64,000 nt of DNA from an uncultured Methanosarcinales archaeon (GTDB taxonomy: Archaea; Nanobdellota; Nanobdellia; Woesearchaeales; CAXGTL01). This document shows positions 1-64,000 of the stretch, piece by piece. The notes under the pieces were generated by a model. That model had not been told where the DNA came from, ran no database searches, and saw only the letters and a list, made by a program, of their open reading frames with translations. Numbering within the stretch: position 1 is the stretch's first letter; every line of letters begins with the position of its first letter. The stretch covers positions 8,122-72,121 of the forward strand of contig CAZHVK010000002.1 of assembly GCA_964535955.1 (NCBI GenBank). The letters run 5' to 3'. The translations under genes were made by a program, and so were the position numbers.

Positions 1-1
1 T

Positions 2-3000
2 ACAGGAACAAATCCAACTATAACTTATGAATATAATTCATTTGGTAATTTAATTTTACAAAAAGATCCTAATCAAAATGAAGTGGAATATGAGCACGAT
101 TCAACACATACTTATTTGATAAAAACAACAAATTCATTAGGTCATATATTAGAATATGAATATGATGATTATGGAAATCTAATCTCAACAACAGATTCAA
201 ACGAGAACAAAATAGAATATAAGTATGATGTATTTAACAGAAAAGTAAAAGAGATTTACCCATATGATTCTGAAGAGACTCCAACAATAGAGTATATCTA
301 TGAATTTGATGGAATTGCACCTGAAAAGACAATCACTAAGAAAAAAACAGACCAAGATCAAACATTAGATAGTTATTCTTATTATAGTGGTCTTGGTAAT
401 CTTATCCAATCAAAAATTGAATCTATAGATTCAAAACTAATAACAAGTGACTATTATTATGATGATTTGTTAAGATTAAATTCTAAGACAATTCCTTATT
501 ATGCAAACAATAATGAGTATACAAATCCAAATAAAGAATTGCTAACAACATATAATTATGATACATTAAATAGAATTATAAAAGTCAATAATCCTGATAA
601 TACTATTACAAAAGTAAACTATAACAAGTACATAACAACTACTTATGATGAAAATAATAATCGGCACGATTTTATAAAAGATTCTTCTGGTAATGTGATT
701 GAAGTCAAAGAATATAATGGTGAAGAAATATATCTAACAACTTATGAGTATGACATAAATAATAATCTGATAAAAATAACAGATAGTCAAGATAATGAAA
801 TAAAATATTCCTATGATACTTTAGGAAGGAAAACAACATTAGATGATCCTGACTTAGGTATATGGACATATCAATATGATAATATGGGAAATCTCATTAA
901 ACAAACAAACAATAAAAATCAGGAAATAATATTAACATATGGTCAGTTAAATAGGTTGAAGACAAAAACATCAGAAGAGACATCAGAAACATATACTTAT
1001 GATCAAGAGACAAAAGGAACATTGTCCAAAATAGAAACAAATGATATTACAAAAGAATTTGAGTATGATAATAGATTAAGACTAATAAAAGAAAAGAAAA
1101 AGATTGACAACATAGATTTCATAACAACATATGGATATGATTCTGCAGATAGAGTAACAAAGAAGACATTACCTAATAACGAAGAAATAATCTATGACTA
1201 TGATAAAGCAGGAAACTTAAAAAGTGTAAATAATGTAATCACAGATATTCAGTACAATGAAATTAATATGCCTATATCAAAGACATATAAAAATAATTTA
1301 ATAAGTCAATATGATTATGACAATGAAAATTTCAGACTGAATAGTATTAAGACAAGTGATGTACAAGATTTATCATATGAATATGATAATGTAGGAAATA
1401 TCCTAATTATACAAAATCAAATACAAAATAAAAAACAAGAATTTGAATATGATGATTTGGATAGGTTGACAAAAGCAAAAAAAACAAAACAAGATAATCA
1501 AGAAATAGATTATGAAATTACATACAATTATGATAGTATTGGTAATATGCTTAATCTGAATTCAGATGTTGGAGATTTAGAATATTTATATGAAAACCTA
1601 GCACATACACCATCTACAATAATAACAGATTCTGATGAATTCCCTTGTTTACCTAATTGGGAATGTAGTGAATGGTCTGAATGTGTTGGCAGAAAACAAT
1701 CAAGAACATGTGTTGAATTAAATGAATGTGAAAGACCAATCCCTAAACCTCGTGAACATCAATCATGTAACAATCCACCAGCCATAATTGGTCCACCAGC
1801 AGAAGAAAGGACAATGACAAAAAAAGAAACTGATTTAATCACCCTTAATGTAAATGCAGTTGATGAAGAAGAATTAACATATTCAATAAATGATGAAAAT
1901 TTTGTTCAGGATAATGTTGAAAAGAGCAAGTTCACATGGCAAACAGATTATAATGATGCAGGAACTTATTATCCTATAATTACGGTAAGTGATGGGTTAG
2001 ATACTGTAGATGTGAGTTTTAGATTAACTATAGAAAACCTAAATGCTGCACCAACTATTGAACCCATTAAAGATATGACAGTAAATGAAGGAGAAAAAGC
2101 AGAAGTAATAATAAATGCTGAAGACATTGACAATGATGAACTAACATATTCTATTGATGATGATAGATTTATTCAAAGTAATGGACAAGATAGTGGATTC
2201 TTAATCACAGATGACTTTTCAGACAATGATTACACAAACAACCCAGCATGGGAATTTATGTATAGTGGTGATGATCAAATAGGTGGATCACAAGCTGAGA
2301 TAAAAGATGGCAAAATTAAGATAACATCTAGAAGAACAGACGCAGCTTTTTTAACAATAGGTGAATTTGATTGGTCTGATTATTCTATACAAGCAGATAT
2401 CAAGTTCTCAAATATAAAAGATTATGGAGGCTTAGTTGCAGGAATAGGAGAACCTGATGAAAACGGAAAATTTACTAAAAATGCATACCTAATTTTAAAT
2501 GGGCAAGATGAATCCTTTGAACTTTCTTATAGAGATGTGGCAAATTCTATCCTTGTAAAAGATAGAGCTATTCAAACTATTTCTGAAGATATTGCTTACA
2601 CATTAAAACTTGAATTAAAAGATTTTGAAATAATTGGTTATATTAATGGAGAAGAAAAATTATCAATAGATGTTCCAACAATTGTTCAAGGTAAAGCAGG
2701 ATTAGTCGTGTCCTCAGGTCATCCATCTACAATTGAGTTTGATAATGTTTATATTAAAAGTAAAACTAATAACAACAATATTTTCACATGGCAAACAACA
2801 TATGAAGATGGAGGAATATATGATATTATAGCAACAGTAAGTGATGGAACAGAACAAAGCACAAACTCATTCTTACTTACAATCAATAATATCAATGATG
2901 CTCCAATAGTAGAAAACATAGAACCAATGACAATAGATGAAACAGATACAGCAGAATTAATAATAAATGCACAAGACCCAGATAATGATAAATTAACATA

Positions 3001-5461
3001 CTCAGTAACAATAACAAGGTCCACAATAGTAGCACCTAAATCAGACATTTTTATACAAGATCCTAATCAAGAAAATAAGTTTACATGGAAAACAAATTAT
3101 GAAGACATGGGAACATACTATGTTTATGTTAATGTAGATGATGGTAAATCAAAAACAAGCAAAGATTTCTCACTTACTGTAAATGATATAAATGCACCAC
3201 CAACAATTGAACCAATAGAAGATATAACAGTTGATGAAAATGAACTTGTAACAATAACAATAAATGCAAATGATATTGATGAAGATACTATGACATATTC
3301 TGTTAATAATGACAACTTTGTGAAAACAGAACAATCAAATGTGTTTGAATGGCAGACAAATCATGAAGATGAAGGGACATATAATATAATTGTAACTGTT
3401 AGCGACGGAACAGAGGATATAACAGAAGACTTAACAATAACAATTGAAAACTGTAAAGAAGAATGGTCATGCACAGATTGGACAGAATGCACAGACAGTT
3501 CACAAACAAGAATATGTATTGATAATAGTAAATGCGAATCAGAAGAAGATAAACCACAAGAACAACAACAATGCGAAATGCCATGCATAGAGGACTGGTC
3601 ATGCAATGAATGGTCTGACTGCACAGACAGTTCACAAACAAGAACATGCACAGACAATAACCAATGTGAAACAACAGAAGATAAACCAACAACACAACAA
3701 GAATGTGAAATGCCATGCATAGAAGATTGGATACCTGGTGGATGGTCAGAATGTATAGATGGAATACAAACTTTATCTTATGTAGATTTCAATCAGTGTG
3801 GCACAGAAAATAACAAACCAACAAATGAAAGAGAATGTGAAACAAACAATCCACCAATCCTAGAATCAATTGGTAACAAACAAATAGATGAACTAAAAGT
3901 CTTAGACATATGGGTAGAAGCAAGTGATGAAGACAAAGATGATGAACTAATACTAACACATGATTTCCCTAAATTAACAATCGCAGAGAACTACAACTCT
4001 GGCTCAGAAATAAGAACAAAATATAGATGGCAACCACAATCAGATGATGCAGGCACATACAATGTATTATTCAAAGTAGAAGATTCAAAAGGAGCACAAG
4101 ATCAAGAACAAATAAAAATCATAGTCAATGACATACAAGAAAACACAGCACCATACATTTCACCTAAAATAGATGATATACAAAAAGACATGAATTCAGA
4201 ACCATGGACACTGGATTTAACAGACTATGAAAATGATGCACAAGACACAAACAGAAAACTTAGGTGGAAAGTAAGAGGTGGAAACAAAAACCTTATACAC
4301 ATGTCATTAAACACAAACACTGATGAATTAAAATTCTATCCAATCGAAGACCAATATGGTGAAACAATTATAAAACTAACATTAAGGGATTCAAGTGGTA
4401 AAACAGATACACAAGATGTAAAAATAATGATTAATCAAGTTGAGAATGGACCAGACTATAAATTAAAGATAGGTGCAAAAGATGAGTATTTTGAAAACTT
4501 AATTAATTCAGTGATTAAGTTTGGTAAAAAGACAAAACATGCTAATCCTTATGCATTGTTTAAGATGAGATTTAATGAACCAATTCCTGTAGAAATTAAA
4601 GCAAAAGATTATACAACTAAAGAGATAGATTATTCTTTTAATGAACGAGTTCCAGGATGTAGTGGTACATGTGTCTATAACAATAAAGGATTTAATACAA
4701 GATGCACCAAAGGAAGATCTTATACAGAATGTATATCTACAAAAGATGATACCCAATTTAGTTATGTTTATTTCCCTACAACAAAAGAATTCGTAGTAGA
4801 AGAAAAACTAGATAATTGTTATGTAGCATGCAGATCAGATTCTAATTGCAATGACAACAAACCAAACACAAAAGATTATTGCATAAACCAAGGCACATGC
4901 AATGCAGAGTGTCAGAATGAACCATGCAATGTAAGGTGTGAAAAAGATTCTGATTGTGGTAATAATGCTGTATGTTTCTTACCAAAAACATGTAATTCAT
5001 ATTGTGAAGAAAAATTTTATATTTGCAACATGGAATGCAGAAAAAACTCAGATTGTAATGACAACAAACCAGAAACATACGACATCTGTAGAAATGCAAG
5101 AACATGCAATGCAAAATGTGAATACATAACAAAACCAGAACTAAAACCAGAACTAGAGATAACAAGATTCAGTGTAAAAAGATATCTAAACAACATCGCA
5201 GTAGTCGAATTCAAGATAAAAAACACAGGTGACACAACAGCGCAAGATATTCACTGGCAACTTAACACAGGTGGTGGAATATCTGATCCACAGAGCACAG
5301 AATCACTAACACTAAGACCAGACCAATCAGCAACAATATATTCAACAGGCAATTACCAAAACTCTGGATCATACACAATGGTCTTAACAATTGACCCAAA
5401 CAACTTAGTCAAAGAACAAGATGAGAGCAATAATATTAGAGAATTGGGTGTTAGTATTTGA
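2..5461 (+). CDS. Giant YD-repeat surface protein (5'-partial): YD repeats + Cys/Trp TSP1-like repeats + cadherin/Ig-like repeats + lectin-like insert + Cys-rich repeats + C-terminal CARDB-like domain
   Basis: Frame is open from position 2 (TGTNPTITYEYNSFGNL...), so the true start lies upstream of the window. YD motifs (YDTLGR, YDNMGNL, YDDLDRL), NxxPxIxPIxDxTVxE repeats, CxxxWxCxxWxxC repeats, C-terminal VEFKIKNTG...IDPNNLVKEQDESNN. Confidence 0.85.
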   Translation, partial: TGTNPTITYEYNSFGNLILQKDPNQNEVEYEHDSTHTYLIKTTNSLGHILEYEYDDYGNLISTTDSNENKIEYKYDVFNRKVKEIYPYDSEETPTIEYIYEFDGIAPEKTITKKKTDQDQTLDSYSYYSGLGNLIQSKIESIDSKLITSDYYYDDLLRLNSKTIPYYANNNEYTNPNKELLTTYNYDTLNRIIKVNNPDNTITKVNYNKYITTTYDENNNRHDFIKDSSGNVIEVKEYNGEEIYLTTYEYDINNNLIKITDSQDNEIKYSYDTLGRKTTLDDPDLGIWTYQYDNMGNLIKQTNNKNQEIILTYGQLNRLKTKTSEETSETYTYDQETKGTLSKIETNDITKEFEYDNRLRLIKEKKKIDNIDFITTYGYDSADRVTKKTLPNNEEIIYDYDKAGNLKSVNNVITDIQYNEINMPISKTYKNNLISQYDYDNENFRLNSIKTSDVQDLSYEYDNVGNILIIQNQIQNKKQEFEYDDLDRLTKAKKTKQDNQEIDYEITYNYDSIGNMLNLNSDVGDLEYLYENLAHTPSTIITDSDEFPCLPNWECSEWSECVGRKQSRTCVELNECERPIPKPREHQSCNNPPAIIGPPAEERTMTKKETDLITLNVNAVDEEELTYSINDENFVQDNVEKSKFTWQTDYNDAGTYYPIITVSDGLDTVDVSFRLTIENLNAAPTIEPIKDMTVNEGEKAEVIINAEDIDNDELTYSIDDDRFIQSNGQDSGFLITDDFSDNDYTNNPAWEFMYSGDDQIGGSQAEIKDGKIKITSRRTDAAFLTIGEFDWSDYSIQADIKFSNIKDYGGLVAGIGEPDENGKFTKNAYLILNGQDESFELSYRDVANSILVKDRAIQTISEDIAYTLKLELKDFEIIGYINGEEKLSIDVPTIVQGKAGLVVSSGHPSTIEFDNVYIKSKTNNNNIFTWQTTYEDGGIYDIIATVSDGTEQSTNSFLLTINNINDAPIVENIEPMTIDETDTAELIINAQDPDNDKLTYSVTITRSTIVAPKSDIFIQDPNQENKFTWKTNYEDMGTYYVYVNVDDGKSKTSKDFSLTVNDINAPPTIEPIEDITVDENELVTITINANDIDEDTMTYSVNNDNFVKTEQSNVFEWQTNHEDEGTYNIIVTVSDGTEDITEDLTITIENCKEEWSCTDWTECTDSSQTRICIDNSKCESEEDKPQEQQQCEMPCIEDWSCNEWSDCTDSSQTRTCTDNNQCETTEDKPTTQQECEMPCIEDWIPGGWSECIDGIQTLSYVDFNQCGTENNKPTNERECETNNPPILESIGNKQIDELKVLDIWVEASDEDKDDELILTHDFPKLTIAENYNSGSEIRTKYRWQPQSDDAGTYNVLFKVEDSKGAQDQEQIKIIVNDIQENTAPYISPKIDDIQKDMNSEPWTLDLTDYENDAQDTNRKLRWKVRGGNKNLIHMSLNTNTDELKFYPIEDQYGETIIKLTLRDSSGKTDTQDVKIMINQVENGPDYKLKIGAKDEYFENLINSVIKFGKKTKHANPYALFKMRFNEPIPVEIKAKDYTTKEIDYSFNERVPGCSGTCVYNNKGFNTRCTKGRSYTECISTKDDTQFSYVYFPTTKEFVVEEKLDNCYVACRSDSNCNDNKPNTKDYCINQGTCNAECQNEPCNVRCEKDSDCGNNAVCFLPKTCNSYCEEKFYICNMECRKNSDCNDNKPETYDICRNARTCNAKCEYITKPELKPELEITRFSVKRYLNNIAVVEFKIKNTGDTTAQDIHWQLNTGGGISDPQSTESLTLRPDQSATIYSTGNYQNSGSYTMVLTIDPNNLVKEQDESNNIRELGVSI
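3452..3838 (+). repeat. Three tandem ~132-bp (44-aa) Cys/Trp repeats inside the YD protein
   Basis: Units start at TGT/TGC 3452, 3584 and 3716: CKEEWSCTDWTEC..., CIEDWSCNEWSDC..., CIEDWIPGGWSEC... Confidence 0.9.
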
Positions 5462-5655
5462 TTATAGAGATTAATAAAAAGATATTAAAGTGGTTAAAAT
5501 CATCAAAAAAAAACAAATCCAATTACTAACAATATTTCTTATTCTACTCATCTTAGATATACATCTTTCATCTAAACAATGCACAAATAAAGATTCTATT
5601 AATTTTGAATAGATAATGATAGTAATAAATTCAATGAAAATAGTTTACCATAAAA

Positions 5656-8600
5656 ATGAAATACATTAACCAAATCAAAACAATAATAATAATTTTCTTA
5701 GTTTTAATTAGTTTATCAAATTTTATACATGCAGGGATCTATAGTCAAGATGTTAATAGCCCAACACCCATGGCTGCTTTACCTTTATCAGGAAAACTAG
5801 ACGTTAATCCAAACACAGGAGCAGCATCATATTCATACCCTGTAGAAGTACCTAAAGGGGTGAATGGTTTACAACCGATTGTAAGTATTAATTATAACAG
5901 CCATACTGCTAAATCGCCAACAGGAATAATAAGCAGTGCATGGACATTAACTGAAAACTATATTGAAAGAAATCTTGAAACAAAGAGAGGGTTTACAAGG
6001 TTTGACAATTTTGTTTTATCTCTTAATGGTCAACAACATGAATTAGTATATGATGAGTCAGATGATAGGTATCACACAAATATTGAAACATTCATTCATA
6101 TAAGAAAATTACAAGGTGGAGAAAATGAAAACAAAGAATATTGGGAAATCAAAACAAAAGATGGAACAACATACAGGTTTGGTTATAATGAAGATTCTGA
6201 ATTAATACCTTATAGCAACACAATGAGATGGAGTTTAGATCTTATAACAGATACACATGATAACAAGATATATTACTCATATTATGAATTAGTTAATGAA
6301 AGTATGCCATCATTTATTGAACAACCAATTTTTATACAACCAAAACAAAGGTTTGATGGAATACCTTATCCAAAAAGCATAGAATATAATAATGATAAAA
6401 CACATTCAATAGAATTTGTATACCAAAGAAAAACACATGGCAAAATACAATCATACCATAAAGGATGGAAAACAGAAATATCAAAACAATTAAAAGAAAT
6501 AAATATTAAAACAAATAATAAAATAATGGGCAAATACAGGATCCAGTATACACCATCATTAGGTAATTCAAATTATATCTCAGCAATAAATGATTTTGGA
6601 AAAATAGAAATACAACTAAATAAAGAAGAAATTAAAGCTTTAGATGAATTATTTGATAAATATCCTGAAAAGAAAATAAAAATTATTAATGATCAAGAAT
6701 ACAGAAAAAGATTATTAAATAAAAACCCAGAAATGAAAAATATTGTCCAACTACTAATGCAAATAAGAAAAGTAGATTTTAAATACAGAGTTGTTAAGTA
6801 TGAAGATGGAGAAGAAGAAGAAATTGAGGAAAATATTACAGCAGAAGAAGATAATATTTTTGAAATTATGCAAAATAAGGATTTTACGCAATTCATAGGT
6901 AAAAAAGAAAACACAATTAATGAAAAAAAATCAAATGCTGGATGGGAAAAATTAATATTTGTAGATAAAAATGGTAAAGATCTTGGAGCTCGTTTAGCAG
7001 ACATAAATGGTGATGGATATATTGATTATGTAAGAAAAGATAATACACTATTATTAATTGAAGAAAGTGGTTGGGTTGGAACAACTGGATGGAAATTGCC
7101 TAAAGAGGCAGTGTTTGTTGATAAAAATGGTAAAGACAAAGGAACAAGATTAATCGATCTAAATGGAGATGGTTTTGCAGACTTAGTAAAAAGTAGAATT
7201 TATGGTGAAGATAATTATGAGCAAAAAACATGGTTAAACACAGGAACAAGCTGGATAAAATCAGACAATTTTAAAGTACCAAAAGAAGCAGCATTTATAA
7301 GAAATTACAAAGATTATGGAGTTAGGCTTTCAGATGTTAATGCAGATGGCTTACCAGATATATTAATAAGCAGAGAACTACATAATAACAAATATTATTC
7401 TAAAACTTATATTAACAAAGGTTCTTGGTGGACAGAATCAAATAATTATAATGTTCCTAAAGCTGCTGCCTTTGTTGACTCTGAACACAGAGATAGAGGG
7501 GTTCGTTTAGGAGATATGAATGGTGATGGATTAACAGACATTGTAAGAGCAGGAGACTGTGACTCATCTTGGTGTAGAGGAGTATGGCTTAATACTCATG
7601 GAGGATTTAAAAAAATAGATTACTTAGAAGTACCAGATGAAATAAGTTTTTATGATGAAGAAGAGACATTCATAATAGTAGAAAATGAAAAAGGAAAAAA
7701 ATATCCTGTTAGTGCAGGAGACATACATAAAGATAATGGTATTAGATTAGTTGACATAAATGGCAATGGTTTTTCAGACATTATAAAAGGACAAGATTGC
7801 GACCATAAAAGATGTCAGGGTATTTGGTTTAACTCAGGAAGAACATGGGGTACAATTAAAGGAAATTACTTTTTAAAAGGAATTGTATTTGTCAACAAAG
7901 AAGGTGAAAACAAAGGAGCAAGATTAGCAGATTTTAGTGCTGATAATTATATTGACGCGGTTGTGGGAAGAGCATGTGATTATAAAGGATGCAAAGATCA
8001 CAGAGCATCAATGCCATATCCTATTTATCAATTAAAACTAATAAAAAATCAAAATGGTGGTACAACAACAATTGACTATGAAAGGTCTGTAAAATATGAT
8101 AATACAGGAGATGATTTAATAAATGATCTCCCAAACACTATGTGGGTTGTAAAATCAATTGAACATCACAATGGATTAATGAATGATAAAGAAGTAAAAA
8201 CAAAAACAGAATATTCTTACAAAGATGGATTTTATGATCATATAGAAAGAGAATTCAGAGGCTTTGGCTATGTAGAAACAACAAACTCTGATGGTAGCAA
8301 AGTTAAACACCATTACCACCAAGATAAAGCTAAAAAGGGGTTAGAATATAAAATAGAAATAACAGATAAAGATAACAAAACTCATACGACAACAGAAAAT
8401 ACATTTAGTTCTATAGAAAAAGATGATTATTTTATTGTTAAATTAGATTCAAGTAAAAACTATTTATATGATGGAACCATTGAAAACCCAATAATAACAC
8501 AAACAAATATTGAGTATGATGAATATAATAATATGATAAAAACTTCTTCATTAGGCGATGTTTCAAAACAAGGAGATGAGAAATATTCATATACTGAATA

Positions 8601-10008
8601 TTCTTATGATACTGATAAATGGATTTTAAACACTCCGACAAAGACTTACTTAAAAAATTCAGAAGACTCAACAAAAGTTTCTGAATCTTATTTTGAATAT
8701 AATAATTACGGAGACTTGATCAAATCAGAATCATGGCTAAATACTGGAGAAAACCCAACAACAACTTATGATTATGATTCTTATGGTAATTTAATATCAG
8801 AAATTGATTCAAGAGGATATGAGACAAAGTATGAATATGATTCAACACACATTTTCCCAATTAAAATAATAAATGTACTAGGTCAGGAAAAAATATATGA
8901 ATATGAACATGGAACAGGCAACCTATTATCAACAACAGACCCAAATGGATATAAAACAGAATACAAGTATGATGAACATGGAAGAACAATAAAAGAAATT
9001 CTTCCTTATGATTCTAAAGAATCACCAACAATAGAATACATTTATGATTTTGATGGTATTGCTCCCGGGATCAAGATAACAAAAATAAAAGATGATAAAA
9101 ATAAATATAGAACATTTTATGAAGTTTTTGACGGCCTTGGTAATAAAATAAGAGATATTAAAGAAATAAACAACACAAACATAAAGTATGTGGTTATACA
9201 AAATCATTATGATTCAAATGGAAGATTAGAATCAGTTACAAATCCTATAATTATGAATGATTTAATTATCCCTGGGATAGGAAAAGCAAATCCAGAACTT
9301 GACATGCAAAAATGCGTAATGACTGAATGTAATTTTTATTGTTTTCAAAATAGTGAAGAAAAGGAAGAAAAAGAAAAATGCATACAAGAGAAATGTGAGG
9401 GAAATAGAAATTTACAAGTATGCAATCATTTTCATTATATTGCTAAAGAAGAAAAAGATGGTATTGGGAAAAACAGATATTATTCATTAACAGACGCACA
9501 AGAAAAGGAAATTGATTTCACAACAATAATATACAATGATATATATGGTGAAGATTTAACCAAAATGGCAAAAATAAGAGCACATAAATGGGGAACAAAT
9601 GAATATGAATTAATAAGTTCTGAGAAAACATATTTGCCTTCAGAGGAAAGATATGAAAAAGGAGGTCATCATATAATCAATAAATTAAATAAAGAACATT
9701 TTACAAAAAGATATTTTCAGACATTGATTAAATTAAACATGTTATTTTTAATGAATGACATTGAAGTTAAATTTAGATATAGTGATTATTTATTAAAAGA
9801 CTTGTCTTCAAAACCAAAGACAACTTATGTTTATGATGCTTATGGAAGGAACATAAAAACAATAAAACCAGATGGAACTGAAACAAGAACAATATATAAC
9901 AGGGATACAACCTCTATCTATGATGAAAATGATCATAGAACAGATTATATTAAAGATGTTTATGGAAATATAATTGAAGTTAAAGAATATAATAATAATG
10001 AAATATAA
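5656..10008 (+). CDS. Secreted SpvB/TcB-like protein with FG-GAP repeats and partial YD shell (C-terminally truncated paralog of the upstream gene)
   Basis: Signal peptide MKYINQIKTIIIIFLVLISLSNFIHA; SpvB-like TGAASYSYPVEVPKGVNGLQP; six DxNGDGxxD-type motifs; FRGFGYVETT (TcdB mid-type); YD repeats alignable with the upstream ORF. Confidence 0.85.
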   Translation: MKYINQIKTIIIIFLVLISLSNFIHAGIYSQDVNSPTPMAALPLSGKLDVNPNTGAASYSYPVEVPKGVNGLQPIVSINYNSHTAKSPTGIISSAWTLTENYIERNLETKRGFTRFDNFVLSLNGQQHELVYDESDDRYHTNIETFIHIRKLQGGENENKEYWEIKTKDGTTYRFGYNEDSELIPYSNTMRWSLDLITDTHDNKIYYSYYELVNESMPSFIEQPIFIQPKQRFDGIPYPKSIEYNNDKTHSIEFVYQRKTHGKIQSYHKGWKTEISKQLKEINIKTNNKIMGKYRIQYTPSLGNSNYISAINDFGKIEIQLNKEEIKALDELFDKYPEKKIKIINDQEYRKRLLNKNPEMKNIVQLLMQIRKVDFKYRVVKYEDGEEEEIEENITAEEDNIFEIMQNKDFTQFIGKKENTINEKKSNAGWEKLIFVDKNGKDLGARLADINGDGYIDYVRKDNTLLLIEESGWVGTTGWKLPKEAVFVDKNGKDKGTRLIDLNGDGFADLVKSRIYGEDNYEQKTWLNTGTSWIKSDNFKVPKEAAFIRNYKDYGVRLSDVNADGLPDILISRELHNNKYYSKTYINKGSWWTESNNYNVPKAAAFVDSEHRDRGVRLGDMNGDGLTDIVRAGDCDSSWCRGVWLNTHGGFKKIDYLEVPDEISFYDEEETFIIVENEKGKKYPVSAGDIHKDNGIRLVDINGNGFSDIIKGQDCDHKRCQGIWFNSGRTWGTIKGNYFLKGIVFVNKEGENKGARLADFSADNYIDAVVGRACDYKGCKDHRASMPYPIYQLKLIKNQNGGTTTIDYERSVKYDNTGDDLINDLPNTMWVVKSIEHHNGLMNDKEVKTKTEYSYKDGFYDHIEREFRGFGYVETTNSDGSKVKHHYHQDKAKKGLEYKIEITDKDNKTHTTTENTFSSIEKDDYFIVKLDSSKNYLYDGTIENPIITQTNIEYDEYNNMIKTSSLGDVSKQGDEKYSYTEYSYDTDKWILNTPTKTYLKNSEDSTKVSESYFEYNNYGDLIKSESWLNTGENPTTTYDYDSYGNLISEIDSRGYETKYEYDSTHIFPIKIINVLGQEKIYEYEHGTGNLLSTTDPNGYKTEYKYDEHGRTIKEILPYDSKESPTIEYIYDFDGIAPGIKITKIKDDKNKYRTFYEVFDGLGNKIRDIKEINNTNIKYVVIQNHYDSNGRLESVTNPIIMNDLIIPGIGKANPELDMQKCVMTECNFYCFQNSEEKEEKEKCIQEKCEGNRNLQVCNHFHYIAKEEKDGIGKNRYYSLTDAQEKEIDFTTIIYNDIYGEDLTKMAKIRAHKWGTNEYELISSEKTYLPSEERYEKGGHHIINKLNKEHFTKRYFQTLIKLNMLFLMNDIEVKFRYSDYLLKDLSSKPKTTYVYDAYGRNIKTIKPDGTETRTIYNRDTTSIYDENDHRTDYIKDVYGNIIEVKEYNNNEI

Positions 10009-10022
10009 AGAGCAACTACTGA

Positions 10023-12305
10023 CTAGCCCATATAACTAGGTCTTTCATCTTTCATCTGTTTTGCTTTAGAACTTCTAAAGAAATTCTGCAGATCTTTGTA
10101 AGCTTGCTCAATATCTTTACTAGCTGAAGGCCTTACTTTTTCCAAAGCCATTTCAAAATGTTTTAACTTAACTTCTTTTGCTTTTATATCTTCACGCAAA
10201 GCAAAGATTGCAGCTTCACGACAGATAGACTCAATATCAGCTCCTGTGTAATATTTACTTTCTTTAGCTAATTTATCTAATTTAACATCTTTTGCTAACT
10301 TCATATCTTTTGTATGTATCTTAAATATTTTTAACCTAGACACATCATCAGGCACACCAGCTAACACAATCCTATCAAACCTGCCAGGCCGCAGCAAAGC
10401 AGTATCAAGAATATCAGGTCTATTTGTTGCACCAATTATTATAACATCATTCAAATCCTGCAACCCGTCCATCTCTGTCAAGATCTGATTAACCACTCGT
10501 TCTGAAACTCTTCCATCTGCACCAATTCCTCTTTTAGGAGCTAATGCATCAATCTCATCAAAGAAAATTATACAAGGCGAAGCTTGCCTAGCTTTTTCAA
10601 AAACCTTACGAACACCCCTCTCAGATTCACCAACCCACATAGAAAGAAGTGAAGGACCTTTTACCAAAATAAAATTAGCTTTGCTTTCATTTGCAACAGC
10701 TTTAGCAAGTAATGTTTTACCAGTACCAGGTGCACCATAAAGTAGAACACCTTTAGGAGGTTTAATACCTAGTCTTTTGAAAGAACCAGGATGTTTTAAT
10801 GGCCATTCAACAGCTTCTGATAATTCTTGTTTAACATCAGTCATCCCACCAATATCATTCCAAGTAATATTAGGAATCTCAACAAAAACCTCTCTCATAG
10901 CTGAAGGGCGAACAACTTTTAATGCTTCTCTAAAATCTTTCATATGAATTCTTAATTTTTCTAAGATTTCTTTTGGAATAGTTGTTTCTTCTTTTAACTT
11001 GATCTCAGGCAATATTCTACGCAAAACAACCATTGCAGCTTCTTTTGCTAATGCAGCAAGATCAGCTCCAACAAAACCATGAGTAATTTCAGATAATTTA
11101 TCTAATTTAACATCTTTTTCAAGAGGCATATTCCTTGTATGAATCTTTAGAACATTTAACCTGCCTTCTCTATCAGGAACACCAATTGAAATTTCCCTAT
11201 CAAACCTACCTGGCCTACGAAGAGCAGGGTCTAACATATTAGGAATATTAGTAGCAGCAATCACAACAACCTTGCCACGAGATTGCAGACCATCCATATT
11301 AGCTAACAACTGAGCCACTACACGACGTTCAACTTCTCCTTTAACTTCTTCTCTTTTAGGAGCAATTGCATCAATTTCATCAATAAAAATAATAGAAGGT
11401 GCATTTTTCTCAGCTTCATCAAACTTTTTACGAAGATTTTCTTCACTAGCACCATAATATTTAGACATAATTTCAGGACCATTTATTAAAATAAAATGTG
11501 AATTAGTTTCATTTGCAACAGCTTTAGCAAGCAATGTCTTACCAGTACCAGGAGGACCATGTAACAACACACCTTTTGGTGCTTCTATACCTAGTGTTTC
11601 AAATATCTCAGGATGTTTTAATGGCAGCTCTACCATTTCACGAATCTTCTTAATCTCTTCTTGCAAACCACCAATATCTTCATAAGTAATATCAGGTATT
11701 GTTTCTTCTTTAACTTCTACAGCCTCAGGATTCAAAACAACCTGAGTAGAATCAGAAATAACAACAGCACCTTTAGGATTTGTTTCAGCAACAACAAACT
11801 TCAAACCACCTAAACCAAAACCCATTGAACCTTCATCAAGCATGCTAAAAATATCATCAAAAAAAGGATTTTTAGATACAGCAGTCCTTCTTCTTCTTGC
11901 TCCACCTAGTGAAACAATATCACCTTTAATAATAGCTCTCCCAAGCAAACCTTGTTTAAATATATTAGATGATGTTCTTATAACAACCCCCTTTCTTGCA
12001 GGTGCAATTGTAATTTTCTTTGCTTCTTTAACATCGGCTTTCTTAACAGTAACCATTTCTCCAATTCCTGTGCCAGCATTTCTTCTTTGTGTTCCATCAA
12101 CTCTAATAATTTTCAAACCAATATCACCAGGATAAGCTCTATCAACAATACCAACTGTAGCACGTTCACCTTTAATCTCAACAATATCACCTGGCCTAAC
12201 ACTAATCTCCTGCATAAAAGAATTATCTACACGAACAATACCTTTATCAACATCATCTTGTACAGCTTCTGCAACCTTAAGATTTAACACTTTTTCTTCA
12301 GCCAT
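10023..12305 (-). CDS. cdc48: CDC48/VAT AAA+ ATPase
   Basis: Two AAA modules ([16 protein letters not shown]; DEID Walker B; RPGRFDR) and an N-domain. Confidence 0.97.
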
Positions 12306-12358
12306 ATTACCTTGTTAGAACTTCTTATTTATAAATTTTTATATCTTCAATATACAAA

Positions 12359-12730
12359 TTAATCATCATCTTGTGAGCTCATTTCTTTCATAATTTCTTC
12401 CATAGATTGCTTCATATCATCTTCTAATGACTTTTCATCTTCTTCTGTTTGTTGTATTTCTTTTACTAGTTTCTTACCTAAGGTACTAACTTCTTCCACA
12501 CTCCCTGAATCAACAATAGCTTTTGGCAATGGTCTTACTATTGTTAAAGGAATAACACCTTTTTTAAACTCCATTTTTGCAATAGAGATAGGATTATACT
12601 TTAATTCCACAATATCCTTTTCTGTAAGCTTTATCAAGAACGGAGCACCCATTGCAATCTGCAACGCTCTACTACCTATCATTCTAGCTTTCTCATACTT
12701 TGTAAAATCCTCAGGATTAAATGTTTCCAT
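12359..12730 (-). CDS. rpoK: RNA polymerase subunit Rpo6 (K) with acidic C-terminal extension
   Basis: TKYEKARMIGSRALQIAMGAP...IPLTIVR signature; start moved to METFNP. Confidence 0.92.
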   Translation of the reverse strand: METFNPEDFTKYEKARMIGSRALQIAMGAPFLIKLTEKDIVELKYNPISIAKMEFKKGVIPLTIVRPLPKAIVDSGSVEEVSTLGKKLVKEIQQTEEDEKSLEDDMKQSMEEIMKEMSSQDDD

Positions 12731-12807
12731 ATTTATATATGAAAGTAAGGATTCATTTATAAAAGTATCGTGGAACAATGTTTTTATGAATAGTTAAAAA
12801 CACCATC

Positions 12808-14082
12808 TCAATGTATTATCACATTAATCTTATCACTAACCAAAGAACCAGTATAAACACCACCACGCTGAACCTTTTTCTTATCAATAGAAACAATATT
12901 AGCTAAAACATTCAACATTTTGCCGCTCAACATCACACCTTTAACAGGAATCTTTTCACCATTTTTATAATAATAACAATTGTCAGCTCTTACAGAAAAA
13001 TCTGTTGCTAAAGCATTAGATGTATGCGCACCAATAATAGACCCAACTATCAAACCCTTATTTATCTTATGATATTTTCCATTCAAAACAATGTTAGTAA
13101 AACCAATACCTTGTGAAGAAGCATTGCCAGTACTTTCCTTACCAAAATGTTTAGCTGTATTATGATCATAGACAAAACTTTTCAAAACACCTTTATCAAT
13201 CAACTTAGTATCTCGATTAGGTGAACCTTCAAAATCAACAGCACTAGAATTAACACCTTTATTCAAGATACCATTATCATTTATACTAAAATTAGGATCA
13301 AAAATTTTCTCATCTAACTTATCAACAAAACAAGACTGTTTTTTCTCAACACTTTTGCCATTAAAATTAGTTAAAAAAGCATACATCAATAATTCTGACA
13401 AAGACTCTGGTTTTAATATTACATTAGTCACTTTTGTAGTTAATTTTTTTGCTTTTAAAAAATCCAAACATTCTTTTTTTGCTCTTTTTATCAAATAATC
13501 ATATTTAAAAAGAAAATTTTCACCATCCCATTGCCAGCTACTAGTAACTTTACCATTAGTTCTTCCAGTCGCACCCACAAAAGCTGAAAACGATGTTGAT
13601 TCTTCTGAAATATTTACACCTTGTGAATTAAGTGTTATGCCAAAGCTATGGTGTTTTTCAAGACCACCTTTTGAAAAAGTAATCTTTGGTGCTTTTACAG
13701 ATTTTATCATTTGTTTAGCCATACTTATCAATTTTTCTTCATCTATTTCCAAAATTTTTTTATCAAAGTTTTTTGGATAAATAACTTTACTTCTACCAGG
13801 CAAACCATAAAAATATTCTAATTTTTTGCTTGCTTTTGCAATCTTAAGAGCTTTATTGACTAAGTCCAAAGAAAACTTACTTCCATAACTAACACCTTTT
13901 TGACCATTTTTCCATAAATTAATTACATACATACAAGAATTTGAATAATCTAATGTGTCAAGATTATTATTTTTTATTCCCACACCTTCTGAGACTGTTT
14001 TATTTACATTAACAACTATATAATCAGCTTTCTTTTTTCCGAATTTCAACAATTTATGTGCATTCTGTTTAATATTTTCCAT
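12808..14082 (-). CDS. pmbA: TldE/PmbA family protein
   Basis: DFEGSP...LIDKGVLKSFVYD, STGNA; adjacent to tldD. Confidence 0.85.
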   Translation of the reverse strand: MENIKQNAHKLLKFGKKKADYIVVNVNKTVSEGVGIKNNNLDTLDYSNSCMYVINLWKNGQKGVSYGSKFSLDLVNKALKIAKASKKLEYFYGLPGRSKVIYPKNFDKKILEIDEEKLISMAKQMIKSVKAPKITFSKGGLEKHHSFGITLNSQGVNISEESTSFSAFVGATGRTNGKVTSSWQWDGENFLFKYDYLIKRAKKECLDFLKAKKLTTKVTNVILKPESLSELLMYAFLTNFNGKSVEKKQSCFVDKLDEKIFDPNFSINDNGILNKGVNSSAVDFEGSPNRDTKLIDKGVLKSFVYDHNTAKHFGKESTGNASSQGIGFTNIVLNGKYHKINKGLIVGSIIGAHTSNALATDFSVRADNCYYYKNGEKIPVKGVMLSGKMLNVLANIVSIDKKKVQRGGVYTGSLVSDKINVIIH

Positions 14083-15444
14083 TTAACTACCACCAACAAT
14101 TGCATCTTTTATCAAAATTCTAGGGCATCTTCCATCTACAAAAGCCCATTGACCATTTTTTCCGCATTGACCAGGTCTAGAATCATCAAGTTTGTTTCCA
14201 ATTGCTTTGATATTTTTCAAAAGTTCTAATATGTTACCAGTTAATGCAACATTTCTTAATCTTTGCTTTAATTCTCCATTTTTTACTACAAATCCTTGCA
14301 TACACGCAAATTGAAATGTACCTTTTGCAGGACTTACTTGGCCACCTTTTGAACCAACTAAATAAAAACCATTTTTTAATTTTTTTAATAATCCTTCAAA
14401 AGAATAATCTCCTTTACCAATATAAGTGTTAGACATTCTTACTTGCAACCTATGAGAAATATCTTGTGCTCTTCCATTGCCAGTAGGTTTAACACCAAGA
14501 TAAGCAGCACTTTCTCTTGAATGTAGATATGAATTTAAAATACCATTTTTTATTAAAGTAGTGTTAGATGTTTTTGTACCTTCATCATCATAAAACTGTC
14601 CACCCCATGAAGAATTCTTGCCACGAGAATCATCATATACATTAACAAAATCATTTGCAATCTTCTTTCCCTGCAAATCTTTTAGACAAGATAAATTTTC
14701 CATTATATGATCTGCTTCACTCGCATGACCTAATGCTTCATGAATAAAAACTTCTGCTAAAGGACCATCAATAATAATATTTGATTTTCCGCCTTTAGGA
14801 TTTTTTGCTTTTAACATTGCTAAAGCATTATCATTAGATTTTTTAGCAACTTTAGGAAACCTTTTAGTAGTTTCATAACCATCCATTCCACCAGTAGCAT
14901 CTGCATAATTTTCAATAAATTTATCTTTAGCAGTAGAATGAACTCTAATATAAGTAAAAACTAAATTTTGTTTAATATCACTTCCAACAGAATTAGTAAA
15001 ATAATTTTTTTTATAATATTCAGAATAAGTTGCTTGCCTTGAAACTATGTTCTTTTCAGTTGGTTTACTATATTCTAAAACAAGTTTCTTTTTTTCTTCA
15101 AATGAAATATTCTTAGGATTTATTTTAAATTTACTTTTTTTATTATCTTTTATTGTTTTGCCAATATATATATCCCTTATCTCTTTAGTATTTTTATCCA
15201 TCAATTTAGCAATCTTAACAGCTTTATTAACAACCTTTTTTATATCTCCATCATAAGAATATGCAAACCCAACACCATTTCCAACAAATATTCTAAAGTT
15301 TATTCCAGATTTTTCACTACACAACATATCTTTGATTTCATTATTCCATCCTGTAACCCTATTCGCAGAAATAGTCTGATCTCTAAAGTCCCAATACTTT
15401 ACACCACCTATATTTTTTAATAACTTATCTATCTTATTGTACAT
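14083..15444 (-). CDS. tldD: TldD family metalloprotease
   Basis: HEALGHASEAD zinc motif, YDDEG, RMSNTYI, CGKNGQ. Confidence 0.92.
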   Translation of the reverse strand: MYNKIDKLLKNIGGVKYWDFRDQTISANRVTGWNNEIKDMLCSEKSGINFRIFVGNGVGFAYSYDGDIKKVVNKAVKIAKLMDKNTKEIRDIYIGKTIKDNKKSKFKINPKNISFEEKKKLVLEYSKPTEKNIVSRQATYSEYYKKNYFTNSVGSDIKQNLVFTYIRVHSTAKDKFIENYADATGGMDGYETTKRFPKVAKKSNDNALAMLKAKNPKGGKSNIIIDGPLAEVFIHEALGHASEADHIMENLSCLKDLQGKKIANDFVNVYDDSRGKNSSWGGQFYDDEGTKTSNTTLIKNGILNSYLHSRESAAYLGVKPTGNGRAQDISHRLQVRMSNTYIGKGDYSFEGLLKKLKNGFYLVGSKGGQVSPAKGTFQFACMQGFVVKNGELKQRLRNVALTGNILELLKNIKAIGNKLDDSRPGQCGKNGQWAFVDGRCPRILIKDAIVGGS

Positions 15445-15499
15445 AAAGAACAAAAGAATATAGGATTTATTTAAATGTATCTAAAATAAATATGATAAA

Positions 15500-16849
15500 C
15501 TAAATCAAACCTTCATCAACTAACTCTTCATAAAGAAATTCAGCAACAACCAAATGTCCATTTTCATTAAAATGTCCATCAAAAGGAAAAAACAAAGGCT
15601 TTGTCTCAGCATTTCTAAAAGTTTCTAGACTATTCATAACAATTATATTATTTTCTTTACAAAACTCTTCAACCCTTGACAATGGATCTGTAGAATAAAT
15701 ACTTCCTAATTCAAATCCCCACTTAGTTCTACCAAGACCCCATTCTTCTCCATCAACTTGTATTCCATAAGGATAAACATGCACAATAAACACAATGTCG
15801 TGCTCATCACAAATCTGTTTTAATTTCTTAACATAATCAAGAGTAAGATCCCAATGAGGTTCTAGATCAACATCAACATTATCACGAACAATAATATACT
15901 TATCTTTTTCAACATCATATTTTCCATCGTCAGAAACAATATTTTTTTCAACAAACATTGTTAAGATACTTTCCAGTCTAGGCTTAAGAAAACGAATAAT
16001 ATTAGATTTTAGAAAAACATTTACCAATCTCCGATCTTGCTTAGCTTTTTCAACATCAAAACCAACAATCTCTCCACCTTCATACAGAGCAGACTTATTA
16101 TATTTATAATTATCCATAACATCAGACATATCAAAATTAAGTATCACAATATCAGGTTCTAATTTTAAACCATGATGTTTTAGATATTGATATTCTAATA
16201 TAGATGAATAACTTATAACGCCTGTATTAATAACTTCATAAGTATCACCAAGATTTCCACCACCAACATCAACACCAGAATCATCATTCAACATAGTCTC
16301 TAACTGTTTTGTAAAAGTATCTTCTAAAGAAACACCAAAACCAAGTGTAAAAGAATCACCCAACATCAATATTCTTGTTTTATCACCTTTTTCACCTATT
16401 TCATGATCACGCAGACCAATTGAATTAATTTTAGAACTTATATCCCATTCATCTGTTTTAGACCTTGATTCTGACAAAGGTGTATTTTTATGATGCAATA
16501 AATGGTCTGATCTATCTTCACCAACAGGTGGAACAACAAATGATAACACAAACTCCAAAAACAAAAGACAGATCACAACAGTAACAAACAACAACAACAC
16601 ATTCTTTGAAAAATCTTTATGTCTTCTAAAAAACAGGTCAACCTTTTTTCTTAAAAAAACAAACACCATTCCAACTAAAATCAACAAAAGACTAAAAACA
16701 ATTATAAGATACTTAAAAATCACAGCTTCTAATGAAGTAACAGGATTAGATGTCAATGGCAATTTATATTTCATACCAAAATTAAAGATAAACAAGCCTA
16801 AGAATAAACCAATAATTGCAAATATGTTTCTTAACTTCAACCTAACCAT
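15500..16849 (-). CDS. Membrane-anchored SGNH/GDSL hydrolase (AlgX/AlgJ-like polysaccharide acyl-modifying)
   Basis: N-terminal TM helices; LGDSFTLG block I; DGHFNENGH catalytic DxH. Confidence 0.8.
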   Translation of the reverse strand: MVRLKLRNIFAIIGLFLGLFIFNFGMKYKLPLTSNPVTSLEAVIFKYLIIVFSLLLILVGMVFVFLRKKVDLFFRRHKDFSKNVLLLFVTVVICLLFLEFVLSFVVPPVGEDRSDHLLHHKNTPLSESRSKTDEWDISSKINSIGLRDHEIGEKGDKTRILMLGDSFTLGFGVSLEDTFTKQLETMLNDDSGVDVGGGNLGDTYEVINTGVISYSSILEYQYLKHHGLKLEPDIVILNFDMSDVMDNYKYNKSALYEGGEIVGFDVEKAKQDRRLVNVFLKSNIIRFLKPRLESILTMFVEKNIVSDDGKYDVEKDKYIIVRDNVDVDLEPHWDLTLDYVKKLKQICDEHDIVFIVHVYPYGIQVDGEEWGLGRTKWGFELGSIYSTDPLSRVEEFCKENNIIVMNSLETFRNAETKPLFFPFDGHFNENGHLVVAEFLYEELVDEGLI

Positions 16850-16963
16850 GATAATAAAGAACGATTACCAATATAAAAGTTTAATTAAAGTACAGAATAT
16901 AGGATGAAGAGATATAATTAACACAAAGCAAAAATCAGATAAAAAAGAAAAAGAAAAAAACAA

Positions 16964-17386
16964 TTACCTTAACAAAAATGCAAGCACAAAACCAACAACC
17001 ATTACAATCATTGGAATTTTTTCAGGAATTTTAATTCCCATTATCAACAAACCAATCAACAAGATTGCAATTCCACCTATAATCTTCAAAACATTTAGGT
17101 TTACAAACTTCAACAACTCTGGTCCAATACCAGCTGCAAGAACAACAATGATTGTTGATATGATTCCAGCTAACAAAGCAGCAATCATTCTTTCTCGCAT
17201 AGAGCCTTCAAACAACACAGCTGTAAGTATTGCAGCTGGTCCAGCCATGAACAAGATTGCTAATGAAAAAGCATTTTCCCATCTAAACAATCCAGCCAAA
17301 GCTGCCAATGCTACATGACCATTAAGTCCGCCAAGACCTAAGATCATTACAAGTTTTTTTGCTTGTTTTTGTATCATTTTAATCAA
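16964..17386 (-). CDS. Hypothetical multi-pass membrane protein
   Basis: Highly hydrophobic 140 aa; overlaps the stop of the upstream ORF. Confidence 0.7.
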   Translation of the reverse strand: MIKMIQKQAKKLVMILGLGGLNGHVALAALAGLFRWENAFSLAILFMAGPAAILTAVLFEGSMRERMIAALLAGIISTIIVVLAAGIGPELLKFVNLNVLKIIGGIAILLIGLLIMGIKIPEKIPMIVMVVGFVLAFLLR

Positions 17387-17696
17387 TCTTTAATTGCTGA
17401 ATTATATCATCTAAATCTCCAAGTTTATCGAGTGTGTTTAACATTTTTTCATAAGTAATTTCAAAACCACACATATAATTCCACTTACTCAACCGTACCA
17501 TATCCTCCATAAATTGCATAACACCTTCAAGTCCTAACTTATCCATGTTATTTAAAAACTCAACACTAGGTGGACAATGACAATACATTATTGGTAAACC
17601 CTCAACTAGATCAGCCAATAATTTTCTCTGTTCTTTACTTAATTTATTTTTATCTGATTTAACTCCTGATATGTATCCCATTTTCTTTTCCTCCAT
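17379..17696 (-). CDS. Hypothetical protein (CHC motif)
   Basis: ORF with SD-like AGGTGA upstream; no recognised family. Confidence 0.65.
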   Translation of the reverse strand: MEEKKMGYISGVKSDKNKLSKEQRKLLADLVEGLPIMYCHCPPSVEFLNNMDKLGLEGVMQFMEDMVRLSKWNYMCGFEITYEKMLNTLDKLGDLDDIIQQLKID

Positions 17697-17802
17697 CTAT
17701 CACCTATACACTATAATACATAATCCACCCTTATATAAATAACTGAAGATTATTCCAATATTAACCACAAATCTTATAAATAATTGAATATTATACGAAA
17801 AT

Positions 17803-18252
17803 ATGAAAAATATAACACCAAAACTAATAGAATTATTCAAAAAAGGATTTTGCACACCACAAATAGCTAGGATTGCTAAAAAACTAAAACAACCATCAAC
17901 AACAATACATTACAATATAAAAAAACTAGAAAAACTAGGAGCAATAAAAGCATACAAAGCAGTCTTTGACTATAAAAAGATTGACCAAGGACATTGCACA
18001 TATGTAATGATCAATTTATCACAAGAAACATATGGTGATCCAGAATCAATTGCAAAACAATTAGCAAAAGATCCAAAGGTTGAAAGTGTTGACATTTGTA
18101 CAGGAGATTATGAATTAATAATCAAATTAAGAAACAAAGACATTGATGAATATTATGAATTTATGAAACACATTATAAAAAAACATAAATTTAGAAAAAG
18201 TGTTTCAATGACTTCTCTGAAGCAAGTTAAGACAGGGTTTGTTGAGTTGTGA
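17803..18252 (+). CDS. Lrp/AsnC family transcriptional regulator
   Basis: HTH (IARIAKKLKQPSTTIHYNIKKLEKLG) plus RAM domain (TGDYELIIK). Confidence 0.9.
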   Translation: MKNITPKLIELFKKGFCTPQIARIAKKLKQPSTTIHYNIKKLEKLGAIKAYKAVFDYKKIDQGHCTYVMINLSQETYGDPESIAKQLAKDPKVESVDICTGDYELIIKLRNKDIDEYYEFMKHIIKKHKFRKSVSMTSLKQVKTGFVEL

Positions 18253-19329
18253 TCATCTAGTCACTTGAAAACTATTTACCTGTTCTAACAATTTCTTAGC
18301 CTTAGCATTCTTTTCAAAATGTTCCCGTACAGGTTTAACCAATTCATTGATATAACCAGCAACACTTTGCTTTAGATCCATTGGATGAAGATCTCCTTTA
18401 GAAAATGATTTAGCTAAATCACTATAACTTTCAAAACTTAAGTCACCACCAAACTTCTCAGGCCTCTTCACTTCTAAAACAGGAAACTTTTCAAAGACCA
18501 TGTATTTACAATACTCTAAGATAGGATTTTCTATAACAACCTTTTCTGGACAATAAGCTTTATTTATTTTTCTTTTTATATCTTTTTCATTATCAGTCAT
18601 AAATATAGCAGTATCAGGTTTTGACTTTGACATCTTCATTTCTATGCCTTTATCAGCTCCAGTTAAATTAGTTGCAGGAGGTTTACCTAAACCCATTACC
18701 ATATGATGTGAAACAACAACAGGCTTCCAAAAACCTAATTTAGGACCCACCTCACGAGCCAAGACATTCACCTTACGCTGATCCATACCCAATTGAGTAA
18801 TATCAGCTTTTAGATGAAATATGTCAGCACACTGCATACAAGGATAAAATATTTGTGCAGCTGAAAGAGTTTCTCCTTCTTTTCTTCCCATTATCTGAGA
18901 ACATCTTTTTATTCTTGTCACAGTATTTGCTCTTGCAATATTAACAACCTTTTTCCAATATTCATCATCGGCCATTACATCTTTTGACCATAAAAATTCA
19001 ATCTTATTAATATCCATACCACAAGCTTTCCAAACTTCTATTTGATAGTTTCCAACTGTTCTTAATTTTTCCAAGTCACCACCCATTTTATTATTCATCC
19101 AACCAAACCAATCAGCAACCCACATCTTAAACTTAATACCAGCTTTTAACATCTTATTAACATTTATAGCTCTCAGAACTCCTTGAGCAATATGCAAATG
19201 ACCACTAGGTTCAAAACCATCATAAGCAATAGGATGAGCTTTAGTTTCTAACAACTCTTTTAATTCTTTTTCTGTTAGAATTTCTTCACCAACTTCTTTA
19301 ATCAATCTTAATTTTTCATTTGTATCCAT
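18253..19329 (-). CDS. tyrS: Tyrosine--tRNA ligase (archaeal type)
   Basis: YDGFEPSGHLHIAQG, YPCMQCADI, QLGMDQRK, KMSKS. Confidence 0.96.
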   Translation of the reverse strand: MDTNEKLRLIKEVGEEILTEKELKELLETKAHPIAYDGFEPSGHLHIAQGVLRAINVNKMLKAGIKFKMWVADWFGWMNNKMGGDLEKLRTVGNYQIEVWKACGMDINKIEFLWSKDVMADDEYWKKVVNIARANTVTRIKRCSQIMGRKEGETLSAAQIFYPCMQCADIFHLKADITQLGMDQRKVNVLAREVGPKLGFWKPVVVSHHMVMGLGKPPATNLTGADKGIEMKMSKSKPDTAIFMTDNEKDIKRKINKAYCPEKVVIENPILEYCKYMVFEKFPVLEVKRPEKFGGDLSFESYSDLAKSFSKGDLHPMDLKQSVAGYINELVKPVREHFEKNAKAKKLLEQVNSFQVTR

Positions 19330-19364
19330 TATTTATTCACCTTTTTTATTTAATTGAATTATAT

Positions 19365-19414
19365 CACACCTTATCTTACCAGGGGCGGGTGGCCAGGAGG
19401 CAAGGATTGGTGGG
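19365..19414 (+). repeat. G-tract dispersed element, copy 1
   Basis: AGGGGCGGGTGGCCAGGAGGCAAGGATTGGTGGG preceded by a C-rich leader. Confidence 0.75.
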
Positions 19415-19484
19415 TTTATCATATAATTTTAATAGAGTATACAACATACTATAAAAACTTTTTTATAAAAAAGCAAGAAATTCT

Positions 19485-20486
19485 CTACCCCCAAACACCA
19501 CCAACAACTTCACCACAACTATAACATTTACCACTACTTAATTTATTCTGCAGAACAGTATAAGCTTTTCTTTCAATCAAAAGATTGCCACACTTAGAAC
19601 AACAAGTATTTTCAGCTTTATCAGTCAACATATTACCAACATAAACATAATGCAATTTCTTACGAGCAATATCATAAGCTTTCATAAGAGTCTTCACATT
19701 AGTAGCAGGAACATCATTCATTTTATAATTAGGAAAAAATCTAGAAATATGTAATGGCACATCAGCACTAAGTTTATCATGAATCCAGTCAACCATTTTT
19801 GTGATCAGACCCATATTATCATTAAGACCAGGAATAACAAGATTAGTCAGTTCAAGCCAGACACCAAGTTTATGAATAGTTTTAATAGTATCTAACACAG
19901 GCTCTAACCTACCACCACAATATCTAGTATAAAATCTAGGATCAAAAGCTTTAAAATCAACATTAGCAGCATCTATATAACGATACAATTTTTTCAAAGG
20001 CTCTTGATTAATGTAACCATTTGTTACCATTATATTTTTCAAACCCTTACGCTTAGCCAACCTAGCAATATCTAAAACATATTCATAAAATATAGTTGGT
20101 TCTGTATAAGTATAAGCAATACTTTTACATCCTTTATCAATTGCTTCAACAACAACTTCTTTAGGTTCTAAAGAATGACCAAATACTTCATCATTTTGAG
20201 AAATTTCATGATTTTGACAATGTTTACAATGAAGATTGCAGCCAACTGTACCAATTGAAAATACATCAGAACCAGGAAGTAGGTGAAAAATAGGTTTTTT
20301 TTCTATTGGATCAACATGAACAGCACATGGTTTGCCATAAACTAAACTAATAAGCTTACCATCTTCATTTTTCCTAACCCTGCAATTTCCTACAGAACCA
20401 GGTTTAATCAAACAATTATTAGGACAGAGTATACATTTAATCTGATTATTTTCCAATTTTTTATAGAAAAGAGCTGTTTTTGCCAT
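19485..20486 (-). CDS. AmmeMemoRadiSam system radical SAM enzyme
   Basis: CILCPNNC, DPIEKKP, GCNLHCKHCQN, AYTYTEP. Confidence 0.92.
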   Translation of the reverse strand: MAKTALFYKKLENNQIKCILCPNNCLIKPGSVGNCRVRKNEDGKLISLVYGKPCAVHVDPIEKKPIFHLLPGSDVFSIGTVGCNLHCKHCQNHEISQNDEVFGHSLEPKEVVVEAIDKGCKSIAYTYTEPTIFYEYVLDIARLAKRKGLKNIMVTNGYINQEPLKKLYRYIDAANVDFKAFDPRFYTRYCGGRLEPVLDTIKTIHKLGVWLELTNLVIPGLNDNMGLITKMVDWIHDKLSADVPLHISRFFPNYKMNDVPATNVKTLMKAYDIARKKLHYVYVGNMLTDKAENTCCSKCGNLLIERKAYTVLQNKLSSGKCYSCGEVVGGVWG

Positions 20487-20595
20487 AACAATTAATATAA
20501 AACAAGTACAATATAAATGTTCATTACCACTAAGAGATAGTTAGAAAAGTTTTAATAGGGATTTGAATTTAAAACCACTAAGGGGTGTTACTAAT

Positions 20596-21255
20596 ATGGG
20601 ATTATTTGGATTAGGAAAAAAGAAAAAAGCTAAAGATTCAAGTCTAGGAGAATTAGGAAGTTTACCAAAATTACCAGAATTGCCTTCATTACCAGGAACT
20701 AAAAAATTAGAATTACCACAAATTCCGAAAAAAAGACAAGGACTTTCTTTTCCAGGTAAAATACCTTCATTAAATAAACAAGTAAAGCCAATAAAATCTT
20801 CACAAGATATTGATATTCCTGCAATTAGAGTTAAACCAAAAACAAATGAGAAAAAACTAGTTATTAGAAAACCAATAGAAATAGGATCAAAAAAACCAGT
20901 GGAAATAGAACCAGAAGAAAGAAAACCAATGCTCAAAAAAATAATAAGAAAGCCAATGCAAATTTTATCAAAAGCAAAAAGATATGAAGAACAAATTGTT
21001 AGAGAAGAAAAAGAAGAGTTTCATGAACTTCATGCACATTTAATAGGAAAACCTGTTTTTGTTGAAGGAAATATTTTTAAAGAGATTCTTACAGATATCA
21101 CAATAATAAACAACAATCTAAAAGAAGGAAATGATTCTTTAGAAAAAATAAAATCAATAGAAAAAAGAAAAACAACTAAATTTATTAATTTAAAATCAAG
21201 CATCCTAAATGTTCAAAGAAAATTAATTTTTATTGATAGATTAATATTCAAATAA
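20596..21255 (+). CDS. Hypothetical protein, Pro/Lys-rich N-terminus + C-terminal coiled coil
   Basis: SD-like GGGGTG upstream; C-terminus resembles the next ORF. Confidence 0.7.
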   Translation: MGLFGLGKKKKAKDSSLGELGSLPKLPELPSLPGTKKLELPQIPKKRQGLSFPGKIPSLNKQVKPIKSSQDIDIPAIRVKPKTNEKKLVIRKPIEIGSKKPVEIEPEERKPMLKKIIRKPMQILSKAKRYEEQIVREEKEEFHELHAHLIGKPVFVEGNIFKEILTDITIINNNLKEGNDSLEKIKSIEKRKTTKFINLKSSILNVQRKLIFIDRLIFK

Positions 21256-21270
21256 TGAGGTGGATAAAGT

Positions 21271-21510
21271 ATGGAAAGATCAAGTGAAATAATGCCTGTT
21301 TATGTCAAAGTTGAAGAATATAAAGAAGTATTAGAACTAATTAACATCATTAAAAATAAAATAAAAGATGCAAAAATTGCATTAGAAGATATTAATAGAC
21401 TAAAAAATGAAGAAGATGCAGAGTTAGAGATTTGGCAGACAAGCATAGAAGAAGTTGAAAGAAAAGTAGACTTTATTGACAGAATAATGTTTGAGCCAGA
21501 AACATTGTAA
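21271..21510 (+). CDS. Small coiled-coil protein
   Basis: SD GAGGTG upstream; heptad pattern. Confidence 0.75.
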   Translation: MERSSEIMPVYVKVEEYKEVLELINIIKNKIKDAKIALEDINRLKNEEDAELEIWQTSIEEVERKVDFIDRIMFEPETL

Positions 21511-21524
21511 TATGGTGGGATAAT

Positions 21525-21923
21525 ATGGCAAAAAAGAAAGCCAAAAAAATAGTAAAACCAAGGAAAAAGAAAGAACTGTTTTATGTAGGTGTTAGAAACG
21601 CAATTGATGTTAGAAAAAATATTCTAGAATCAACAAGAGAGTTTGTCCAAGTTCTTCAGATGTATGAAGATTACATGAAATTAAGAAATGACATAACAAC
21701 AAAAGTTGAGAAACTACAAGTAGATGTTAAAAAAATCAAAAGCCTTAACAGTAAATTAAAAAGAATGCTTCCAGATACAGGTTTAAGAGCAGGTTTGATC
21801 AAAAAGAAAAAACCAAAAAAAGAAAAACATGAAAAACCTAAGCCAAAGAAACCTGCATCAGAATTAGATGCATTAGAAGCAGAGTTGAACATGATTGAGT
21901 CTAGGTTGAATAAGATTCATTAA
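21525..21923 (+). CDS. Hypothetical coiled-coil/basic protein
   Basis: SD-like GGTGGG upstream; third gene of the cluster. Confidence 0.75.
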   Translation: MAKKKAKKIVKPRKKKELFYVGVRNAIDVRKNILESTREFVQVLQMYEDYMKLRNDITTKVEKLQVDVKKIKSLNSKLKRMLPDTGLRAGLIKKKKPKKEKHEKPKPKKPASELDALEAELNMIESRLNKIH

Positions 21924-21995
21924 TTTCTTTTTTTTCTATTTTTTATGATTTTTCCAATACATTTTTAAAGATTCTAGATTTTTCTTTATTTATAT

Positions 21996-22122
21996 GTGGG
22001 GATGCCGGAGTGGCCAAGTATCTGGTAAAGATAGGCTAAACGGGGCAGACTCAAAATCTGCTAGCTTAGTGCTTACGGGGGTTCGAACCAATAATTATAT
22101 TGCGAAAGTCCCTCTCCCCACA
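21996..22122 (+). tRNA. tRNA-Leu(CAA) with two non-canonical introns (D-loop 22018-22039; T-loop 59/60 22088-22108)
   Basis: Acceptor GTGGGGA/TCCCCAC; anticodon arm GCAGA-CTCAAAA-TCTGC; long variable arm; both inserts form BHB motifs (GGCC/GGCT and TTCG/CGAA central helices). Confidence 0.92.
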
Positions 22123-22262
22123 TTATCTTTTCTTAACTTATATTATGTGCTATACATATAATATATCTTATATATATACTACAATAGAAAAGCATATAAA
22201 TACCTAATTTAATCCTAAATATATAAATAATAATTAAAAAAATCAAGGGGGATTGATTATAT

Positions 22263-23006
22263 ATGAGACTTACTTTAGCAGAACCAAAATACCTTAAAGA
22301 TAGCATAACAATTATTTCTGGCTTAGTAAATGAAGCCACATTTAAAATAAGACAAGAAGCAATAGAACTAGTTGCAATGGATCCAGCAAATGTTGCAATG
22401 ATTATATTTAAACTATTGTCAAGCAGTTTTACAGAGTATGATGTTAAGAATGAAGTAGAGATTGCAATAAATCTAAACAATTTTAAACAAATTTTAAGAA
22501 GAATAAAACCAAATGATATGTTGACTCTAGAATCACATGAAAACAAGCTAAAAATCACTCTAAAAGGTGACACAAGAAGAACTTTCTCTTTACCAATCAT
22601 AGAATTAGACGAAAGAGAACAAAAAATACCAGATTTAACATTTAACACACAAATAAGAATAAACTCAGCTACATTTAATGAAGCAATTGAGGATGCAGAT
22701 ATTATTGCAGAATCTGTTTTATTATCAGCAGAAGCTGACAAATTCTCAATAAATGCAGAAGGTGATTTATCAAAAGTAAACATTGAGATTAAGAAGTCAG
22801 ATTCAACAAATATAAGCACTACTTCAGCAGAAAAAATAAAAGCAAAATATTCAATTGAATACTTGAAAAAGATGATTGTCGCATCAAAGCTTTGTGATGA
22901 AGTCATGATAAACTTTAGCAAAGACTATCCATTAAAACTAGAATACAAAGTGATTGACAAGATGATGATGAATTTTATTCTAGCTCCTAGAGTAGAGAAT
23001 GATTGA
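22263..23006 (+). CDS. pcn: PCNA DNA polymerase sliding clamp
   Basis: AMDPANVAM, KYSIEYLKK, DYPLKLEY, FILAPRVE. Confidence 0.96.
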   Translation: MRLTLAEPKYLKDSITIISGLVNEATFKIRQEAIELVAMDPANVAMIIFKLLSSSFTEYDVKNEVEIAINLNNFKQILRRIKPNDMLTLESHENKLKITLKGDTRRTFSLPIIELDEREQKIPDLTFNTQIRINSATFNEAIEDADIIAESVLLSAEADKFSINAEGDLSKVNIEIKKSDSTNISTTSAEKIKAKYSIEYLKKMIVASKLCDEVMINFSKDYPLKLEYKVIDKMMMNFILAPRVEND

Positions 23007-23189
23007 TTGAATATACTACTCAGAAGTGAATAATATCGAAACATTTATAAACCTAGTTCTACTTCTCTATATAAATAAAGTATAAGTCATAAGAAGGGGT
23101 TCTTTAGATTAATTACACAATTAAGGGGATAAACTATGTTTCAAAATCTTTAGATTTTGAAGCTGCGAATGAGACAGAGGCGAATGAGT

Positions 23190-26100
23190 ATGAATACACC
23201 ACAAAAAATAGACATAACAATCAATGATCTAATTGATACTATCATAAGATCAAAAGCAAAAAAACCAGAAACAATCAAAAAACACCTAGACCAAGACAAG
23301 ATAAGAGGTAAATTAGCAACTATTTTTGGTCAAGACTATCTAAATAGAACAATAGAAACAATTAAATCTGATTCTAAAGACAAATTAAAAGAAAAAACTG
23401 ATGATGATGGTGACTTGTACTATGATGAAGATGATGTAATAAGACAAATTGAAAGTGATATTGAAAAGATAAGATACACAACAAGACCAACAGGCATAAG
23501 ACCAACATTAGACCAATTAAGAGATTATGTAAACAAAGCAATTAGCCACAGAGCCTGGGATTTATTAGACAAAATATTAAGCTTGTCAGAAGAAGGTGAA
23601 CTAGAACCAAAAGCTGTTCAAAAAATGGCACTAGACAATATTATAGATGGAGATGATGATTCATATGTATTATTTACAAATAAGTTTGGTGAAGTTGATT
23701 TTACAAAAGATGTTGTCATACCAATTTATGATGAACTAATAGAAGAAGAAAATTATATTAAGCTCCAAAGAATAAAAACAGAAACAGGAATTCCTGTTCC
23801 ACAAGATTCATGCCAAGAAAAATATGAAGAAATAGTTTTAGATGACAAATTTTCAAAAATAGATGAATTGTTTAGTGCAAGTGGTGTACAACCAGAGCTG
23901 ACAAAAACAATGAAAAATAACATAATTCAAAGACTAAAAAAACAAGGATTTCAAGGAAAAATATGTGAAAACCGTTGGAGAAACATAGAAGCAGAAGAAG
24001 ATGAAATAAGTTCTTTAGAAAATTATTTTGAAATAAGTAAACAAACAAGATTCATAAGAAAACTTCAAGAAACTGCATTAAGCAATGATTATATAGATAA
24101 TTTCTTAAGATTATATAATATAACTACACACAAGATATCAGAAACAGTTCTTAATGATGGATATAAAAGATTATCGGAAGAATATGAAAAAGATAAAGCA
24201 ATAGACGAAGATGAAAGTCAAGGTAATGAAGAAAAACAAGAAATCAAAAGAGATAGATTAGAAGAAATTCTTAGAATAATAAAAACAACAAAAACAATAA
24301 AAACAAAGAAAATAGCTCACAAGATTTACAATAAATTACTAAAAGAACAAAGATATAAAGAGATAGAACTATTGCAAAAAGACATAAACATAAAACCTAA
24401 ATTTGATAAACAAACAATTGAACACAGATTAATGCAATTATGTGATTCTTCAATACATAGAAGAGACAAATTTAATATGAATAAATTCTTATCATTTGCA
24501 GACATGGTAACTGAAACAGGATTTGAAATACCAAGAACATATATTGACCAAGCATGTTTTAATCATCTTGATCACAAAGGAAGAGCATTTGAATCAATAG
24601 AAAAAGTAAATAAAGTATATAAAAAATTCAATCTAGAACCACATGAAAGTGTTAACTCATATAAAATCATGTGTTTGATGTGGGAATTAGATTCAAAAAT
24701 TAAGAGAAAAGAAACAGAATATAGTAAAAAAGAATATCAAAGAAAGATTTCACCACTTGAACCAATAAACAGATTCAACACAACCATGTATAACAAATAC
24801 AAAACCTCTGTTAATTCATTGGTTAAAAAATATATCAAAGAAATGTCTCAAATAGACAAAACAAAGATAAATAAAAAGGTTTTTGAACAACACAATCATG
24901 AAATGCAAAAAGTATATGAAAGATGTCTAGAATTACTTATAGTCCAAGCATCAAAAAATGAACAATCTCTAGTAAAAGTTGATAAATTAGAAAAACAAAC
25001 AGGAATAAAAATAAAAGATAGAACAATCAGCGACGCAATAAGGAAATTTATAGAAAAAAATTATAGGAATATTGAAAACCCAGAAAACATAATAAAAACA
25101 ATCAACACAAGAACAGACATAAACATAGATTTAGAACAACCATTTTATTATATTCCTGGAATGAAAGCAAATGATACACTTACAGACAAAATAGGGGGCC
25201 ACCTTATCACAGTACAACAGTATCATGAAGAAAGAACAGATTTAGGAGAAAAATTGAATTATCTCCTTGCTTTTGCAAATAAAGATAAATTTTCAGAAAA
25301 AACACAAGCAGAAATAAGAAAAAAGATGATTGAATATTTAGAAAACGGTCAAACAAAGAAATATGATAATCTGATTCCATTCTTATCAAAAAAAATAAGA
25401 TTCAATAAACAAGAAAAACAAACATTAGAACAAAAAGCAATTGAATTTATTAAAAATAGTAGTTGGGAATATGGTGGACTAAACAGATTAAAAAGATTTG
25501 ATTGCATTGCCTCAAGAGCAAACATCAAACCAAAAATACAACAACAAGAATTAAATGAATTAATAAAACAATATTTTGACAAAAGCAATTCAAACAATGC
25601 ACCAACAGATATTTCAAAAAGATTCAATCTAGTTCCAGATGAAAAACAAATAAAAGACAGATATGTTTATTTACTTGAAAAAAAAGAAAAATATGATTGG
25701 CCAGATAAATGGTATGTAAATGATGCAACAAAACAAGTAGAAAAACTAAGAAAAGATACAGGTGTTAAACTAGATAGAGATTATATAAAAATATTTATAC
25801 AAACATGGTTAAATAAACAAGATTATTACAGAGCAAAAGAATATATTAAATTATTCACAGAATCATTTGATTTTAGATATTCTGAACAAGAATTACAAAG
25901 ATTATACAATGGAAATGATAATTATGAAATCGTAAATTTACTATTAAATACACACAAAATACCACCTAACAAAGAAAAAGCAGAAGAAATAATAAAAAAA
26001 GTATATAAAAGTGAAAGAGCTTATGGAAGAGATTTAGTAAAAAGTCTAACTCATGATCATAAGATTCAAACACCAGATGAAATAACAGACAATATCAAAG

Positions 26101-26570
26101 AAAGCATAACATTTTATCTTGAAAAAAGAGAGATTATCAATTTGATTCCAATAGCATATGAATTACACAACATATATAATAAATCAGACATAGTGTCTAA
26201 ACAACAAGCAGAACAAATAATCTCTGAAATAGGTTATTTATTCCAAAAAAGAACAGAAGACATAACAAGATCATCTTTAAATGCATTAGACATATCATAT
26301 ATCTATGAAAAAGCAAATGCTCAAGACAAAGCAATTGACTTTGCAACACAATTATTCAAAACAGCATTTGACAAAGAACTTTATAAGAATAATATCTATA
26401 GAGGATATGTATTTTGCGCAATCACAGGTGCAAAACCAGACTTAGATCAAGAAAAATTAGCAGAACTTAAACATGATGCACAATTATCAGGAAAATATCA
26501 ATACACATTTGGAGCAGAACAAAGACAAGAATATATAGAAATGCTAGACAAATGGGTTTCAGGTGAATAA
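23190..26570 (+). CDS. Large hypothetical helical-repeat protein (TG[IV]K-type repeats)
   Basis: Long ORF with recurring ETGIPV, SGVQPE, ETGFEI, QTGIKI, DTGVKL motifs; start uncertain (23157/23184/23190). Confidence 0.75.
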   Translation: MNTPQKIDITINDLIDTIIRSKAKKPETIKKHLDQDKIRGKLATIFGQDYLNRTIETIKSDSKDKLKEKTDDDGDLYYDEDDVIRQIESDIEKIRYTTRPTGIRPTLDQLRDYVNKAISHRAWDLLDKILSLSEEGELEPKAVQKMALDNIIDGDDDSYVLFTNKFGEVDFTKDVVIPIYDELIEEENYIKLQRIKTETGIPVPQDSCQEKYEEIVLDDKFSKIDELFSASGVQPELTKTMKNNIIQRLKKQGFQGKICENRWRNIEAEEDEISSLENYFEISKQTRFIRKLQETALSNDYIDNFLRLYNITTHKISETVLNDGYKRLSEEYEKDKAIDEDESQGNEEKQEIKRDRLEEILRIIKTTKTIKTKKIAHKIYNKLLKEQRYKEIELLQKDINIKPKFDKQTIEHRLMQLCDSSIHRRDKFNMNKFLSFADMVTETGFEIPRTYIDQACFNHLDHKGRAFESIEKVNKVYKKFNLEPHESVNSYKIMCLMWELDSKIKRKETEYSKKEYQRKISPLEPINRFNTTMYNKYKTSVNSLVKKYIKEMSQIDKTKINKKVFEQHNHEMQKVYERCLELLIVQASKNEQSLVKVDKLEKQTGIKIKDRTISDAIRKFIEKNYRNIENPENIIKTINTRTDINIDLEQPFYYIPGMKANDTLTDKIGGHLITVQQYHEERTDLGEKLNYLLAFANKDKFSEKTQAEIRKKMIEYLENGQTKKYDNLIPFLSKKIRFNKQEKQTLEQKAIEFIKNSSWEYGGLNRLKRFDCIASRANIKPKIQQQELNELIKQYFDKSNSNNAPTDISKRFNLVPDEKQIKDRYVYLLEKKEKYDWPDKWYVNDATKQVEKLRKDTGVKLDRDYIKIFIQTWLNKQDYYRAKEYIKLFTESFDFRYSEQELQRLYNGNDNYEIVNLLLNTHKIPPNKEKAEEIIKKVYKSERAYGRDLVKSLTHDHKIQTPDEITDNIKESITFYLEKREIINLIPIAYELHNIYNKSDIVSKQQAEQIISEIGYLFQKRTEDITRSSLNALDISYIYEKANAQDKAIDFATQLFKTAFDKELYKNNIYRGYVFCAITGAKPDLDQEKLAELKHDAQLSGKYQYTFGAEQRQEYIEMLDKWVSGE

Positions 26571-26572
26571 TA

Positions 26573-29002
26573 ATGCCAGGATTTGGATTAGGTTTGGGTC
26601 TACAAATGCAAACAAGTTGTCACATGCAGTTACAATGTGGTTTACAGTTACAACTAACATTAGCACAACCAACAGACCCTGATGCATTCAGACCAGAAGG
26701 AGAAATAGAACACATTTCTCAGCATGAAATCCTTGAACAATTAATAGAAAAGATTGATAACAAAGAATTCTGCGACAATATTTATTTTGGCTTAGAGATC
26801 AACAGGACAATATTTGGCCATTCTCTTGAGACAAGATTAGGATATTTTGGTAAAGATATACAACAACTTATGGAATTTTATGATAGTAATGAAGAATCAA
26901 CAAAAAACCTCCTGCATATATTAGGCTCAAGAAAAAAAGCACAAATACCACAAAATGTAGAAGATGATGAAATTAATGAAAGACAAGAGATAATACAAAA
27001 ACAAACACCTGGTGTTGTTGCTCATGCATGGAACAACATAAACAAGTCATATTATTTTAAAAAAGAAAAAACAAACAAACAAATATTCAATTTCTTAGCA
27101 TATCTTAATCAAACAGAAGCTGACATTGCTGTTGGTATTGAAAACCTGTCGAAAGTAACAGAATTAAAAAACCAAAGACATTTAGTAAAAAAAACATTTG
27201 ACAAGATAAAATCATATGCTCAAACAGATACAAGACTTATAACATTTAGTAAAAGTATATTATGCCCTATTGTAAAAGCATTAAAACAAAATAAAGAAAA
27301 ACTAACAACAAATGAATCAGAATTATTATACAAAAACATAATAGAATATCTTTTCATGCTTGACCAAGAATTAAGAATAGGTGACACTGTAGAAAAAATA
27401 GCTGATTCAATAAAAGAAAATGGGATAAAAAAACTTCTTAATCAGAAGATTCCAATTCCATTACAAACTTATCTAGAAAATATACAGCCAAACAAAAAAA
27501 CACAAGACAAGATAGTCAACTTATTCAATGAAAAAGAATTTAAACAAGGAAGAGAATTGCAAAGAAAAATTTACAAAGGATTTTCAGCATTAGAAGAACT
27601 TGATAAAGGAAAACAAATTCTGGAACACATAGTAGAAAACACACCAACATCAAAAATATTATCTAGTATTTTATTAAGATTATATCTTGTCCACCACGAA
27701 CCTGATTTTGAATACAATTTTCAACTAGAGAATCATAAAAAAATAATAAGAAACCTAAAATTTCAATTAGTAGACAAAAGCATAAAAAGATTAAACCTTG
27801 ATGATGATACATTAGAAAAATATCTTCAAAGATTAGAAACAGATGACAGATTTCAAAGAATAAGTGGAATAATCACAAAACTTGCAAGTTATAAACATTA
27901 TCAAAATTCTCAACAATTAGAATTATTAAAAGAGATCACAGAACAAGAACTTGATAATAATTTCAATAAATGGAGATATTCTCATGACAAAGCACAAGAA
28001 CAATTAAAAGTACTAGGTAAAGATATAGATGAATGGAAAAATAATACACAAGTTACAAGAATAGTAGGAAAAATAGAAAAAGCTCTCAACACGCATGTAG
28101 AATCTGTTAAAAACATGCTACCAACAATATTTACAATATATAGAGACCATTATGGTAATGAATTTGATGAACCAGATGAAGATGACTTAAAACAACAAAT
28201 ATCTGATAATGAACAAGAATTAAAAACAGGAAATTTGTCAAAAAAACATAAAAAACAAATAGGATATAAGACTTTTTTATTAAGAGAACGTCTGACTTAC
28301 TTAGAATTCATAAACAGCCTAAATCATCTTGATATAAACAATTACACAGACATATTAAATAAAGCACAAGAGATCTTAAAAAAGAAATCAAAAAACCCTG
28401 TATATCAAAATATCCAATGTGTTAAAGAAACACTAGACCAACCAGAATATAGAAATTCAAGAAAAATAATAGTAAGAGAGACAGATGATCTTGAAACAAT
28501 GCTAAGATTCGGTGAAATTCCAGTATCACATTGTCAAAATTGGAAGAGTGAAAGTTCATATAATACATCATTATTAAGCTTTGTTGCAGATGCAAATAAA
28601 AAACTTTACCATATTATAAATGGTGAAGACAAAGCAATTAGTATGACTATAGTAAGATTAATAGATTGGTATGATAACCCTACAATCTTAGCTGAAAATG
28701 TGTATGCAAGAGAATGGTCAGAAGATTATGGTATTGCATTATTCTCTAGCTTAGCAGAAAAAGCATATTCCATATATGAGGAAACAGGCAAACAAGTAAG
28801 AATTGCAACAAATGATTCAAGACTAGAAAAAGCAATGGAACAATTTGCTGAAAAATATGAAATAGAAGTATTTAAAGACACTATTAAAACAATACCTCCT
28901 GAAAGCAAAAACACTAAAGAATACTATGATTTTAGTCATAGAACAGATAAAAAATATATAACAGCAAATGTCAAATATATCTGTTTTGGTGAACAAGAGT
29001 AA
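26573..29002 (+). CDS. Large hypothetical protein with Gln/Leu-rich N-terminus and conserved-looking C-terminal domain
   Basis: Starts 2 nt after the previous stop; C-terminal ETDDLETMLRFGEIPVSHCQNW...DANKK...ENVY. Confidence 0.75.
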   Translation: MPGFGLGLGLQMQTSCHMQLQCGLQLQLTLAQPTDPDAFRPEGEIEHISQHEILEQLIEKIDNKEFCDNIYFGLEINRTIFGHSLETRLGYFGKDIQQLMEFYDSNEESTKNLLHILGSRKKAQIPQNVEDDEINERQEIIQKQTPGVVAHAWNNINKSYYFKKEKTNKQIFNFLAYLNQTEADIAVGIENLSKVTELKNQRHLVKKTFDKIKSYAQTDTRLITFSKSILCPIVKALKQNKEKLTTNESELLYKNIIEYLFMLDQELRIGDTVEKIADSIKENGIKKLLNQKIPIPLQTYLENIQPNKKTQDKIVNLFNEKEFKQGRELQRKIYKGFSALEELDKGKQILEHIVENTPTSKILSSILLRLYLVHHEPDFEYNFQLENHKKIIRNLKFQLVDKSIKRLNLDDDTLEKYLQRLETDDRFQRISGIITKLASYKHYQNSQQLELLKEITEQELDNNFNKWRYSHDKAQEQLKVLGKDIDEWKNNTQVTRIVGKIEKALNTHVESVKNMLPTIFTIYRDHYGNEFDEPDEDDLKQQISDNEQELKTGNLSKKHKKQIGYKTFLLRERLTYLEFINSLNHLDINNYTDILNKAQEILKKKSKNPVYQNIQCVKETLDQPEYRNSRKIIVRETDDLETMLRFGEIPVSHCQNWKSESSYNTSLLSFVADANKKLYHIINGEDKAISMTIVRLIDWYDNPTILAENVYAREWSEDYGIALFSSLAEKAYSIYEETGKQVRIATNDSRLEKAMEQFAEKYEIEVFKDTIKTIPPESKNTKEYYDFSHRTDKKYITANVKYICFGEQE

Positions 29003-29287
29003 AAAAATAATATAGCAAAAACCAGAAAAAACAATAAAAATAGTAAAAAAACAACAAAAACAGTAAAAAAGACAAAAATAGAAAAAATCAAAAAAATAGT
29101 AAAAAAACCATAATTTCTTGCAAAAATTACATAACATTTATACAATAAAAAACAAGTTTTTTAAGCATAAAAGCACAAATTCTATAGAAATTTTAGATAC
29201 TTTTATATAGTAAATCCTTTTTTTCTATATATAACTCATATATAAATCATATATGGCTTAATCATAATAACAAAGGAGGAAGATATT

Positions 29288-29434
29288 ATGGCAGAAGGAA
29301 GATGCATGAAATGCAAAAAACAAGTTGAAATTAAAGATGGAAAAGAGGTTGTTTTCAAGAATGGTATGAAAGCACTTAAAGGATTATGCCCTAAATGTGG
29401 AACAAAAGTATGTAGGATTTTAGGAAAAGCATAA
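29288..29434 (+). CDS. Small zinc-ribbon protein, DUF5679/Cren7-like (not in ORF track)
   Basis: MAEGRCMKCKKQVEIKDGKEVVFKNGMKALKGLCPKCGTKVCRILGKA; strong SD GGAGGA upstream. Confidence 0.85.
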   Translation: MAEGRCMKCKKQVEIKDGKEVVFKNGMKALKGLCPKCGTKVCRILGKA

Positions 29435-29480
29435 AGCTTTCCCAAAAAAATCTCAGATTTTTTGGGCCCAGAAAACTTTT
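29435..29480. repeat. REP-like palindrome/terminator (CCCAAAAAAATCTCAGATTTTTTGGG-CCC), inverted copy at ~61500
   Basis: Hairpin directly after the stop codon; near-identical reverse-complement copy at 61500-61542. Confidence 0.7.
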
Positions 29481-29562
29481 AGTTTTCTTGGTTTTTTCTT
29501 TATTTTTTTATATTTGTATTAATAGCAATCAATCTTAATCATAAATAGAATTCTAAAAAAGA

Positions 29563-29758
29563 TGGGGATGCCGGGATTTGAACCCAGATTTCAACTCCTA
29601 ATATCATACAATACCAGGATCCGTTGGTCTCTTCATCAGAAGCGATAGACCAATAGTTAATCATCGCATTTCTGCTCATCGCTCCATTACTGGAGCCAAC
29701 TATTAAGGACAGATTGTGCTTAAACACAAATCTTCTAGCCAAGTTATACTACATCCCC
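29563..29758 (-). tRNA. tRNA-Trp(CCA) with three introns (D-arm ~29705-29734; 37/38 29629-29689; variable region 45/46 29590-29620)
   Basis: Acceptor GGGGATG/CATCCCC; anticodon arm GTTGG-CTCCAGA-CCAAC; T arm CTGGG-TTCAAAT-CCCGG; the 45/46 intron has a perfect CAAC/GTTG BHB; D-arm boundaries are less certain. Confidence 0.88.
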
Positions 29759-29863
29759 ATTGGCTTATATTAAGAATAATGTAGCCCTTTTTAAATATTA
29801 CTAAAATATTAGAGATCTAAATATCTTTATTTTTTAAGTAACCACTGATAGAACTAAAAAAAA

Positions 29864-30000
29864 TGGGCCTGCCGAGACTCTCATACACCAAAATTATTTT
29901 GATGATTTTGAACTCGGGACCGCCCGATCTCTGAATTGATTATTTATCAGTCGGGTGCTCTAATTGACCAGTATATACTTCCAGTCTAAGCCACAGGCCC
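29864..30000 (-). tRNA. tRNA-Ile(GAT) with three introns (19/20 29964-29980; 37/38 29929-29944; 59/60 29878-29906)
   Basis: Acceptor GGGCCTG/CAGGCCC; anticodon arm CCCGA-CTGATAA-TCGGG; each insert has BHB geometry (GACT/GGTC, CTGA/TCAG, TTCA/TGAG). Confidence 0.92.
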
Positions 30001-30196
30001 AATTGTTTTGTTGCGGGACTGAAGTGAGCGCAGCGAACGGAATGTCGCGCTATCCTGATCGAACTTGATAAAGTTCGCCATGACTCAGCCACAGGCCCAA
30101 TTGTTTTGTTGCGGGACTGAAGTGAGCGCAGCGAACGGAATGTCGCGCTATCCTGATCGAACTTGATAAAGTTCGCCATGACTCAGCCACAGGCCC
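30001..30196. repeat. Perfect 2 x 98-bp tandem repeat abutting the tRNA-Ile 5' end
   Basis: 30001-30098 = 30099-30196; each unit ends in AGCCACAGGCCC, identical to 29989-30000. Confidence 0.95.
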
Positions 30197-30282
30197 ATGA
30201 TTTTGTTTATTAATTATATTAATATATAAGCATATACAATTAATATATAAAAAGAAAAAAACTTATTTTATAAAGCTATCGA

Positions 30283-30639
30283 TTAAATCTCAACAGCTCC
30301 ATCCATTGTCAAAGCCATCAATCTAAATCCTAAACCTAATTTCATAATTGCTGACAACAAAGCCATATGTTCTTTACCAGTTCCAGACGCTAAATTAATC
30401 GCAACCTCTGTTCCTTCAACTTTGCCTTTCAAACCTTCTTGAATCTTTTCAATCATTTGTTTTAAAGGTAGATTAATATCAATAGTAACTAATTCTGCTT
30501 GTTTTTCAGACTTAAAATTCTTTTCTCCAAAATCATTTGTAATCAATATAATTTTACCCCAATCTTGGCTCATCATTAATCTTCCAACATGTCCCCAAGA
30601 TCCTTTACCTACAGATAAGCATGCAACTAAATCAGTCAT
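30283..30639 (-). CDS. Small Rossmann-like hypothetical protein (possible stand-alone CARF-like domain)
   Basis: VAINLASGTGKEHMALLSA resembles the CARF 'N-x-(S/T)GG-x-K' strand-helix motif; family assignment is inference. Confidence 0.6.
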   Translation of the reverse strand: MTDLVACLSVGKGSWGHVGRLMMSQDWGKIILITNDFGEKNFKSEKQAELVTIDINLPLKQMIEKIQEGLKGKVEGTEVAINLASGTGKEHMALLSAIMKLGLGFRLMALTMDGAVEI

Positions 30640-31049
30640 TTTTACTCAACCCCCATATAATTATTATTATTAATATAATAATATATATATATAGAACTAG
30701 ACTTATATATAAATTTATTGGAAAAACAAGATATAAATCAAAAAAAACAATAACTTAAAAAAACTGGCAAGTGGTAACAAAAGTTTAAATAAAGAAAGAA
30801 CTTTACTTCAAAATACCATTTAAAGAGACAATTCGGTTGCTTTGGAAATAGGCATTCAATGATTACCTCTTTCAGGTGTTCGGCCAGTAATATGATGACT
30901 GGACTATACCTCATCGTATGTTACCTATCGCCTGTTAAGTTAAAAGTCAATGAATAAAAAATGTGTTTGATAATTGGTATTCAATCAAAAGGTTATGATC
31001 GATTTGATTTTAAGTTTGCCAAACCTTTTTTACCGTGTCCAGATTTAAT

Positions 31050-31238
31050 ATGGTATGTCCAAAACTAAAAAAAGGGGATTGTATGATTTCTAGTAATGCT
31101 TGTAGTCAGTCTTATATGAAAAAGATGATTATGTTCAAATCTTGTCCTATATTCAAAAAAGGAAAAATGAAAAAACCAAAGATGATGAGTAAGAAAAAGA
31201 AAGTAATGAAAAGAAAATCTAAAAAAAGAAAAAAATAA
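31050..31238 (+). CDS. Small Cys4 protein with Lys/Met-rich basic tail
   Basis: MVCPKLKKGDCMISSNACSQSYMKKMIMFKSCPIFKK...KKRKK; A-rich coding-like composition. Confidence 0.55.
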   Translation: MVCPKLKKGDCMISSNACSQSYMKKMIMFKSCPIFKKGKMKKPKMMSKKKKVMKRKSKKRKK

Positions 31239-31245
31239 GCACATA

Positions 31246-32103
31246 CTAACCTTTTTGTTCTAAATCAATAATCTTTTTCAAAGAAAATATTGCAGTTTTT
31301 ATTTGTTTATCATTAGGCTCCCTTGTTGTCAAACTTTGTAGCCAAAGTCCAGGAGTAATAACCAACCTAAAGAACAAATTTTTACAAAACTTTGCACTCA
31401 ATTTTAATATTTCATAAGAAATTCCTGCAATTACTGGAATTAAAATAATTCTTGCTAATAGCTTAATCCACCAAGATTCTGTTATCACAAAAGAAAAAAT
31501 AATTATACTTATGACCAAAACAATTAATATAAAAGAAGTACCACATCTCGGATGTTTTGTTGAAAATTTCTTACAATTCTTAACATTCAAATTTAATCCA
31601 GCATCATAACAATTAACAGCTTTATGCTCTGCTCCATGATACTCAAACAATATTTTAATATCATCCATAAAAGAAATAATTGATAAATAAACAACAAAAA
31701 CTACCACTCTAAAAATTCCATCAACAATATTAAATAAGAGCATACTTTCAAAATTAAAAAGTTTAGTTAAATACAAAGGCAAAATAATGAAAAATAATAT
31801 ACCAAAAAAAGCAGAAGTAAATAGTAAGAAAAATAATTCTTTGAAAGTAAATTCTTCAGATTCTTCTGTTTGTTGATTAGCACTCCAAACCAATGTTTTT
31901 ATTCCAATAACTAATATCTGCAATAATTGAAAAAAACCCCTAATAAAAGGCCAGTACAAAAAACCAAACCTGTATTTTCTAATTCTTTTATTGATATTTT
32001 TTATTTTGCCATCTTTCCATATAGAAACAGAATAATAATTATCACTTTTCATCATAACTCCCTCTATTACTGCTTGTCCACCTATTTGTAGTTTTTTATT
32101 CAT
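31246..32103 (-). CDS. DUF1385 membrane metal-dependent protein
   Basis: GGQAVIEGVMM, YHGAEHK, HPRCGTSF, LTTREP. Confidence 0.92.
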   Translation of the reverse strand: MNKKLQIGGQAVIEGVMMKSDNYYSVSIWKDGKIKNINKRIRKYRFGFLYWPFIRGFFQLLQILVIGIKTLVWSANQQTEESEEFTFKELFFLLFTSAFFGILFFIILPLYLTKLFNFESMLLFNIVDGIFRVVVFVVYLSIISFMDDIKILFEYHGAEHKAVNCYDAGLNLNVKNCKKFSTKHPRCGTSFILIVLVISIIIFSFVITESWWIKLLARIILIPVIAGISYEILKLSAKFCKNLFFRLVITPGLWLQSLTTREPNDKQIKTAIFSLKKIIDLEQKG

Positions 32104-32129
32104 TAATAACACCTAATCATAACACAAAA

Positions 32130-35100
32130 TCACAACTTCAAACTAGTCACTTTAGTCATACCATGTTCATTCATACTAACTCCATACAAATTATCAGCTT
32201 CAGAGATAACAGCATCATTATGTGAAATAACAATATATTGAGCTTTTTCACAATATTGTCTTATCAATTTAGCTAATTTTTCAGAATTGTGTTTATCCAA
32301 AGCAGCATCAACTTCATCTAAGATATAAAATGAATGTGGTTTATGTTCTTGAATTGCAAATATAAATGCTAAAGCAGTCATTGTTTTTTCTCCGCCAGAT
32401 AATGACCTAATATCTAAGAATTTCTGTCCAGACAACCTAACCTTTATGTTCAAACCTGCATCAAAAGGTTTTGTAGGATTCTCAAGCTGTAAAAATGCTT
32501 CTCCTTTCTTAGACAATGCTAAAAATATCTCTTTAAATTTATTATTCACAACTTCAAAAGTCCCTGTAAATAAATCTGTTTTCTTACCTTCAATTTCTTC
32601 AATCATTCCCAAAACACTATGTTTTTCAGTATCCAGCTTATCTTTTTTCTCTATAAGATTATTATATTCTCTTTCAACTTTGTCATACACTTCCAAAGCT
32701 TTCATATTAACAGCCCCCATATTAGCAGCCATCCTTTCAAATTTATCTATTTCATATTTTAATTCTTGTTCTGTTTTATTTTCATTTATAACAACGCCTT
32801 CGTACTGTTTAAACTCTTGTTTTAACCCTGACAGATCTGCTTTAACTCTTGCGTTTTCCAAAGAGAATGTATTCATATCTATCTCTGTTTTTCTTGATAA
32901 TTCTCTCAATAAATCAATCTTATTTTCAGTTTTATTAACAGAATCTTTTAATTTGCTTCTTTCATTAAACAAAGCTTTGTATTTTTTATAAAATTCCTTA
33001 GCCATTTGTTCTTTTTTCTTTAAGAACTTTTTAGAATTTTTTATTTTTGTATTAAGGCCCTCCATCTCAAGTTTGAATTTATGAATCTCTTTATCATGCT
33101 GTTTTAATATGTCTTCAATTTTCTCGCGTTCAGGTGAAATTAAACTCATTTGTGCATCAAAATTCTTAATTTCACTCTCGATTTGTATCAATCTTTCTTT
33201 AACTTCATTTTTCTTTTCTTCAAATGCATTTAATTCAGCAACAAGCCTTGGATTCCTTAACTGTGAGATCTTTCCACGAAGCTTTTGTCTATTTATCTTA
33301 TTTTGTGCTAATTCTCTATTTAAAGAAGAAAGATCCATATTGATTTTGTTCAAATCAGAATTAGTTTTTTTTAAATCATCTTTTAATTCTTTTTTCTTAT
33401 CAACAGAAATACCTAAATCACCAGATTCCAAGTGCAAACTTTTTTCTAATTTAATTACTTCACCCTCATATTCTGCTTTTAAGATTCTTAATTTATCAAT
33501 ACTTTTTTCATTTTCACCTCTCTTTTTTTCTAATAAAGATATTAAATTTCTCAACTCAGAAACAGATTTGCTTAGATTTTCCAACTCCTCTGTAACCTCT
33601 TTTTCAGAAAATCCCAATCCTTTTGTCTTTTTAAGAATATAACCACCACGCATTTCACCACTAAGACCAGTCATATCTCCATCAAGTGTTACCATTTTTG
33701 CTTTACCAATACCAATTTTTCTTGCAGTATCAATATTATCAACAACTGCTACATTCGAGAAAATATATTCAAACACTTTTCTAAATTTATTATCAAAATC
33801 AACCAAATCAATAGCCAATCCATGCACACCCTTATTATTTAAAATATTTTTAATATTAGGATTTGATTTATGTGGTTTGATTTTATTTAAAGGTAAAAAA
33901 GTTGCAACACCAAGTCTTTTTTGTTTTAGATATTTTATGCATTTAGATGCTACTTCATCATTTTCAACAACAATACTTTTGATATGATGACCAGCAGCAA
34001 CTTTTAATGCTAATGAATATTTAGAATTTACATTACCAATCTGAGAAACAGTGCCGTGTATACCTTTCATATTTGATTTTTGTTCAATTATTTTTTGAAC
34101 AGCTATATTTCCAGATAATTTTTCTTTTACACCAACATTTGTTAATTCCAACTTAGCTAATCTTTCGCTTTGTTCTTGATGTCTTCGACGTGTATCACCT
34201 AACTGTGCAGCAAATTTAGAATCTTGTGTTAAACATTTATTTAATTCTAAAGTTGTTTTTTTAAATAATTGTTTTCTATTCATCAGCTCTTTAATCTGAG
34301 CTTTATGAGCACTTTCAATTTTTTTTACTTTATCAAGCTGTTGATCAATTGTTTCTAGTTGAAATTCTATTTGGTCTTTTTGTCTTAACAAAAATTGCTG
34401 TTTTTGTCTAAATTCTTGGATAGATTTTTCTTTTCCTTCTGTAAAATTATCAAGTTCTTCTATTTGTTTTTGAATTCCATCTTCATTATCCATGTGATGT
34501 TTTTTTCTAAATTTCTTAATTTCATCTTCAACTTTTTTAAGTTCTGTTTGTTTTCTCTCTTTTTCTTTGATCAATTCTTCCTTTTCAGCTACTAAATCCT
34601 TTACTTTATCACCCTGTTCTTTAAAATTATCTTTTAATTTCTTTTTTCTTTGCTTAACTTTATCAATTTCAGCTTCAACATTATTCAATCTTTCATTGTT
34701 TGTTGCAAGATTGACTTTCAATGTTTCAACTTCTTTATGAAGTTTAACTTGTTCTTTTTCACCTTTTTGTTCTATTTCGCCAGAAATATTATCAACAGAA
34801 GATTTTTTTTGTTCAATATCCTTTCTAAGATCTGAAATCTGTTTGTTTACTTCTGCAAGTTTGCTTTTATTCTTATTCAAATTAGTTCCTAGCTTATCTG
34901 ATTCCTTTGTTTTTTTTTTAATTTTAATATGCAAAAATGATGCTTTGTTTCCAGAAAGTTTGTCTCTAAGACTTTTAAATTTAAAAGCATGGTCCCTTTC
35001 TTTTTTTAATTCCCTGAGATAAGTTTTTCTTTCAGCAAGGATGATATCAGCTTCATTTAATTTTTCATCAACTTTGCCGAGCTCACGTAGTGCTTTATCT

Positions 35101-35624
35101 TTTCGTTCTTCATAAACACCTAAACCAGAGATCTCATCAATAATCTTTCTTCTTTCAATAGGATGCATTTCAACAAATTTAACAATATCACCTTGTAAAA
35201 CAATATTAAATCCATCTGGATCTACATCCCCATAACTTAACAACTCTAAAATTTGCTGTCTTGTAACTTTTTTATCATTAATTTTGTAAACACTTTGACC
35301 ATTTTGTCTTACTCTTCTTGAAACTTTAAGCTCTTCTTCTTCAATAGGAAAAACTTTATGAGTATTATCAAAATGAATATAAACCTCACCAAATTTAGAA
35401 GGTTTTTTTGCTTTTCCGCCATTATATATCAGGTTCGCTGATTTCTCAGCCCTCATTGATTTAGCTGAACCTCTACCAAGAACAAAACACAATGCATCTA
35501 ATAAATTAGATTTACCACTACCATTAGCACCAATTACACAATTGAATTCATCACCAAACAAAAACTCTGTATGCTTAGCAAAACTCTTAAATCCAAGCAT
35601 TGACATTTTATTTATTTTGATCAT
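32130..35624 (-). CDS. smc: Chromosome segregation protein SMC
   Basis: GFKSF, GANGSGKSN, hinge (GTVSQIG...ATFLPLNKI), LSGGEK, LDEVDAALD. Confidence 0.97.
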   Translation of the reverse strand: MIKINKMSMLGFKSFAKHTEFLFGDEFNCVIGANGSGKSNLLDALCFVLGRGSAKSMRAEKSANLIYNGGKAKKPSKFGEVYIHFDNTHKVFPIEEEELKVSRRVRQNGQSVYKINDKKVTRQQILELLSYGDVDPDGFNIVLQGDIVKFVEMHPIERRKIIDEISGLGVYEERKDKALRELGKVDEKLNEADIILAERKTYLRELKKERDHAFKFKSLRDKLSGNKASFLHIKIKKKTKESDKLGTNLNKNKSKLAEVNKQISDLRKDIEQKKSSVDNISGEIEQKGEKEQVKLHKEVETLKVNLATNNERLNNVEAEIDKVKQRKKKLKDNFKEQGDKVKDLVAEKEELIKEKERKQTELKKVEDEIKKFRKKHHMDNEDGIQKQIEELDNFTEGKEKSIQEFRQKQQFLLRQKDQIEFQLETIDQQLDKVKKIESAHKAQIKELMNRKQLFKKTTLELNKCLTQDSKFAAQLGDTRRRHQEQSERLAKLELTNVGVKEKLSGNIAVQKIIEQKSNMKGIHGTVSQIGNVNSKYSLALKVAAGHHIKSIVVENDEVASKCIKYLKQKRLGVATFLPLNKIKPHKSNPNIKNILNNKGVHGLAIDLVDFDNKFRKVFEYIFSNVAVVDNIDTARKIGIGKAKMVTLDGDMTGLSGEMRGGYILKKTKGLGFSEKEVTEELENLSKSVSELRNLISLLEKKRGENEKSIDKLRILKAEYEGEVIKLEKSLHLESGDLGISVDKKKELKDDLKKTNSDLNKINMDLSSLNRELAQNKINRQKLRGKISQLRNPRLVAELNAFEEKKNEVKERLIQIESEIKNFDAQMSLISPEREKIEDILKQHDKEIHKFKLEMEGLNTKIKNSKKFLKKKEQMAKEFYKKYKALFNERSKLKDSVNKTENKIDLLRELSRKTEIDMNTFSLENARVKADLSGLKQEFKQYEGVVINENKTEQELKYEIDKFERMAANMGAVNMKALEVYDKVEREYNNLIEKKDKLDTEKHSVLGMIEEIEGKKTDLFTGTFEVVNNKFKEIFLALSKKGEAFLQLENPTKPFDAGLNIKVRLSGQKFLDIRSLSGGEKTMTALAFIFAIQEHKPHSFYILDEVDAALDKHNSEKLAKLIRQYCEKAQYIVISHNDAVISEADNLYGVSMNEHGMTKVTSLKL

Positions 35625-35666
35625 TAGTTTTGTTCACCTTTGTTTTTATTATAATTATTAATATTG

Positions 35667-35712
35667 TCCCTTACATCCTCAGGGGTGGGTGGTCGGGGGT
35701 TAGGAAGGTGGG
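35667..35712 (+). repeat. G-tract dispersed element, copy 2
   Basis: AGGGGTGGGTGGTCGGGGGTTAGGAAGGTGGG in a divergent intergenic region. Confidence 0.85.
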
Positions 35713-35839
35713 AAAATTTCTTTATTTATATATATAAAACCTATTTTATTTATATATATTGTGGTTGTAGAAAAAACAATAAAATAATAACTAAACAATA
35801 GAAAACTTTAAAACCAGCACAACAATCCTGCAAAATAAC

Positions 35840-37111
35840 ATGAAAAACATAGCTGTGATAGGACTTGGATACGTTGGTTTACCCTTAGCATGCCTTCTTG
35901 CAAAGAATAACTTTACTGTTTATGGTATTGATAAAGATCAAAATAAAGTTGATCTAACAAACCAAGGCTTTAGTCATATTGATGATCCAGAGCTTAAGAC
36001 ATCAGTAGCAGAAGTAAAAGACAAGATCATTGCATCAACACAAGATGATAATTTAGCAAATTCAGATATAATAATAATATGTGTACCTACACCAATTGAT
36101 TCAAAATATAATCCAGATTTTAAATACATTGTTTCTGCTTCAGAAATGATTAAAAAACATTTGAAAAAAGATCAGATAATCATTTTAGAATCAACAGTTT
36201 CTCCAGGCACATGTGAAGAAGTAATTCTTCCAATTCTTGAACAAACAGGTTTAGTAGGTGGAAAAGATTTTGAATTAGTACATTGTCCTGAAAGAATTGA
36301 TCCTGGTAATAAAAAGTACAAATTAATCAATTTACCAAGAGTTGTAGGTGGATTAACAAAACAAGGAACAAAACAAGCAGCAGAATTTTACAGATCATTT
36401 ATCCAAGCACCAATTACAGAACTAACATCTGCAAAAGCAGCAGAAGCAACAAAAATAATTGAAAACACTTTTCGTGACATAAACATTGCTTTTGTCAATG
36501 AACTTGCAAAAAGTTTTGATAAACTAGGAATAGATGTGACAGAAGTAATAAGAGGTGCTTCAACAAAACCATTTGCATTTATGCCTCATCTTCCAGGTTG
36601 TGGAGTAGGTGGACACTGTATAGGTGTTGATCCATACTATTTGATTGAACGTGGCAAAGGTGTTGGTTTTAATCACAAATTCATGAAACTTGCAAGAGAA
36701 ATTAATAATAGTATGCCTAACTACACAATCATTCGTCTGATAAAAGCATTGAATGAAATTGGTAAGAGTATAAAAGGCACAAGAATCACATTACTCGGAC
36801 TTGCATACAAACCAGATGTAGATGATATAAGAGAAAGTGCATCATTAAAAATAATTAAAAAATTAAAAGAACTTGACGCTGACTTACAAATTTATGATCC
36901 TTTTATTCCACACAAATCAACAATACCAAACCTTGACCAAGCTTTGGATTGTGATGCAATTGTGTTATGCACAGCTCACACAGAATTCTTAAACATTCTA
37001 CCACAGACTTTTAAAAACAAAGGAATAAAAGTTATTATCGACGGCAGAAACTGTTTAGACAAAGATAAGATAAAAGAATTAGGTATTGTTTATAAGGGAA
37101 TTGGTAGATAA
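35840..37111 (+). CDS. Nucleotide-sugar (UDP-HexNAc) dehydrogenase
   Basis: GLGYVGLP, CVPTP, CPERIDPG, GVGGHCI, AYKPDVDDIRES. Confidence 0.93.
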   Translation: MKNIAVIGLGYVGLPLACLLAKNNFTVYGIDKDQNKVDLTNQGFSHIDDPELKTSVAEVKDKIIASTQDDNLANSDIIIICVPTPIDSKYNPDFKYIVSASEMIKKHLKKDQIIILESTVSPGTCEEVILPILEQTGLVGGKDFELVHCPERIDPGNKKYKLINLPRVVGGLTKQGTKQAAEFYRSFIQAPITELTSAKAAEATKIIENTFRDINIAFVNELAKSFDKLGIDVTEVIRGASTKPFAFMPHLPGCGVGGHCIGVDPYYLIERGKGVGFNHKFMKLAREINNSMPNYTIIRLIKALNEIGKSIKGTRITLLGLAYKPDVDDIRESASLKIIKKLKELDADLQIYDPFIPHKSTIPNLDQALDCDAIVLCTAHTEFLNILPQTFKNKGIKVIIDGRNCLDKDKIKELGIVYKGIGR

Positions 37112-37153
37112 AAACAAACCACAACCCAAGAATTTAGAAAACAAAAAAATACA

Positions 37154-37202
37154 GCCTACCTACTGAACCTGGGTCGGGTGGCCGTGGGCATTACAAGGTG
37201 GG
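37154..37202 (+). repeat. G-tract dispersed element, copy 3
   Basis: GGGTCGGGTGGCCGTGGGCATTACAAGGTGGG between convergent genes. Confidence 0.8.
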
Positions 37203-37206
37203 TCAA

Positions 37207-37767
37207 TCAAACAATATCCTTAACAACTTCTCCATTCTTAACAATACCAATCTGACAAAAACCAAGAGATTTCCATCGACTCATAATATCATCCAGTTTG
37301 CCTAATAAAGAAGCAAAGTAAAGCGCTAGAACAGTTCCATGTGTTGCAATAATTATTTTATTATTATTATATTTTTTATCAATATCAGAAACAGCTTTTT
37401 TAAACCGACTAAGAGCATGATTTGGTGTTTCCCATCCAAAATCATTATGATCAAAATCTTCAAACAAAGCTTTTTTCATTTGTTTATATTTTTCAGTAGG
37501 AATCCCTTCACCACCACCTCTTTCTAATTCTCTAAGATCATTTACCTGAATTATTTCCTTACCAAGTTTCTGTGCCAATGGTCTGATTGTCAAAAATGCT
37601 TTGTTTTCTATAGATGAAATAATTATATCAGCATCCTGAAGTTCACGATTATCTGCTAATTTTTCAGCTTCTTGTTTACCAGAATCAGTAAGATCCCAAT
37701 CTGTAATTATTGTGTTCCAATCTTTCTTTGTCTCAGCATGACGGATAAATATTAGTGTATTGTTCAT
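37207..37767 (-). CDS. Histidine phosphatase (phosphoglycerate mutase-like)
   Basis: FIRHAET, LRELERG, IATHG. Confidence 0.9.
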   Translation of the reverse strand: MNNTLIFIRHAETKKDWNTIITDWDLTDSGKQEAEKLADNRELQDADIIISSIENKAFLTIRPLAQKLGKEIIQVNDLRELERGGGEGIPTEKYKQMKKALFEDFDHNDFGWETPNHALSRFKKAVSDIDKKYNNNKIIIATHGTVLALYFASLLGKLDDIMSRWKSLGFCQIGIVKNGEVVKDIV

Positions 37768-37805
37768 ATTAGAGAAAAGAAAGCATAATCACATTATAAA
37801 ACTTT

Positions 37806-37853
37806 GCCTGCTACCGAGCCAGGTGTGGGTGGTCGGGGGATGGAATTGGAGGG
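37806..37853 (+). repeat. G-tract dispersed element, copy 4
   Basis: AGGTGTGGGTGGTCGGGGGATGGAATTGGAGGG. Confidence 0.75.
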
Positions 37854-37855
37854 AA

Positions 37856-38686
37856 TTAATCAAACACCTTCTTAACATTACCCCAATTCATCTTAACAAA
37901 CTGTTTTGGATCTCTCTTTGACTTTTTCAAAAACTCTAGAGCATCTGTAACATGAGAACTTCCTTTTGGCACTGTTATGCCAAGTTTAGCACTAAGCTTA
38001 GCCAACTGCTGTAATGCAAAGTCTCGTGCAACAATAGAAGCTGCTGCAACTTCGACATACTTAGACTCAGCTTTTGTCACAGCAATTTCACCAACATTAC
38101 AACCAGGATATTTATCAACAACCCACTTTGCTCTGCCAAACTTTGAACTTTGCTTTAGATCGGCATGAACTTCCCTGTGCAGTTTATTCATCAACTTTGT
38201 AAGACCAAACTTATAATCATTATATCTATTTGGTGGAAGACTTTTCACTGAAACCTTGACAAGCTTTCTTATTTCATCTGAATATGCACCAATATCTTTG
38301 TCTTTGATTTTCTTAGAATCCATGACACCAAAAAGTCTAAGATTCTCACGTTCAAGATTATTAGCTCTTACACCAACAACAACAATTCCACCAAAAGTAT
38401 CACCTTTAAGTGCTTCATCACTTCCAATAAAGATTCCTTCTTGCTTAACAAACTTAGTCTTTTTTTGTTCAATAAAACCAGATGATTTCAACAGTTTAGA
38501 ATAATACATAACATTCTCATCTTTTCCTTGCAGCACAAGTTTGCCTGACTTAAACAATACCATGACAATGTCTCTATTTCTTAGGCGGAATGTTTCATAT
38601 TTTGTTTTAACTTCATCTAAACCTAACTTTAATTTTTCTATAAGAAATGCTTTATCACCTTTTTTTATGTTCAGGAAAACTGTCAT
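37856..38686 (-). CDS. rnhC: Ribonuclease HIII
   Basis: N-terminal TBP-like segment (VLFKSGKLVLQG); GSDEALKGDTFG, DSKK, VAAASIVAR. Confidence 0.85.
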   Translation of the reverse strand: MTVFLNIKKGDKAFLIEKLKLGLDEVKTKYETFRLRNRDIVMVLFKSGKLVLQGKDENVMYYSKLLKSSGFIEQKKTKFVKQEGIFIGSDEALKGDTFGGIVVVGVRANNLERENLRLFGVMDSKKIKDKDIGAYSDEIRKLVKVSVKSLPPNRYNDYKFGLTKLMNKLHREVHADLKQSSKFGRAKWVVDKYPGCNVGEIAVTKAESKYVEVAAASIVARDFALQQLAKLSAKLGITVPKGSSHVTDALEFLKKSKRDPKQFVKMNWGNVKKVFD

Positions 38687-38862
38687 AATGATACTTTTGA
38701 TTTAAGAGTATAAAAATGTTTGTGTAGATGGTGAGAAAGGAGTAGGTGGTGTGGAAGTGGGTTTGGTGGGCAAAGTTTAAATACTACCTACTACAAATAA
38801 TACAATTAACATGTATGCAAATCTTGATTTGCATGCTACGAACGAAACAAGGTGAAGTGAGT

Positions 38863-39192
38863 ATGGCAACAATCCAATATGCAGGACTAAATGAATTAAC
38901 AGATTCAGAAAAACAAGAAGTAAAGAGTTTAACAGAAGAATATGGTGACAAGATAGACAGATCTTTGCCAAACATGGATAGGTTAACAATCCACATTAAA
39001 ACACAAAAAGCAACAGGTGGAAAAAGAAAATTCTCAATAAAAGTCAAAGCTTCTGTTGGCAACAAAGTATTTGAGACAAAAGCATTTGACTGGGACTTAC
39101 CAAGAACATTACACAAAGTATTCAAAAACATGGAAAACCATATCAACCATACACTAAGGAATGATACTAGTTATAAAAAACCTTATGCTTGA
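38863..39192 (+). CDS. HPF/RaiA-like (ribosome hibernation-type) protein
   Basis: SD AGGTGA before ATG 38863; LTIHIK...FSIKVK...AFDWDLPRTLHKVFKNME fits the HPF beta-alpha pattern (inference). Confidence 0.6.
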   Translation: MATIQYAGLNELTDSEKQEVKSLTEEYGDKIDRSLPNMDRLTIHIKTQKATGGKRKFSIKVKASVGNKVFETKAFDWDLPRTLHKVFKNMENHINHTLRNDTSYKKPYA

Positions 39193-39270
39193 GCTCTTTT
39201 ATATTACATTTTATATCACTTCAAACATAGTTTCAACTATTAAATTATGATTTTCTTGTTTATCACTGGC

Positions 39271-39322
39271 CACAATTTGAGCAAAGCTCAAATGTGCATT
39301 TTAGTCTCTGACTAAAATTGCA
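39271..39322. repeat. Tandem hairpin pair upstream of the LAGLIDADG gene
   Basis: ATTTGAGC-AAA-GCTCAAAT and TTTTAGTC-TCT-GACTAAAA. Confidence 0.7.
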
Positions 39323-39389
39323 TCCGTAAGATATATAAACTAAAAAATTAATTATATAGTATTAAGATAATAAAATTTGATGATATAAA

Positions 39390-40127
39390 ATGACTAATAA
39401 TGTAAATATAAAATTAAGTTCAAAAGATAAAATTAAAGGTTTAAAACTACCCAACAATATTTCTAAAGAATTAGCCTATTTATGTGGTGTTCTGATAGGA
39501 GACGGAAGTTTATACATAAGAAAGAAAAAATATGATTATATTATCAAATGTGTTGGTAATCCAAAAAATGAAAAAGAATATTATCATAGAATAATTGCTC
39601 CTTATTTTAAAAAAGTTTTTGGTTTATTACCAGCAATAAAGTTACATGACTCAAATACTACTTTTGGATTTACAATTCATTCTAAATCTTTACTTAAATA
39701 CTTTGAAAAAATAGGATTTTCTATTGGAAAAAAAGACGAAAATTTAGACATTCCTCATTCAATTAAAGAAAATAAAAACCTTTTAATTCCATTTATAAGA
39801 GGGTTATTTGACACTGATGGTTGCATTTGTTTTAAAAAAAAGTATAAGCTTAAACCTTATTATCCAGTCATAAGTGTTTCTTCACAAAGTAAAAAATTAA
39901 TCAAAGAAGTATCAAAAATACTCAAAGAATTAGGATTTAAAATTGTAGAAACATATGATTACAAAGTTAAAGATAAAAGAAATGAAAAAGGATTTACAAT
40001 AATAAACAGAATAGAATTAAATGGTAAAGATAATCTTAGGAAATGGATGTCTACAATTAATTTTTACAGTCCAAAACATTTAGAGAAGATAAAAATTTGG
40101 GAAGAAAATAGCGGGGAGAGGATTTGA
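39390..40127 (+). CDS. Free-standing two-motif LAGLIDADG homing endonuclease
   Basis: LAYLCGVLIGDGSL and FIRGLFDTDGC motifs; no intein Hint ends; 3' end overlaps the tRNA-iMet antisense. Confidence 0.9.
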   Translation: MTNNVNIKLSSKDKIKGLKLPNNISKELAYLCGVLIGDGSLYIRKKKYDYIIKCVGNPKNEKEYYHRIIAPYFKKVFGLLPAIKLHDSNTTFGFTIHSKSLLKYFEKIGFSIGKKDENLDIPHSIKENKNLLIPFIRGLFDTDGCICFKKKYKLKPYYPVISVSSQSKKLIKEVSKILKELGFKIVETYDYKVKDKRNEKGFTIINRIELNGKDNLRKWMSTINFYSPKHLEKIKIWEENSGERI

Positions 40128-40207
40128 ATTCGGCAACAGCTTCCCTCTGTTTCCTCCGACCTGAGGGTTATGAGCCCTCCGGGCACTCCTGACTGCCCTA
40201 CCCCGCT
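40109..40207 (-). tRNA. Initiator tRNA-Met(CAT) with a 24-nt intron at 53/54 (40129-40152)
   Basis: A1:U72 acceptor AGCGGGG/CCCCGCT; GAGGG-CTCATAA-CCCTC with three G-C pairs; hairpin insert AACAG/CTGTT in relaxed BHB. Confidence 0.93.
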
Positions 40208-40307
40208 ATAACCAGGATTCTATATATCAAGAAACCAACCCCATTTATAAATATTACCCAATATATCAGAAATCTTTAAAAACACAAACCAATTCTATTA
40301 ATAACAT

Positions 40308-40425
40308 GTCGAGGTGGCACAATCTGGTACTGCGCCAGCCTGCTATTGCAAGGCTGACAGCTGGTTTCCTTCGGGATTTCGGGGTTCAAATTGATTACAA
40401 TATCATGAAAGTCCCCGCCTCGACG
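40308..40425 (+). tRNA. tRNA-Ser(GCT) with two introns (37/38 40346-40358; 59/60 40391-40411)
   Basis: Acceptor GTCGAGG/CCTCGAC; CCAGC-CTGCTA..A-GCTGG; long variable arm; TTCA/TGAA BHB. Confidence 0.9.
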
Positions 40426-40436
40426 TTTTTATTATT

Positions 40437-41231
40437 CTAAGAACTATCTTCTAAATAATTTCTAACCCTATTATAATCTCTCCAACCATCAACATCAATT
40501 GCAGGTTCTGCACAATCTAGCTTAACCAAAGAAAACCTTGTACCTGAGATGCTTGAGATTACATTTTTAAGGTAATCAAAACTAACATCATTCAATAAAT
40601 ATTTAATCAAAAGTTTAGGAACAGTATAAGGAAACCTAATACACCATGCTAACTTAGTTCTAAACTTTTTCATATTCCTAAGCATGTATGCAGTTTTAAC
40701 ATACTCCTTATTTCTAAAATTATCAACATTACATATCAACATATTACCAGTAACAAAATTACCTTCAACAGTTTTAAAATATTTCTTTTTCACAGCTCCA
40801 TCTTTTTCATACCCATGCAATAAATAATCTTCAACAACAGAAAAAAACAAATCATGATTACCAAAATCATGCTTGCACTTATCTACAAAACAATCAATGT
40901 GTTTTTCTTCTATAAAAGGTAAATCCCCTGTGATAAATAATTTATAATCCTTCTTAGTACCAATAGAATCTAAAATCTCTACACCAATCTCAGCATTATT
41001 CAATATATTTCCATAATTACTAACACCTACAACATTTTTTCCTTTAAAACTTTGATTAATGATCTGTTCTGTTTTTCTCTTACCAACAACCACAACATTC
41101 TTAATATAATTACTATTAACCAATGCTTCAACCACATAGCAAACTATATGTTTATCATTGATCTTTTTCAATGCATTTCTTCCTCTTAACCCTCCTGCCA
41201 TAACAACAGCATCTAGTGTGATATTTCCCAT
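40437..41231 (-). CDS. MobA-like NTP transferase
   Basis: DAVVMAGG, ITGDLP, AIDVD; start moved to MGNIT. Confidence 0.85.
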   Translation of the reverse strand: MGNITLDAVVMAGGLRGRNALKKINDKHIVCYVVEALVNSNYIKNVVVVGKRKTEQIINQSFKGKNVVGVSNYGNILNNAEIGVEILDSIGTKKDYKLFITGDLPFIEEKHIDCFVDKCKHDFGNHDLFFSVVEDYLLHGYEKDGAVKKKYFKTVEGNFVTGNMLICNVDNFRNKEYVKTAYMLRNMKKFRTKLAWCIRFPYTVPKLLIKYLLNDVSFDYLKNVISSISGTRFSLVKLDCAEPAIDVDGWRDYNRVRNYLEDSS

Positions 41232-41340
41232 GTTCTTAGTGATAACTTTTGCATTTATATTGATTTGTATATTATAATAATTATAATAGAAAAACTTTAT
41301 ATATAACAAAACTATTATTAATTAAAACGAGGAACACAAT

Positions 41341-43782
41341 GTGACATATGAAATAGTAATCGGAAGAAATAAACAACAGATCGAACAATATGGTAAATTA
41401 GGAACTATTTTCTTAGCAAAACAATATGTCCAGATGGGTCAGGTCACATCATTAGCAAATGAAGTTTACATGGACATTGCAAGTGCACATGTTGTATTTG
41501 TAGTAGGTAAGAGAGGCTGTATTACAGGTGATACTAAAATATTTACTAATAGTGGATATAAGGATATTAAAGATTTTGATGAAACAAATGACTTAGTAAT
41601 ATCATTTAACAAAAACAAAGAAAGTTTTCAATGGGAAAATGCTAAATTACTAAAATACGACACTAAAAAGAGTGAAGAAATGATCAAAATTCAAAATTAT
41701 GATGGTCAAGAATTAATAATGACAAAAGAACATCCTTTATTAATTAAAGAAAAAGGAAAATTAATCTGGAAAAATGCAGAAAATCTGAAAAAAGGTGATA
41801 TTCTAGTAGGAATTTCAAAAGTTCCAGAAGTAAAGAATGATTCTGAAAGTCTAAGAATTGCAAGATTATTAGGATTTATATTAGCAGATGGAACAATGCA
41901 AGCAAGAAAAGGCAGATTTAAAGATGGTAGAGGGAAATGGTATAATGGGACAAAAAGAAGAGTAAGAATAATAAATGCTTCAGAAGATGTTCTAAAAACA
42001 TCAAAACAAGATTTAGAAAAAGAATTCAATATTACAGCAAAAAGATACAAAAAAAGTAAAGAAAACTGCTATGTTATTGAAACAAAACAAGGGAAAGTTC
42101 TAAGAAAATTAAATAAATTAGGGATTCCACTAGGATTAAAATCTCATAAAATAAGAGTTCCAAAAGTAGTATTTGAAAGTTCAAATAAATTTAAAGCAAA
42201 TTTTTTAAAAGCATTATTTTCTTGTGATGGTTATGTTAATAAAGATGGAAAACATATTGTTTATTATTCAAAATCCAGAAGATTTTTAGAAGATCTTAAT
42301 TTAGTGTTAAATCATTTTAATATTCAATCAACAATAAGGGATAAAATTGTGAAATTAAATGGCAAAATATTTCCTAATTTTCAGCTTTATATTACAGACC
42401 ATAATTCTTTAGAAAGTTTCAAGAAAATAGGATTTACAGATACGACTAAAGAAAAAAAATTAAGTAAACATAAATTCTGGAGAATGAAAAGAAGAAAAAG
42501 AACAAAATATTTTAATAATGATGTATTCGAACAAAAGATTACAAAGGTTTCTAAGATAAAAGGAGTTAAAGAAGTGTATGATTTACAGGTTCTTGAAAAT
42601 AATTCATTCATAGCAAATGGAATTATCTCCCATAACAGCGGAAAATCCTACACAATGGGAGTCATAGCAGAAGGCTTAGCTTCAATGCCAATCAAAGTCA
42701 GAAATAATCTAAGCATTGTGATGCTAGATACAATGGGTGTTTATTGGACAATGAAATATCCAAATAGACAAGATTCAGAAATTCTTAGAGATTGGAACCT
42801 AGAGCCAAAACCACTTGATGTCATAATCTTTACACCAATTGGTTATTATAATAAATATAAAGAAGAAGGTGTTCCAACTGATTATCCTTTTTCAATCAAA
42901 CCTTCAGAATTAAGTATAGTCGACTGGTGTCTTAGTTTTGGTATTGATAGGAATTCAGATCTTGGTGTATTGATAGAACGAGTTATCAATGATCTCGGTG
43001 AGAGAAAAAAAGATTATTCAATAGATGATATAATAAAGGCAATAAAAGATGACACAAAATCAGGGGATAATATAAAAAATGCAGCAGAAAATCGTTTTCT
43101 TAACACAGAAACATGGGGTTTATTTTCAGAACAAGGTGTTAAACTAATTGATTTAGTCAAACCAGGAAAAATAACTATCTTAGATGTAAGTTGTTATGCA
43201 ACTGTTCCAGGTGGTTGGACAATAAAATCTTTAGTAATTGGTTTAGTTGCACAAAAATTATTTATTGATAGGATGAAGCAAAGAAAAACAGAAGAATTTG
43301 CAGACATTGAAAAATCCATCCACTTTTTCTCAGAAAAAAAAATAACAACAATGCCTCTTGTTTGGTTAGTCATTGATGAAGCACATGAATTCTTACCAAA
43401 CAAAGGAAAAACAACTGCAAGTGACGCCCTAATTACAATCTTAAGAGAAGGAAGACAACCAGGAATCTCATTAATCTTAGCTTCACAACAACCAGGAAAG
43501 ATACACACAGATGTAATGACACAATCAGACATAATAGTTGCACACAGACTAACAGCAAAGATTGACACAGATGCATTAGCAGTATTAATGCAAAGTTATA
43601 TGAGAGAAGGCCTTGACAGACAACTAGACAATCTTCCAGGTGAAAAAGGTTCTGCATTAATAATAGATGACCAGAATGAAAGAATCTATCCAGTCCACAT
43701 AAGACCAAGGTTCACATGGCATGGTGGTGGATCACCGATTGCTATAAGACAACAAGTTAAAAAGAATGAGTTTGATTTATAA
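41341..43782 (+). CDS. HerA/FtsK-like (DUF87) ATPase containing an intein
   Basis: Walker A GKRG|SGKS split by the intein; LVIDEAHEF, LREGRQPGISLILASQQP. Confidence 0.9.
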   Translation: MTYEIVIGRNKQQIEQYGKLGTIFLAKQYVQMGQVTSLANEVYMDIASAHVVFVVGKRGCITGDTKIFTNSGYKDIKDFDETNDLVISFNKNKESFQWENAKLLKYDTKKSEEMIKIQNYDGQELIMTKEHPLLIKEKGKLIWKNAENLKKGDILVGISKVPEVKNDSESLRIARLLGFILADGTMQARKGRFKDGRGKWYNGTKRRVRIINASEDVLKTSKQDLEKEFNITAKRYKKSKENCYVIETKQGKVLRKLNKLGIPLGLKSHKIRVPKVVFESSNKFKANFLKALFSCDGYVNKDGKHIVYYSKSRRFLEDLNLVLNHFNIQSTIRDKIVKLNGKIFPNFQLYITDHNSLESFKKIGFTDTTKEKKLSKHKFWRMKRRKRTKYFNNDVFEQKITKVSKIKGVKEVYDLQVLENNSFIANGIISHNSGKSYTMGVIAEGLASMPIKVRNNLSIVMLDTMGVYWTMKYPNRQDSEILRDWNLEPKPLDVIIFTPIGYYNKYKEEGVPTDYPFSIKPSELSIVDWCLSFGIDRNSDLGVLIERVINDLGERKKDYSIDDIIKAIKDDTKSGDNIKNAAENRFLNTETWGLFSEQGVKLIDLVKPGKITILDVSCYATVPGGWTIKSLVIGLVAQKLFIDRMKQRKTEEFADIEKSIHFFSEKKITTMPLVWLVIDEAHEFLPNKGKTTASDALITILREGRQPGISLILASQQPGKIHTDVMTQSDIIVAHRLTAKIDTDALAVLMQSYMREGLDRQLDNLPGEKGSALIIDDQNERIYPVHIRPRFTWHGGGSPIAIRQQVKKNEFDL
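41518..42636 (+). mobile_element. 373-aa intein with LAGLIDADG endonuclease inserted in the P-loop
   Basis: Begins C(ITGDT), block B TKEHP, LGFILADG / LFSCDG, ends VYDLQV...ISHN followed by Ser. Confidence 0.95.
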
Positions 43783-43882
43783 CAGAATATATAATTATTA
43801 CCAACAAGATTATAATATTTTCAAAAATAGAAACCAAAACATATAAATCTATATATACCCCTAAACCAAAACTAAAACCATA

Positions 43883-45094
43883 ATGGAATTAGAAAGACTA
43901 ACAAAACTAGTTCTTGTAACAGGAAGTTCTCCAAATAGCTTAAAACTTGGAAAAGGAATTGAAAACATCCTAAAAAATGACTATAGATTAGAAAATATTG
44001 AACTATTTCCTTCTAAAAAAATCTCAGAACTTACACCAGAACAAAAAGAACATAGAGATTCATCAAGACCTTTAATCTTAGACAAATATCCTGATGGTGA
44101 AACAAGACCAGAGATTGGTAAAGAATTTTTAAGAAAAAAAATAAGTGGAAAAAGTATATTTTTAGTAAACTATATGTTCAAACCAAATCCAGATAAAGAT
44201 GAACCAAGGATTAATGACTGTTTATTTGAAGTATTATCATTATTCAATACACTTAAACAGATAGAAACAGAAAAAATGACATTAGTAACACCATATCTAA
44301 CATATCTAAGATCACATAGTGTTGAAAAATATATAAAAAATAAAGGTCTTTACCAAGGAAATACATTAGAAATGATGGTTAATTATTTAGCATTAGAGGA
44401 TGTTAAAGAGATCTTGACAATTGATCCTCATTCGACACAAATAGAAAAATACTGTGAACTTAACAATATAGGTTTTCATTACAGAGATCCTTTTAGCACA
44501 TCAAGATACACACCTTATCCTAAACTAGGTTTTAAGACAAAAGAACAAGCAAAACATGTTTTAGAAAAACTACAGCCATTTATTACATATTTTAAAGAAC
44601 ATGAAGAAGAATACAAGAAGAAATATAAAAAAATATTAGTAGTATGTCCAGATCCTAGTTCAGAAACAAGAGCAGAAGAATTTGCAGAAGATGTAGGTTT
44701 AGGATTTGAAAATCTGGGTTATATAATAAAAGAAAGAATTGATGTTGGTAAAGTAAAAATTTCTGGTTTTAAAAATTTTAGTTGTGTAAAGAAAAAAGAT
44801 GTAGAAGGTGCATTAATTATATTAATAGATGACATGGTTTCAAGTGGTACAACAATGAATGAAAATGCAAGAGATCTTAAATATATGGGTGCAAAAAGAA
44901 TTGAGGCTTGGGCATCTCATCCAGTATGTCCAAATATAGAAAAAATAAATGACCTTGATGCAATTGACAAGTTTGTATTTCTAAATACAATACAACAAAA
45001 ATCAAAAAAAATAGAATTAATACCAGACTCAGCAGAATACCTATTATCTGCATTAATCTTCAAGAGTTATATGAGAGGTCCTGCTATTAGGTGA
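43883..45094 (+). CDS. Divergent ribose-phosphate pyrophosphokinase-like protein
   Basis: YPDGET, TIDPHS, VCPD, ILIDDMVSSGTT, ASHPV. Confidence 0.75.
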   Translation: MELERLTKLVLVTGSSPNSLKLGKGIENILKNDYRLENIELFPSKKISELTPEQKEHRDSSRPLILDKYPDGETRPEIGKEFLRKKISGKSIFLVNYMFKPNPDKDEPRINDCLFEVLSLFNTLKQIETEKMTLVTPYLTYLRSHSVEKYIKNKGLYQGNTLEMMVNYLALEDVKEILTIDPHSTQIEKYCELNNIGFHYRDPFSTSRYTPYPKLGFKTKEQAKHVLEKLQPFITYFKEHEEEYKKKYKKILVVCPDPSSETRAEEFAEDVGLGFENLGYIIKERIDVGKVKISGFKNFSCVKKKDVEGALIILIDDMVSSGTTMNENARDLKYMGAKRIEAWASHPVCPNIEKINDLDAIDKFVFLNTIQQKSKKIELIPDSAEYLLSALIFKSYMRGPAIR

Positions 45095-45141
45095 TTTAAA
45101 AAAAATTAAGAAACAATAAAAAATATAACATAGCCTTTAAC

Positions 45142-45177
45142 AGCCACTGGCGGGATGATTGGGGCGGAGCAGGTGGG
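45142..45177 (+). repeat. G-tract dispersed element, degenerate copy 5
   Basis: GGCGGGATGATTGGGGCGGAGCAGGTGGG between convergent genes. Confidence 0.5.
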
Positions 45178-45183
45178 AAATTA

Positions 45184-45501
45184 TCAGCTGATTTCTAAAG
45201 ACCTAAACGAAGCAATAATCACTATTATAAAAAAGATTATAAATGTTGCTCCCCATTCAAGTGCTAATTTTTTTCCTTCAAAACCAAAGTATGTCCACCA
45301 AAGTGCTACTATCAAACCAAGAAGACCAAACATAAAAAAACCTTGCGATAGTGGTATTCTCTTGATTGGTTTTTTAGTTTTTACAATTTTTACTTTTTTT
45401 GGTTTTCTTTTAACAACTTTTTTCTTAGCTCTTGATTTTCTTTTAACAACCCTTTTCTTAATTTTCCTTTTTTTAACAGCTTTTTTCTTTTTCTTAGCCA
45501 T
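45184..45501 (-). CDS. Small membrane protein with Lys/Arg-rich N-terminal tail and two TM helices
   Basis: SD GAGGTGA upstream; MAKKKKKAVKKRK... followed by two hydrophobic segments. Confidence 0.75.
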   Translation of the reverse strand: MAKKKKKAVKKRKIKKRVVKRKSRAKKKVVKRKPKKVKIVKTKKPIKRIPLSQGFFMFGLLGLIVALWWTYFGFEGKKLALEWGATFIIFFIIVIIASFRSLEIS

Positions 45502-45522
45502 GATATTCACCTCTTATTTATT

Positions 45523-45569
45523 CCACCTACTAAACCAAGGGCGGGTGGCCGGGGGTTATGGAAGGTGGG
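45523..45569 (+). repeat. G-tract dispersed element, copy 6
   Basis: CCACCT...AGGGCGGGTGGCCGGGGGTTATGGAAGGTGGG. Confidence 0.85.
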
Positions 45570-45571
45570 TA

Positions 45572-46696
45572 TTATTTTATTTTATACAGATACTTATCAA
45601 TCAATTTTTCAGCTTTTTTTCTTTTTTTCTGATGCTCTGCCAAAAACTCATTTATTCTCTCAATCAATATTAATTTTAACTCACCTGTTAACATAGCACC
45701 AGACTTATAATTATCATGAATTTCTTTTAATTTTTTATCATCAGGTTCAAAATATCTTAACCATTGATAACTAACATCCACATCAGGATTTCCACCCTTT
45801 TTTCTATGCTCTTCAACAGTAGCTTGTCCACCTGAAAAAGCATATTTATTTATTTTTCTTTTAACAGTTTTAGCATCATCAGTTGTTAAGATAGCTTGTT
45901 CAGAACTTGATGTACTCATCTTACCAGTTACACCTACCAATGGAGGCATAAATTTAGAATGTATGATTGCTGGTTTATGATGACCTAGTTTCTCAACAAC
46001 ATCCCTGCTTAATCTAAAATGTGTATCTTGATCAATACCTAAAGGAATCAAGCAAGGCTTATCTTCTTTTCTCAACACATTTGGTAAAAAAACAGGCACT
46101 GTTTGCATTGCAGTATAAAAAATACTCCCAATATTATTTTCATTTGTAAAACCAAATGCAGCTTTTATTGATGAAAAATTAATCTTTTTTGCAACCTTTA
46201 TTGCTTCAGGATACATTATTCCTGCATGAACAGTATCAACCAAAAAATGTGTCTTTTTAGGATCAAAACCAAGAGCAATAACATCTAACATATTATCATG
46301 AGTCCATTTTTGTATTTCATCATAAGACTTTTTCTTATTAAACAAAAATTTTTCATCATCTGTAAATTGAAACCACAGATCAACTTTAAACTTGTCTTGC
46401 AACCATTTAGTAAATATCCATGTTGCTAAATGACCTATGTGTAATGGTCCTGAAGGGCCACAACCAGTATATAAAAAAAATTTATTACCTTTTTCATATT
46501 CATCTAAACACCATTTAAGATCTCTATTGGCAAAAAATATACCTCTCCTAAGAAAAGGATGAACCTCTCCTGCCAACTTATTGATTCTATCCAAGTCATT
46601 TTTAGAAAGCTTCTTTACACCAAACTCATTAATCAATTTATCATAATCTACTTCACCCTGCACTTCATATGGGTTTACCACAAACTTTTTTGCCAT
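45572..46696 (-). CDS. trpS: Tryptophan--tRNA ligase (archaeal type)
   Basis: YTGCGPSGPLHIGH, TDDEK, GIDQD, KMSTS, AFSGGQ. Confidence 0.96.
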   Translation of the reverse strand: MAKKFVVNPYEVQGEVDYDKLINEFGVKKLSKNDLDRINKLAGEVHPFLRRGIFFANRDLKWCLDEYEKGNKFFLYTGCGPSGPLHIGHLATWIFTKWLQDKFKVDLWFQFTDDEKFLFNKKKSYDEIQKWTHDNMLDVIALGFDPKKTHFLVDTVHAGIMYPEAIKVAKKINFSSIKAAFGFTNENNIGSIFYTAMQTVPVFLPNVLRKEDKPCLIPLGIDQDTHFRLSRDVVEKLGHHKPAIIHSKFMPPLVGVTGKMSTSSSEQAILTTDDAKTVKRKINKYAFSGGQATVEEHRKKGGNPDVDVSYQWLRYFEPDDKKLKEIHDNYKSGAMLTGELKLILIERINEFLAEHQKKRKKAEKLIDKYLYKIK

Positions 46697-46776
46697 ATAC
46701 ATTCTTATAGCAGTATTGTATAAAAACCTTTCTAATATTCATTAATTTTATATACATATTATACATAGCAACAAAT

Positions 46777-47307
46777 ATGAGAACCTTTATATCAATATCA
46801 ATACCAGAAAATGTGTCAAAAATAATACAAAATATACAAAACCACTTACCAAGTGAAGATTGCAAACTAAACATAGCAAAAAACCTTCATTTGACATTAA
46901 AATTCTTAGGAGAAATAGATAAAAAACAAGCAGAACAAGTAAAACAAATACTAAAGACAGTTAAATTCAAGAAATTCAACCTAGAACTTGACAAAATAGG
47001 TTATTTCCCAAACAAAGACTATATAAGGGTTGTATGGATAGGTTTCAAAGACAATACACAAGTAAACCAATTACAAAAACAGATTGACAATAAACTTAAA
47101 GACCTCAACTTTTCAGTAGAAAAAAAGTTCCACCCACACATAACATTAGCAAGAGTCAAATTCATCAAAGACAAAGTAATGTTTAAGAATGAGATAAATA
47201 ACATAGAAATTGATAAACAAACCTTCCAAATTACCAAATTTAAACTAATCAAAAGCACACTAACACCTAAAGGTCCTGTTTATGAAGATTTAGCTGAATA
47301 TGAGTAA
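46777..47307 (+). CDS. thpR: RNA 2',3'-cyclic phosphodiesterase / 2'-5' RNA ligase
   Basis: Two HxT motifs (HLTLKF, HITLAR), KSTLTPKGPVY. Confidence 0.93.
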   Translation: MRTFISISIPENVSKIIQNIQNHLPSEDCKLNIAKNLHLTLKFLGEIDKKQAEQVKQILKTVKFKKFNLELDKIGYFPNKDYIRVVWIGFKDNTQVNQLQKQIDNKLKDLNFSVEKKFHPHITLARVKFIKDKVMFKNEINNIEIDKQTFQITKFKLIKSTLTPKGPVYEDLAEYE

Positions 47308-47373
47308 GGATTTCTACAAGGCAGTTAAAAAGAAACCTTTTTAAATGGATTCTAATTCTTATATATAAATAGA

Positions 47374-47468
47374 GGGGCTATGGGGTAGCTTGGTCTATCC
47401 TTTCTGGTTTGGGACCAGACGACCCCGGTTCAAAATGAAATAATATCATGAAAGTCCGGGTAGCCCCA
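47374..47468 (+). tRNA. tRNA-Pro(TGG) with a 20-nt intron at 59/60 (47435-47454)
   Basis: Acceptor GGGGCTA/TAGCCCC; TCTGG-TTTGGGA-CCAGA; TTCA/TGAA BHB; TATA-like TTATATATAAAT upstream. Confidence 0.93.
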
Positions 47469-47493
47469 TTTTATAGTAAATTAGGTGAACTAT

Positions 47494-47796
47494 ATGGCAA
47501 AAGAAAAATCATTAGGATCTGTAAAAAGATTCGGTCCAAGATACGGAAGAACTACAAAAAAGAAATTTGCAGTTATTGAAAAAGAACATAGGAAATTACA
47601 TGATTGTCCTTATTGTAATTATACAAAAGTAAAAAGAAAATCACAAGGGATATGGCATTGTAAAAAGTGTAATGCTACTTTTACAGGCAAAGCATATAGT
47701 GTCAAAAAAGAGATAAAAATAAAAGAAATAGAAAAAGAAGAACCAGAAGTACTAAAAGAAGAAGAAGAAGAAGAAAAACTAAAAGAGGATAATTAA
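47494..47796 (+). CDS. rpl37ae: 50S ribosomal protein L37Ae with acidic tail
   Basis: RFGPRYG, CPYC, GIWHCKKC...FTGKAY. Confidence 0.95.
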   Translation: MAKEKSLGSVKRFGPRYGRTTKKKFAVIEKEHRKLHDCPYCNYTKVKRKSQGIWHCKKCNATFTGKAYSVKKEIKIKEIEKEEPEVLKEEEEEEKLKEDN

Positions 47797-47815
47797 ATTT
47801 TGAGGTGGAAAATTT

Positions 47816-47953
47816 ATGGCAACATACAAATGTTTAAACTGCAATAAAAAAGTAAGTCAAGACTATCTAAGAAAAAAGATTAGATGTCCATATTGTGGTG
47901 CAAAGATTTTATTCAAACCAAGAACAGTTACAACAAAAGTAAAAGCAAGATAA
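47816..47953 (+). CDS. rpoP: RNA polymerase subunit Rpo12 (P) (not in ORF track)
   Basis: MATYKCLNCNKKV...IRCPYCGAKILFKPR; conserved position after rpl37ae. Confidence 0.93.
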   Translation: MATYKCLNCNKKVSQDYLRKKIRCPYCGAKILFKPRTVTTKVKAR

Positions 47954-47954
47954 A

Positions 47955-48200
47955 ATGATAGTTGATTATAAATATCAAGCAACAATAAGAATTGATAAAG
48001 ATCCTGAAATCGTTATGAAAAGTTTAAAACCAGATTTCATGCACACAAGAAGGAGTTCAGTTATTGCTGAAAAAAAACAAGGTTATGTTCTGCTTCATGT
48101 AAAAGCAGAAGACATAATTGCTTTAAAAGCAGCACTTTTATCACTAATAAAGATGCTTGAAGTACATGAAAAGATTAAAAAAGTTATTGAAAAGAAATAA
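47955..48200 (+). CDS. pcc1: KEOPS complex subunit Pcc1
   Basis: SLKPD...RRSSV...LHVKAEDIIALKAALLS; conserved operon position. Confidence 0.85.
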   Translation: MIVDYKYQATIRIDKDPEIVMKSLKPDFMHTRRSSVIAEKKQGYVLLHVKAEDIIALKAALLSLIKMLEVHEKIKKVIEKK

Positions 48201-48216
48201 TACAGGTGAATTATAT

Positions 48217-48552
48217 ATGACAGAAAAAAAAGTATCAAAAGAAACAGAACAACAAATAATGCAGCTTCAAATGTTAGAACAAAATTTAACTAATTTAACA
48301 GCTCAAAAACAACAATTTCAAAGTCAATTGATAGAAATAGATTCTGCTCTAAAAGAGTTAAAAGACGCTAAAACATCATACAAAATTGTTGGAAATATAA
48401 TGGTATCAGCAAAAAAAGAAGATCTAGAAAAAGATCTTAATCAGAAAAAGGAAATTGTTGATTTAAGAATAAAAAATTTTGATAAACAAGAAAAAGTTTT
48501 AAAAGATAAAGCTTCTAATATACAAAAACAAGTAATGGAAAAACTTAAATAA
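48217..48552 (+). CDS. pfdB: Prefoldin beta subunit
   Basis: EIDSALKEL...YKIVGNIMV; start moved to MTEKK. Confidence 0.92.
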   Translation: MTEKKVSKETEQQIMQLQMLEQNLTNLTAQKQQFQSQLIEIDSALKELKDAKTSYKIVGNIMVSAKKEDLEKDLNQKKEIVDLRIKNFDKQEKVLKDKASNIQKQVMEKLK

Positions 48553-48561
48553 GTAGAAAAA

Positions 48562-48819
48562 ATGACAAAAAAACAAGAACAATTAAATGATATATTAGAT
48601 GTCTTAAAAGAACTTGCAGAAGATTCTACAGTGCCTAAAAATGTTAAAAACAAAGTCTCTGAGGTAATAGAGATTTTAAAGGATGATTCAGAGATGTCAT
48701 TAAAAATAAGCAAAGCTTTACAAGAATTAGAAGAAATAAGTGATGACTCAAATTTGCAGCCATTTACAAGAACACAAATATGGAACATAACAAGTATGCT
48801 GGAAAAGATTAATTCTTGA
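48562..48819 (+). CDS. UPF0147 family protein
   Basis: EDSTVPKNV, LEEISDDSNLQPFTRTQIW. Confidence 0.9.
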   Translation: MTKKQEQLNDILDVLKELAEDSTVPKNVKNKVSEVIEILKDDSEMSLKISKALQELEEISDDSNLQPFTRTQIWNITSMLEKINS

Positions 48820-49360
48820 TTAAAATATTCTTAATATTTTTTCTTATTGTTCTATTAGGAATATAGAGATTATCATTATCAGATGTTTCTAAAACAAAAT
48901 TAGTTGAGGTTATTTTTTTAATTTTTCCTTTTATATTTCCAAAAACAAAATCCTGACCTTTTTTAAAATTACTTTTATTCTTTATAATAAGCCCAAATAA
49001 AAAATCAGGAACAAAATCATAAATCCACAATAATAAAGAAACAATTAATATTACACCAATTATAACCAAAATAGACATCATAACATAATAACCTATTTCA
49101 AGCTTTGTTAAAGCAATAAATACAGTAATTATATAAAACAAATAAGTCACTAAATAACTTATTCTATTTTCTAATTTTAATTTCAATCCCAAAGTTTTAT
49201 GAGTAATATTATCAAGTTCTATTTCTTTTAGAATCTTTCTTACTATTCTTCCTAACAAATAACTTATAATAACACCAACCAATATGATAATCACAGCTGA
49301 CGCTAAATTAGTTTGAATATAATCCCATGCTTTTGTTGAAAAATCAGAGATATTTACCAT
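48809..49360 (-). CDS. Short MscS-like mechanosensitive channel protein
   Basis: TM helices plus GKIKKIT...LYIPN beta-domain motif. Confidence 0.75.
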   Translation of the reverse strand: MVNISDFSTKAWDYIQTNLASAVIIILVGVIISYLLGRIVRKILKEIELDNITHKTLGLKLKLENRISYLVTYLFYIITVFIALTKLEIGYYVMMSILVIIGVILIVSLLLWIYDFVPDFLFGLIIKNKSNFKKGQDFVFGNIKGKIKKITSTNFVLETSDNDNLYIPNRTIRKNIKNILIKN

Positions 49361-49445
49361 AATATGTATTTAGGTGAAAACAAGTTTATAAAGATTTATG
49401 TTTTTTTCCTCAATCTTTATAAATACAAACACTACTTTAATCTTC

Positions 49446-50570
49446 ATGGACAGAAGAATACTAAAGAAAATAGGTAGAAAGACAATTAGAGACAAGATAA
49501 AAGCATTAGAAGTAGAAATATCTACAACAAAATACAACAAAAGAACACAACACCATATTGGCTTAGTCAAAGCAAAAATCAGAAAATTAAAAGAAAAACA
49601 AGCAACAAGATCAGCTAAAAAATCTGTTCATGATAAATATGCTGTTAAAAAGACAGGCAATGCAACAGTTATATTAGTAGGATTTCCATCAGTAGGAAAA
49701 AGTACATTATTAAATGCAATAACAGATGCAAAGTCTAAAATTGCTGACTACGAATTCACAACTCTGAGTGTTATTCCTGGATTACTAAATTATAATCATG
49801 CAAAAATACAAGTTCTTGATGTTCCAGGAATTGTACAAGGTGCTGCAGATGGAACTGGCCGTGGAAAGGAAGTGCTAAGTGTAATGAGAAATGCTGATTT
49901 AGTTGTTTTCCTTATAGATATTAATTACCCCAAACATCTTAATATATTAAAAAAAGAAGTGTATGATGCACATCTTCGTGTTAATCAAATAAAACCAGAC
50001 ATTACTATCTCAAAAAAAGAAAAAGGTGGCTTAGATATTGGTTTCACAGTTAAACAAAAATATATAACAAAGCAAACAGTCGCAGGCATATTAAAAGAGT
50101 TCAGAATAAATAATGCACAAGTTGTGATTAGGGGAAAAATAACACCAGATGACATGATAGATGGAATAGAAAAAAACAAGATTTATATTCCAGGAATCAC
50201 AGTTTTAAACAAAATAGACACAGTCTCACAAGAAAGAATAACAAAAGTCAAAAAAAAATTAAAAGCAGACATTTGTATCTCAGCTGATAAAAAAACTAAT
50301 TTAAAAGAATTAAAAGAATTAATATTTCAAAGATTAAATCTGATAAGACTTTATTGTAAAGAAGTTGGAAAACCTGCTGACCTTGATGAACCAATCATCA
50401 TGAAAAAAGGCACTACTATTGAAGACTTTTGTGCAAAACTACACAGAGATTTTATAAATAAGTTCAGATTTGCAAGATTATGGGGATCGTCTAAGTTCCC
50501 TGGACAAGAATTCAAAAAACTTGGCAGAGAATTAAAAGATGGAGATATAGTTGAAATACATTTATTATAA
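49446..50570 (+). CDS. DRG/Rbg1 family GTPase with TGS domain
   Basis: GFPSVGKST, YEFTT, DVPG, NKID, TGS (LKDGDIVEIH). Confidence 0.93.
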   Translation: MDRRILKKIGRKTIRDKIKALEVEISTTKYNKRTQHHIGLVKAKIRKLKEKQATRSAKKSVHDKYAVKKTGNATVILVGFPSVGKSTLLNAITDAKSKIADYEFTTLSVIPGLLNYNHAKIQVLDVPGIVQGAADGTGRGKEVLSVMRNADLVVFLIDINYPKHLNILKKEVYDAHLRVNQIKPDITISKKEKGGLDIGFTVKQKYITKQTVAGILKEFRINNAQVVIRGKITPDDMIDGIEKNKIYIPGITVLNKIDTVSQERITKVKKKLKADICISADKKTNLKELKELIFQRLNLIRLYCKEVGKPADLDEPIIMKKGTTIEDFCAKLHRDFINKFRFARLWGSSKFPGQEFKKLGRELKDGDIVEIHLL

Positions 50571-50596
50571 AGCATTTCTACCAAACTAAACAAATC

Positions 50597-50652
50597 ATCG
50601 CCTACCTAAAGAGACAGGGGCGGGTGGCCGGGGGCATCATGAGGATGGTGGG
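50597..50652 (+). repeat. G-tract dispersed element, copy 7
   Basis: AGGGGCGGGTGGCCGGGGGCATCATGAGGATGGTGGG. Confidence 0.85.
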
Positions 50653-50697
50653 AATAATAAGAATAAGAAAGAAAAAAAACAAAAAAGGTGAAAACAT

Positions 50698-50835
50698 ATG
50701 GGAGACATAATATGCCAAAAATGTAAAAGTGTTATGATAAAAAGAGGAACAATGGATTCAGGTAATAGTAAATTCGATGTATTCAAATGCACAAACTGCA
50801 GCAATGAGAAGATGATGTGTAGAGGTATTAATTAA
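50698..50835 (+). CDS. Small zinc-ribbon protein (not in ORF track)
   Basis: MGDIICQKCKSVM...FKCTNCSNEKMMCRGIN; SD AGGTGA upstream. Confidence 0.75.
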   Translation: MGDIICQKCKSVMIKRGTMDSGNSKFDVFKCTNCSNEKMMCRGIN

Positions 50836-53078
50836 ACAACCTCATACCTAACAATAAAACAATCCTTAACATCAACAATATCCAAGAACTGATTTAATTT
50901 CTTTTTAATTTCATCAAAAGATCTTACTTTTTCTTCTTTTTCATTAAACTCAATAGATTCATACTTAATATCTTCATTATATGAATAATCCATTGGGTGC
51001 GAAACCAAAGTAGTATCGTGTGATATTGTATAGAATTCATTTGTCTTGTTAAGAACTCCTTCATTATAAAGCAAATTCAATATATTTTGAACCTTTGTAA
51101 TACCTAATCCTGTTTTATTAGTTATCATAGATTCTGTAAATGTATACATGTGAAGCCCTGTTTCTAAAACCTGTATTTCTGCAATAGAAAATTTATCAAG
51201 ATCCACAATCTTCATTGTTCTCATCTTATCAACATCTTCAATAACATTTCCACTTATTAATTCAATCAATAAATTAAAATTATGATCTTTTCTTCTACAA
51301 TTAACTAAAACAGCAGGAATCAGAAGTGTATCAATTCTTGCAACAGGATCTGAAGAAATAATTCTTAAATCTTTTTTAGATAATTTTGGTTTAATTAGTG
51401 GCAGTAATTCTTGATATTCACCAACTTTTTCAACAACATCAATCTTTGGACTATCCATTTCATTTTCTGGTTTTTTCAATCTTAACATTGGCTTTTCAAC
51501 TTTCTCATCATCACCTTGAAATTCATCTAAAGTAAGATACTTTTCAGCCTTAACTTCTTTAACAAGATCTTCAGGAGTTTCTTCAATCATGATTATTTCT
51601 TCTTCATCTTCAACCAAACCTTCATCTTCAATCTCTTCAACCTCTTCAACAACTTCTTCTAACAAAACCTTTGGTTCTGGTTGATCTCTAACAATTTCAA
51701 TTGAAGTTCCTCCATGTTTACTTTTTCTAGGACGAATATTAACAAATAATGGCATTTCTAAAAAACCAGTTACCATTGCAACACCGACTGGCAAATTCTT
51801 AATATCTTCATCAGCATTATAAGTTAAACCTTCAGCAGATGTTGTTATGGCTTTAAGATCGTTAGGATTTGTCACTTTAAGAATAATCTGTGTATTACAT
51901 TGTGATAAAACGTTTTTCTCAATTAATGCCGGCCGCTGTGAAACAACACACAAACCTAATCCAAACTTTCTACCTTCAGAAGCAATTGTTCGAATTATTT
52001 GAGAAGACTTTGCTTCACCAATATGTTTTTCAGGAATGAAATTATGAGCCTCTTCAAGAACACAGAAAAAAGGACTAATCTTGTTTTGTTTTCGTAGTTG
52101 AAATAAATCTTTTAATAATTTATAAACAATAATCTGTTGGATCTGAGGCTCTATTCCTTTTAGATTAATAATTGAAGCTTTACCAACAGAAACAATTTCA
52201 TTATAATCAGTAGGGAATAATGAAAATAAATCAGTTTTTTTCAAATAATCAAGCACAGACAATATCATAAACTTAGCATTATTATCAACAAATCTTAATT
52301 TCTCTGTTAAATTTTCAAAATTAACAAGATCTAAGTCCTGTACAGCAGAATATAAAACAGCTTGTTGTGTTGAAGTCAATCTCGGAAAAAGATTGATTAA
52401 TTCTTGTGGTGTAAAACTATCATTGAGTTTTAATGGTTTAAATTTATCATCAATATTAATATCACCATACTCTTGAACCTGTGTTGCATAACTTTTGGCA
52501 TCTATATTAAATTGATTTATTTTTTCTAATTCAAAAGGGTTAGTATTTCTTTCATTTAAAGAACCATACTCACCATGTGGATCAATTATTAATAAAGGAA
52601 TTCCTTTATCCAACATCTCTTCTATCAAAACACCAACAGTATAACTTTTTCCAGCACCTGTTTTTGCTAAGATAGCAACATGTTTTGTAACTAACTTATT
52701 AATATCCAAATGAACAGAAGAATTTCTATATTCTAAATTACCAATATATGCACCTTTCCCAATATTATATTTAAGAATCTCATTAATAAATTCATCTTCA
52801 GCAATCAAAACTTCTGTTTCAGGTATAAAAGGTGTTCTAATTGCTCTAATTGTATCAGTTGATTTATCTCTATAACCAATTATATTACACTTTGCAAGTG
52901 TTTTCTCAATATCCTTTATTAATTTTATGATTTGACAAAGAACAAAACCATAATCCTTATGATAAACTTGTAAGAACTCATGTTTTTTAGCTTTTCCTTC
53001 CATTAATCTATCTACTATGAATTCAAATTCATGTGTAGTTGTTTTTCCAATAATTTTGCCTAATATTAATCTAATCAC
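50832..53078 (-). CDS. HerA-like (DUF87) ATPase with acidic linker and C-terminal extension
   Basis: HAS-barrel-like N-terminus, AKTGAGKS, LEEAHNF, EGRKFGLGLCVVSQRP. Confidence 0.9.
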   Translation of the reverse strand: MIRLILGKIIGKTTTHEFEFIVDRLMEGKAKKHEFLQVYHKDYGFVLCQIIKLIKDIEKTLAKCNIIGYRDKSTDTIRAIRTPFIPETEVLIAEDEFINEILKYNIGKGAYIGNLEYRNSSVHLDINKLVTKHVAILAKTGAGKSYTVGVLIEEMLDKGIPLLIIDPHGEYGSLNERNTNPFELEKINQFNIDAKSYATQVQEYGDINIDDKFKPLKLNDSFTPQELINLFPRLTSTQQAVLYSAVQDLDLVNFENLTEKLRFVDNNAKFMILSVLDYLKKTDLFSLFPTDYNEIVSVGKASIINLKGIEPQIQQIIVYKLLKDLFQLRKQNKISPFFCVLEEAHNFIPEKHIGEAKSSQIIRTIASEGRKFGLGLCVVSQRPALIEKNVLSQCNTQIILKVTNPNDLKAITTSAEGLTYNADEDIKNLPVGVAMVTGFLEMPLFVNIRPRKSKHGGTSIEIVRDQPEPKVLLEEVVEEVEEIEDEGLVEDEEEIIMIEETPEDLVKEVKAEKYLTLDEFQGDDEKVEKPMLRLKKPENEMDSPKIDVVEKVGEYQELLPLIKPKLSKKDLRIISSDPVARIDTLLIPAVLVNCRRKDHNFNLLIELISGNVIEDVDKMRTMKIVDLDKFSIAEIQVLETGLHMYTFTESMITNKTGLGITKVQNILNLLYNEGVLNKTNEFYTISHDTTLVSHPMDYSYNEDIKYESIEFNEKEEKVRSFDEIKKKLNQFLDIVDVKDCFIVRYEVV

Positions 53079-53248
53079 CCTAGTTTTAATTGTATTTATA
53101 TATATGAGAGAATCATTTATTTATTAAGATAATTGTAGAGCAATATATTGAGTTGAATGTGTATTTTAGAGGATATAATTGGAAAATAAAAAATAAAATG
53201 TAAAAATAGAAGAATAAAAAAGGAAAACAAATAAAAAATAAAAAAAAA

Positions 53249-53629
53249 TTAAACAAACAATGCATAAAGCACCCAAATAATCAATCCAAGCCATATGATT
53301 ATTCCTAACCATGCTCTTTTCATTAAATCTTTTTTAAAGAATATGTCTGCAACTTTTACTAATTCTTTTGAAAATGGTGCAATTGTTGCCATCATTATAA
53401 ATCCTAAGAACAGCATTGCTGCAAATACTTGCACAATAGTTAGTTCTACACGTAAATAATACCAACTAACACATGCTAATATTAGCCCAAGAATTGTCAT
53501 CATCATAGGATTTGACCAAGTTCCTTTTACAACTTTATCATACCAGATTCTAGGATTCACTCCTGCTACAATTAATTTAATAAGAGAAACTAATGCAATA
53601 ATCAAAGCCATTATTTCAACTGGTGTCAT
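53249..53629 (-). CDS. Hypothetical membrane protein (~4 TM)
   Basis: Hydrophobic ORF with SD GGAGGTGA. Confidence 0.75.
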   Translation of the reverse strand: MTPVEIMALIIALVSLIKLIVAGVNPRIWYDKVVKGTWSNPMMMTILGLILACVSWYYLRVELTIVQVFAAMLFLGFIMMATIAPFSKELVKVADIFFKKDLMKRAWLGIIIWLGLIIWVLYALFV

Positions 53630-53784
53630 TTTTTCACCTCCTTTAGATTTTTATAACTTAATAATATCTATATCATCTAAATATTTAATAGTATATAAAA
53701 TCTATTATTTTATCACAAATATTTATAAACAAAACATGTTTATCAAACAATATAAAATAAGATAAAATAATATAGGTGGAACAT

Positions 53785-54024
53785 ATGGCAAAAAAACAAC
53801 AATCTTCAAAAGACGAACAAATAGGTTTTCATAAAGGTGCATTAGCAACTTTAGTAAAAGAAAGAGAAGAAATGATTAAAATATTACAAATAGTTGAACA
53901 ACTAATGCAGATGCATGTAAAAGGATTAAAAGATTTAGGTGTTGATTTAGAAGCAGCAGCTAAACAAGCACAAAAGTCAGGAAAATCTAAACCAAAAGCA
54001 GGAAAAATAGAAGATATATTATAA
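53785..54024 (+). CDS. Small hypothetical protein
   Basis: SD AGGTGG; EQIGFHKGALATLVKER. Confidence 0.75.
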   Translation: MAKKQQSSKDEQIGFHKGALATLVKEREEMIKILQIVEQLMQMHVKGLKDLGVDLEAAAKQAQKSGKSKPKAGKIEDIL

Positions 54025-54074
54025 TAAAAGAATTATATTAAATATAAAAGAAAATTACAATATTAATCATCATA

Positions 54075-54461
54075 ATGAAGTACATCTTTACATGCACAGG
54101 TCATCAAAACATTCTAGCTACACATAAAACTACTTTGGAGTTTACTAAAGATAATTTCTTAACCAAGAAAGGTGATTGCATTGTTGGCATCAATGCTGAC
54201 TTTGATTTAGAAAAGATAAAAGAATTCTTAAAATTTGATAAGATAAAGATTATAATCAAAGTAGATGATTTAGAAGAAACAATAACATGCACACCAAACA
54301 AAGACTTTGACGATGACAAAGAAATAGTCATAAGACTGGGTGAACATAATTCTAAAAGAACATTAGGAATAGGTGCTGATAAAGCTGCTGTTCATTTGAA
54401 TAGGGAATTGGTTGAAAAGATAAAAACAAAACAACAAAAATTAGAAATCACAATAACATAA
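54075..54461 (+). CDS. DUF371 family protein
   Basis: GHQNILATHKTTLEFTKD...GDCIVGINAD. Confidence 0.9.
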   Translation: MKYIFTCTGHQNILATHKTTLEFTKDNFLTKKGDCIVGINADFDLEKIKEFLKFDKIKIIIKVDDLEETITCTPNKDFDDDKEIVIRLGEHNSKRTLGIGADKAAVHLNRELVEKIKTKQQKLEITIT

Positions 54462-55734
54462 TACTAGCCAAACCTAAAAACACAAAAAAACCACACACAT
54501 CAGTCGCAGTTGTAACAAACACAGATGCAGATGATGCAGGATCCTTACCCAATGATTTCATTATCAAAGGAACAATTGCTCCAAACAATCCAGCAATAAA
54601 CAGATTAGCAACCATTGACAAACCAATCACCAATCCAAACATAGGATTCTTATTAAACACAGTAGAAATCAAAGCAACTATTATACCAATCAAAATACCA
54701 TTAATAATACCAGCTAAAATCTCATTAAACAAAACCCTTTTACAAGTTTTTAATTCAACTTCTTTTAATGTTAAACCACGAATCATTACAGCAGAAGTTT
54801 GTGTTCCAGCATTTCCACCCATTCCAGCAACTATTGGCATGTAAACAGCTAACAAAACTAATGCATTAATTGTACTCTGAAATAAACCAACAACAGCAGC
54901 AGCCAGAAACGCTGTTCCTAAGTTAATAACCAACCAACCAAACCGATTCTTAACTTTGACTGCAAAACTATCTAAAACATCTTCTTGTTCTCTAACACCT
55001 GCGAAATCATACAAAGTGCTTGTAGAATTTTCATGTAAAATTCTTAACACATCATCAGAATAAATAATACCCAATATACTATCATCATCATCTAATACAA
55101 CTATTTTATTATGAGGATGTTTTTTAAACATATTCAAGACATCTTTTTGATTAGAATTATATTTAACTGTTGCAACTCTTTTAACATGTTTACTAACTTT
55201 TTCTCTTCCTGTGTGTAAAGCAAATTTATGTCCTATCACTTCACCAATTAAAAATCCATCATCAACAACAAGAATAGCAGGAAACTTGCCTGTTTGTTTT
55301 TCATGTTTTTTAATTAATCTTGAAACATGTTTAAAAACATGCTTTTTATTAACCTCAATATAATCCAAACTCATCAAACCAGCAGCACTTTTAGGATCAA
55401 ATTTAAGCAAGAATTCTACTTTTTCTTTAGCTTCTATTTTTAATTTTTTTATTATTCTTTTTCTTCTACCATTATCCAAGTAATGTAATAAATCTACTGC
55501 TTTATCAGGATCTAAGTAATGTAACAAAGTTACTATTTCTTTATTTTTTAATTCATCAAGAATCTTTTTTTTATATTTCTTAGACAATCTTAGTAAAACA
55601 AAACCCTGCTTATTAATATCAATACTTCTAAAAAATTCAGCCTTATCTTTAGAAATACGCAACTTATACAGAAAATCATCAAGATTATGATGATTATGCC
55701 TCTCTTTTTTAGTCATATTATGTATTAATATCAA
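54448..55734 (-). CDS. mgtE: Magnesium transporter MgtE
   Basis: CBS pair, GMGGNAGTQT, DPASASSVFVTTATD. Confidence 0.93.
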   Translation of the reverse strand: MILIHNMTKKERHNHHNLDDFLYKLRISKDKAEFFRSIDINKQGFVLLRLSKKYKKKILDELKNKEIVTLLHYLDPDKAVDLLHYLDNGRRKRIIKKLKIEAKEKVEFLLKFDPKSAAGLMSLDYIEVNKKHVFKHVSRLIKKHEKQTGKFPAILVVDDGFLIGEVIGHKFALHTGREKVSKHVKRVATVKYNSNQKDVLNMFKKHPHNKIVVLDDDDSILGIIYSDDVLRILHENSTSTLYDFAGVREQEDVLDSFAVKVKNRFGWLVINLGTAFLAAAVVGLFQSTINALVLLAVYMPIVAGMGGNAGTQTSAVMIRGLTLKEVELKTCKRVLFNEILAGIINGILIGIIVALISTVFNKNPMFGLVIGLSMVANLFIAGLFGAIVPLIMKSLGKDPASSASVFVTTATDVCGFFVFLGLASIMLL

Positions 55735-55749
55735 GTATATTTATTAATT

Positions 55750-56454
55750 TTACCTTTTTTTAACCTTATTAATAACTTTCCTCAAAAAACCCATAACAAC
55801 AAAAGCTTCTCTTCTTGTTAAAAAAGCTTTATTAAAAACACGTTTCCAAACCAACTTTTGTGTATCTTTTTTTTCTTTGGTTGAAAACTCTAAACAATTA
55901 AGAATTTTATTCAACATTTTCATTATCTGTTTTTTATCAATATTTAGTGCAGGATTAATTCTATCTAACTTAGTTTCTTTACTACTTTTCTTAAATAGTT
56001 CATACAAAATAACACCAACAGAATGACTTAGATTCAAAGTAGGATATTTTTTAGATGAAGGTATTGTTACAATCAAATCACATTTCATTATTTCTTCATT
56101 TGTTAGACCTATTCCTTCTCTGCCAAATAATAAGCCAACTGAGACTTTATTTGGTAACTTCATCAACTTATGTGCTAATTGTTCAGGTAATAATGGTAAT
56201 CTATTAACATTATAATCACTTCCAAGTTTTGCAGTTGTACCAATAACATAATCAAATTTAGGTATTTTCTTTACCAATTTAGCTTTGCGCAATACATCTT
56301 GTGCATGCTTAGCCCTATTCTTAACTTCTTCTGATTTATGATCACACCTAGGATTAACCAACACTAATTTATCAAAATCAAAATTCTTCATAATCCTGCA
56401 TATAGCTCCAATATTTCCTGAAATCTCAGGCTCTATTAACACAATTGATATCAT
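55750..56454 (-). CDS. trmJ: SPOUT tRNA methyltransferase (TrmJ-like)
   Basis: GNIGAICRIMKNF, FGREGIGL, YPTLNLSHSV. Confidence 0.88.
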   Translation of the reverse strand: MISIVLIEPEISGNIGAICRIMKNFDFDKLVLVNPRCDHKSEEVKNRAKHAQDVLRKAKLVKKIPKFDYVIGTTAKLGSDYNVNRLPLLPEQLAHKLMKLPNKVSVGLLFGREGIGLTNEEIMKCDLIVTIPSSKKYPTLNLSHSVGVILYELFKKSSKETKLDRINPALNIDKKQIMKMLNKILNCLEFSTKEKKDTQKLVWKRVFNKAFLTRREAFVVMGFLRKVINKVKKR

Positions 56455-56697
56455 AAATAAGATTAGGTAGAAAGTAATTTAAAAATGTATTGTAAGAAAA
56501 AACAGAATCAAAAAGATATAAAAAAAGATGATCTCACATCATCATACTAGAATCTTTTAATTTAGATCTGAATTCTTTTTCATGTTTTATTGTTTTATAA
56601 TCTTTTTCTTCAAATAAGTCATTAAAAGACTTCACTGTTATTCTTTGTTTTATGTTTCTCACCCTTATATTTAGTTTTAAGTTAATTCATAAAAGTC

Positions 56698-56895
56698 TTA
56701 ATGTTTAGCATGAAATAGGATTTTTCCATTATCTTTAATTTCTACATATTTTCCTTTAGAAGGCTCTGATGAAGATTCAAATGTCTCTTCAGCACTATGA
56801 TAATCAAAATGTCTTTCTGCAATAGAATCTAAAGCTTCATATTCACTCTTAACTAATTCATTACCACAAAAATCAACAACATCTTTATCCTTCAT
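56698..56895 (-). pseudogene. Short ORF, possibly a truncated remnant of a larger protein
   Basis: SD GAGGTG before MKDKDVVDFCGNELVKSEYEAL...; ends after 65 aa with coding-like sequence downstream in other frames. Confidence 0.35.
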
Positions 56896-57111
56896 ATTAA
56901 TAACACCTCATATTTGTAAGGAAGCACCCCAAGAGCTTATAGAAATTATAAAGTCATTAGTGGGGGGATTTTATAATCATGATTACCCTTGGGCTCCCTA
57001 TAAGACTAAGATAACAATACTAGTATTTAAACCTTTCGCTTATTTCATTACTCTAAAGTGACTAATTATTCATAGAAACCTTTATAAATATAGATTTTTA
57101 TATATAAAATC

Positions 57112-57282
57112 ATGAAAGAAAAAAAAGAAAAAACAAGTAAAGTAAAATTCAGATGTAGTAAATGTAAATATGTATTTGAGCCTTGGAAAAAAGGAAGGAC
57201 AAAGCCATTCAACAGATGCCCATACTGTGGCACAGAAGGCAGTGTAACTGAAAAAAAGCATATTTTAGAAGAATTATACTAA
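57112..57282 (+). CDS. Small zinc-ribbon protein (not in ORF track)
   Basis: FRCSKCKYVF...RCPYCG. Confidence 0.75.
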   Translation: MKEKKEKTSKVKFRCSKCKYVFEPWKKGRTKPFNRCPYCGTEGSVTEKKHILEELY

Positions 57283-57304
57283 GACAGTACTAAACTCACA
57301 AGAA

Positions 57305-57844
57305 CTAGTTCTGATTCTTGACACTCAATATACGCTGTGAATTCTTAAGTTTAACACTAACCTTATCCTGTCTTTCTAGATCTTTTAAATATCTATAAAA
57401 TGAGGTTTTACCACATAATCCTTGCTGTTCTACAATAAGGGTATAGAGCTCATAAGCACTGAATTCTCTAGTTTCAAGCAGTACCAATATCTTATTCTTA
57501 ACAATAGCAGCCTTGTTCTGCTGAAACTGTTTGACTAATCTAAGCTCTACAGGGACCCGTTCATTTCCTTTGGAACTAGTTCCATTGGAACTCAAGGGGT
57601 GCCTGGTTAACAATCTATCCAACTTATCAATTAAAATACTCATCTTTCTACTGTTTTCTCTAGCAATTTCGCTCAAATTAGCTTGATTTTGTTTTAAAAA
57701 ATCAATTTCAGACTTAATTTTGCCAATAGAAGCACCTAATTTGACAATAACAACATTATTAGAAGAAATTTCCTTTTTTGACTTATCAAAAGCCTTTTTC
57801 ACCGCTTTTTCAAAGCTTAATTCAGTTCTCATCAGTTCCCCCAT
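57305..57844 (-). CDS. Coiled-coil + C-terminal winged-helix protein
   Basis: N-terminal heptads; C-terminal ILVLL...SAYEL...GKTSFYRYLKDLE wHTH pattern. Confidence 0.7.
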   Translation of the reverse strand: MGELMRTELSFEKAVKKAFDKSKKEISSNNVVIVKLGASIGKIKSEIDFLKQNQANLSEIARENSRKMSILIDKLDRLLTRHPLSSNGTSSKGNERVPVELRLVKQFQQNKAAIVKNKILVLLETREFSAYELYTLIVEQQGLCGKTSFYRYLKDLERQDKVSVKLKNSQRILSVKNQN

Positions 57845-57917
57845 ACATTATCAAAAGAAACTAGTTCTTAATAAAGATTTTGTGAGTATAAACAAAGAGT
57901 AAAAAAAGAATAAAAAA

Positions 57918-59528
57918 TTAAGGTATACGCATACAATGCAAACCTCTATGATAAAGCTCTGATATCAATTCAGTCAAGACATGTGCATCTTTTTTTGCAT
58001 TAAGATTACCTTCATCAATACTCTTCATAAATTCACCTAATGCAACTTCTTTACTCAACATATGTGCAATATATCTCTTTGATATTCTACCATCTTTTGC
58101 ATCATAAGATTTTTTAAAATCATCATGATCTATATTAACATGAATTAAACCCATACGATGATCAAGCTTACTTCTTAAATGTTGATCTTCAACATCAAAA
58201 CCAACAAAATTAGGAGTATAAAAACCTGAAATTATTTTTCTTGCTCTTCTTACATGAGTTTCCTTACCATCAGGATCAGGAGTCACAGTACTTCTTCCTT
58301 CTTCTTTAGGTTTTTTAGTCCTAGTACCACCAACACGGGTACTACCTTTAGCACCTTCACCATCCTTAACTTTTTCCTTAGGATCTCCTCTTCTTCCACG
58401 AACAAGCGCAGGATTTTTATCAAGCAAATCTCTAAAAACAGCATCAATTGATCTTAAAAAATCATCAGCAAACTTATATGTTTGATCTTTCTTTGGATCT
58501 ATTTTCAATCTATTTACTTCATCACCAAGATATTCTTCTTGATCAGTCAATATTTCAACAAGTTTTGAATATCTTCCTTGTTCATCATTTCTCTTTGGAG
58601 CAGTTCTTGAAGGAATAAGTTTAACAAAATTTTCATCTACTTCTCCTATTAATTTACCACTTCCCCAAGGATGAACACCTAATTCATCTAAATCAACTAT
58701 ATCATCTAAAACCAATACACCTTTATTATAATAACCAACCTTGTCTCCTGTTCCCTTTGGATTAACAAATAAATATAATTCAACTTCACCCTTAATAGTA
58801 TGTTTCCTAGTTTTTATTTCAACAGGAAACACATCATCAAGCACTTTTACAACTCCTGAATTCTTAGTATAATCAACAGGATCTATTGGAATTTTTTTTT
58901 GATTTCTTCCTAAATAACCAACCTTTACACTAATTATGCCTTTTCTTAGTAAAGGTGAAAAAGTTGTACTAATTATTTCCTTTATTGAACCAGGTGTAAA
59001 ATATTTTTCAATCTTATCAACAGGAATTCCTGTTAATTCAACAATAGTTCCATGACCAAAATTAGGCAATGCTCTAAGCATAGGAACATCTTTTGGCTTG
59101 ATTATGTCACGAAATGCACCAGCTTTCAAATCAGCATTCATTCTTAAATAATTAAAATCATCACTCTTAGAATCATATCTTCTTGAATAAACAATACATT
59201 GTGTTGCAAAACAAGATGGAAAACCCATCATTCCAAATGCTTTTTCACCAATAGCAGACTGGACTCCTCTTTTCAATGATTCACCAACTTCAAATGGAAT
59301 CATTTTAAGAGTTTTATAAGTTATTCCTGATCCATTATCAACAAAAATTATTTTATTATTTGTTTTACTAACCAAAATACCTAAGTTCAAAGCCTCATTT
59401 TCTAATCTATTATCAATAGCATTTGAAGCAAATTCTTTGAATCCATATTTAGGACTAGGATACATTTGTTGAATTTCTCCAATCATAAAAAGATCATTTC
59501 CAATCCTATAAGGTATTTTTTCTCCCAT
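57918..59528 (-). CDS. GHKL (MORC/MutL/Hsp90-like) ATPase
   Basis: Bergerat motifs KEFASNAID, VDNGSGI, GEKAFG, GHGTIV; start MGEKI with SD GGAGGAG. Confidence 0.85.
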   Translation of the reverse strand: MGEKIPYRIGNDLFMIGEIQQMYPSPKYGFKEFASNAIDNRLENEALNLGILVSKTNNKIIFVDNGSGITYKTLKMIPFEVGESLKRGVQSAIGEKAFGMMGFPSCFATQCIVYSRRYDSKSDDFNYLRMNADLKAGAFRDIIKPKDVPMLRALPNFGHGTIVELTGIPVDKIEKYFTPGSIKEIISTTFSPLLRKGIISVKVGYLGRNQKKIPIDPVDYTKNSGVVKVLDDVFPVEIKTRKHTIKGEVELYLFVNPKGTGDKVGYYNKGVLVLDDIVDLDELGVHPWGSGKLIGEVDENFVKLIPSRTAPKRNDEQGRYSKLVEILTDQEEYLGDEVNRLKIDPKKDQTYKFADDFLRSIDAVFRDLLDKNPALVRGRRGDPKEKVKDGEGAKGSTRVGGTRTKKPKEEGRSTVTPDPDGKETHVRRARKIISGFYTPNFVGFDVEDQHLRSKLDHRMGLIHVNIDHDDFKKSYDAKDGRISKRYIAHMLSKEVALGEFMKSIDEGNLNAKKDAHVLTELISELYHRGLHCMRIP

Positions 59529-59529
59529 T

Positions 59530-60147
59530 TTATTCTCCTCCTTTAGGTACATAAATAGAATCAAAAACAAATGCCCTTAAATCATCATCTTTGTAAATAG
59601 CATTTATCATTGCATTTAAATTACCAGCATCTCTTGGATTTATTGCTTTTCTTAATTCCATAATTTCATCAGGTGTAACATCCCTTCCATAATTAAACAC
59701 AAGTTCTCTTAATTTGTAAAAAGTTTCCTTGATTTCAGCAACCCTTTCATCAACAGGAGCTTTTTCTTGTTCATTTCCTTGTACTCTTTCTGCAAGCAGA
59801 GTTGTTTCAACTGCTATATATTTTAATCTTAAAATTAATTCATCATTACTAACACCAGGAACTTCTAATATTGCAACCTTTTTTTCAGGTGTTTTAGATT
59901 TAGCAGTAACTTTAGGAACAACACTTTCTTTAGATTGTATGTTACCTCTATATTCATCAGGTATTGCAAGAACTTCTTCTAATTTAGATAATGTATCTTC
60001 ATCAGGTCGATATTCATTACTTTCATATCCACCAATAGTACTTTTAGCTTTATCTACAAGTGAACCTAATTTGATCTGAGAAATACCTTTTTGTTTCCTA
60101 AAATATTTTATTTTTTCCCCTAATGTGTTAAATTCTAAATCTGACAT
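59530..60147 (-). CDS. XRE-family HTH protein with unknown C-terminal domain
   Basis: LGEKIKYFRKQKGISQIKLG...STIGGYESNEYRP; stop is 1 nt from the GHKL start. Confidence 0.85.
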   Translation of the reverse strand: MSDLEFNTLGEKIKYFRKQKGISQIKLGSLVDKAKSTIGGYESNEYRPDEDTLSKLEEVLAIPDEYRGNIQSKESVVPKVTAKSKTPEKKVAILEVPGVSNDELILRLKYIAVETTLLAERVQGNEQEKAPVDERVAEIKETFYKLRELVFNYGRDVTPDEIMELRKAINPRDAGNLNAMINAIYKDDDLRAFVFDSIYVPKGGE

Positions 60148-60243
60148 ATAATCCCCTCAATTATTATATAGTAAACAGAAATGGTATATAAAGGTTTCTA
60201 TTGTTTACTACTGAGAAATAGTTAAATCATTTGTTCTTTAGCA

Positions 60244-60903
60244 TTAATTGATTTTTTTACCCAAATAAACAAAGTGTTTTGTTGGCAAAGGCGCTCTTGA
60301 CCAATTTTGACTTTTTAATCCTGCTCTAGAAAAAAGACAATCAACCCCTTTATTTCGCATGATCTGAATACAATCATCTAAACCAAAACTTGTATGCATT
60401 CTATATGATTCTAGATCTCCTAATAATTCCCTTTCTCTTTGTTCAATTCTTATATATCCCCATCTTTGATAAAATTCATCATAAGACATGCTTTTCATAT
60501 CATAATCAACAACTCCAATAAACCCTCTTAATCTTAAAAAAGATAATGCTTCATCAATTAGTTCATTAGGGTTTTCATGCAAAACAGCTAATGCAAAAAC
60601 AAAATCAAAAACAAAACTAGGTTTAGTATGTGTAAATATAACATCAAAATATTCATCAAATCTTTTTGAAGATGTTTTCTCTATAATTGCACCAATAGCA
60701 TTAGAACGCTCTTTTATAGATTGTATTTTTTCTTGATTTTTATCATACGCAGTTACTTGTGTATTTCCTAAATATCTATTAACCATAACAGGAAAAAAAC
60801 TATCACCAGATCCAAAAACCAAAGCATTATTGATAGGATCATAGTTATCTAATTCCTTTAAAACAAGTCCTGGAATAAGTCCTTCAATAGCATCTTCTCT
60901 CAT
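60244..60903 (-). CDS. Class I SAM-dependent methyltransferase
   Basis: LVFGSGDS, TAYD, FALAVLHE, GFIGVVDY. Confidence 0.75.
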   Translation of the reverse strand: MREDAIEGLIPGLVLKELDNYDPINNALVFGSGDSFFPVMVNRYLGNTQVTAYDKNQEKIQSIKERSNAIGAIIEKTSSKRFDEYFDVIFTHTKPSFVFDFVFALAVLHENPNELIDEALSFLRLRGFIGVVDYDMKSMSYDEFYQRWGYIRIEQRERELLGDLESYRMHTSFGLDDCIQIMRNKGVDCLFSRAGLKSQNWSRAPLPTKHFVYLGKKIN

Positions 60904-60965
60904 AACATATTGGGAAAACCAGAACTATAAAAAGATATTTAAACTAAACAATATAAATAAAGTTT

Positions 60966-61499
60966 ATGAAAGTAATCATAGTAACAGGCTCACCAGGAAC
61001 TGGTAAAACAAAACTAGCTAAGAAACTAGCAAAACAAAAACACTATGAATACATTAATGTATCTAAGCTAGTCAAAAATGGAAAACTTTATGATTATTAT
61101 GACAGGAAAAGAAGAACATATGTTGTTGATACTAAAAAACTTAACAAATTTCTTATTGAAATAATAAAAATGTATAAATGTAATAAGCATCCAGCCCTTA
61201 CTAAGTCAGGGGTGGGTGGCCGGGTGGCTGGAAGGTGGGCTAATAAAAAAGATAAAGTCAAAGGCATAATCATAGACTCTCACATGTCACATTACCTACC
61301 AAAGAAGTATGTTAATCTGTGCATTGTGACAAAATGCAACCTAAAACAACTAAAAACAAGACTTAAAAGAAGAAAATACAACAAAGCAAAGATCAGAGAA
61401 AACTTAGATTGTGAGATATTTGATGTATGTTTAACAGAAGCAAAAGAAAAAGACCATAAAATAAAAATAATTGATACAAGTAAAACCCAAAAAAGCTGA
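60966..61499 (+). CDS. Adenylate kinase AK6/Fap7 family with an in-frame G-tract insertion
   Basis: VTGSPGTGKT, IIDSH, RLKRRKY...KIRENLDCEI. Confidence 0.9.
   Translation: MKVIIVTGSPGTGKTKLAKKLAKQKHYEYINVSKLVKNGKLYDYYDRKRRTYVVDTKKLNKFLIEIIKMYKCNKHPALTKSGVGGRVAGRWANKKDKVKGIIIDSHMSHYLPKKYVNLCIVTKCNLKQLKTRLKRRKYNKAKIRENLDCEIFDVCLTEAKEKDHKIKIIDTSKTQKS
61191..61239 (+). repeat. G-tract dispersed element, copy 8 (intragenic)
   Basis: CCAGCC...AGGGGTGGGTGGCCGGGTGGCTGGAAGGTGGG. Confidence 0.85.
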
Positions 61500-61542
61500 A
61501 AGCTTTTTGGGCCCAAAAAATCTCTGATTTTTTTGGGAAAAG
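61500..61542. repeat. REP-like palindrome, inverted copy of 29435-29480
   Basis: GGGCCCAAAAAATCTCTGATTTTTTTGGGAAA between convergent stop codons. Confidence 0.7.
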
Positions 61543-61554
61543 AAAAAATAAAAA

Positions 61555-61998
61555 CTATTCTTTTGGTTCTAGTTCTATTATTTCTTTTAACTTGTTCAGA
61601 TCTTCTATTCTTCCATGTTCTTTGTACTCAACATATGCATCTTTAACAATATTATCAAAAGGTTTTATTCCTGTTACATCAATTGCATCTTTTAAAACAT
61701 TTAATCTTTGTCCACCATTATGCATATAAAGCGAATACATCATCTGAACATATCCATTTACATCTTTTGGTAACTCAGGTTTTACTCCTGTTAATTCTTG
61801 CATTTGTATCAATGTATAAGGAAAACCAAAATAACCATTCCTAACATGTTTAACATATGCGCTTTTGATTAAATTTTCATCTAATTCAGGTTTAATTCCT
61901 GTATTCTCATATGTCATAAGCAAATCAAATATATTTCCACTTTCTGCATACTTAAGGTAATCTTCCTGAATTTTTTTTATTAAATCTTGTTTTTCCAT
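61555..61998 (-). CDS. Small helical-repeat protein (TG[IV]KP repeats)
   Basis: NTGIKPEL, LTGVKPEL, VTGIKPF; SD GAGGTG before MEKQD. Confidence 0.75.
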   Translation of the reverse strand: MEKQDLIKKIQEDYLKYAESGNIFDLLMTYENTGIKPELDENLIKSAYVKHVRNGYFGFPYTLIQMQELTGVKPELPKDVNGYVQMMYSLYMHNGGQRLNVLKDAIDVTGIKPFDNIVKDAYVEYKEHGRIEDLNKLKEIIELEPKE

Positions 61999-62142
61999 TT
62001 TATTCCACCTCGAATTTTTAATACTCATAGTAGGGATGTTTTACTACACATTAATAGTAATAAAATGAATATATTAATCTTTGTCGTACCAAATTAGTAC
62101 GAAAACCAAACAATTATATACTAAAACACATTAAATCAATAC

Positions 62143-62889
62143 ATGAACACAGAAATACTAAGAAAAATAGGCTTAACAGACAATGAGATAAAGATTTACA
62201 TCACACTGCTAAAAATAGGCTCAGCAACAGCATATCAAATAAGCCAAAAAACCAATATATACAGAGTACATGTATATGACAAACTAGAACAATTGATGAA
62301 TAAAGGCCTTGTAACACATGTTCATAAAGGTGCTAAAAAATACTTCCAAGCAACACACCCGCACAAGATAAAACAATATCTAGAAGATAAAAGACAAAAC
62401 CTAGAACAACAAGAAAAACAACTAAACAAAGTATTGCCACAACTAGTACAATTAACAAAATTACCAAGAGAAGACACATTTGTTGAGATATTCAAAGGAA
62501 AGCAAGGATTAAAATACTTTTTAAAAGACATAATAAAAACAGCAAAACAAGTAATGATAACAGGAATCGATGATCAAAAATATAATGAAACTATTCCAAT
62601 ATTTATGAAACAATATTTTAGAGATATAAGAAACAAGAATATTAAAGAAAGAGTAATAACATTGAAAAAAAAGAATGTATTTAAGTTCGGTAAAACAATG
62701 GCACCAACAACAGAATACAAATATTTAGAAGAAAAACAATTCAATCCAACAAACACCTTTATCTACCAAAACAAAGTTGTAATTGTTTCATGGGGTACTC
62801 CTGTAACAGCAATAATGATTAAGAACAATGAAATTGCTGAAACATATAAACATCATTTTGAATTTCTCTGGAATATTGCTGAGAAATAA
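62143..62889 (+). CDS. TrmB family transcriptional regulator
   Basis: IGLTDNEIKIYITLL...HVYDKLEQLMNKGLV; PLD-like sensor domain (IYQNKVVIVSW). Confidence 0.9.
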   Translation: MNTEILRKIGLTDNEIKIYITLLKIGSATAYQISQKTNIYRVHVYDKLEQLMNKGLVTHVHKGAKKYFQATHPHKIKQYLEDKRQNLEQQEKQLNKVLPQLVQLTKLPREDTFVEIFKGKQGLKYFLKDIIKTAKQVMITGIDDQKYNETIPIFMKQYFRDIRNKNIKERVITLKKKNVFKFGKTMAPTTEYKYLEEKQFNPTNTFIYQNKVVIVSWGTPVTAIMIKNNEIAETYKHHFEFLWNIAEK

Positions 62890-62945
62890 TATATACATCA
62901 AAACAAACAAAAACTTAAATACTAAACCAATTCTCAAATACAATC

Positions 62946-64000
62946 ATGAAAGCAATTGCAGTCTACCCAGGAAAACCAAACTCATTGCACCTAAGAGATG
63001 AACCAATACCAAAAATAAATGATAATGAAGTTCTTGTCAGGGTTTATCAAGCAGGAGTTTGCAGAACAGACATTGAGATTAATGATGGAGGATATGGAGA
63101 ACCACCAAAAGATCAAGATTACTTAATTCTTGGACACGAATCAGGAGGCATTGTTGAAAAAGTAGGCAAAAATGTAAAAGAATTAAACATAGGAGATTAT
63201 GTTTCAAGAATAGTAAGAAGAGAATGTGGTTTAGATAAATGCATAAATTGTTATAATAATGAAAGTGATATGTGTTTAACAGGAAATTTTACAGAATCTG
63301 GAATAAAACAAGTACATGGAACAATGGCTGAATATTTCAAAGATAGACCACAATACTTAGTAAAGATTCCACAACAAATAACACATTTGGGAATATTACT
63401 TGAACCACAAAGTGTTGTTGAAAAAGTACTCAGACAAATATATTCAATACAAAGCAGATTCCATGCATGTGATTCTGAAACAGCTCTTGTCATAGGAGCA
63501 GGACCAATTGGTTTGTTACAAGCAATGTTATTAAGAGAAAGAGGATTAAACACATATGTTATTGCAAGAAGTGAACCAGGAAATCTTAAATCACAGATAG
63601 TTGAACAAACAGGTGCTCATTACATTAGTACAAAACAAACTTCTTTACACGATTTAAAAGAAATAATAACAACAAAAGACAAAAACATAGATATGATAGT
63701 AGAAGCATCTGGAAGTTATAAAATGGTTGCACAATCAATAGAAATCTTAGGCACTAATGGCATTCTTTGCTTGACAAGCATAACAGATGGTAAAGAAGAA
63801 TTAAACATGCCGGTTGCACAGATCAATTTTGATTTTGTTCTAGAAAATAAAACTATGTTTGGTATTGTTAATGCAAATTCTGATGATTGGGATGAAGCTG
63901 TAAAAAGTTTACAAGGATTCAGGAAAAGATGGCCTGGAGCACTTGAACAAATGATAACAAAAAAGGTTAAGCCAGAACAATATGAACAAGCTTTTGAAAA
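62946..64000 (+). CDS. gdh: Zn-dependent glucose 1-dehydrogenase (3'-partial; not in ORF track)
   Basis: MKAIAVYPGKPNS, GVCRTD, LGHESGG, GAGPIGLL, VFGIVNA; runs off the window end. Confidence 0.88.
   Translation, partial: MKAIAVYPGKPNSLHLRDEPIPKINDNEVLVRVYQAGVCRTDIEINDGGYGEPPKDQDYLILGHESGGIVEKVGKNVKELNIGDYVSRIVRRECGLDKCINCYNNESDMCLTGNFTESGIKQVHGTMAEYFKDRPQYLVKIPQQITHLGILLEPQSVVEKVLRQIYSIQSRFHACDSETALVIGAGPIGLLQAMLLRERGLNTYVIARSEPGNLKSQIVEQTGAHYISTKQTSLHDLKEIITTKDKNIDMIVEASGSYKMVAQSIEILGTNGILCLTSITDGKEELNMPVAQINFDFVLENKTMFGIVNANSDDWDEAVKSLQGFRKRWPGALEQMITKKVKPEQYEQAFE

What the first reader, a model, noticed from the sequence alone, without database searches (positions are those of the whole stretch)
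39271..40207. Free-standing LAGLIDADG endonuclease whose ORF runs into the T-arm of an intron-bearing tRNA-iMet
Seen: the last codons (AGC GGG GAG AGG ATT TGA) are the antisense of the tRNA acceptor and T arm, and the stop lies 1 nt from the 53/54 intron boundary. Two hairpins precede the gene. Inference: a homing-endonuclease cassette inserted at the tRNA 3' end that could cut intron-less T-arm alleles and co-drive intron spread (collaborative homing), which might explain the T-arm intron bias.
Basis: partly seen in the sequence, partly recalled or inferred. Interest (0 to 1): 0.65.

Follow-up and report, generated by a model that had tools for sequence, protein, structure and literature searches.

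The report
Endonuclease gene welded to initiator-tRNA gene
A selfish DNA-cutting enzyme gene sits tail-to-tail against the initiator tRNA gene of a tiny Woesearchaeota archaeon, and in about 80 other archaeal DNA pieces its relatives hold the same spot almost only where that tRNA gene is split by a small intron in one short zone, which suggests how unusual tRNA introns are kept and spread.

Summary
ORF 39390-40127 (+) encodes an intact 245-aa I-DmoI-like LAGLIDADG endonuclease. Its last 19 nt are the antisense of the 3' end of an initiator tRNA gene (40207-40109, minus strand), which carries a 24-nt protein-spliced intron at 53/54. This is not chance. The only paralog in the genome runs into tRNA-Lys(CUU) in the same way. 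I found 78 distinct loci where a homolog lies directly 3' of an initiator tRNA gene, 64 convergent and 14 tandem. In 77 of them the tRNA has an intron between 40/41 and 53/54, while other positions are filled in only 22-36%. Across 401 genomes of the order, none of 134 initiator genes without such an intron has the endonuclease gene beside it, against 7 of 15 with one (p = 2e-8). One genome keeps a decayed remnant of the endonuclease gene. Six loci keep a displaced old copy of the tRNA's 3' part beyond the endonuclease gene. The best reading is a homing cassette that enters through a break in the variable-loop/T-arm region, with the intron protecting its carrier and travelling with it. Cleavage is untested. 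The tRNA-Lys family does not need an intron. The genome's many other T-arm introns are not explained.

The parts
39222..39263 (+). Conserved upstream element of the cassette (CATAGTTTCAACTATTAAATTATGATTTTC...). It forms an imperfect inverted repeat with sequence between the TATA box and the ATG.
   Evidence: The same element lies upstream of the CACTGG motif in L002, L017, L026, L027 and L045. There is a 22-nt match to the upstream region of the own C6 paralog.
39264..39272 (+). CACTGGCCA, a variant of the conserved cassette promoter/operator motif CACTGGACA.
   Evidence: The motif is present in 47 of 106 upstream regions of homologs. It usually lies 7-12 nt before the TATA box and about 52 nt before the ATG, and is often tandem. 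G000 has 20 copies against 4.7 expected.
39273..39324 (+). Roughly 50-nt insertion made of two hairpins (39274-39293 and 39296-39321). It separates the motif from the TATA box.
   Evidence: It folds at -19.9 kcal/mol and is unique in the genome. Same-genus genome G002 has the uninterrupted sequence CACTGGCCATCCGTAAGATATATAAAG.
39331..39339 (+). TATA box (ATATATAAA) of the endonuclease gene.
   Evidence: Its position and sequence are shared with G002 and with the cassette consensus.
39390..40127 (+). Free-standing single-chain LAGLIDADG homing endonuclease gene (245 aa). Motif 1 is LIGDGS with D38 and motif 2 is LFDTDGC with D143.
   Evidence: Pfam match. In 55 orthologs G37 D38 G39 and D141 T142 D143 are invariant. 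AlphaFold2 gives pLDDT 93.7 and pTM 0.91. Foldseek finds I-Tsp061I, I-DmoI, PI-PfuI and the TliVMA intein endonuclease. Both motifs align to those of PI-PfuI.
40109..40128 (-). 3' exon of tRNA-iMet (positions 54-73). Bases 40109-40127 also encode the last residues and the stop codon of the endonuclease on the other strand.
40129..40152 (-). 24-nt bulge-helix-bulge-type intron between tRNA positions 53 and 54.
   Evidence: Among 53 distinct homologous introns the helix 47-50: intron -2..-5 and the inner helix i2-i6: -7..-11 are kept through compensatory changes, with the bulge G52 G53|A1.
40153..40207 (-). 5' exon of tRNA-iMet (positions 1-53).
40243..40252 (-). TATA-like box (TTTATAAAT) 36-45 nt upstream of the tRNA 5' end.
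   Evidence: Read from the sequence. The same type of box precedes the iMet genes of relatives.

Best explanation
The ORF is an intact, free-standing, I-DmoI-like LAGLIDADG homing endonuclease gene. It belongs to a lineage specialised on the single-copy initiator tRNA gene of Woesearchaeales. What is shown: the cassette (conserved CACTGGACA motif, TATA box, ORF) always lies directly 3' of the initiator tRNA gene. It is usually convergent and flush with the tRNA end, so the ORF borrows its last codons and its stop from the antisense tRNA. What is inferred: the enzyme recognises about 20 bp of the uninterrupted gene around the variable loop and T-stem (roughly positions 38-58) and cuts there. 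The break is repaired from a cassette-bearing copy. The left homology arm is the tRNA's 5' part, so the repair tract copies, in order, the intron, the 3' part of the tRNA and the endonuclease gene. A short splicing-endonuclease intron anywhere between about 41 and 54 splits the recognition site. It therefore protects the carrier and spreads together with the nuclease gene, which is collaborative homing. When the far flank is not homologous, the resident 3' part of the tRNA is pushed beyond the cassette and left as a relic. The nuclease gene later decays while the harmless intron stays. The copy in this window has no relic, and its tRNA is inverted relative to same-genus genomes. A 50-nt hairpin insertion lies inside its promoter, so it may be an older, possibly less expressed, resident.
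For: (1) Fold and active site. The AlphaFold2 model has pLDDT 93.7. The best structural matches are I-Tsp061I, I-DmoI, PI-PfuI and the TliVMA intein endonuclease. Both catalytic Asp residues are invariant in 55 orthologs and align to those of PI-PfuI.
(2) Site specificity. I found 78 distinct loci with a homolog directly 3' of iMet, 64 convergent and 14 tandem. Overlaps cluster at 3, 19 and 0 nt. The iMet-linked enzymes form one clade (SH-aLRT 99), and paralogs at other tRNAs fall outside it.
(3) Link to the intron. 77 of 78 have an intron at 40/41-53/54, and in 25 the 53/54 intron is the only one. The D arm, anticodon stem, anticodon loop and T loop are occupied in only 22-36%.
(4) Order-wide survey of 401 genomes. 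0 of 134 listed iMet genes without a zone intron have the endonuclease gene beside them, against 7 of 15 with one (Fisher p = 2.3e-8).
(5) The asymmetry expected of immunity. The intron occurs without the endonuclease gene in G035, G254, G125, G292, G163, G090 and G079, while the endonuclease gene almost never occurs without the intron.
(6) Life cycle. G171 keeps a remnant covering the last ~108 residues (55% identity, E = 3e-32; longest open frame 76 aa) flush with the tRNA end. Same-genus G003 has an empty site, HPF->iMet->tRNA-Ser.
(7) Intron class (53/54 versus 41-50) is intermixed among closely related enzymes. That fits 'any insertion in one site protects' and does not fit recognition of the intron sequence.
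(8) Spliced exons of cassette-bearing genes have the same consensus as intron-less genes without the cassette, so the intron is the only difference.
(9) Relics. In 6 loci a second copy of the tRNA 3' part, starting between about 43 and 57, lies 780-1060 nt past the functional 3' end, just beyond the endonuclease promoter. Two of them carry a different T-stem allele. Shuffled controls gave 0 hits.
(10) The intron is a real, structurally constrained splicing-endonuclease intron.
Against: No cleavage, target site or transfer has been shown; everything rests on comparative data. There are exceptions. L120 (tandem) has introns only at 29/30 and 37/38, with an unusual ACTGG/CCAGT T-stem. A four-locus subclade sits upstream of an initiator-like tRNA; in L155 and L158 that tRNA is intron-less and in L158 it has an altered anticodon stem-loop. 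The sister family at tRNA-Lys(CUU) sits beside tRNAs with introns in the D-loop, at 30/31 or at 37/38, or with none (L242), so an intron is not a general requirement of these cassettes. In the window the tRNA is inverted relative to G002 and G003 and no relic exists, so this copy did not arise from a G003-like site by simple homing. The survey of genes without the cassette was ascertained with a pattern that requires an intact anticodon arm and an intron of 30 nt or less. Intron-rich lineages may be over-represented among cassette carriers. Relics were found in only 6 of 64 convergent loci.
Confidence: 0.6

Rival explanations
1. The intron is linked to the cassette but does not protect against it. 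The endonuclease recognises the tRNA 3' end plus the adjoining flank, or some other site, and the insertion of its own gene destroys that site. The zone intron is a hitchhiker inherited from a founder cassette that moves together with the tRNA gene.
For: The sister family at tRNA-Lys(CUU) sits flush against tRNAs with no intron or with introns far from the endonuclease gene. Paralogs abut intron-less tRNA-Thr and tRNA-Ile (L024, L029). The cassette is always flush with a tRNA end. The 53/54 introns are homologous to each other.
Against: A mere hitchhiker should often be lost, because introns at all other positions of the same genes come and go (22-36% occupancy). Yet 77 of 78 keep one in the zone. 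Unrelated introns at 41-50 replace 53/54 among closely related enzymes. Relic 5' ends lie inside the tRNA at about 43-57, not at its 3' end.
Confidence: 0.2
2. The protein is a domesticated LAGLIDADG protein, for example a maturase-like helper for processing initiator pre-tRNA with unusual introns, or a regulator. It is kept only where its substrate intron exists.
For: LAGLIDADG maturases exist, and bI3 and I-AniI are among the structural matches. The protein occurs only with intron-bearing iMet. Orthologs are 45-70% identical and of constant length.
Against: Both catalytic Asp residues are invariant. The distribution is patchy across many families of the order: absent from same-genus G002 and G003, with an adjacent copy in only 7 of about 150 listed genomes that have a detectable iMet. 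A decayed copy and relic tRNA parts point to insertion and loss. The same introns are present, and must be spliced if the tRNA is functional, in genomes without the protein. Two unrelated intron classes are associated with it.
Confidence: 0.07
3. This particular copy is an inactive passenger. The cassette family is or was mobile, but in this genome the gene is no longer expressed or no longer homes.
For: A roughly 50-nt double-hairpin insertion separates the conserved CACTGG motif from the TATA box; the normal spacing is 7-12 nt. No relic is present. The tRNA is inverted relative to same-genus genomes.
Against: The ORF is full length with all invariant residues. The TATA box and start context are intact. 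The tree branch length is ordinary (0.37).
Confidence: 0.3
4. The overlap is a chance read-through of an unrelated ORF into a GC-rich tRNA gene, or an ORF-calling artefact.
For: GC-rich tRNA antisense has few stop codons in an AT-rich genome, so any abutting ORF would run on.
Against: Both family members of the genome, and about 100 homologs elsewhere, abut tRNA genes. The tRNA-encoded tails (NSGERI, WARRDLNPG, GFEP) recur in protein databases.
Confidence: 0.01

Closest known systems
Collaborative homing in phages: free-standing F-CphI beside the ORF-less psbA intron of cyanophage S-PM2, and T4 mobE mobilising the defunct I-TevIII intron (PMC6083498, PMC2790892, PMC3984707)
   Same: A free-standing endonuclease gene lies next to a gene whose ORF-less intron sits in or near the presumed target. 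The intron protects the carrier and is co-converted with the nuclease gene. The intron is also found without the nuclease.
   Different: Here the host is a cellular archaeon and the nuclease is LAGLIDADG, not Endo VII-like or HNH. The target is a tRNA gene. The intron is a 21-33-nt protein-spliced bulge-helix-bulge intron rather than a self-splicing group I intron. Two unrelated intron positions serve the same role. Cleavage has not been shown.
Phage T4 SegB, a free-standing GIY-YIG homing endonuclease in the tRNA gene cluster (PMC2330249)
   Same: A free-standing homing endonuclease gene lies among tRNA genes, uses tRNA gene DNA as its target and drives preferential inheritance of the neighbouring region.
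   Different: SegB is phage-encoded, belongs to a different nuclease family and involves no intron. It is not flush with or overlapping a tRNA end.
I-DmoI, I-Tsp061I and related LAGLIDADG enzymes encoded inside archaeal rRNA bulge-helix-bulge introns; intein endonucleases PI-PfuI and TliVMA
   Same: Same single-chain two-motif fold (TM to target 0.72-0.76), archaeal origin, and an association with splicing-endonuclease introns.
   Different: Those genes lie inside the intron or intein they mobilise. This one lies outside the tRNA, on the opposite strand, and the intron carries no ORF.
Intron transposition between tRNA genes in Thermoproteales and mobile-element models of tRNA gene disruption (Fujishima et al. 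2010 and Sugahara et al., cited from my own knowledge; reviewed in PMC4090602)
   Same: Both concern non-canonical tRNA introns at positions such as 29/30, 45/46, 53/54 and 59/60, and the question of how they are gained.
   Different: Those models name no enzyme that moves the DNA. A 2026 preprint on Asgard tRNA introns states that the route of arrival remains open (10.64898/2026.10.13.758758). This element offers a concrete DNA-level vehicle, at least for the initiator tRNA.

Membership tests
LAGLIDADG homing endonucleases (single-chain, two-motif) | Two LAGLIDADG helices, each ending in a catalytic acidic residue | tested here: met
   LIGD38GS and LFDTD143GC. Both Asp residues are invariant in 55 orthologs and aligned to the GDG and DAEG motifs of PI-PfuI.
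LAGLIDADG homing endonucleases (single-chain, two-motif) | Pseudo-dimeric alpha-beta-beta-alpha-beta-beta-alpha fold | tested here: met
   AlphaFold2 pLDDT 93.7, pTM 0.91. Foldseek probability 1.00 to I-Tsp061I, I-DmoI and PI-PfuI. Pfam LAGLIDADG_3 8e-13.
LAGLIDADG homing endonucleases (single-chain, two-motif) | Site-specific double-strand cleavage of a 14-40-bp target leaving 4-nt 3' overhangs | not testable with these tools
   This needs the purified protein and DNA substrates.
Mobile homing endonuclease gene (selfish element) | Same insertion site in many hosts, with a patchy distribution and empty sites | tested here: met
   78 distinct loci lie 3' of iMet. An adjacent copy occurs in only 7 of about 150 listed genomes with a detectable iMet. 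Same-genus G003 has an empty site.
Mobile homing endonuclease gene (selfish element) | Degenerate copies and insertion scars (gain, decay, loss cycle) | tested here: met
   G171 remnant. Displaced tRNA 3' parts beyond the cassette in 6 loci, against 0 in shuffled controls.
Collaborative homing (free-standing nuclease plus ORF-less intron) | The nuclease gene is never found with an uninterrupted target allele, while the intron is found without the nuclease | tested here: met
   77/78. 0/134 versus 7/15, p = 2.3e-8. Seven intron-bearing genomes have no nuclease gene and an eighth (G171) keeps only a remnant. Exceptions are L120, L155 and L158.
Collaborative homing (free-standing nuclease plus ORF-less intron) | The intron interrupts the nuclease recognition site, so the intron-containing allele resists cleavage | not testable with these tools
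   Inferred from the zone of obligatory introns (40/41-53/54) and from the relic boundaries (about 43-57).
Archaeal bulge-helix-bulge (splicing-endonuclease) tRNA intron | A central 4-bp helix flanked by 3-nt bulges that hold the splice sites, supported by covariation | tested here: met
   Helix 47/48-50/51: intron -2/-3..-5/-6 is paired in 51-53 of 53 sequences, with GC/AT and GC/CG/TA/AT exchanges. The bulge is G52 G53|A1. The inner helix has 4-7 pair types per position. No outer helix is present, so the motif is relaxed. One EndA catalytic-domain gene is present in the genome.
Integrative element using a tRNA gene as attachment site | An integrase gene and direct repeats of the tRNA 3' end flanking a multi-gene element | tested here: not met
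   The cassette is a single gene of about 0.9 kb between the HPF-like gene and the tRNA. No integrase is present. The window holds no second copy of the tRNA 3' end.

The most novel reading that the evidence does not exclude
The cassette is a natural cleave-and-replace element. A LAGLIDADG nuclease is welded to a cleavage-resistant, intron-split back part of the essential single-copy initiator tRNA gene. It enters through a break in the variable-loop/T-stem region and displaces the resident back part. Such cassettes, together with sister lineages at other tRNAs, would be a general DNA-level vehicle that seeds and maintains non-canonical bulge-helix-bulge introns in archaeal tRNA genes. That would answer the open question of how these introns arrive.
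Probability: 0.35. Interest if true: 0.9.

Novelty: new variant of a known kind. Interest (0 to 1): 0.74.

Why it matters
How archaeal tRNA genes acquire and keep introns at non-canonical positions is unresolved. [quoted passage not shown] This finding supplies a concrete, testable candidate: an identifiable enzyme, a defined 20-bp target region in a universally conserved gene, and natural alleles (intron-less, 53/54 intron, 41-50 intron, stem variants) whose cleavage behaviour the model predicts. If it holds, it extends collaborative homing from phage group I introns to protein-spliced introns of cellular archaea. It would also show that selfish nucleases can select for gene fragmentation of an essential tRNA. 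These small, well-folded nucleases with tRNA-gene targets could be of interest as specificity scaffolds. In my four searches of the held paper library I found no description of this arrangement. Earlier unchecked notes of this scan report the same pairing in other genomes.

Tried and rejected
- ARAGORN and Rfam, at gathering and at E-value thresholds, do not call the tRNA and miss most tRNAs of the genome. I therefore built an intron-aware PSSM aligner and a general reference-based aligner. The general one recovered only 21 tRNAs of G000, so the genome-wide intron map is incomplete.
- A precise filled-versus-empty comparison within GTDB family f16 (G018 versus G146) failed. The intergenic DNA is too diverged. 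Only the iMet...RNase HII neighbourhood is shared.
- The apparent remnant in G035 (TTTTCTTC after the tRNA) is only the oligo-T trailer.
- tblastn hits in the other loci without the endonuclease gene are matches to tRNA-encoded C-terminal tails, not gene remnants.
- The hairpins 39273-39324 are not a repeated element of the genome. I found no evidence that they are a terminator of the upstream gene or part of the mobile unit.
- Intron class does not follow the enzyme tree, so the idea of separate enzyme lineages for 53/54 and for 41-50 was dropped.
- The family is absent from viral contigs (one weak hit), so a viral vehicle is not supported.
- The careful tree search did not finish. The tree cited is the quick IQ-TREE run.
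Full report
**The observation**

The window comes from a 1.49-Mb, 29-30% GC, 31-contig genome (window = contig C2 8122-72121). Source names of protein homologs place it in Woesearchaeota. ORF 39390-40127 (+) encodes 245 aa and matches Pfam LAGLIDADG_3 (8e-13).

The minus strand 40207-40109 reads AGCGGGGTAGGGCAGTCAGGAGTGCCCGGAGGGCTCATAACCCTCAGGTCGGAGG / AAACAGAGGGAAGCTGTTGCCGAA / TTCAAATCCTCTCCCCGCTA. This is an initiator tRNA: it has the A1:U72 pair, the G29-31:C39-41 pairs and a CAU anticodon. A 24-nt insert lies between positions 53 and 54. ARAGORN and Rfam do not call the gene. An intron-aware profile built from 25 intron-less initiator genes of relatives aligns it at 118 of 132 bits with one intron at 53/54. 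ARAGORN accepts the spliced product as tRNA-Met(cat).

The ORF's last 19 nt (40109-40127) are the antisense of positions 73-55. The stop codon is the antisense of 55-57, and one base (T54, 40128) separates it from the intron (40129-40152). The two hairpins (39274-39293, 39296-39321) are real.

**More than chance**

The genome has one paralog (33% identity, contig C6). Its ORF reads about 60 nt into the antisense of a tRNA-Lys(CUU) gene, and its stop is the antisense of the anticodon loop. Rfam scores that tRNA at 51 bits.

Among 61 relatives, nearly every free-standing homolog has a tRNA gene touching its stop codon. The closest ones (59%; G018, G045) sit against an initiator tRNA with the same 53/54 intron. 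More distant ones abut tRNA-Thr, Ile, Asn, Gly, Ser, Pro and others. Some of those are intron-less, and some have the ORF upstream on the same strand.

The protein databases carry the footprint too. Many orthologs end in NSGERI (antisense iMet). The paralog's family ends in WARRDLNPG, GIRTQDL or GFEP (antisense tRNA 3' ends). Four sampled contexts of that second family are all antisense tRNA-Lys(CUU).

**The initiator-tRNA lineage**

I combined loci from relatives, three named Woesearchaeota genomes, 80 metagenome contigs and 21 further genomes of the order. This gave 87 loci, 78 of them distinct, in which a homolog (40-70% identity) lies directly 3' of an initiator tRNA gene.
- 64 are convergent, as here. 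Overlap with the tRNA clusters at 3 nt (20 loci), 19 nt (14 loci) and 0 nt (7 loci).
- 14 are tandem, with the tRNA 3' end 94-152 nt before the ATG.

These enzymes form one clade (SH-aLRT 99 in the quick tree), and paralogs at other tRNAs fall outside it. The tandem arrangement is mostly one subclade.

The protein is a credible nuclease. G37 D38 G39 and D141 T142 D143 are invariant in 55 orthologs. The AlphaFold2 model has pLDDT 93.7 and pTM 0.91. It matches I-Tsp061I, I-DmoI, PI-PfuI and the TliVMA intein endonuclease. Both motifs align to those of PI-PfuI.

**The link to the intron**

In 77 of the 78 distinct loci the initiator tRNA has an intron between 40/41 and 53/54. 46 have one at 52-54 and 34 have one at 40/41-49/50, with a few having both. 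In 25 loci the 53/54 intron is the only intron. The D arm, anticodon stem, anticodon loop and T loop are occupied in only 22-36% of the same genes.

I then surveyed 401 genomes of the order using a pattern that finds initiator genes with an intact anticodon arm. Among the roughly 150 listed rows:
- 134 have no insert between position 41 and the T loop, and none of these has the endonuclease gene beside it.
- 16 have an insert. Of these, 7 have the gene adjacent (G000, G018, G045, G288, G377, G240, G357), 8 do not, and one sits at a contig end.

Fisher's exact test gives p = 2.3e-8. The asymmetry is what immunity predicts: the nuclease gene almost never occurs without the intron, while the intron often occurs without the nuclease gene.

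One of the eight, G171, keeps a remnant covering the last ~108 residues of the gene (55% identity, E = 3e-32; longest open frame 76 aa), flush with the tRNA end. The spliced exons of cassette-bearing genes have the same consensus over positions 29-73 as intron-less genes without the cassette. So the DNA difference in the zone is the intron itself. Intron class is intermixed among closely related enzymes (19 changes each on the tree). That argues against recognition of a particular intron and for disruption of one exon site.

**The intron is a real splicing-endonuclease intron**

I compared 53 distinct 53/54 introns (21-33 nt).
- Exon positions 47-50 pair with intron positions -2 to -5 in 51-53 of 53 sequences. 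Compensatory exchanges occur: G:C to A:U at position 49, and G:C, C:G, U:A and A:U at position 50.
- Intron positions 2-6 pair with -7 to -11 in 50-53 of 53 sequences, with 4-7 pair types per position.
- G52 G53|A1 forms the 3-nt bulge holding the 5' splice site, and the 3' site lies two bases after the central helix.
- Partners shifted by one base fail.

This is bulge-helix-bulge geometry without the outer helix. The genome encodes one EndA catalytic-domain gene.

**Scars of insertion**

The window has none. Six convergent loci elsewhere do: L097/G377 20 of 20 bases, L177/G220 19, L178/G240 19, L105 18, L181/G317 17 and L018/G045 17. Each carries a second copy of the tRNA's 3' part on the tRNA strand, 780-1060 nt past the functional 3' end. 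That is just beyond the endonuclease promoter. Shuffled probes gave no hit in 78 loci.

The copies begin between about position 43 (L018) and 57. In L178 and L018 they carry a different T-stem allele from the functional gene. The simplest reading is this. The cassette arrived with its own intron and 3' part, entered through a break inside the variable-loop/T-arm region, and pushed the resident 3' part downstream. This step is inferred.

**The local history**

Three genomes of the same genus share the flanks (RNase HIII-like gene, HPF-like gene, tRNA-Ser).
- G003 has HPF -> iMet(+) -> Ser with no endonuclease gene. Its iMet has three introns, none in the zone.
- G002 has a different 212-aa LAGLIDADG-like ORF on the 5' side of an iMet. 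That iMet has five introns but nearly identical exons.
- G000 has the endonuclease gene and an inverted iMet with one intron.

So turnover at this locus is fast, and the present arrangement is not a simple homing product of a G003-like site. G139 has two different cassettes in tandem after its iMet.

**The 5' end of the cassette**

A motif CACTGGACA, often tandem, lies 7-12 nt before the TATA box and about 52 nt before the ATG in 47 of 106 upstream regions. It is present in the iMet lineage and in paralogs. In the window it is CACTGGCCA (39264-39272). The two hairpins are a roughly 50-nt insertion between it and the TATA box. G002 has the uninterrupted sequence. The insertion may affect expression.

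In G000 the extended module also precedes a cytosine-methyltransferase-like ORF, an integrase-like ORF and a KilA-N-like ORF. There are 20 motif copies against 4.7 expected.

**Limits and exceptions**

- Nothing shows cleavage.
- L120 has no zone intron, though it has an unusual T-stem.
- A four-locus subclade lies upstream of an initiator-like tRNA. In L155 and L158 that tRNA is intron-less, and in L158 the anticodon stem-loop is altered.
- The tRNA-Lys family tolerates intron-less neighbours.
- The survey of genes without the cassette is pattern-ascertained.
- In G000 at least 10 other tRNAs have T-arm introns, mostly near 59/60, with no endonuclease gene beside them.

**Comparison with what is known**

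The enzyme is a member of the single-chain LAGLIDADG family (fold and motifs tested; activity not testable here). The system works like collaborative homing of phages (F-CphI with the psbA intron; mobE with I-TevIII) and like T4 SegB in using tRNA gene DNA. It differs in host, nuclease family, intron type and the welded, overlapping architecture. In four searches of the held paper library I found no description of free-standing LAGLIDADG genes flush with archaeal tRNA genes, nor of an association with bulge-helix-bulge introns. A 2026 preprint calls the route of tRNA intron arrival open. Earlier AI notes of this scan report the same pairing in other genomes. They are leads, and my analysis reproduces their central claim independently.

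**Verdict**

This is a new variant of a known kind. I put confidence at about 0.9 that this is a tRNA-iMet-specific homing-endonuclease cassette, and at about 0.6 for the intron-immunity and co-conversion mechanism.

Noticed in passing
G000 genome-wide; window 39264-39272; contig C6 4592 and 4676; C7 1483-1567; C25 5051-5134; C4 146264; C20 5439; C3 135968; C2 111254: A conserved promoter/operator module (TCxCAGTGGTCACTGGACATGTGCGTGTGA followed by a TATA box, often preceded about 84 nt upstream by a CACTGGACA...TGTCCAGTG inverted repeat) precedes the endonuclease paralog. It also precedes a cytosine-methyltransferase-like ORF, an integrase-like ORF and a KilA-N-like ORF. There are 20 CACTGG[AC]CA copies against 4.7 expected. 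This looks like a shared control element of the mobile genes of this lineage. Its binding factor is unknown.
   Followed up: partly
window 39273-39324: The two hairpins are a roughly 50-nt insertion between the CACTGGCCA motif and the TATA box. The insertion is absent from the same sequence in same-genus genome G002 and occurs once in G000. Its origin and its effect on expression are unknown.
   Followed up: partly
G000 contig C6 5673-5861 (minus strand): A tRNA-Ser-like gene with acceptor GCCGCAG...CTGCGGC appears to enclose a complete second tRNA-Ser (GCCGACG...CGTCGGC) within a long insert, immediately upstream of the tRNA-Lys(CUU). It is either a nested gene or tandem partial duplicates.
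   Followed up: no
L088 (G002 C6 11825-12040) and L089 (G003 C14 20429-20570) versus window 40109-40207: Within one genus the initiator tRNA has 1, 3 or 5 introns at entirely different positions. The exons of G000 and G002 are nearly identical. Intron turnover is very fast relative to exon change.
   Followed up: partly
L088 2702-3340 (G002) and L243 rc 675-1400 (G139): Other, distantly related LAGLIDADG-like ORFs (212 aa and 242 aa) with the same CACTGGCCA promoter occupy the initiator tRNA flank in other genomes. G139 has two cassettes in tandem. The locus is a hot spot for several nuclease lineages.
   Followed up: partly
L240 and L241 (metagenome and NCBI contigs): In the tRNA-Lys(CUU)-linked family, the gene on the other side of the endonuclease gene is class I lysyl-tRNA synthetase in two of four sampled contexts.
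   Followed up: no
G000 contig C7 44292-44699: A 135-aa LAGLIDADG_3 fragment lies about 0.5 kb after an intron-bearing tRNA-His. It would be a third tRNA-adjacent LAGLIDADG gene in this genome.
   Followed up: no
whole genome G000: ARAGORN finds 11 tRNA genes and Rfam finds 10-16 in a genome scored 100% complete. Most tRNA genes are hidden by one to four non-canonical introns, many of them in the T arm near 59/60.
   Followed up: partly
window 40308-40425 (+): The neighbouring tRNA-Ser(GCU) has two introns (after the anticodon loop and in the T loop). Its promoter region (CAATATATCAGAAATCTTTAAAAAC) is conserved in G002 and G003.
   Followed up: no

Follow-up and report, generated by a model that had tools for sequence, protein, structure and literature searches.

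Exchange of short introns between tRNA genes, at the site between T-loop nucleotides 59 and 60, is supported for a lineage of Woesearchaeales archaea. In the genome studied here (G000; ~1.49 Mb, 30% GC, 100% complete), two such introns lie in the window, the whole 64,000-nucleotide stretch of DNA that was analysed, one in tRNA-Ser(GCT) and the other in tRNA-Pro(TGG). Their excess of similarity is probably due to common descent, through exchange of an intron cassette between tRNA T-arms. It is worth noting that movement of introns across the genus is supported far more strongly by other introns than by this pair, which is a borderline member of a genus-wide pattern and adds little by itself.

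Interrupted tRNA genes

The genes in question are largely invisible to standard tools. ARAGORN (default and -i) and Rfam find no tRNA in the 64-kb window, tRNA-Ser(GCT) being among those missed by ARAGORN in default mode and by Rfam. A SPLITS-like scan of the whole genome for strict bulge-helix-bulge (BHB) motifs, followed by ARAGORN, gave no more than 19 single-splice and 9 double-splice solutions, since a good many introns have a relaxed motif or lie several to a gene, and it was replaced by T-arm anchors combined with brute-force deletion. Anticodon-loop introns were placed by the 37/38 rule, since their placement by ARAGORN is unreliable. With both introns removed, tRNA-Ser is recognised by ARAGORN as Ser gct (score 119.4, 86 nt). 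The features are listed in Table 1.

Table 1. Interrupted tRNA genes, introns and a neighbouring reading frame in the window
Feature	Position	Strand	Basis
tRNA-Ser(GCT) gene, two introns	40308..40425	+	Read directly; class II, long variable arm, discriminator G
13-nt intron at canonical 37/38 of tRNA-Ser, TTGCAAGGCTGAC	40346..40358	+	Brute-force deletion scan and canonical-position rule
21-nt intron at 59/60 of tRNA-Ser, TTGATTACAATATCATGAAAG	40391..40411	+	BHB pairing rules
tRNA-Pro(TGG) gene, single intron	47374..47468	+	ARAGORN Pro tgg, score 119.4, after intron removal
20-nt intron at 59/60 of tRNA-Pro, ATGAAATAATATCATGAAAG	47435..47454	+	BHB layout as in Ser intron
21-nt intron at 59/60 of tRNA-Leu(CAA), CCAATAATTATATTGCGAAAG (comparison intron)	22088..22108	+	
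29-nt intron at 59/60 of tRNA-Ile(GAT), ATCATCAAAATAATTTTGGTGTATGAGAG	29878..29906	-	
Free-standing LAGLIDADG endonuclease ORF, 245 aa	39390..40127	+	Pfam LAGLIDADG_3, E = 8e-13

The failure of standard finders in the window could be taken to mean that the genes are pseudogenes or assembly artefacts without function. This is scarcely credible, as only 10 tRNAs pass the Rfam cut-off in a genome that is 100% complete, so that disrupted genes must supply the missing tRNAs. In addition, intron removal restores a canonical cloverleaf in both Ser and Pro, exon sequences are conserved both among congeners and more widely in the order (Pro(TGG) orthologs are present in 33 of 40 order-level relatives), the rules for BHB motifs are obeyed, and both a splicing endonuclease and a ligase are present.

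Predicted splicing of the Ser and Pro introns

Judged by their sequence, the elements at 59/60 of tRNA-Ser and tRNA-Pro are predicted to be genuine archaeal protein-spliced (BHB) introns. Both lie between TTCAAA and a T that is followed by the 3' strand of the T-stem. The 59/60 site would correspond, in the T-arm, to the canonical 37/38 site, with the T-stem as outer helix. T54-A57 (TTCA) would pair with TGAA near the 3' end of the intron to give a 4-bp central helix, a short inner hairpin TGA(T)...(A)TCA would close the intron, and the cut sites would fall within two 3-nt bulges, AA/N and AG/T (the slash marking the cut).

By the pairing rule both elements conform to the hBHBh' motif, with a T-stem of 5 bp, TTCA:TGAA of 4 bp, the two 3-nt bulges and an inner helix of 3-4 bp. 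In tRNA-Ser, the T-stem is CGGGG/CCCCG, the bulges are AA/T and AG/T, and the intron reads T, TGAT, TACAAT, ATCA, TGAA, AG; in tRNA-Pro, the T-stem is CCCGG/CCGGG and the intron reads A, TGA, AATAATA, TCA, TGAA, AG. The MFE fold (RNAfold) recovers the outer and inner helices, which in the Ser region are the T-stem and the inner hairpin, but misses the weak central 4-bp helix, and the BHB assignment therefore rests on pairing rules. The pre-tRNAs are presumably cut by EndA, encoded by a single gene in this genome (231-aa frame; PF01974 match, 105.6 bits, C2:173259-173519), and rejoined by an RtcB-type ligase (PF01139 match, 544.7 bits, C7:17570-18859). The second intron of tRNA-Ser, at 37/38, has a relaxed BHB with three of four central pairs and is kept in the G003 ortholog as TTGCAGAGCTGAC.

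Intron families that cross isotypes

Three congeners (G001, G002 and G003) were compared with G000. A 46-nt family occurs at 59/60 in Asn(GTT), Thr(CGT), Lys(CTT), Leu(CAA) and Trp(CCA), and the Asn and Trp copies of G002 are identical at 43 of 46 positions, a similarity across isotypes that is clearly beyond what constraint imposes. A 44-nt family is found in Arg(TCG), a Leu-like gene, Ser(GCT) and Thr(AGT), and an intron of the form ATCTAGAAATAG[T/A]ATGAAA[G/A] in Pro, Ser(TGA) and Arg(TCG). The Ile(GAT) intron of the window belongs to a family of ~30 nt that is also present in tRNA-Phe(GAA) on another contig. Orthologous tRNAs bear different families in different species: Arg(TCG) differs in intron type among the four species, with three types or more in all, and tRNA-Trp has no 59/60 intron in G000 and G003 and a 21-nt one in G001. 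The sequence-only reading had proposed that introns move between tRNA genes, and for the genus this is well supported, the 46-nt and 44-nt families crossing four to five isotypes. A blastn-short search of the G000 genome found no copies of the families as interspersed repeats outside tRNA genes.

Similarity of the two introns

The Ser and Pro introns were described in the earlier reading as near-identical and as occupying the same 59/60 site in unrelated tRNAs. Both sequences stand exactly where they had been placed, and the site is indeed the same. The host genes are not recent duplicates; Ser(GCT) is class II and Pro(TGG) class I, and the acceptor, D, anticodon and T stems all differ. "Near-identical" is an overstatement, as identity is moderate (17 of 21 columns with one gap, 81%). 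The two introns do share their 3' 13 nucleotides, AATATCATGAAAG, a 13-mer that occurs exactly twice in the 1.49-Mb genome, in these two introns. The 5' halves are unlike (TTGATTAC in Ser, ATGAAAT in Pro), and the T-stems have not been co-converted. The ends given for comparison, GCGAAAG in the Leu intron and TATGAGAG in the Ile intron, are also correct.

The resemblance is partly imposed by the BHB architecture. Of the 18 strictly defined 59/60 introns of G000, 15 have YGAAAG or YGAAAA as their last six bases before T60, and in most of the 18 or more T-loop introns of this genome the ending is TGAAAG. In both the Ser and the Pro intron, TCA forms the inner helix with TGA on the 5' side; some 8 of the 13 bases in common are thus linked to structure. 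It had been argued that AATATCA, within the shared tract, is not forced by pairing. This holds in part, though not for TCA, which is tied to the 5' TGA.

A rival explanation, possible though rather doubtful, is coincidence under constraint. Each intron would have descended vertically in its own gene, and the shared tract would consist of TGAA, obligatory as the partner of the universal TTCA, the AG bulge preferred in this genome, a 3-bp inner helix shared by chance, and four A/T loop bases in introns of only 20-21 nt and ~80% A+T. Besides the common ending of nearly all 59/60 introns, several observations are in line with this. Exact 13-mers common to either intron and random places are frequent in this AT-rich genome, so that what counts is the in-register position of the shared 13-mer and not the exact match as such. 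Compensatory changes alter the inner helix between orthologous introns (that of Thr(AGT) is CTAA/TTAG in one species but TCAA/TTGA in a second), which makes vertical divergence plus chance convergence possible. A similar inner-helix design (TGAC...GTCA-TGAAAG) has arisen independently in unrelated GC-rich archaea, which were the sole source of matches in a scan of metagenomes for the motif.

Shuffles that preserve structure and composition were used as the null, and the Ser/Pro pair stands above it, if modestly. For this pair, the probability of an identity of at least 81% is 0.05, to be set against the 153 possible pairs among 18 introns, and that of an identical 3' suffix of at least 13 is 0.001, a statistic chosen post hoc. 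Genome-wide over the 18 introns, the probability of at least two pairs at 80% or more is 0.04, and that of any pair with an in-register suffix of at least 13 is 0.007 (0.7% of shuffles; again post hoc). The identity statistic by itself is not significant genome-wide. Shuffled pairs already have a mean identity of 67%, and other short-intron pairs of like score include apparent chance pairs; the Ser/Pro pair illustrates the weakness of short-intron similarity as evidence.

Against coincidence, in addition to the rarity of such a suffix in the shuffles, the design TTCAAA-N-TGA-N5-10-TCATGAAAG-TCC is found in only three places in the 401 genomes searched within the order (G000 Ser, G000 Pro and G001 Trp), all of them in this genus, and cassette exchange at 59/60 is independently demonstrated in the lineage.

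Convergent selection, in which the AATATCATGAAAG end would be favoured for recognition by EndA or binding of another factor, is highly improbable. An identity of 100% is reached by certain orthologous introns in species with RtcB genes that are only ~84% identical in DNA, which indicates that intron sequence is under selection, and the GAAAG end is near-universal. However, the motif beyond TGAAAG is found in only 2 of the 18 or more 59/60 introns of G000, and in the congeners the Ser and Pro orthologs function with introns of a quite different sequence.

Orthologous introns, direction and timing

Transfer between Ser and Pro draws its best additional argument from the orthologs of tRNA-Pro, which have in common an intron type unlike that of G000. 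The Pro(TGG) genes of all three congeners have a 59/60 intron of the type A[TC]CTA..TAG[AG]ATGAAAA, alike at 11-13 of 15-16 free positions. Agreement between these and the Pro intron of G000 is at chance level (13 of 20 positions; alignment scores 2, 2 and -2), but with the G000 Ser intron the latter agrees at 11 of 15 free positions. This again speaks against coincidence, as other orthologous introns are up to 100% identical. Ser(GCT) orthologs were found in two congeners, both with a 59/60 intron, which is an unrelated 21-mer in G003 and a member of the 44-nt family in G002; none was found in G001, the genome of which is 71% complete. Orthologous Pro and Ser tRNAs in the congeners thus carry unrelated introns, as in transposed families. 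An intron of G001, TTGATCATTTGATCATGAAAG, was considered as that of a Ser(GCT) ortholog and rejected, its host gene being tRNA-Trp.

It had been suggested that the similarity reflects a recent transposition, with gains to be mapped on a phylogeny after clustering the introns of relatives. An exchange between Ser and Pro is plausible; "recent" is not supported, as 4 of 21 columns differ, about as many as between orthologous introns of different species. Nor is it an intron gain: the 59/60 site is already occupied in the Pro orthologs of three congeners and in both Ser(GCT) orthologs found, so the event would be replacement or conversion. The exchange may have come about by "transposition" or by short-tract gene conversion at the occupied site, most likely with a Ser-type intron that replaced or converted the Pro intron of G000. 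In an RtcB tree, built in order to place the root, the four species came out as an unresolved star; if G000 branches first, a derived state of its Pro intron is not the more parsimonious reading. A search for syntenic Pro genes in closer relatives, over 80 TyrRS-anchored loci from named MAGs, yielded G002 only.

Comparison with known systems

Intron exchange between tRNA genes is of an already known kind. Sugahara et al. reportedly described transposed BHB tRNA intron families of Thermoproteales in 2008, and to our knowledge copying between tRNA genes has so far been argued for Thermoproteales only. The arrival of archaeal tRNA introns in new genes is a question that the present genus could help to address. 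With several unambiguous cross-isotype families, and sister species that differ gene by gene, a DPANN genus with interchangeable 59/60 cassettes would be tractable for dating gains and for comparing DNA-level with RNA-level routes.

The Thermoproteales families (Fujishima et al. 2010, Mol Biol Evol 27:2233, as summarised in PMC4090602) have the same features as those seen here: short protein-spliced introns that are similar across isotypes, tRNA bodies that are not close paralogs, and close relatives that differ in intron content. Unlike those Thermoproteota, the host here is a member of DPANN/Woesearchaeales with a 1.5-Mb genome of 30% GC, and exchange is concentrated at 59/60, where it often replaces a resident intron instead of entering an empty site.

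Asgard archaea also have heavily interrupted tRNA genes, with repeated gains and BHB-competent sites, but there cross-isotype families are almost absent (1.5% at 80% identity) and the census revealed no general route for intron arrival (bioRxiv 10.64898/2026.10.13.758758). Several clear cross-isotype families set this genus apart, and in this respect it behaves like Thermoproteales. In the same study, 6.8% of shuffled introns fall in cross-isotype families at 80% identity; the Ser/Pro pair, at 81% over 21 nt, is a weak example of a transposed family.

In ARMAN-2 (Ca. Micrarchaeum), another DPANN host with a tRNA set largely invisible to standard finders, pre-tRNAs have 59/60 introns that are likewise short with a partly relaxed BHB, and are cut by an EndA of broad specificity; those papers treat the specificity of the enzyme and not sequence families common to several tRNAs (PMC3239211; PMC5829648).

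A possible DNA-level route

The free-standing LAGLIDADG ORF sits 180 nt upstream of tRNA-Ser; there is none near tRNA-Pro. The Ser and Pro introns, at 20-21 nt, contain no ORF, which sets them outside the class of introns mobilised by their own homing endonuclease. An unlikely, speculative possibility is that all tRNA genes of this lineage would offer a universal homing site, namely the T-loop DNA without an intron (GGTTCRAATCC), which they have in common. LAGLIDADG endonucleases encoded by free-standing ORFs beside tRNA clusters would cleave T-arms that are empty or mismatched, and the break would be repaired with any T-arm that bears an intron as the template, so that its cassette is copied over. 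If true, this would explain why at least 20 tRNA genes have a 59/60 intron, why families cross isotypes and why T-stems sometimes seem co-converted, and would provide a DNA-level mechanism for the mobility of archaeal BHB introns. Two further free-standing LAGLIDADG copies adjoin tRNA clusters elsewhere in the genome.

The two interrupted tRNA genes

The genome under study (G000; 31 contigs, 1.49 Mb, 29.8% GC, completeness rated 100%; the window is C2:8122-72121) has a TyrRS whose named relatives are Candidatus Woesearchaeota / Nanoarchaeota MAGs. Neither ARAGORN nor Rfam reports a tRNA gene anywhere in the window, and because only 10 tRNAs pass the Rfam cut-off in the whole genome, most of its tRNA genes must be disrupted. 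Such disruption in DPANN archaea, including introns at the 59/60 site, was known beforehand (PMC3239211; PMC5829648). With introns taken out, tRNA-Ser(GCT) and tRNA-Pro(TGG) both score 119.4 in ARAGORN. A LigT-like 2H phosphoesterase / 2'-5' RNA ligase ORF lies between TyrRS and tRNA-Pro; the order TyrRS-LigT-tRNAPro-L37ae is also found in G001 and G002 and is absent in G003 (three other species of the same genus).

Features discussed, with window positions unless a contig is named
Feature	Genome	Position	Details
tRNA-Trp(CCA)	G000	29563-29758 (-)	congener loci L109, L110, L111
tRNA-Ser(GCT)	G000	40308-40425	two introns; read at site
Ser 37/38 intron	G000	40346-40358	13 nt
Ser 59/60 intron	G000	40391-40411	21 nt, TTGATTACAATATCATGAAAG
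Ser 59/60 intron	G003		TTTCACTTTTATGAATGAAAG
Ser 59/60 intron	G002		44 nt
HerA/DUF87-type ATPase	G000	41341-43782 (+)	813 aa
LigT-like ORF	G000	46777-47307 (+)	176 aa, Pfam E = 1e-34
tRNA-Pro(TGG)	G000	47374-47468	single intron; read at site
Pro 59/60 intron	G000	47435-47454	20 nt, ATGAAATAATATCATGAAAG
Pro 59/60 intron	G001		ATCTATATAAATAGAATGAAAA
Pro 59/60 intron	G003		ATCTAGAAATAGAATGAAAA
Pro 59/60 intron	G002		ACCTATCAAATAGGATGAAAA
46-nt family intron	G000	C8:68837-68882	compared with G002 Asn(GTT)
Thr(TGT) T-loop intron	G000	C9:49526-49557	32 nt
tRNA-Thr(AGT)	G000	C9, around 58859-58886 (-)	
tRNA-Leu(TAG) locus L087	G000	C2:90623-93675	intact
Second Leu 3' half	G000	~C2:92050-92190	
tRNA-Arg(TCG)	G000	C13, about 31500-31700 (-)	

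Both introns of the Ser/Pro pair are inserted between nucleotides 59 and 60, a site that corresponds, in the T-arm, to the canonical 37/38 position. By pairing rules, the outer helix is the 5-bp T-stem, TTCA (T54-A57) forms a 4-bp central helix with TGAA close to the intron 3' end, the two 3-nt bulges (AA|N and AG|T) are each cut after the second base, and TGA(T)...(A)TCA makes the inner helix of the bulge-helix-bulge (BHB). RNAfold reproduces the outer and inner helices of the two introns, not the weak central one. The genome encodes one EndA gene and one RtcB gene, and we infer that both introns are spliced.

Forced and free parts of the similarity

The sequence-only reading called these introns near-identical. 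They do share an identical in-register 13-mer, but overall they agree at only 17 of 21 positions, with one gap. Counted by strict rules, G000 has 18 or more 59/60 introns, and several relaxed ones come on top. Nearly every one finishes with YGAAAG or YGAAAA just before T60, so the six terminal bases are almost uninformative. The tract AATATCA, taken to be unforced, is so only in its AATA, as the TCA is coupled by pairing to the 5' TGA. Matches that are not forced are TGA, the four-base loop tract AATA and a length that is almost the same. The exact shared 13-mer occurs at only two sites in G000, the two introns themselves; 13-mers in common between either intron and random sites of this AT-rich genome are many, so that only the in-register position of the match is informative.

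In shuffles that left each intron its first base, its final six, its hairpin and its composition, the pair reached P = 0.05 for identity of at least 81% and P = 0.001 for an identical 3' suffix of at least 13, the latter, stronger statistic being picked post hoc with the data already seen. Taking all 18 introns, 0.7% of shuffled genomes held any pair with a suffix of at least 13, and 4% held at least two pairs at 80% identity or more. Measured against BHB constraint plus AT bias, the similarity is above the null; the excess is real and modest.

Orthologs and the origin of the Pro intron

The three congeners are about equidistant from G000 (RtcB identity 89-91% for protein, 84-85% for DNA), and the RtcB tree of the four species is a star without resolved branching. 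Their Pro(TGG) introns are mutually alike, and the G000 one matches them at 13 of 20 positions, chance level only. The Ser(GCT) intron of G003 is unrelated to that of G000, the one of G002 belongs to another family, and the gene was not found in the G001 assembly (71% complete). The design TTCAAA-N-TGA-N5-10-TCATGAAAG-TCC has only three sites in 401 genomes of the order searched, namely G000 Ser, G000 Pro and the tRNA-Trp of G001 (TTGATCATTTGATCATGAAAG). Metagenome matches came only from unrelated GC-rich archaea with the helix TGAC/GTCA, so independent origin of the design is possible, if rare.

Cassette exchange at 59/60 is demonstrated in this lineage. Against that background, the odd Pro intron of G000 somewhat probably arose by replacement, or by conversion over a short tract, with a Ser-type intron as partner: it matches the Ser intron, at a distance of 7 kb, in register, and its design is confined to this genus. 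Exchange at 59/60 would replace or convert the resident Pro intron. Chance under constraint is a serious if rather unlikely rival explanation of the likeness: the introns are very short, compensatory change turns their inner helices over, and polarity depends on an unrooted star tree. Since an intron already occupied the site, replacement or conversion does not amount to a gain. Nor can the event be called recent, as had been suggested, since the four Ser/Pro differences are about the divergence of orthologous introns between species.

Intron families shared among isotypes

Introns at 59/60 have clearly been swapped between tRNA genes in this lineage. A 46-nt family (CAAACTCAYTGGCGTTCGAT...) is present in Asn(GTT) of G000 and G002, Thr(CGT) of G000, Lys(CTT) and Trp(CCA) of G002, and Leu(CAA) of G001, the G002 Asn and Trp copies being identical at 43 of 46 positions. 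A 44-nt family occurs in Arg(TCG) and a Leu-like gene of G000, Ser(GCT) of G002 and Thr(AGT) of G001. The type ATCTAGAAATAG[T/A]ATGAAA[G/A] is found in Pro(TGG) and Ser(TGA) of G003 and Arg(TCG) of G001, with diverged relatives in Pro of G001 and G002. Arg(TCG) carries at least three distinct intron types over the four species. No copies of the families were found beyond tRNA genes in G000. Transposition between tRNA genes, which the sequence-only reading proposed from the Ser/Pro pair, is thus well supported for the genus, but that pair, with its modest excess, is one of the weaker cases of cross-isotype sharing. The pattern matches the intron 'transposition' of Thermoproteales (Fujishima et al. 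2010, via PMC4090602) and differs from Asgard archaea, in which hardly any families cross isotypes (bioRxiv 10.64898/2026.10.13.758758).

Trp(CCA) lacks a 59/60 intron in G000 and G003 but has a 30-nt intron directly 5' of the T-stem in both, with an extra D-loop intron in G003; at 59/60, G002 has the 46-nt family and G001 a 21-mer. Some orthologous introns are 100% identical across species, so drift of the intron sequence must be constrained. As an example, the Thr(TGT) introns of G000 and G002 (C2, L080) are identical at 32 of 32 positions against ~84% for RtcB DNA, which points to purifying selection on the intron beyond the BHB.

A possible route at the DNA level

At a distance of 180 nt, tRNA-Ser is preceded by a free-standing LAGLIDADG ORF, and two more flank tRNA clusters elsewhere in G000. 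The T-stem of G002 Asn(GTT) (L072, C1), GCAGG/CCTGC, is that of G000 Thr(CGT) (G002 Thr(CGT) was not recovered) and differs from the GACAG/CTGTC of G000 Asn. Its 46-nt intron matches the G000 Thr(CGT) copy at 37 of 40 positions vs 31 of 40 for G000 Asn. As T-stem and intron are both closest to Thr(CGT), there is a hint, speculative at this stage, that the exon flank may have been co-converted with the intron at the DNA level. Separately from this, the HerA/DUF87-type ATPase contains an intein with a LAGLIDADG domain, and several further intein-type LAGLIDADG matches lie in large G000 ORFs.

Other unusual tRNA genes

A tRNA-Thr with the anticodon loop CTAGTAA (anticodon AGT, A34) is conserved in three species (G000; L081 in G003; L090 in G001); A34 tRNAs are usually regarded as absent from archaea. 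Directly after the intact tRNA-Leu(TAG) comes a second T-arm and acceptor 3' half, identical to it and with a 44-nt family intron inside. No 5' part of this second copy can be recognised; it could represent a gene with several introns, a split gene or a decayed one. Finally, tRNA-Arg(TCG) has a putative 15-nt intron within the anticodon, between nucleotides 35 and 36, and only its removal appears to restore the loop CTTCGGA, as in G001.

Follow-up and report, generated by a model that had tools for sequence, protein, structure and literature searches.

An HTH Protein Paired with a Small Hsp90-Like ATPase in an Accessory Cassette of a DPANN Archaeon

GHL ATPases of the Hsp90/sacsin/Tiamat lineage are now being recognized as nucleic acid-directed conflict proteins, and archaea are, to our knowledge, generally said to lack Hsp90. 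Among the described systems, SMCHD1 and the GHKL+S5 proteins of the MORC/paraMORC group are GHL ATPases with a transducer domain; as dimers, they clamp onto DNA or chromatin through an ATP-controlled gate (Iyer, Abhiman, and Aravind 2008, PMC2292703). Prokaryotic MORC/paraMORC members are sporadic and occur in restriction-modification or conflict loci, and MORC proteins carry the signature GhXhhpXXRhl in the S5-fold domain (PMC2292703). Tiamat is larger than 1000 aa and joins an Hsp90-like ATPase to DUF3684 (TPR-like folds) and a C-terminal PD-(D/E)xK nuclease (NOV_C/DUF3883); Hsp90-like GHL ATPases of this kind are proven defense proteins (10.64898/2026.09.30.754977). In the CapK/CapS system, a SpoIIAB-like serine kinase that carries STAS (CapK) is paired with a STAS-wHTH protein, CapS (Chambers et al. 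2026, PMC13373217).

This work describes a conserved gene pair, encoding an XRE-type helix-turn-helix (HTH) protein and a small Hsp90-like ATPase, that forms the core of a 3-kb insert in the genome of a tiny uncultivated DPANN archaeon of the Woesearchaeota type. All coordinates refer to the window, which is the whole 64,000-nucleotide stretch of DNA that was analyzed. The HTH adaptor gene (59530-60147, minus strand) encodes 205 aa and is followed on the same strand by the gene for the GHL (GHKL) ATPase (57918-59528, including the stop codon at 57918-57920), which encodes 536 aa and was assigned from its translation, family, and fold. The ATPase starts at the ATG at 59528; the longest open reading frame would begin at a TTG at 59570. 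The TAA of the HTH gene occupies 59532-59530, so that a single base (59529) separates it from the ATPase ATG, and a Shine-Dalgarno sequence, GGAGGAG (59535-59541, minus strand), can be read across the final Gly-Gly-Glu codons of the HTH gene, 6 nt ahead of that ATG. Translational coupling of the two genes, as proposed in an earlier note on this DNA, is borne out by this 1-nt spacer and by the position of the Shine-Dalgarno sequence within the end of the HTH gene.

The adaptor starts with an XRE-type HTH and ends in a conserved C-terminal domain, the two being joined by a variable linker. Residues 13-63 match HTH_3 (PF01381; E value of 2e-11, 44.2 bits against a 23-bit cutoff), and the partner proteins at other loci have a related HTH that falls below the Pfam thresholds. 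The C-terminal domain is marked by the signature F143-Y144 ... D173-x-G175 ... N182-A183-x-Y185-K186-x-D188. In 16 loci, a partner HMM hits the gene that immediately precedes the ATPase gene, and an HTH partner of ∼200 aa comes ahead of the ATPase in every examined full-length locus with a full-length match. Because the partner-then-ATPase order is found again in 16 independent loci, some with identities as low as 26% and most with a 1-nt spacer or a 4-nt overlap, the pairing is not due to chance. The pair is present in 5 of 401 genomes of the phylum (∼1%), with both genes co-occurring in all 5, always adjacent and without orphans; overall, the family has a sporadic distribution, covering ∼1-2% of the phylum’s genomes. 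The adaptor and ATPase distance matrices are correlated (r = 0.55), a value that 0 of 2,000 permutations reached.

In extended operons, the pair is joined by additional multi-HTH proteins. For the ∼500-aa multi-HTH third component, a suspected resemblance to methyltransferases received an hhalign probability of <1%, and a PDB search with this component gave no match. A fourth component (∼430 to 440 aa, at loci L065 and L066) had been entertained as an ATPase paralog and was discarded when the link proved to be a spurious phmmer edge. Genome contigs queried with the family patterns yielded no related locus, and a second, word-indexed homolog search added none. The earlier note had presented the locus as a coupled pair and a candidate undescribed module, and this description holds: the gene order recurs in the 16 loci, PADLOC, NCBIfam, and Pfam assign no family beyond a subthreshold HATPase_c_3 match, and the HTH protein and Hsp90-like ATPase constitute a conserved module not previously described.

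The ATPase begins with a Bergerat ATP-binding domain (aa 1-196; 58941-59528, minus strand) containing E32, N36, D39, D64xGxG68, S84xK86, G94EKAFG99, and G160T161. All of the ATP-binding motifs, including the variant GEKAFG, are present, as the earlier note had said, and E32/N36/D39, D64-G66-G68, G94-EKAF-G99, and G160-T161 are kept in 101 to 113 of 113 family members (E32 in 110, N36 in 112, G68 in 113, G99 in 112, and T161 in 101). The segment I-G-x-S-x-K is one that we take to resemble the Hsp90 lid motif. The middle (transducer) domain and its helical hairpin (aa 197-372; 58413-58940, minus strand) were delimited from AF2 secondary structure and Foldseek. Within the transducer motif L-x-P-S-R, position 308 is arginine in 104/113 members and lysine in 7/113 (R or K in 111/113), and the extended form L-x-P-S-R-E presumably resembles the Hsp90 catalytic loop NLSRE.

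Next comes a basic, Gly/Ser/Pro-rich linker (aa 373-434; 58227-58412, minus strand) that is also rich in K and R, with a net charge of +9 in this ATPase and the lowest pLDDT of the AF2 model. Across the 113 members, the linker is net positive in 84%, with a median charge of +4 and a median length of 56 aa. The C-terminal domain (aa 435-536; 57921-58226, minus strand) has a beta-beta-beta-alpha-alpha-alpha arrangement and matches no known family; its conserved residues are R452-S453, N465, H468, Y/F471, and Y486, and IHVNIDHDDF corresponds to aa 462-471. Both the charged linker and this C-terminal sequence, as previously noted, are thus found in the protein, and a domain search detected no nuclease in the pair, in line with the nuclease-less module that had been proposed. 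The AF2 model is of an ATPase monomer, with a pLDDT of 92.9; a run with only 5 sequences was poor (58.7).

In terms of kinship, the nearest solved relatives of the ATPase are Hsp90-family proteins, followed by SMCHD1. The ATPase family comprises ∼176 clusters, and a profile built from 63 members retrieved from the PDB, as its best match, the Hsp90 N domain 3h80 (E value of 2.5e-18, 69.7 bits, profile positions 18-185); the top 60 matches were all Hsp90. Foldseek against the PDB agreed, with 5uls as the best match (E value of 3.9e-17) and alignments of ∼370 to 400 columns over the N-terminal and middle domains of Hsp90-family proteins. Ranks 1 to 45 were Hsp90 paralogs, rank 46 was SMCHD1 (6mw7, E value of 8.5e-14), and the top 50 included no MORC or MutL structure. 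At the sequence level the lead of Hsp90 over topoisomerase VI-B is modest, at ∼13 bits: within the archaeon’s own genome, the family profile scored topoisomerase VI-B at 56.8 bits and MutL at 30.5 bits. A Pfam scan of the ATPase returned solely HATPase_c_3, below threshold at 19.9 bits, while 3 of the 63 family members matched the sacsin Pfam model weakly. No PADLOC model matched the ATPase at an E value of ≤1, and NCBIfam likewise gave no family.

These comparisons reject the MORC-like identity suggested in the earlier note. The signature GhXhhpXXRhl is absent from the family alignment, and the fold ranking runs contrary to MORC/paraMORC. In the sole invariant Gly...Arg pair of the alignment, G295...R308, the spacing is 13 residues, and positions that the MORC signature requires to be hydrophobic are acidic or polar; the N-K-G-V-x-V segment of the ATPase has no arginine at position 9. 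Topoisomerase VI-B and MutL were also rejected as identities. The ATPase lacks PF09239, which the genome’s own topoisomerase VI-B has (contig C1; E value of 6e-60), and lacks DNA_mis_repair and MutL_C, both of which occur in the genome’s own MutL (contig C7). Nor is the protein a canonical Hsp90, as it lacks PF00183 (the Hsp90 middle and C-terminal domains). Clustering with HtpG, topoisomerase VI-B, or MutL had been named in advance as evidence against a new module. Half of that objection applies, because the ATPase is nearest to Hsp90 yet is not an HtpG ortholog; topoisomerase VI-B and MutL can be set aside.

Kinship of this kind raises the question of whether the ATPase is a genuine protein chaperone, i.e., a miniature archaeal Hsp90 with an HTH-like co-chaperone. 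The nearest solved structures are Hsp90 chaperones, and the genome has no canonical Hsp90: PF00183 found no match anywhere in it at an E value of ≤0.01, while control genomes did match. However, the same absence extends to the ATPase itself, profile searches of the PDB with its middle and C-terminal domains found no sequence relatives, and its partner is a DNA-binding HTH protein. A family found in ∼1% of genomes and missing from same-genus genomes also fits poorly with a general chaperone, and we consider this explanation very unlikely.

We instead propose, tentatively and at somewhat less than even confidence, that the ATPase is a dimeric, Hsp90-like clamp with an ATP-operated gate and that the HTH adaptor places it on DNA. 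The N-terminal HTH of the adaptor would bind DNA, and its conserved C-terminal domain would dock onto the ATPase. The ATPase would be a constitutive dimer, probably held together by its C-terminal helical domain, and its N-terminal gates would shut upon ATP binding, as they do for Hsp90, MutL, MORC, and SMCHD1. Brought to DNA by the adaptor, the dimer may keep the DNA in a lumen lined by the basic linkers, and ATP hydrolysis via R308 would reopen the clamp. The bound DNA would, as a predicted outcome, be occupied, compacted, or silenced rather than cleaved. In favor of a link to DNA, the adaptor carries an XRE HTH, the linker is net positive in 84% of members, and multi-HTH proteins join the pair in extended operons. 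A protein client would fit the Hsp90-like fold equally well, and R452, S453, N465, H468, and Y486 of the C-terminal domain could form a catalytic or ligand site, in which case the ATPase would not be merely a passive clamp.

The upstream region of the pair bears on how it is expressed and on whether the HTH protein serves transcription. An archaeal BRE/TATA promoter, ATAGAAACCTTTATATACC (60183-60201, minus strand), lies 36 to 54 nt upstream of the HTH start codon, and the near-identical ATAGAAAGATTTATAAAT occurs upstream of the partner genes at L001, L004, L008, L063, L082, and L172. This element precedes the partner gene even where the pair sits within the S12-S7-EF2 operon, and the two genes form a self-contained unit that has a promoter of its own. 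A specific operator was considered for ATAGAAAGATTTATAAAT and rejected, because the motif is the BRE/TATA consensus found generically in these genomes. With 5 copies in the window where 0.9 would be expected, some of them in front of other genes, the looser consensus GAAANNTTTAWAWA is a generic promoter rather than an operator. In addition, a 9-nt perfect inverted repeat, TAGTAAACA/TGTTTACTA, brackets the TATA box; this candidate operator was likewise dropped, because 140 of 2,000 shuffles reach it and other loci are without it.

In one alternative explanation, the pair would be an ATP-driven transcription switch: the HTH protein would repress or activate host genes, and the ATPase, acting on it as chaperone on client, would be a dedicated remodeler controlling its DNA binding. 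Strict, translationally coupled pairing suggests a fixed stoichiometry, which would suit such a switch, as would the Hsp90-like fold and the inverted repeat around the TATA box. Evolutionary behavior points the same way. The ATPases of L001 and L004 share 64% identity and their ribosomal S7 proteins 65%, a housekeeping-like rate that is not arms-race behavior, and the site of the pair inside the S12-S7-EF2 operon is stable and syntenic in these two related lineages. Set against this are the nonsignificance of the repeat and its absence elsewhere, the generic nature of the conserved upstream motif, the ATPase’s own basic linker, which suggests direct contact with nucleic acid, and the rarity of the pair, which argues against a core regulatory circuit. 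On balance, we regard the switch as doubtful.

Alignment with same-genus genomes and GC3 together delimit an accessory cassette of 2,994 bp (57915-60908, minus strand) that carries the HTH and ATPase genes and a methyltransferase-like gene. Two same-genus genomes, G172 and G072, align to window positions 56929-57914 and again from 60909 (G172) or 60938 (G072), at ∼76 to 83% nucleotide identity. In both, the flanks lie ∼260 to 384 bp apart and enclose a different open reading frame of ∼90 to 100 aa. The slot is therefore placed between two conserved genes, with a 3-kb indel relative to two genomes that hold alternative cargo, and the cassette is accessory. GC3 values of the three cassette genes rank second to fourth lowest among the 37 open reading frames in the window; no island is seen in overall G+C, GC3 alone being different, and no flanking repeats of ≥8 nt were found at the cassette. 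A downstream coiled-coil/winged-helix gene (57305-57844) was considered as part of the module and then assigned to the conserved flank, as it is retained at 82% nucleotide identity in same-genus genomes without the cassette.

The third gene of the cassette (60244-60903, minus strand) encodes a class I S-adenosylmethionine (SAM) methyltransferase-like protein of 219 aa and lies 96 bp upstream of the pair on the same strand, as had been noted before. Its Pfam matches are weak (Methyltransf_11, E value of 0.008), and a direct reading of the protein found no DPPY-type DNA-methylase motif. The only homolog, P0159 (42% identity, PF08241/PF08242), adjoins DoxX, HD, and DisA genes in a place where the pair is absent. 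With its sole homolog elsewhere and no similarity to the other flanking methyltransferases, the gene was rejected as a conserved partner; it was co-inserted here with the pair.

Co-insertion, with a codon bias shared with the pair, nevertheless lends something to the idea, close to that of the earlier note, of a methylation-linked defense against mobile genetic elements (MGEs), in which the methyltransferase would mark self, the adaptor would read unmarked foreign DNA, and the ATPase would clamp or silence it as an effectorless analog of restriction-modification. Unrelated small SAM methyltransferases flank the pair directly upstream at L063, directly downstream at L001, and, together with a SET-domain gene, at L007. 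The distant member L067 is the sole locus flanked by DNA methyltransferases, of which it has two, with PIN toxin-antitoxin genes also present, and the family member at L078 is in an operon with a MoxR AAA and VWA pair. The sporadic distribution of the family (1 to 2% of genomes) would also suit defense, and Tiamat is a proven Hsp90-like GHL defense protein (10.64898/2026.09.30.754977). Conversely, the methyltransferase resembles class I types acting on small molecules, protein, or RNA and lacks the DPPY-type motif; its only homolog occurs without the pair; the flanking methyltransferases are mutually nonhomologous, and most loci have none; and the suspected methyltransferase likeness of the third component of extended operons gained no confirmation from hhalign or the PDB. 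Since the ATPase also has no PADLOC match, no defense-island context, and S7-like divergence, we judge methylation-linked defense to be rather unlikely. A broader proposal, an effectorless DNA-silencing machine of ultra-small archaea, seems unlikely as well. Here, the adaptor would pick foreign, unmodified, or site-specific DNA, the ATP-gated Hsp90-like ring would entrap and silence it as a prokaryotic functional analog of SMCHD1/MORC that uses an ATPase of the Hsp90 lineage, and interchangeable methyltransferase or multi-HTH add-ons would set specificity.

Neighborhoods of the pair are mostly housekeeping in character, with 15 of 16 loci having housekeeping or uncharacterized neighbors. There is no enrichment of known defense genes around the pair, and PADLOC and NCBIfam matched the ATPase to no known defense system. 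PADLOC “mad2” matches among the neighbors were rejected as a defense signal; they are generic methyltransferase matches, because mad2 is the MADS methylase. A PHROG scan of 128 neighboring proteins found no capsid, terminase, or integrase, a search of viral contigs brought up no relatives, and the search for flanking repeats was also empty, so that a prophage or mobile-element context was dismissed. The anti-MGE role suggested in the earlier note thus gains no direct support from defense-gene enrichment, viral hallmarks, neighbors, or divergence, and the PADLOC check that it had called for yielded no model matching the pair.

The same searches weigh on the view of the pair as a selfish addiction or maintenance module in toxin-antitoxin style, in which the gene of a large toxin comes after that of an HTH antitoxin (as in HipB-HipA). 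The order of an XRE-HTH gene and a larger second gene with a 1-nt spacer is of this type, the cassette occupies a variable slot, and PIN and nucleotidyltransferase toxin-antitoxin genes lie near some loci. Yet the cassette and the 128 neighboring proteins are free of integrases, transposases, repeats, and viral genes, no relatives came up in viral contigs, and the location at L001 and L004 is stable and syntenic. Moreover, Pfam, PADLOC, and NCBIfam scans recognized no toxin domain in the pair, and the partner, which is 200 aa long and conserved in its C-terminal domain, does not resemble the short and labile antitoxins. We find this explanation highly improbable.

As to the function served, an accessory role in genome conflict, for instance in controlling foreign or mobile DNA, comes close to an even call in our estimation. 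Accessory control of chromatin or transcription of host genes is possible, with our judgment leaning against it, and some other role is rather unlikely. At ∼176 clusters and ∼530 aa, with an HTH partner and no effector domain, the ATPase family has the smallest architecture of the Hsp90/sacsin/Tiamat lineage seen here, and this small, effectorless form offers a clean system for probing an Hsp90-type ATP gate on DNA. If the clamp model were true, it would provide a mechanistic tie between prokaryotic Hsp90-like proteins and eukaryotic silencing by SMCHD1/MORC and would add an accessory chromatin or defense function to DPANN archaea, the gene content of which is largely uncharacterized. If instead the pair were a chaperone-client switch, it would represent a rare, dedicated Hsp90-like remodeler for one transcription factor.

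Compared with the known systems, CapK/CapS shares with the pair a GHKL-fold protein and a DNA-binding transcription factor beside accessory genes; unlike CapK/CapS, the pair has no STAS match, and its ATPase has a transducer domain, a mark of GHL ATPases that the kinase type lacks. SMCHD1 is a significant fold match (6mw7), and the position of L067 between DNA methyltransferases recalls the MORC context, whereas in 15 of the 16 loci neither a nuclease, a helicase, nor a restriction-modification gene is fused to the ATPase gene or adjacent to it. Tiamat resembles the ATPase in its N-terminal Hsp90-like ATPase with the transducer arginine and in its rarity among prokaryotes, and its proposed enclosure of a nucleic acid substrate (10.64898/2026.09.30.754977) parallels the clamp put forward here. 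The ATPase differs in its 536-aa size, in having neither DUF3684 nor PD-(D/E)xK, and in matching no PADLOC model; in addition, Tiamat is described as largely stand-alone, whereas the HTH partner is needed in this family. Closest of all is the Hsp90 family (HtpG, Hsc82, GRP94, and TRAP1), which gives the best N-domain profile match and the best N-terminal and middle fold matches; the conserved transducer arginine (R308) would be a further point in common. In contrast to Hsp90-family proteins, which are ∼620 to 700 aa in length and have an acidic linker, the 536-aa ATPase has no PF00183, and the PDB contains no sequence relative of its middle or C-terminal domain; its linker is basic, and it is a rare, accessory protein obligately paired with an HTH partner.

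The pair comprises two translationally coupled genes on the minus strand. The upstream gene (59530-60147) encodes a 205-aa adaptor with an XRE-type helix-turn-helix (HTH) at residues 13 to 63 (PF01381; E value, 2e-11), and the downstream gene (57918-59528) encodes a 536-aa ATPase, with its ATG at 59528 and its end at 57918. One base separates the adaptor stop codon (TAA, 59532-59530) from this ATG, and a GGAGGAG motif (59541-59535), located within the terminal Gly-Gly-Glu codons of the adaptor gene, lies 6 nt 5' of it. A TTG at 59570, the start of the longest open reading frame, was rejected as the ATPase start because every relative starts at the position corresponding to MGEKI. The ATPase contains the motifs E32/N36/D39, D64xGxG68, G94EKAFG99, and G160T161, as well as a K/R/G-rich linker and a C-terminal IHVNIDHDDF. 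On the same strand, a gene for a 219-aa methyltransferase-like protein (60244-60903) lies 96 bp upstream of the adaptor gene. What the earlier note had observed here was confirmed in every detail by direct reading of the genes, their coupling, the motifs, and the upstream gene.

In most loci, a canonical archaeal BRE/TATA consensus (ATAGAAA[GC]NTTTATAWAT) is found 30 to 50 nt 5' of the partner gene; in the window it occupies 60183-60201, upstream of the HTH gene. The element is retained even at two loci from related metagenomic lineages (L001, 5120-7271; L004, 7421-9581) where the pair, with its own promoter, is embedded in the S12-S7-EF2 ribosomal operon conserved in archaea. At L004, an AAA+ gene (RuvB_N/AAA) is located just upstream. 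Since the consensus also precedes unrelated genes within the window, it was assigned as a promoter, and an operator reading was rejected. On sequence grounds, the two genes make up a transcription unit of their own. The gene for a 56-aa zinc-ribbon protein (57112-57282), which is kept in the same-genus genomes, is preceded by the same strong consensus at 57073-57088.

When 1.84 billion representatives were searched exhaustively with HMMER (E value cutoff, 0.001), 176 clusters fell into the ATPase family, 38 of them at an E value of ≤1e-30. Members are mostly ∼450 to 600 aa in length and cover most of the query, with about two dozen shorter fragments; in all 63 members scanned, HATPase_c_3 or HATPase_c was the only Pfam domain. 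Pairing was surveyed at 16 independent loci (26 to 47% identity to the window ATPase), and in 16/16 the direct upstream neighbor belongs to one family of ∼170- to 370-aa proteins, which begin with an HTH and, after a variable linker, end in a conserved domain (...S-[RK]-D-x-G-Y...N-A-[IV]-Y-K-P-D...). The 1-nt spacer of the window recurs in 7 loci, and several others have 4-nt overlaps. A sample of 401 genomes from the phylum included 5 with the partner, exactly those with the strongest full-length ATPase matches; it always adjoins the ATPase gene and never occurs as an orphan. Pair by pair, divergence of the partners correlates with that of the ATPases (r = 0.55), a value matched by none of 2,000 label permutations.

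An AlphaFold2 model of the ATPase, built from a 113-sequence alignment, is confident (mean pLDDT, 92.9) and comprises a Bergerat domain (residues 1 to 196), a beta-rich transducer with a helical hairpin (197 to 372), a basic linker of lower confidence (373 to 434), and a beta-beta-beta-alpha-alpha-alpha C-terminal domain (435 to 536). In a Foldseek search of the PDB, Hsp90 paralogs (GRP94, Hsc82, HtpG, Hsp90-alpha/beta, and TRAP1) occupied ranks 1 to 45 (best E value, 3.9e-17), with ∼370 to 400 aligned columns spanning the Hsp90 N-terminal and middle domains; the SMCHD1 ATPase module ranked 46th, and no MORC or MutL structure appeared in the top 50. Likewise, the top 60 PDB matches to the family profile were all Hsp90, led by N-domains (E value, 2.5e-18; 69.7 bits), while the genome's own Topo VI-B and MutL scored 56.8 and 30.5 bits. 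The "MORC-like" label of the earlier note was not borne out, as the motif that defines MORC, GhXhhpXXRhl (PMC2292703), is missing from the ATPase. HtpG orthology was also ruled out: Pfam HSP90 gave no match, and profile searches found no sequence relatives in the PDB for the middle and C-terminal domains. Weighed against topoisomerase VI-B, MutL, and HtpG, clustering with any of which would, according to the earlier note, refute its reading, the ATPase is nearest to Hsp90 but is neither an HtpG ortholog nor the Topo VI-B or MutL of this genome, normal copies of which are encoded elsewhere. Based on these rankings and absences, it is a separate GHL lineage. In the viral library BFVD, the best fold match is an unnamed protein, A0A481VXV4 (494 aa; full-length alignment; E value, 1.4e-16), perhaps a genuine member of the family that was binned with a giant-virus metagenome.

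The active-site residues are conserved over the 113 members (E32 in 110, N36 in 112, G68 in 113, G99 in 112, and T161 in 101), and at transducer position 308, 104 members have R and 7 have K; the ATPase is therefore likely to be catalytically competent. The linker has a net positive charge in 84% of these members (median, +4). Conserved residues of the C-terminal domain (R452-S453, N465, H468, Y/F471, and Y486) are candidates for a dimer interface, docking site, or active site.

The window comes from a DPANN archaeon of the Woesearchaeota type, whose genome measures 1.49 Mb; judged by MgtE, its nearest named relatives are MAGs of this type. Two same-genus genomes, G172 and G072, align to both sides of the locus at ∼76 to 84% nucleotide identity, but both lack window positions 57915-60908 (to 60937 in G072). 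Their flanks lie 260 to 384 bp apart, each pair enclosing a different, unrelated ORF of ∼86 or ∼99 aa (loci L090 on G172:C3 and L091 on G072:C34) without a Pfam match. The methyltransferase-like, adaptor, and ATPase genes thus make up a single 2,994-bp cassette, with edges 3 nt past the ATPase stop and 6 nt ahead of the methyltransferase start, and it fills a cargo slot behind a promoter region that is conserved. This slot is bounded by the conserved winged-helix gene on one side and the adenylate kinase (AK6) gene on the other, and each of the three genomes has different cargo, plugged straight behind the same promoter region. The cassette genes have the 2nd, 3rd, and 4th lowest GC3 among 37 window ORFs, which suggests a common history; the overall G+C content is unremarkable, and no flanking repeats of 8 nt or more were found. 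The downstream coiled-coil/winged-helix gene (57305-57844) was rejected as a component, being conserved flank. A second variable spot lies ∼1 kb away: positions 56503-56928, including a 65-aa ORF (56698-56895), do not align to the same-genus genomes, which have ∼150 nt (G172) and ∼420 nt (G072) there. In addition, ∼65 nt inside the AK6 gene (61187-61251) are missing from both, with contiguous alignments around the gap.

Residence in a variable slot and the rare, patchy distribution of the family are clues to a possible accessory defense role; accessory chromatin or transcription control is a comparably probable reading. Against conflict, the pair is stable between rpS7 and EF-2 in two related lineages, where the ATPase (64% identity) is as conserved as S7 (65%), and the sole homolog of the methyltransferase-like protein lies elsewhere, without the pair. 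PADLOC, too, has no model for the ATPase, and the 128 neighboring proteins come mainly from housekeeping families, with no viral hallmarks among them. The "undescribed" of the earlier note holds insofar as the literature searched yielded no description of an HTH and Hsp90-like ATPase pair. Other neighborhoods point toward conflict. Small SAM methyltransferases that are not orthologous to one another are encoded next to the pair in the window and at L063, L001, and L007; L007 has a SET-domain gene as well. At L078 (10568-13574; 185-kb contig), a MoxR-type AAA (AAA_5 and AAA_lid_2) and a VWA-domain protein follow the pair in a same-strand operon, with receiver-like domains upstream. In six loci (L064, L065, L066, L071, L078, and L079; alignment A8), the operon is extended by a ∼460- to 640-aa multi-HTH protein, the conserved C-terminal half of which (YLGLEG...SLIAE.D...GGEIFKGLN...FNL.NLDY.G...FVTLND) has a putative motif order resembling class I methyltransferases, a likeness that searches did not confirm. 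A distant member, L067 (7430-9184 on G102:C14; E value, 2e-55), lacks the HTH partner, has an in-frame TAA separating its C-terminal INIDHSNF domain from the remainder, and is flanked by N4/N6 and Dam-like DNA methyltransferase genes and by PIN and toxin-antitoxin genes. This locus may represent either a pseudogene or a branch of the family tied to restriction-modification.

Starting from the established gene structure, pairing, motif conservation, fold, and linker charge, we propose a mechanism that, as a whole, has somewhat less than an even chance of being correct. The HTH adaptor would load a constitutively dimeric, ATP-gated Hsp90-like clamp on DNA; ATP binding would shut the N-terminal gate around the DNA, held by the basic linkers, and R308-assisted hydrolysis would reset the clamp. 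The output would be occupancy or silencing rather than cleavage. Hsp90, MutL, MORC, and SMCHD1 are the analogs from which dimerization, adaptor docking, DNA entrapment, and outcome are inferred. An Hsp90-like GHL ATPase, Tiamat, is an established defense protein (10.64898/2026.09.30.754977), which is consistent with a role in conflict. Accessory loci with GHL ATPase modules are a known kind of system. What appears to be new is the Hsp90-lineage mini-architecture, with its obligate HTH partner and C-terminal domains outside known classes.

Follow-up and report, generated by a model that had tools for sequence, protein, structure and literature searches.

The stretch of DNA analysed here (64,000 nt, hereafter the window) corresponds to positions 8122–72121 of contig C2 in a 31-contig genome of 1.49 Mb and 29% GC (G000), estimated to be 100% complete, for which the nearest named relative is a marine MAG, "Candidatus Woesearchaeota archaeon". 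An open reading frame on the plus strand (60966–61499) encodes a 177-amino acid P-loop kinase of the AK6/Fap7 type. The ORF was matched by Pfam AAA_18 at 3e-24, by the human AK6/hCINAP structures 1rkb and 3iij at E ~2e-19 and by the archaeal Fap7 structure 4cvn at 9e-17, and Foldseek placed its AlphaFold2 model on 1rkb/3iij with a TM score of 0.75. With the P-loop GxxGxGK(T/S), the D-x-H Walker-B strand and the fold all present, the product is an AK6/Fap7 (hCINAP) protein. The invariant AK6 motifs are intact in G000, GSPGTGKT and IIDSH being kept in 32 of 32 Woesearchaeal orthologues, and the gene is single-copy (one tblastn match genome-wide).

On alignment with hCINAP, residues 56–97 of the query faced 12 residues of the target, leaving ~29 residues extra in the query. 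The site was then compared with that of four congeners (G001, G002, G003, which is also L001, and contig L027), and DNA and protein alignments delimited a 69-nt insert at 61190–61258 (+), encoding the 23 residues HPALTKSGVGGRVAGRWANKKDK. All four congeners lack it and read K(C/N)NK-(T/I)KG(I/V)IDSH; in G002 the empty site is TGT AATAAA ACA AAA GGT (C N K T K G). In the window, TGT AAT AAG is followed by a 54-nt element (CAT CCA GCC CTT ACT AAG TCA GGG GTG GGT GGC CGG GTG GCT GGA AGG TGG GCT) and then by AAT AAA AAA GAT AAA GTC AAA GGC. The element (61190–61243, +) is made up of a C-rich leader, CATCCAGCCCTTAC, a spacer, a G-tract core (61208–61241, +; AGGGGTGGGTGGCCGGGTGGCTGGAAGGTGGG), which is predicted to be G-quadruplex-prone and uses codons rare in G000, and a tail, GGAAGGTGGGCT. 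It lies between the direct repeats AATAAG (61184–61189, +) and AATAAA (61244–61249, +), the latter placed by alignment with G002 and L003; the left repeat is a candidate target duplication or microhomology, and, as the 6-nt repeat is A-rich, it may also have arisen by chance. The last nine nucleotides of the insert, AAAGATAAA (61250–61258, +; KDK), are found in the window species only and probably stem from a small loop indel that came later. A first-pass annotation of this DNA had described an extra AK6 segment ahead of the IIDSH strand and had proposed an orthologue alignment to define its ends; the alignment, with its empty sites in four congeners and 6-nt direct repeats, confirmed that the segment is real and fixed it at 61190–61258, although the KCNK residues included in it are ancestral and the end given, 61250, falls 8 nt short.

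Two further inserted alleles were recovered. In L003, a congener with 82% protein identity, the site reads TGT AATAAG (54 nt) AATAAA ACA AAA GGT; the nine additional nucleotides of the window are missing, the insert is 60 nt long, and the difference from G002 is exactly the 54 nt plus a second AATAA(A/G) and nothing else. In L002, a conspecific strain with one mismatch to the window over ~800 flanking nt, positions 333–390 (window 61172–61241) contain the G-core with a 15-nt deletion and four substitutions, the frame being kept; these changes may be real, the G tract then being locally hypermutable, or they may stem from an error in sequencing or assembly at so G-rich a site. Across the insert, Logan contigs of runs X1, X2 and X4 show 0 differences from the window. 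Because these contigs agree, and L002 and L003 are inserted at the same place, the window insert is not an assembly artefact. The insert is 70% GC in a 29% GC genome, and its codons are rare in G000 (by the codon table, CGG accounts for 0.7% of Arg and GCC for 2% of Ala).

The AlphaFold2 model of the protein has a mean pLDDT of 83, and residues 77–94 alone fall below 50; this predicted disordered stretch sits between helix 56–71 and strand 100–104. Among 32 Woesearchaeal orthologues the loop varies from 0 to ~40 residues and is mostly K/N-rich. An equally long loop in orthologues without the DNA motif had been named as evidence against an insertion: such loops, K/N-rich and up to ~40 residues, do occur in distant Woesearchaeal orthologues, but they point to a permissive site and do not show that the segment is home-grown. 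The loops of the nearest relatives are short. The longer AT-rich loop of L027 was considered as a decayed element but resembles a local duplication of 33 nt. In a separate Woesearchaeal lineage, contig L038 (positions 715–745; AK6 orthologue P0010, 58% identical) has a sense G-run, CCCTGGCACGGGCGGGGGGGCGGG, in the same loop, coding LARAGGRE. The family model described below does not recognise this run; the AK6 loop may be a place where G-rich DNA lands repeatedly.

Some other features of the window and genome were recorded. A second small repeat, which resembles a terminator, follows directly after the AK6 stop codon (61480–61545, +; ...CCCAAAAAAGCTGAAAGCTTTTTGGGCCCAAAAAATCTCTGATTTTTTTGGG). 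It contains a GGGCCC palindrome and a hairpin of A/T runs, and an inverted occurrence lies at 29438–29521 (−; 84 nt, 79%). Metagenome contigs branch at 61504–61539. At 29986–30181, in AT-rich DNA, a GC-rich unit of 98 nt is tandemly duplicated with 99% identity and may be related to an RNA gene. ARAGORN detected no tRNA in the 64-kb window, which fits with a tRNA-like gene elsewhere in the genome (C7:45740–45880) that carries AT-rich interruptions, one of them in the T-loop (GGGTTCGAAaacaacatcgaaAATCCCG).

The dispersed G-tract family

Copies resembling the AK6 element share a common architecture: a C-rich variable leader (CC.CTTAC), a spacer of ~7 nt, the block CAGGGG(T/C)GGGTGG(Y)(Y)GGGGG, a further 3–12 nt and GGA(W)GGTGGG. 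The G runs are invariant or nearly so and the bases between them vary; in some copies the leader is absent. Membership was assigned on a full-length match comprising leader, CAGGGGTGGGTGGYCGGGGG, spacer and GGAWGGTGGG. The AK6 copy was matched by the family model R1 along model positions 4–50 (37.7 bits, E = 2.9e-9), and the L003 AK6 copy scored E = 2.8e-9. The AK6 copy of the window shares 78% identity with the copy at 35668 and could be aligned with 24 others over its full length; its 33-nt G-core gave 0 matches in 100 shuffles. The earlier description of the segment as a full copy of an intergenic element is borne out by the model score and the end-to-end alignment.

Depending on the scan (repeat search, pattern scan, nhmmer or model), G000 holds about 28–37 copies. 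With model R1, 28 were counted in G000, 25, 12 and 4 in three congeneric genomes and two in G010, which belongs to another family of the order; the 26 remaining genomes of the order that were searched gave 0 copies, and viral contigs gave 0 matches to the core pattern. Metagenome contigs yielded 46 pattern matches, one of which (L093) was a full-length match to the model, the others being partial and corresponding to the G-rich part. Copy density is very uneven between contigs, and ~95% of copies are intergenic, in all arrangements relative to the flanking genes.

Intergenic copies within the window, all on the plus strand, lie at 19366–19414 (C2:27487–27535), 35665–35712 (C2:43786–43833), 37155–37202 (C2:45276–45323), 37807–37853 (C2:45928–45974), 45522–45569 and 50601–50652. 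The copy at 45522 has the top score in the genome and an orthologous copy in G002; five copy sites are common to these two genomes. The copy at 50601 probably has a counterpart at the corresponding position in each of the four species of the genus, and those in G001 and G003 are probably orthologous, judging from their matching offsets from the aligned flank and the same leader. As a separate observation, a subset of copies (such as C11:2785, C11:30473, C2:123292, C1:4088 and C21:7684) have a conserved module of 40–45 nt upstream, AAACAGAnnnnnACCCAAGAAnTTAGCC, and so form a longer variant of ~95 nt; this module is absent from the AK6 copy and from the 52-nt copy gained in G002 (see below).

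Gains, possible losses and the history of the AK6 insert

A second instance of gain was found in G002, where position C3:108933 carries a 52-nt copy (TGTCC...GGTGGGAA) with the same ends as the AK6 copy. The equivalent sites in G000 and G001 are empty, reading CCTCTTTTTT followed directly by TTATAA, and the repeat flanking the gained copy is at most 2 nt. The copy at C2:110589 of G000 is missing in G002, which could be a gain or a loss.

Coding sequences elsewhere in the genome, which the annotation had suggested scanning, yielded a second in-frame coding copy in a Nip7-like gene (C1:3524–4048, −), as well as two degenerate copies in the integrase ORF on C10. The Nip7-like gene carries the full G-core in antisense, where it codes DAHHPNPPTTHPSLP in the interdomain linker; its C-terminal PUA-like domain matches Pfam below threshold (22 bits against a cut-off of 27.6). 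The insert is present in all four congeners and the segment is absent in G010; the motif is recognisable in G003 but has degenerated into AT-rich sequence in both G001 and G002. At the level of genome comparison, the 52-nt gain in G002 and the antisense copy in the Nip7-like gene show that the G-tract element inserts.

The annotation had offered a choice between a mobile element and one held in place by strong selection at the DNA level: the gain in G002 speaks for mobility, and selection on copies within genes is no more than suggested. Such copies can erode, as seen in the loss of G-core sequence in L002 and the decay of the Nip7-like copy.

The history of the AK6 insert holds an unexpected point. 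The inserts of G000 and L003 share a peculiarity, GGCCGGGTGGCTGG, that occurs in no other copy, and they therefore derive from one event. A tree of 2.2 kb of flanking sequence places G000 with G002 and L003 with G003; the split uniting G000 and L003 was rejected (36 informative sites versus 77 and 58; AU p = 6e-5), and extra events, i.e. precise losses or recombination, are therefore required. Either the insert is older and has been precisely lost at least twice, or alleles were moved between species by recombination. A deletion between the 6-nt repeats would restore AATAAA, and we infer that the AK6 insert could be precisely lost again by this route.

An enzyme that might mobilise the element was searched for in G000. 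No match was obtained for the Y1 transposase (PF01797), DDE_Tnp_1 (PF01609) or rve (PF00665), and the TnpB (PF07282) search gave one sub-threshold match and none above threshold. Matches to the reverse transcriptase family PF00078 were sub-threshold only; the RVT_1 match was discarded as a reverse transcriptase, as it lies in a gene that looks by eye like a Trm5/TYW2-type methyltransferase. No unit of 0.3–4 kb bounded by the ends of the element was found. The only recombinase seen beside elements is a tyrosine recombinase at C10:24619–25569 (−), with Phage_integrase at residues 135–297. The ORF has a 5′ extension of 134 residues, low in complexity and rich in P/K/Q/H, in which the two degenerate G-tract copies lie on the opposite strand.

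Structure potential and orientation of the element

The element has the sequence features of a G-quadruplex, with at least four G runs and a G4Hunter score above threshold (1.64 for the AK6 core, 1.6–2.2 for the family). Of 41 sites in the genome that score >1.5, 24 overlap a family HMM match, and many of the other 17 look by eye like degenerate copies. In ViennaRNA predictions the quadruplex-aware fold of the AK6 core was better by 7 kcal/mol, and a G-quartet core was preferred in five of six copies tested.

Conventional base pairing gave no comparable signal. The Watson–Crick fold of the element was not significant on either strand (z = −1.08 on the plus and −0.30 on the minus strand), and neither leader–tail covariation (permutation test over 37 copies, p = 0.42) nor pairing of the leader with the first G-block (permutation test, p = 0.09) reached significance; a reading of the element as an RNA hairpin was dropped on these grounds. 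Rfam at gathering thresholds had no match in the window. The core resembles the 5′ strand of a variable-loop/T-stem, and a tRNA-fragment reading was also dropped, there being no T-loop or complementary strand.

The orientation of the family is strikingly uniform. With model R1, 14 of the 15 contigs holding at least two copies were fully co-oriented, examples being C2 (11/11) and the G002 contigs C3 (14/14) and C6 (5/5); the AK6 copy and the other copies on C2 are all on the plus strand, whether the 11 R1 matches or the 13 of wider scans are counted. On C11 the polarity switches at 25–31 kb; a replication origin there was considered and rejected, as the region has no Orc1/Cdc6-like ORF.

A very strong skew between the strands at third codon positions, irrespective of the direction of the genes, runs through contigs C1–C16, the window included (GC3 term of magnitude 0.2–0.38, sign constant per contig). 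This replication-type skew is unusually clear for an archaeon and could be used for contig ordering and origin finding.

When copy orientation was set against this skew, the G strand of the element was on the C3-rich strand for 25 of 36 copies in G000, and for 21 of 24 well-preserved copies; the 11 copies that go against the rule are mostly degenerate. In G002 the same rule held on 6/6 contigs tested (25 copies). The AK6 copy follows it, and its orientation thus fits a replication-strand rule, not gene direction. If the leading strand is G-rich here, as is usual, the G tract would lie on the leading-strand template. We infer that insertion or retention of the element is coupled to replication.

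Origin of the AK6 segment and relation to known systems

Taken together, we regard it as likely, and hold with reasonable confidence, that a copy of a genus-confined repeat inserted into the AK6 gene, is read as a disordered loop and owes its orientation to the replication strand. A non-palindromic repeat of 52–54 nt, predicted to be quadruplex-prone, would have entered the single AK6/Fap7 gene at a loop on the protein surface, where helix 3 is joined to the Walker-B strand, adding 54 nt and the 6-nt direct repeat AATAA[G/A] for a total of 60 nt. Judged from the sequence, the element has no stop codon in three of its six frames, and 54 + 6 nt keeps the frame; AK6 would stay open because the insert is 60 nt in one of three stop-free frames. 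The segment would then be translated as a Gly/Arg-rich disordered loop, tolerated because loop length is free to vary in Woesearchaeota. The best reading of the family as a whole is that of a non-autonomous element inserting in the manner of the Rickettsia repeats discussed below, with its spread or survival dependent on the replication strand.

A bolder version, which we consider possible but rather unlikely, is that replication itself inserts and seamlessly excises the element, which would then be mobile without a transposase; quadruplex-stalled forks could, for instance, switch template at A-rich microhomologies. If true, it would explain the one-strand polarity of the G tract, the precise coming and going of the AK6 insert in disagreement with the species tree and the lack of an encoded mobilising enzyme. 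It would also represent a new mode of DNA spread and would keep supplying reduced archaeal genomes with new protein loops.

Of the competing explanations, the one that survives best, although we give it somewhat less credence still, is that the family is a selected, replication-polar chromosome element (for example a programmed quadruplex or protein-binding site); the AK6 copy would then be kept because the position requires the DNA motif as such, with the peptide as a by-product. The constancy of the G runs amid variable intervening bases, the near-perfect polarity, the persistence of orthologous intergenic copies in two to four species even at 29% GC and ~20% divergence, and the almost identical core in G010, from a different family of the order, are all consistent with such a role. 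Synonymous sites point the same way: between G000 and L003, 0 of 8 in the G-core have changed, compared with 30% in the rest of the gene, but the difference is non-significant (P ~0.06), and DNA-level selection on the in-gene AK6 copy is only suggested. Against it, four congeners thrive without the AK6 copy, L002 is missing 15 nt of the core, the Nip7-like copy has decayed in G001 and G002, and copy density is very uneven over contigs.

It is improbable that the inserted peptide has been co-opted, with its Gly/Arg-rich loop giving a ribosome-assembly factor an additional RNA contact of the RGG type. AK6/Fap7 does act on the small ribosomal subunit (PDB 4cvn/4cw7, Fap7–Rps14), GGRVAGR is conserved between G000 and L003, and the P0010 loop contains a different G-run coding ARAGGRE. 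The conservation could equally be at the DNA level or reflect recent descent, however; L002 has SGGAGRP instead, relatives do without the segment, and the model is disordered and makes no contacts.

The annotation had also noted that the reading frame is preserved within a conserved gene, and this stands: the insert is in frame in single-copy AK6, and the alleles of 69, 60 and 54 nt are all multiples of three and stop-free, as would be expected if the segment is translated and would be unnecessary if it were spliced out. The segment is therefore probably translated and not removed from the RNA; a search of RNA sequencing runs found the gene in none of them. That it is an intron-like element excised by the archaeal splicing endonuclease is very improbable; the absence of ARAGORN tRNA predictions in the 64 kb is in its favour, but besides the frame-keeping alleles, ~95% of copies are intergenic and in either orientation to genes, and the element shows no bulge-helix-bulge-like or significant fold (z = −1.08) and no leader–tail covariation (p = 0.42). 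Least credible of all is that nothing was inserted and a home-grown loop expansion or assembly chimera resembles the repeat by chance: loops do expand by slippage in relatives (e.g. the 33-nt AT-rich duplication of L027), but the model match (E = 3e-9), the lack of matches in shuffles, the 70% GC against 29% for the genome, the rare codons (CGG, 0.7% of Arg) and the agreement of independent contigs all contradict it.

Among known systems, a survey of Archaea (Brazda et al. 2020, PMC7565180) counted putative G-quadruplex motifs, with which the element shares its runs of G and its G4Hunter scores of 1.6–2.2; the survey deals in motif counts and describes no repeat family, polarity or coding insertions. 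A further literature text search found nothing relevant. The family is an undescribed type of element, confined, apart from the two copies in G010, to one genus of marine Woesearchaeota. With some 30 copies, it offers a testbed in archaea for how G-quadruplex DNA relates to the direction of replication and to genome instability.

In being small and non-autonomous the element resembles a MITE, and its ends hint at short, imperfect inverted repeats (CCACTT...AGGTGG), as one site does at a 6-bp duplication. The complementarity of the ends is imperfect, however, extending over 5–7 bp in many copies and lacking in others, the leader is absent in some copies, the duplication is inconsistent (6 bp at AK6 versus at most 2 bp at G002:108933), and no autonomous partner with matching ends, DDE transposase or rve was found. 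REP/BIME–RAYT and IS200/IS605 systems likewise comprise short intergenic repeats with an orientation tied to the replication strand, and they can insert without a target duplication of fixed length and be lost seamlessly. They require a hairpin and a Y1 HUH transposase, whereas no hairpin, PF01797 or TnpB was found in G000.

Rickettsia palindromic elements (RPEs) are bacterial, palindromic and 100–150 bp in length. They were reportedly described by Ogata et al. in 2000. The likeness drawn in the first-pass annotation between the AK6 segment and RPE coding insertions holds for the mode of action but not for the sequence, as the element is non-palindromic and of a different family. Both are short dispersed repeats found between genes and in frame within conserved genes, and neither has a known associated transposase. 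In RPEs the added peptide lies on the protein surface and the host gene remains functional; at AK6 the insert is in frame and in a predicted disordered loop, and its peptide would likewise lie on the surface of a functional protein. The G-tract element differs in being 52–54 nt long, G-rich on one strand and free of hairpin signal, and in being archaeal (DPANN), strongly strand-polarised and unrelated in sequence. The RPE is therefore its closest analogue, and the element is not a member of that group. AK6 provides a dated, allele-resolved case of a non-coding repeat probably turning into a protein loop, with full, shortened and empty forms in relatives. RPE-style "selfish DNA inside essential genes" would accordingly not be confined to Rickettsia, occurring also in DPANN archaea, in an element very different in kind: non-palindromic, quadruplex-prone and replication-polarised.
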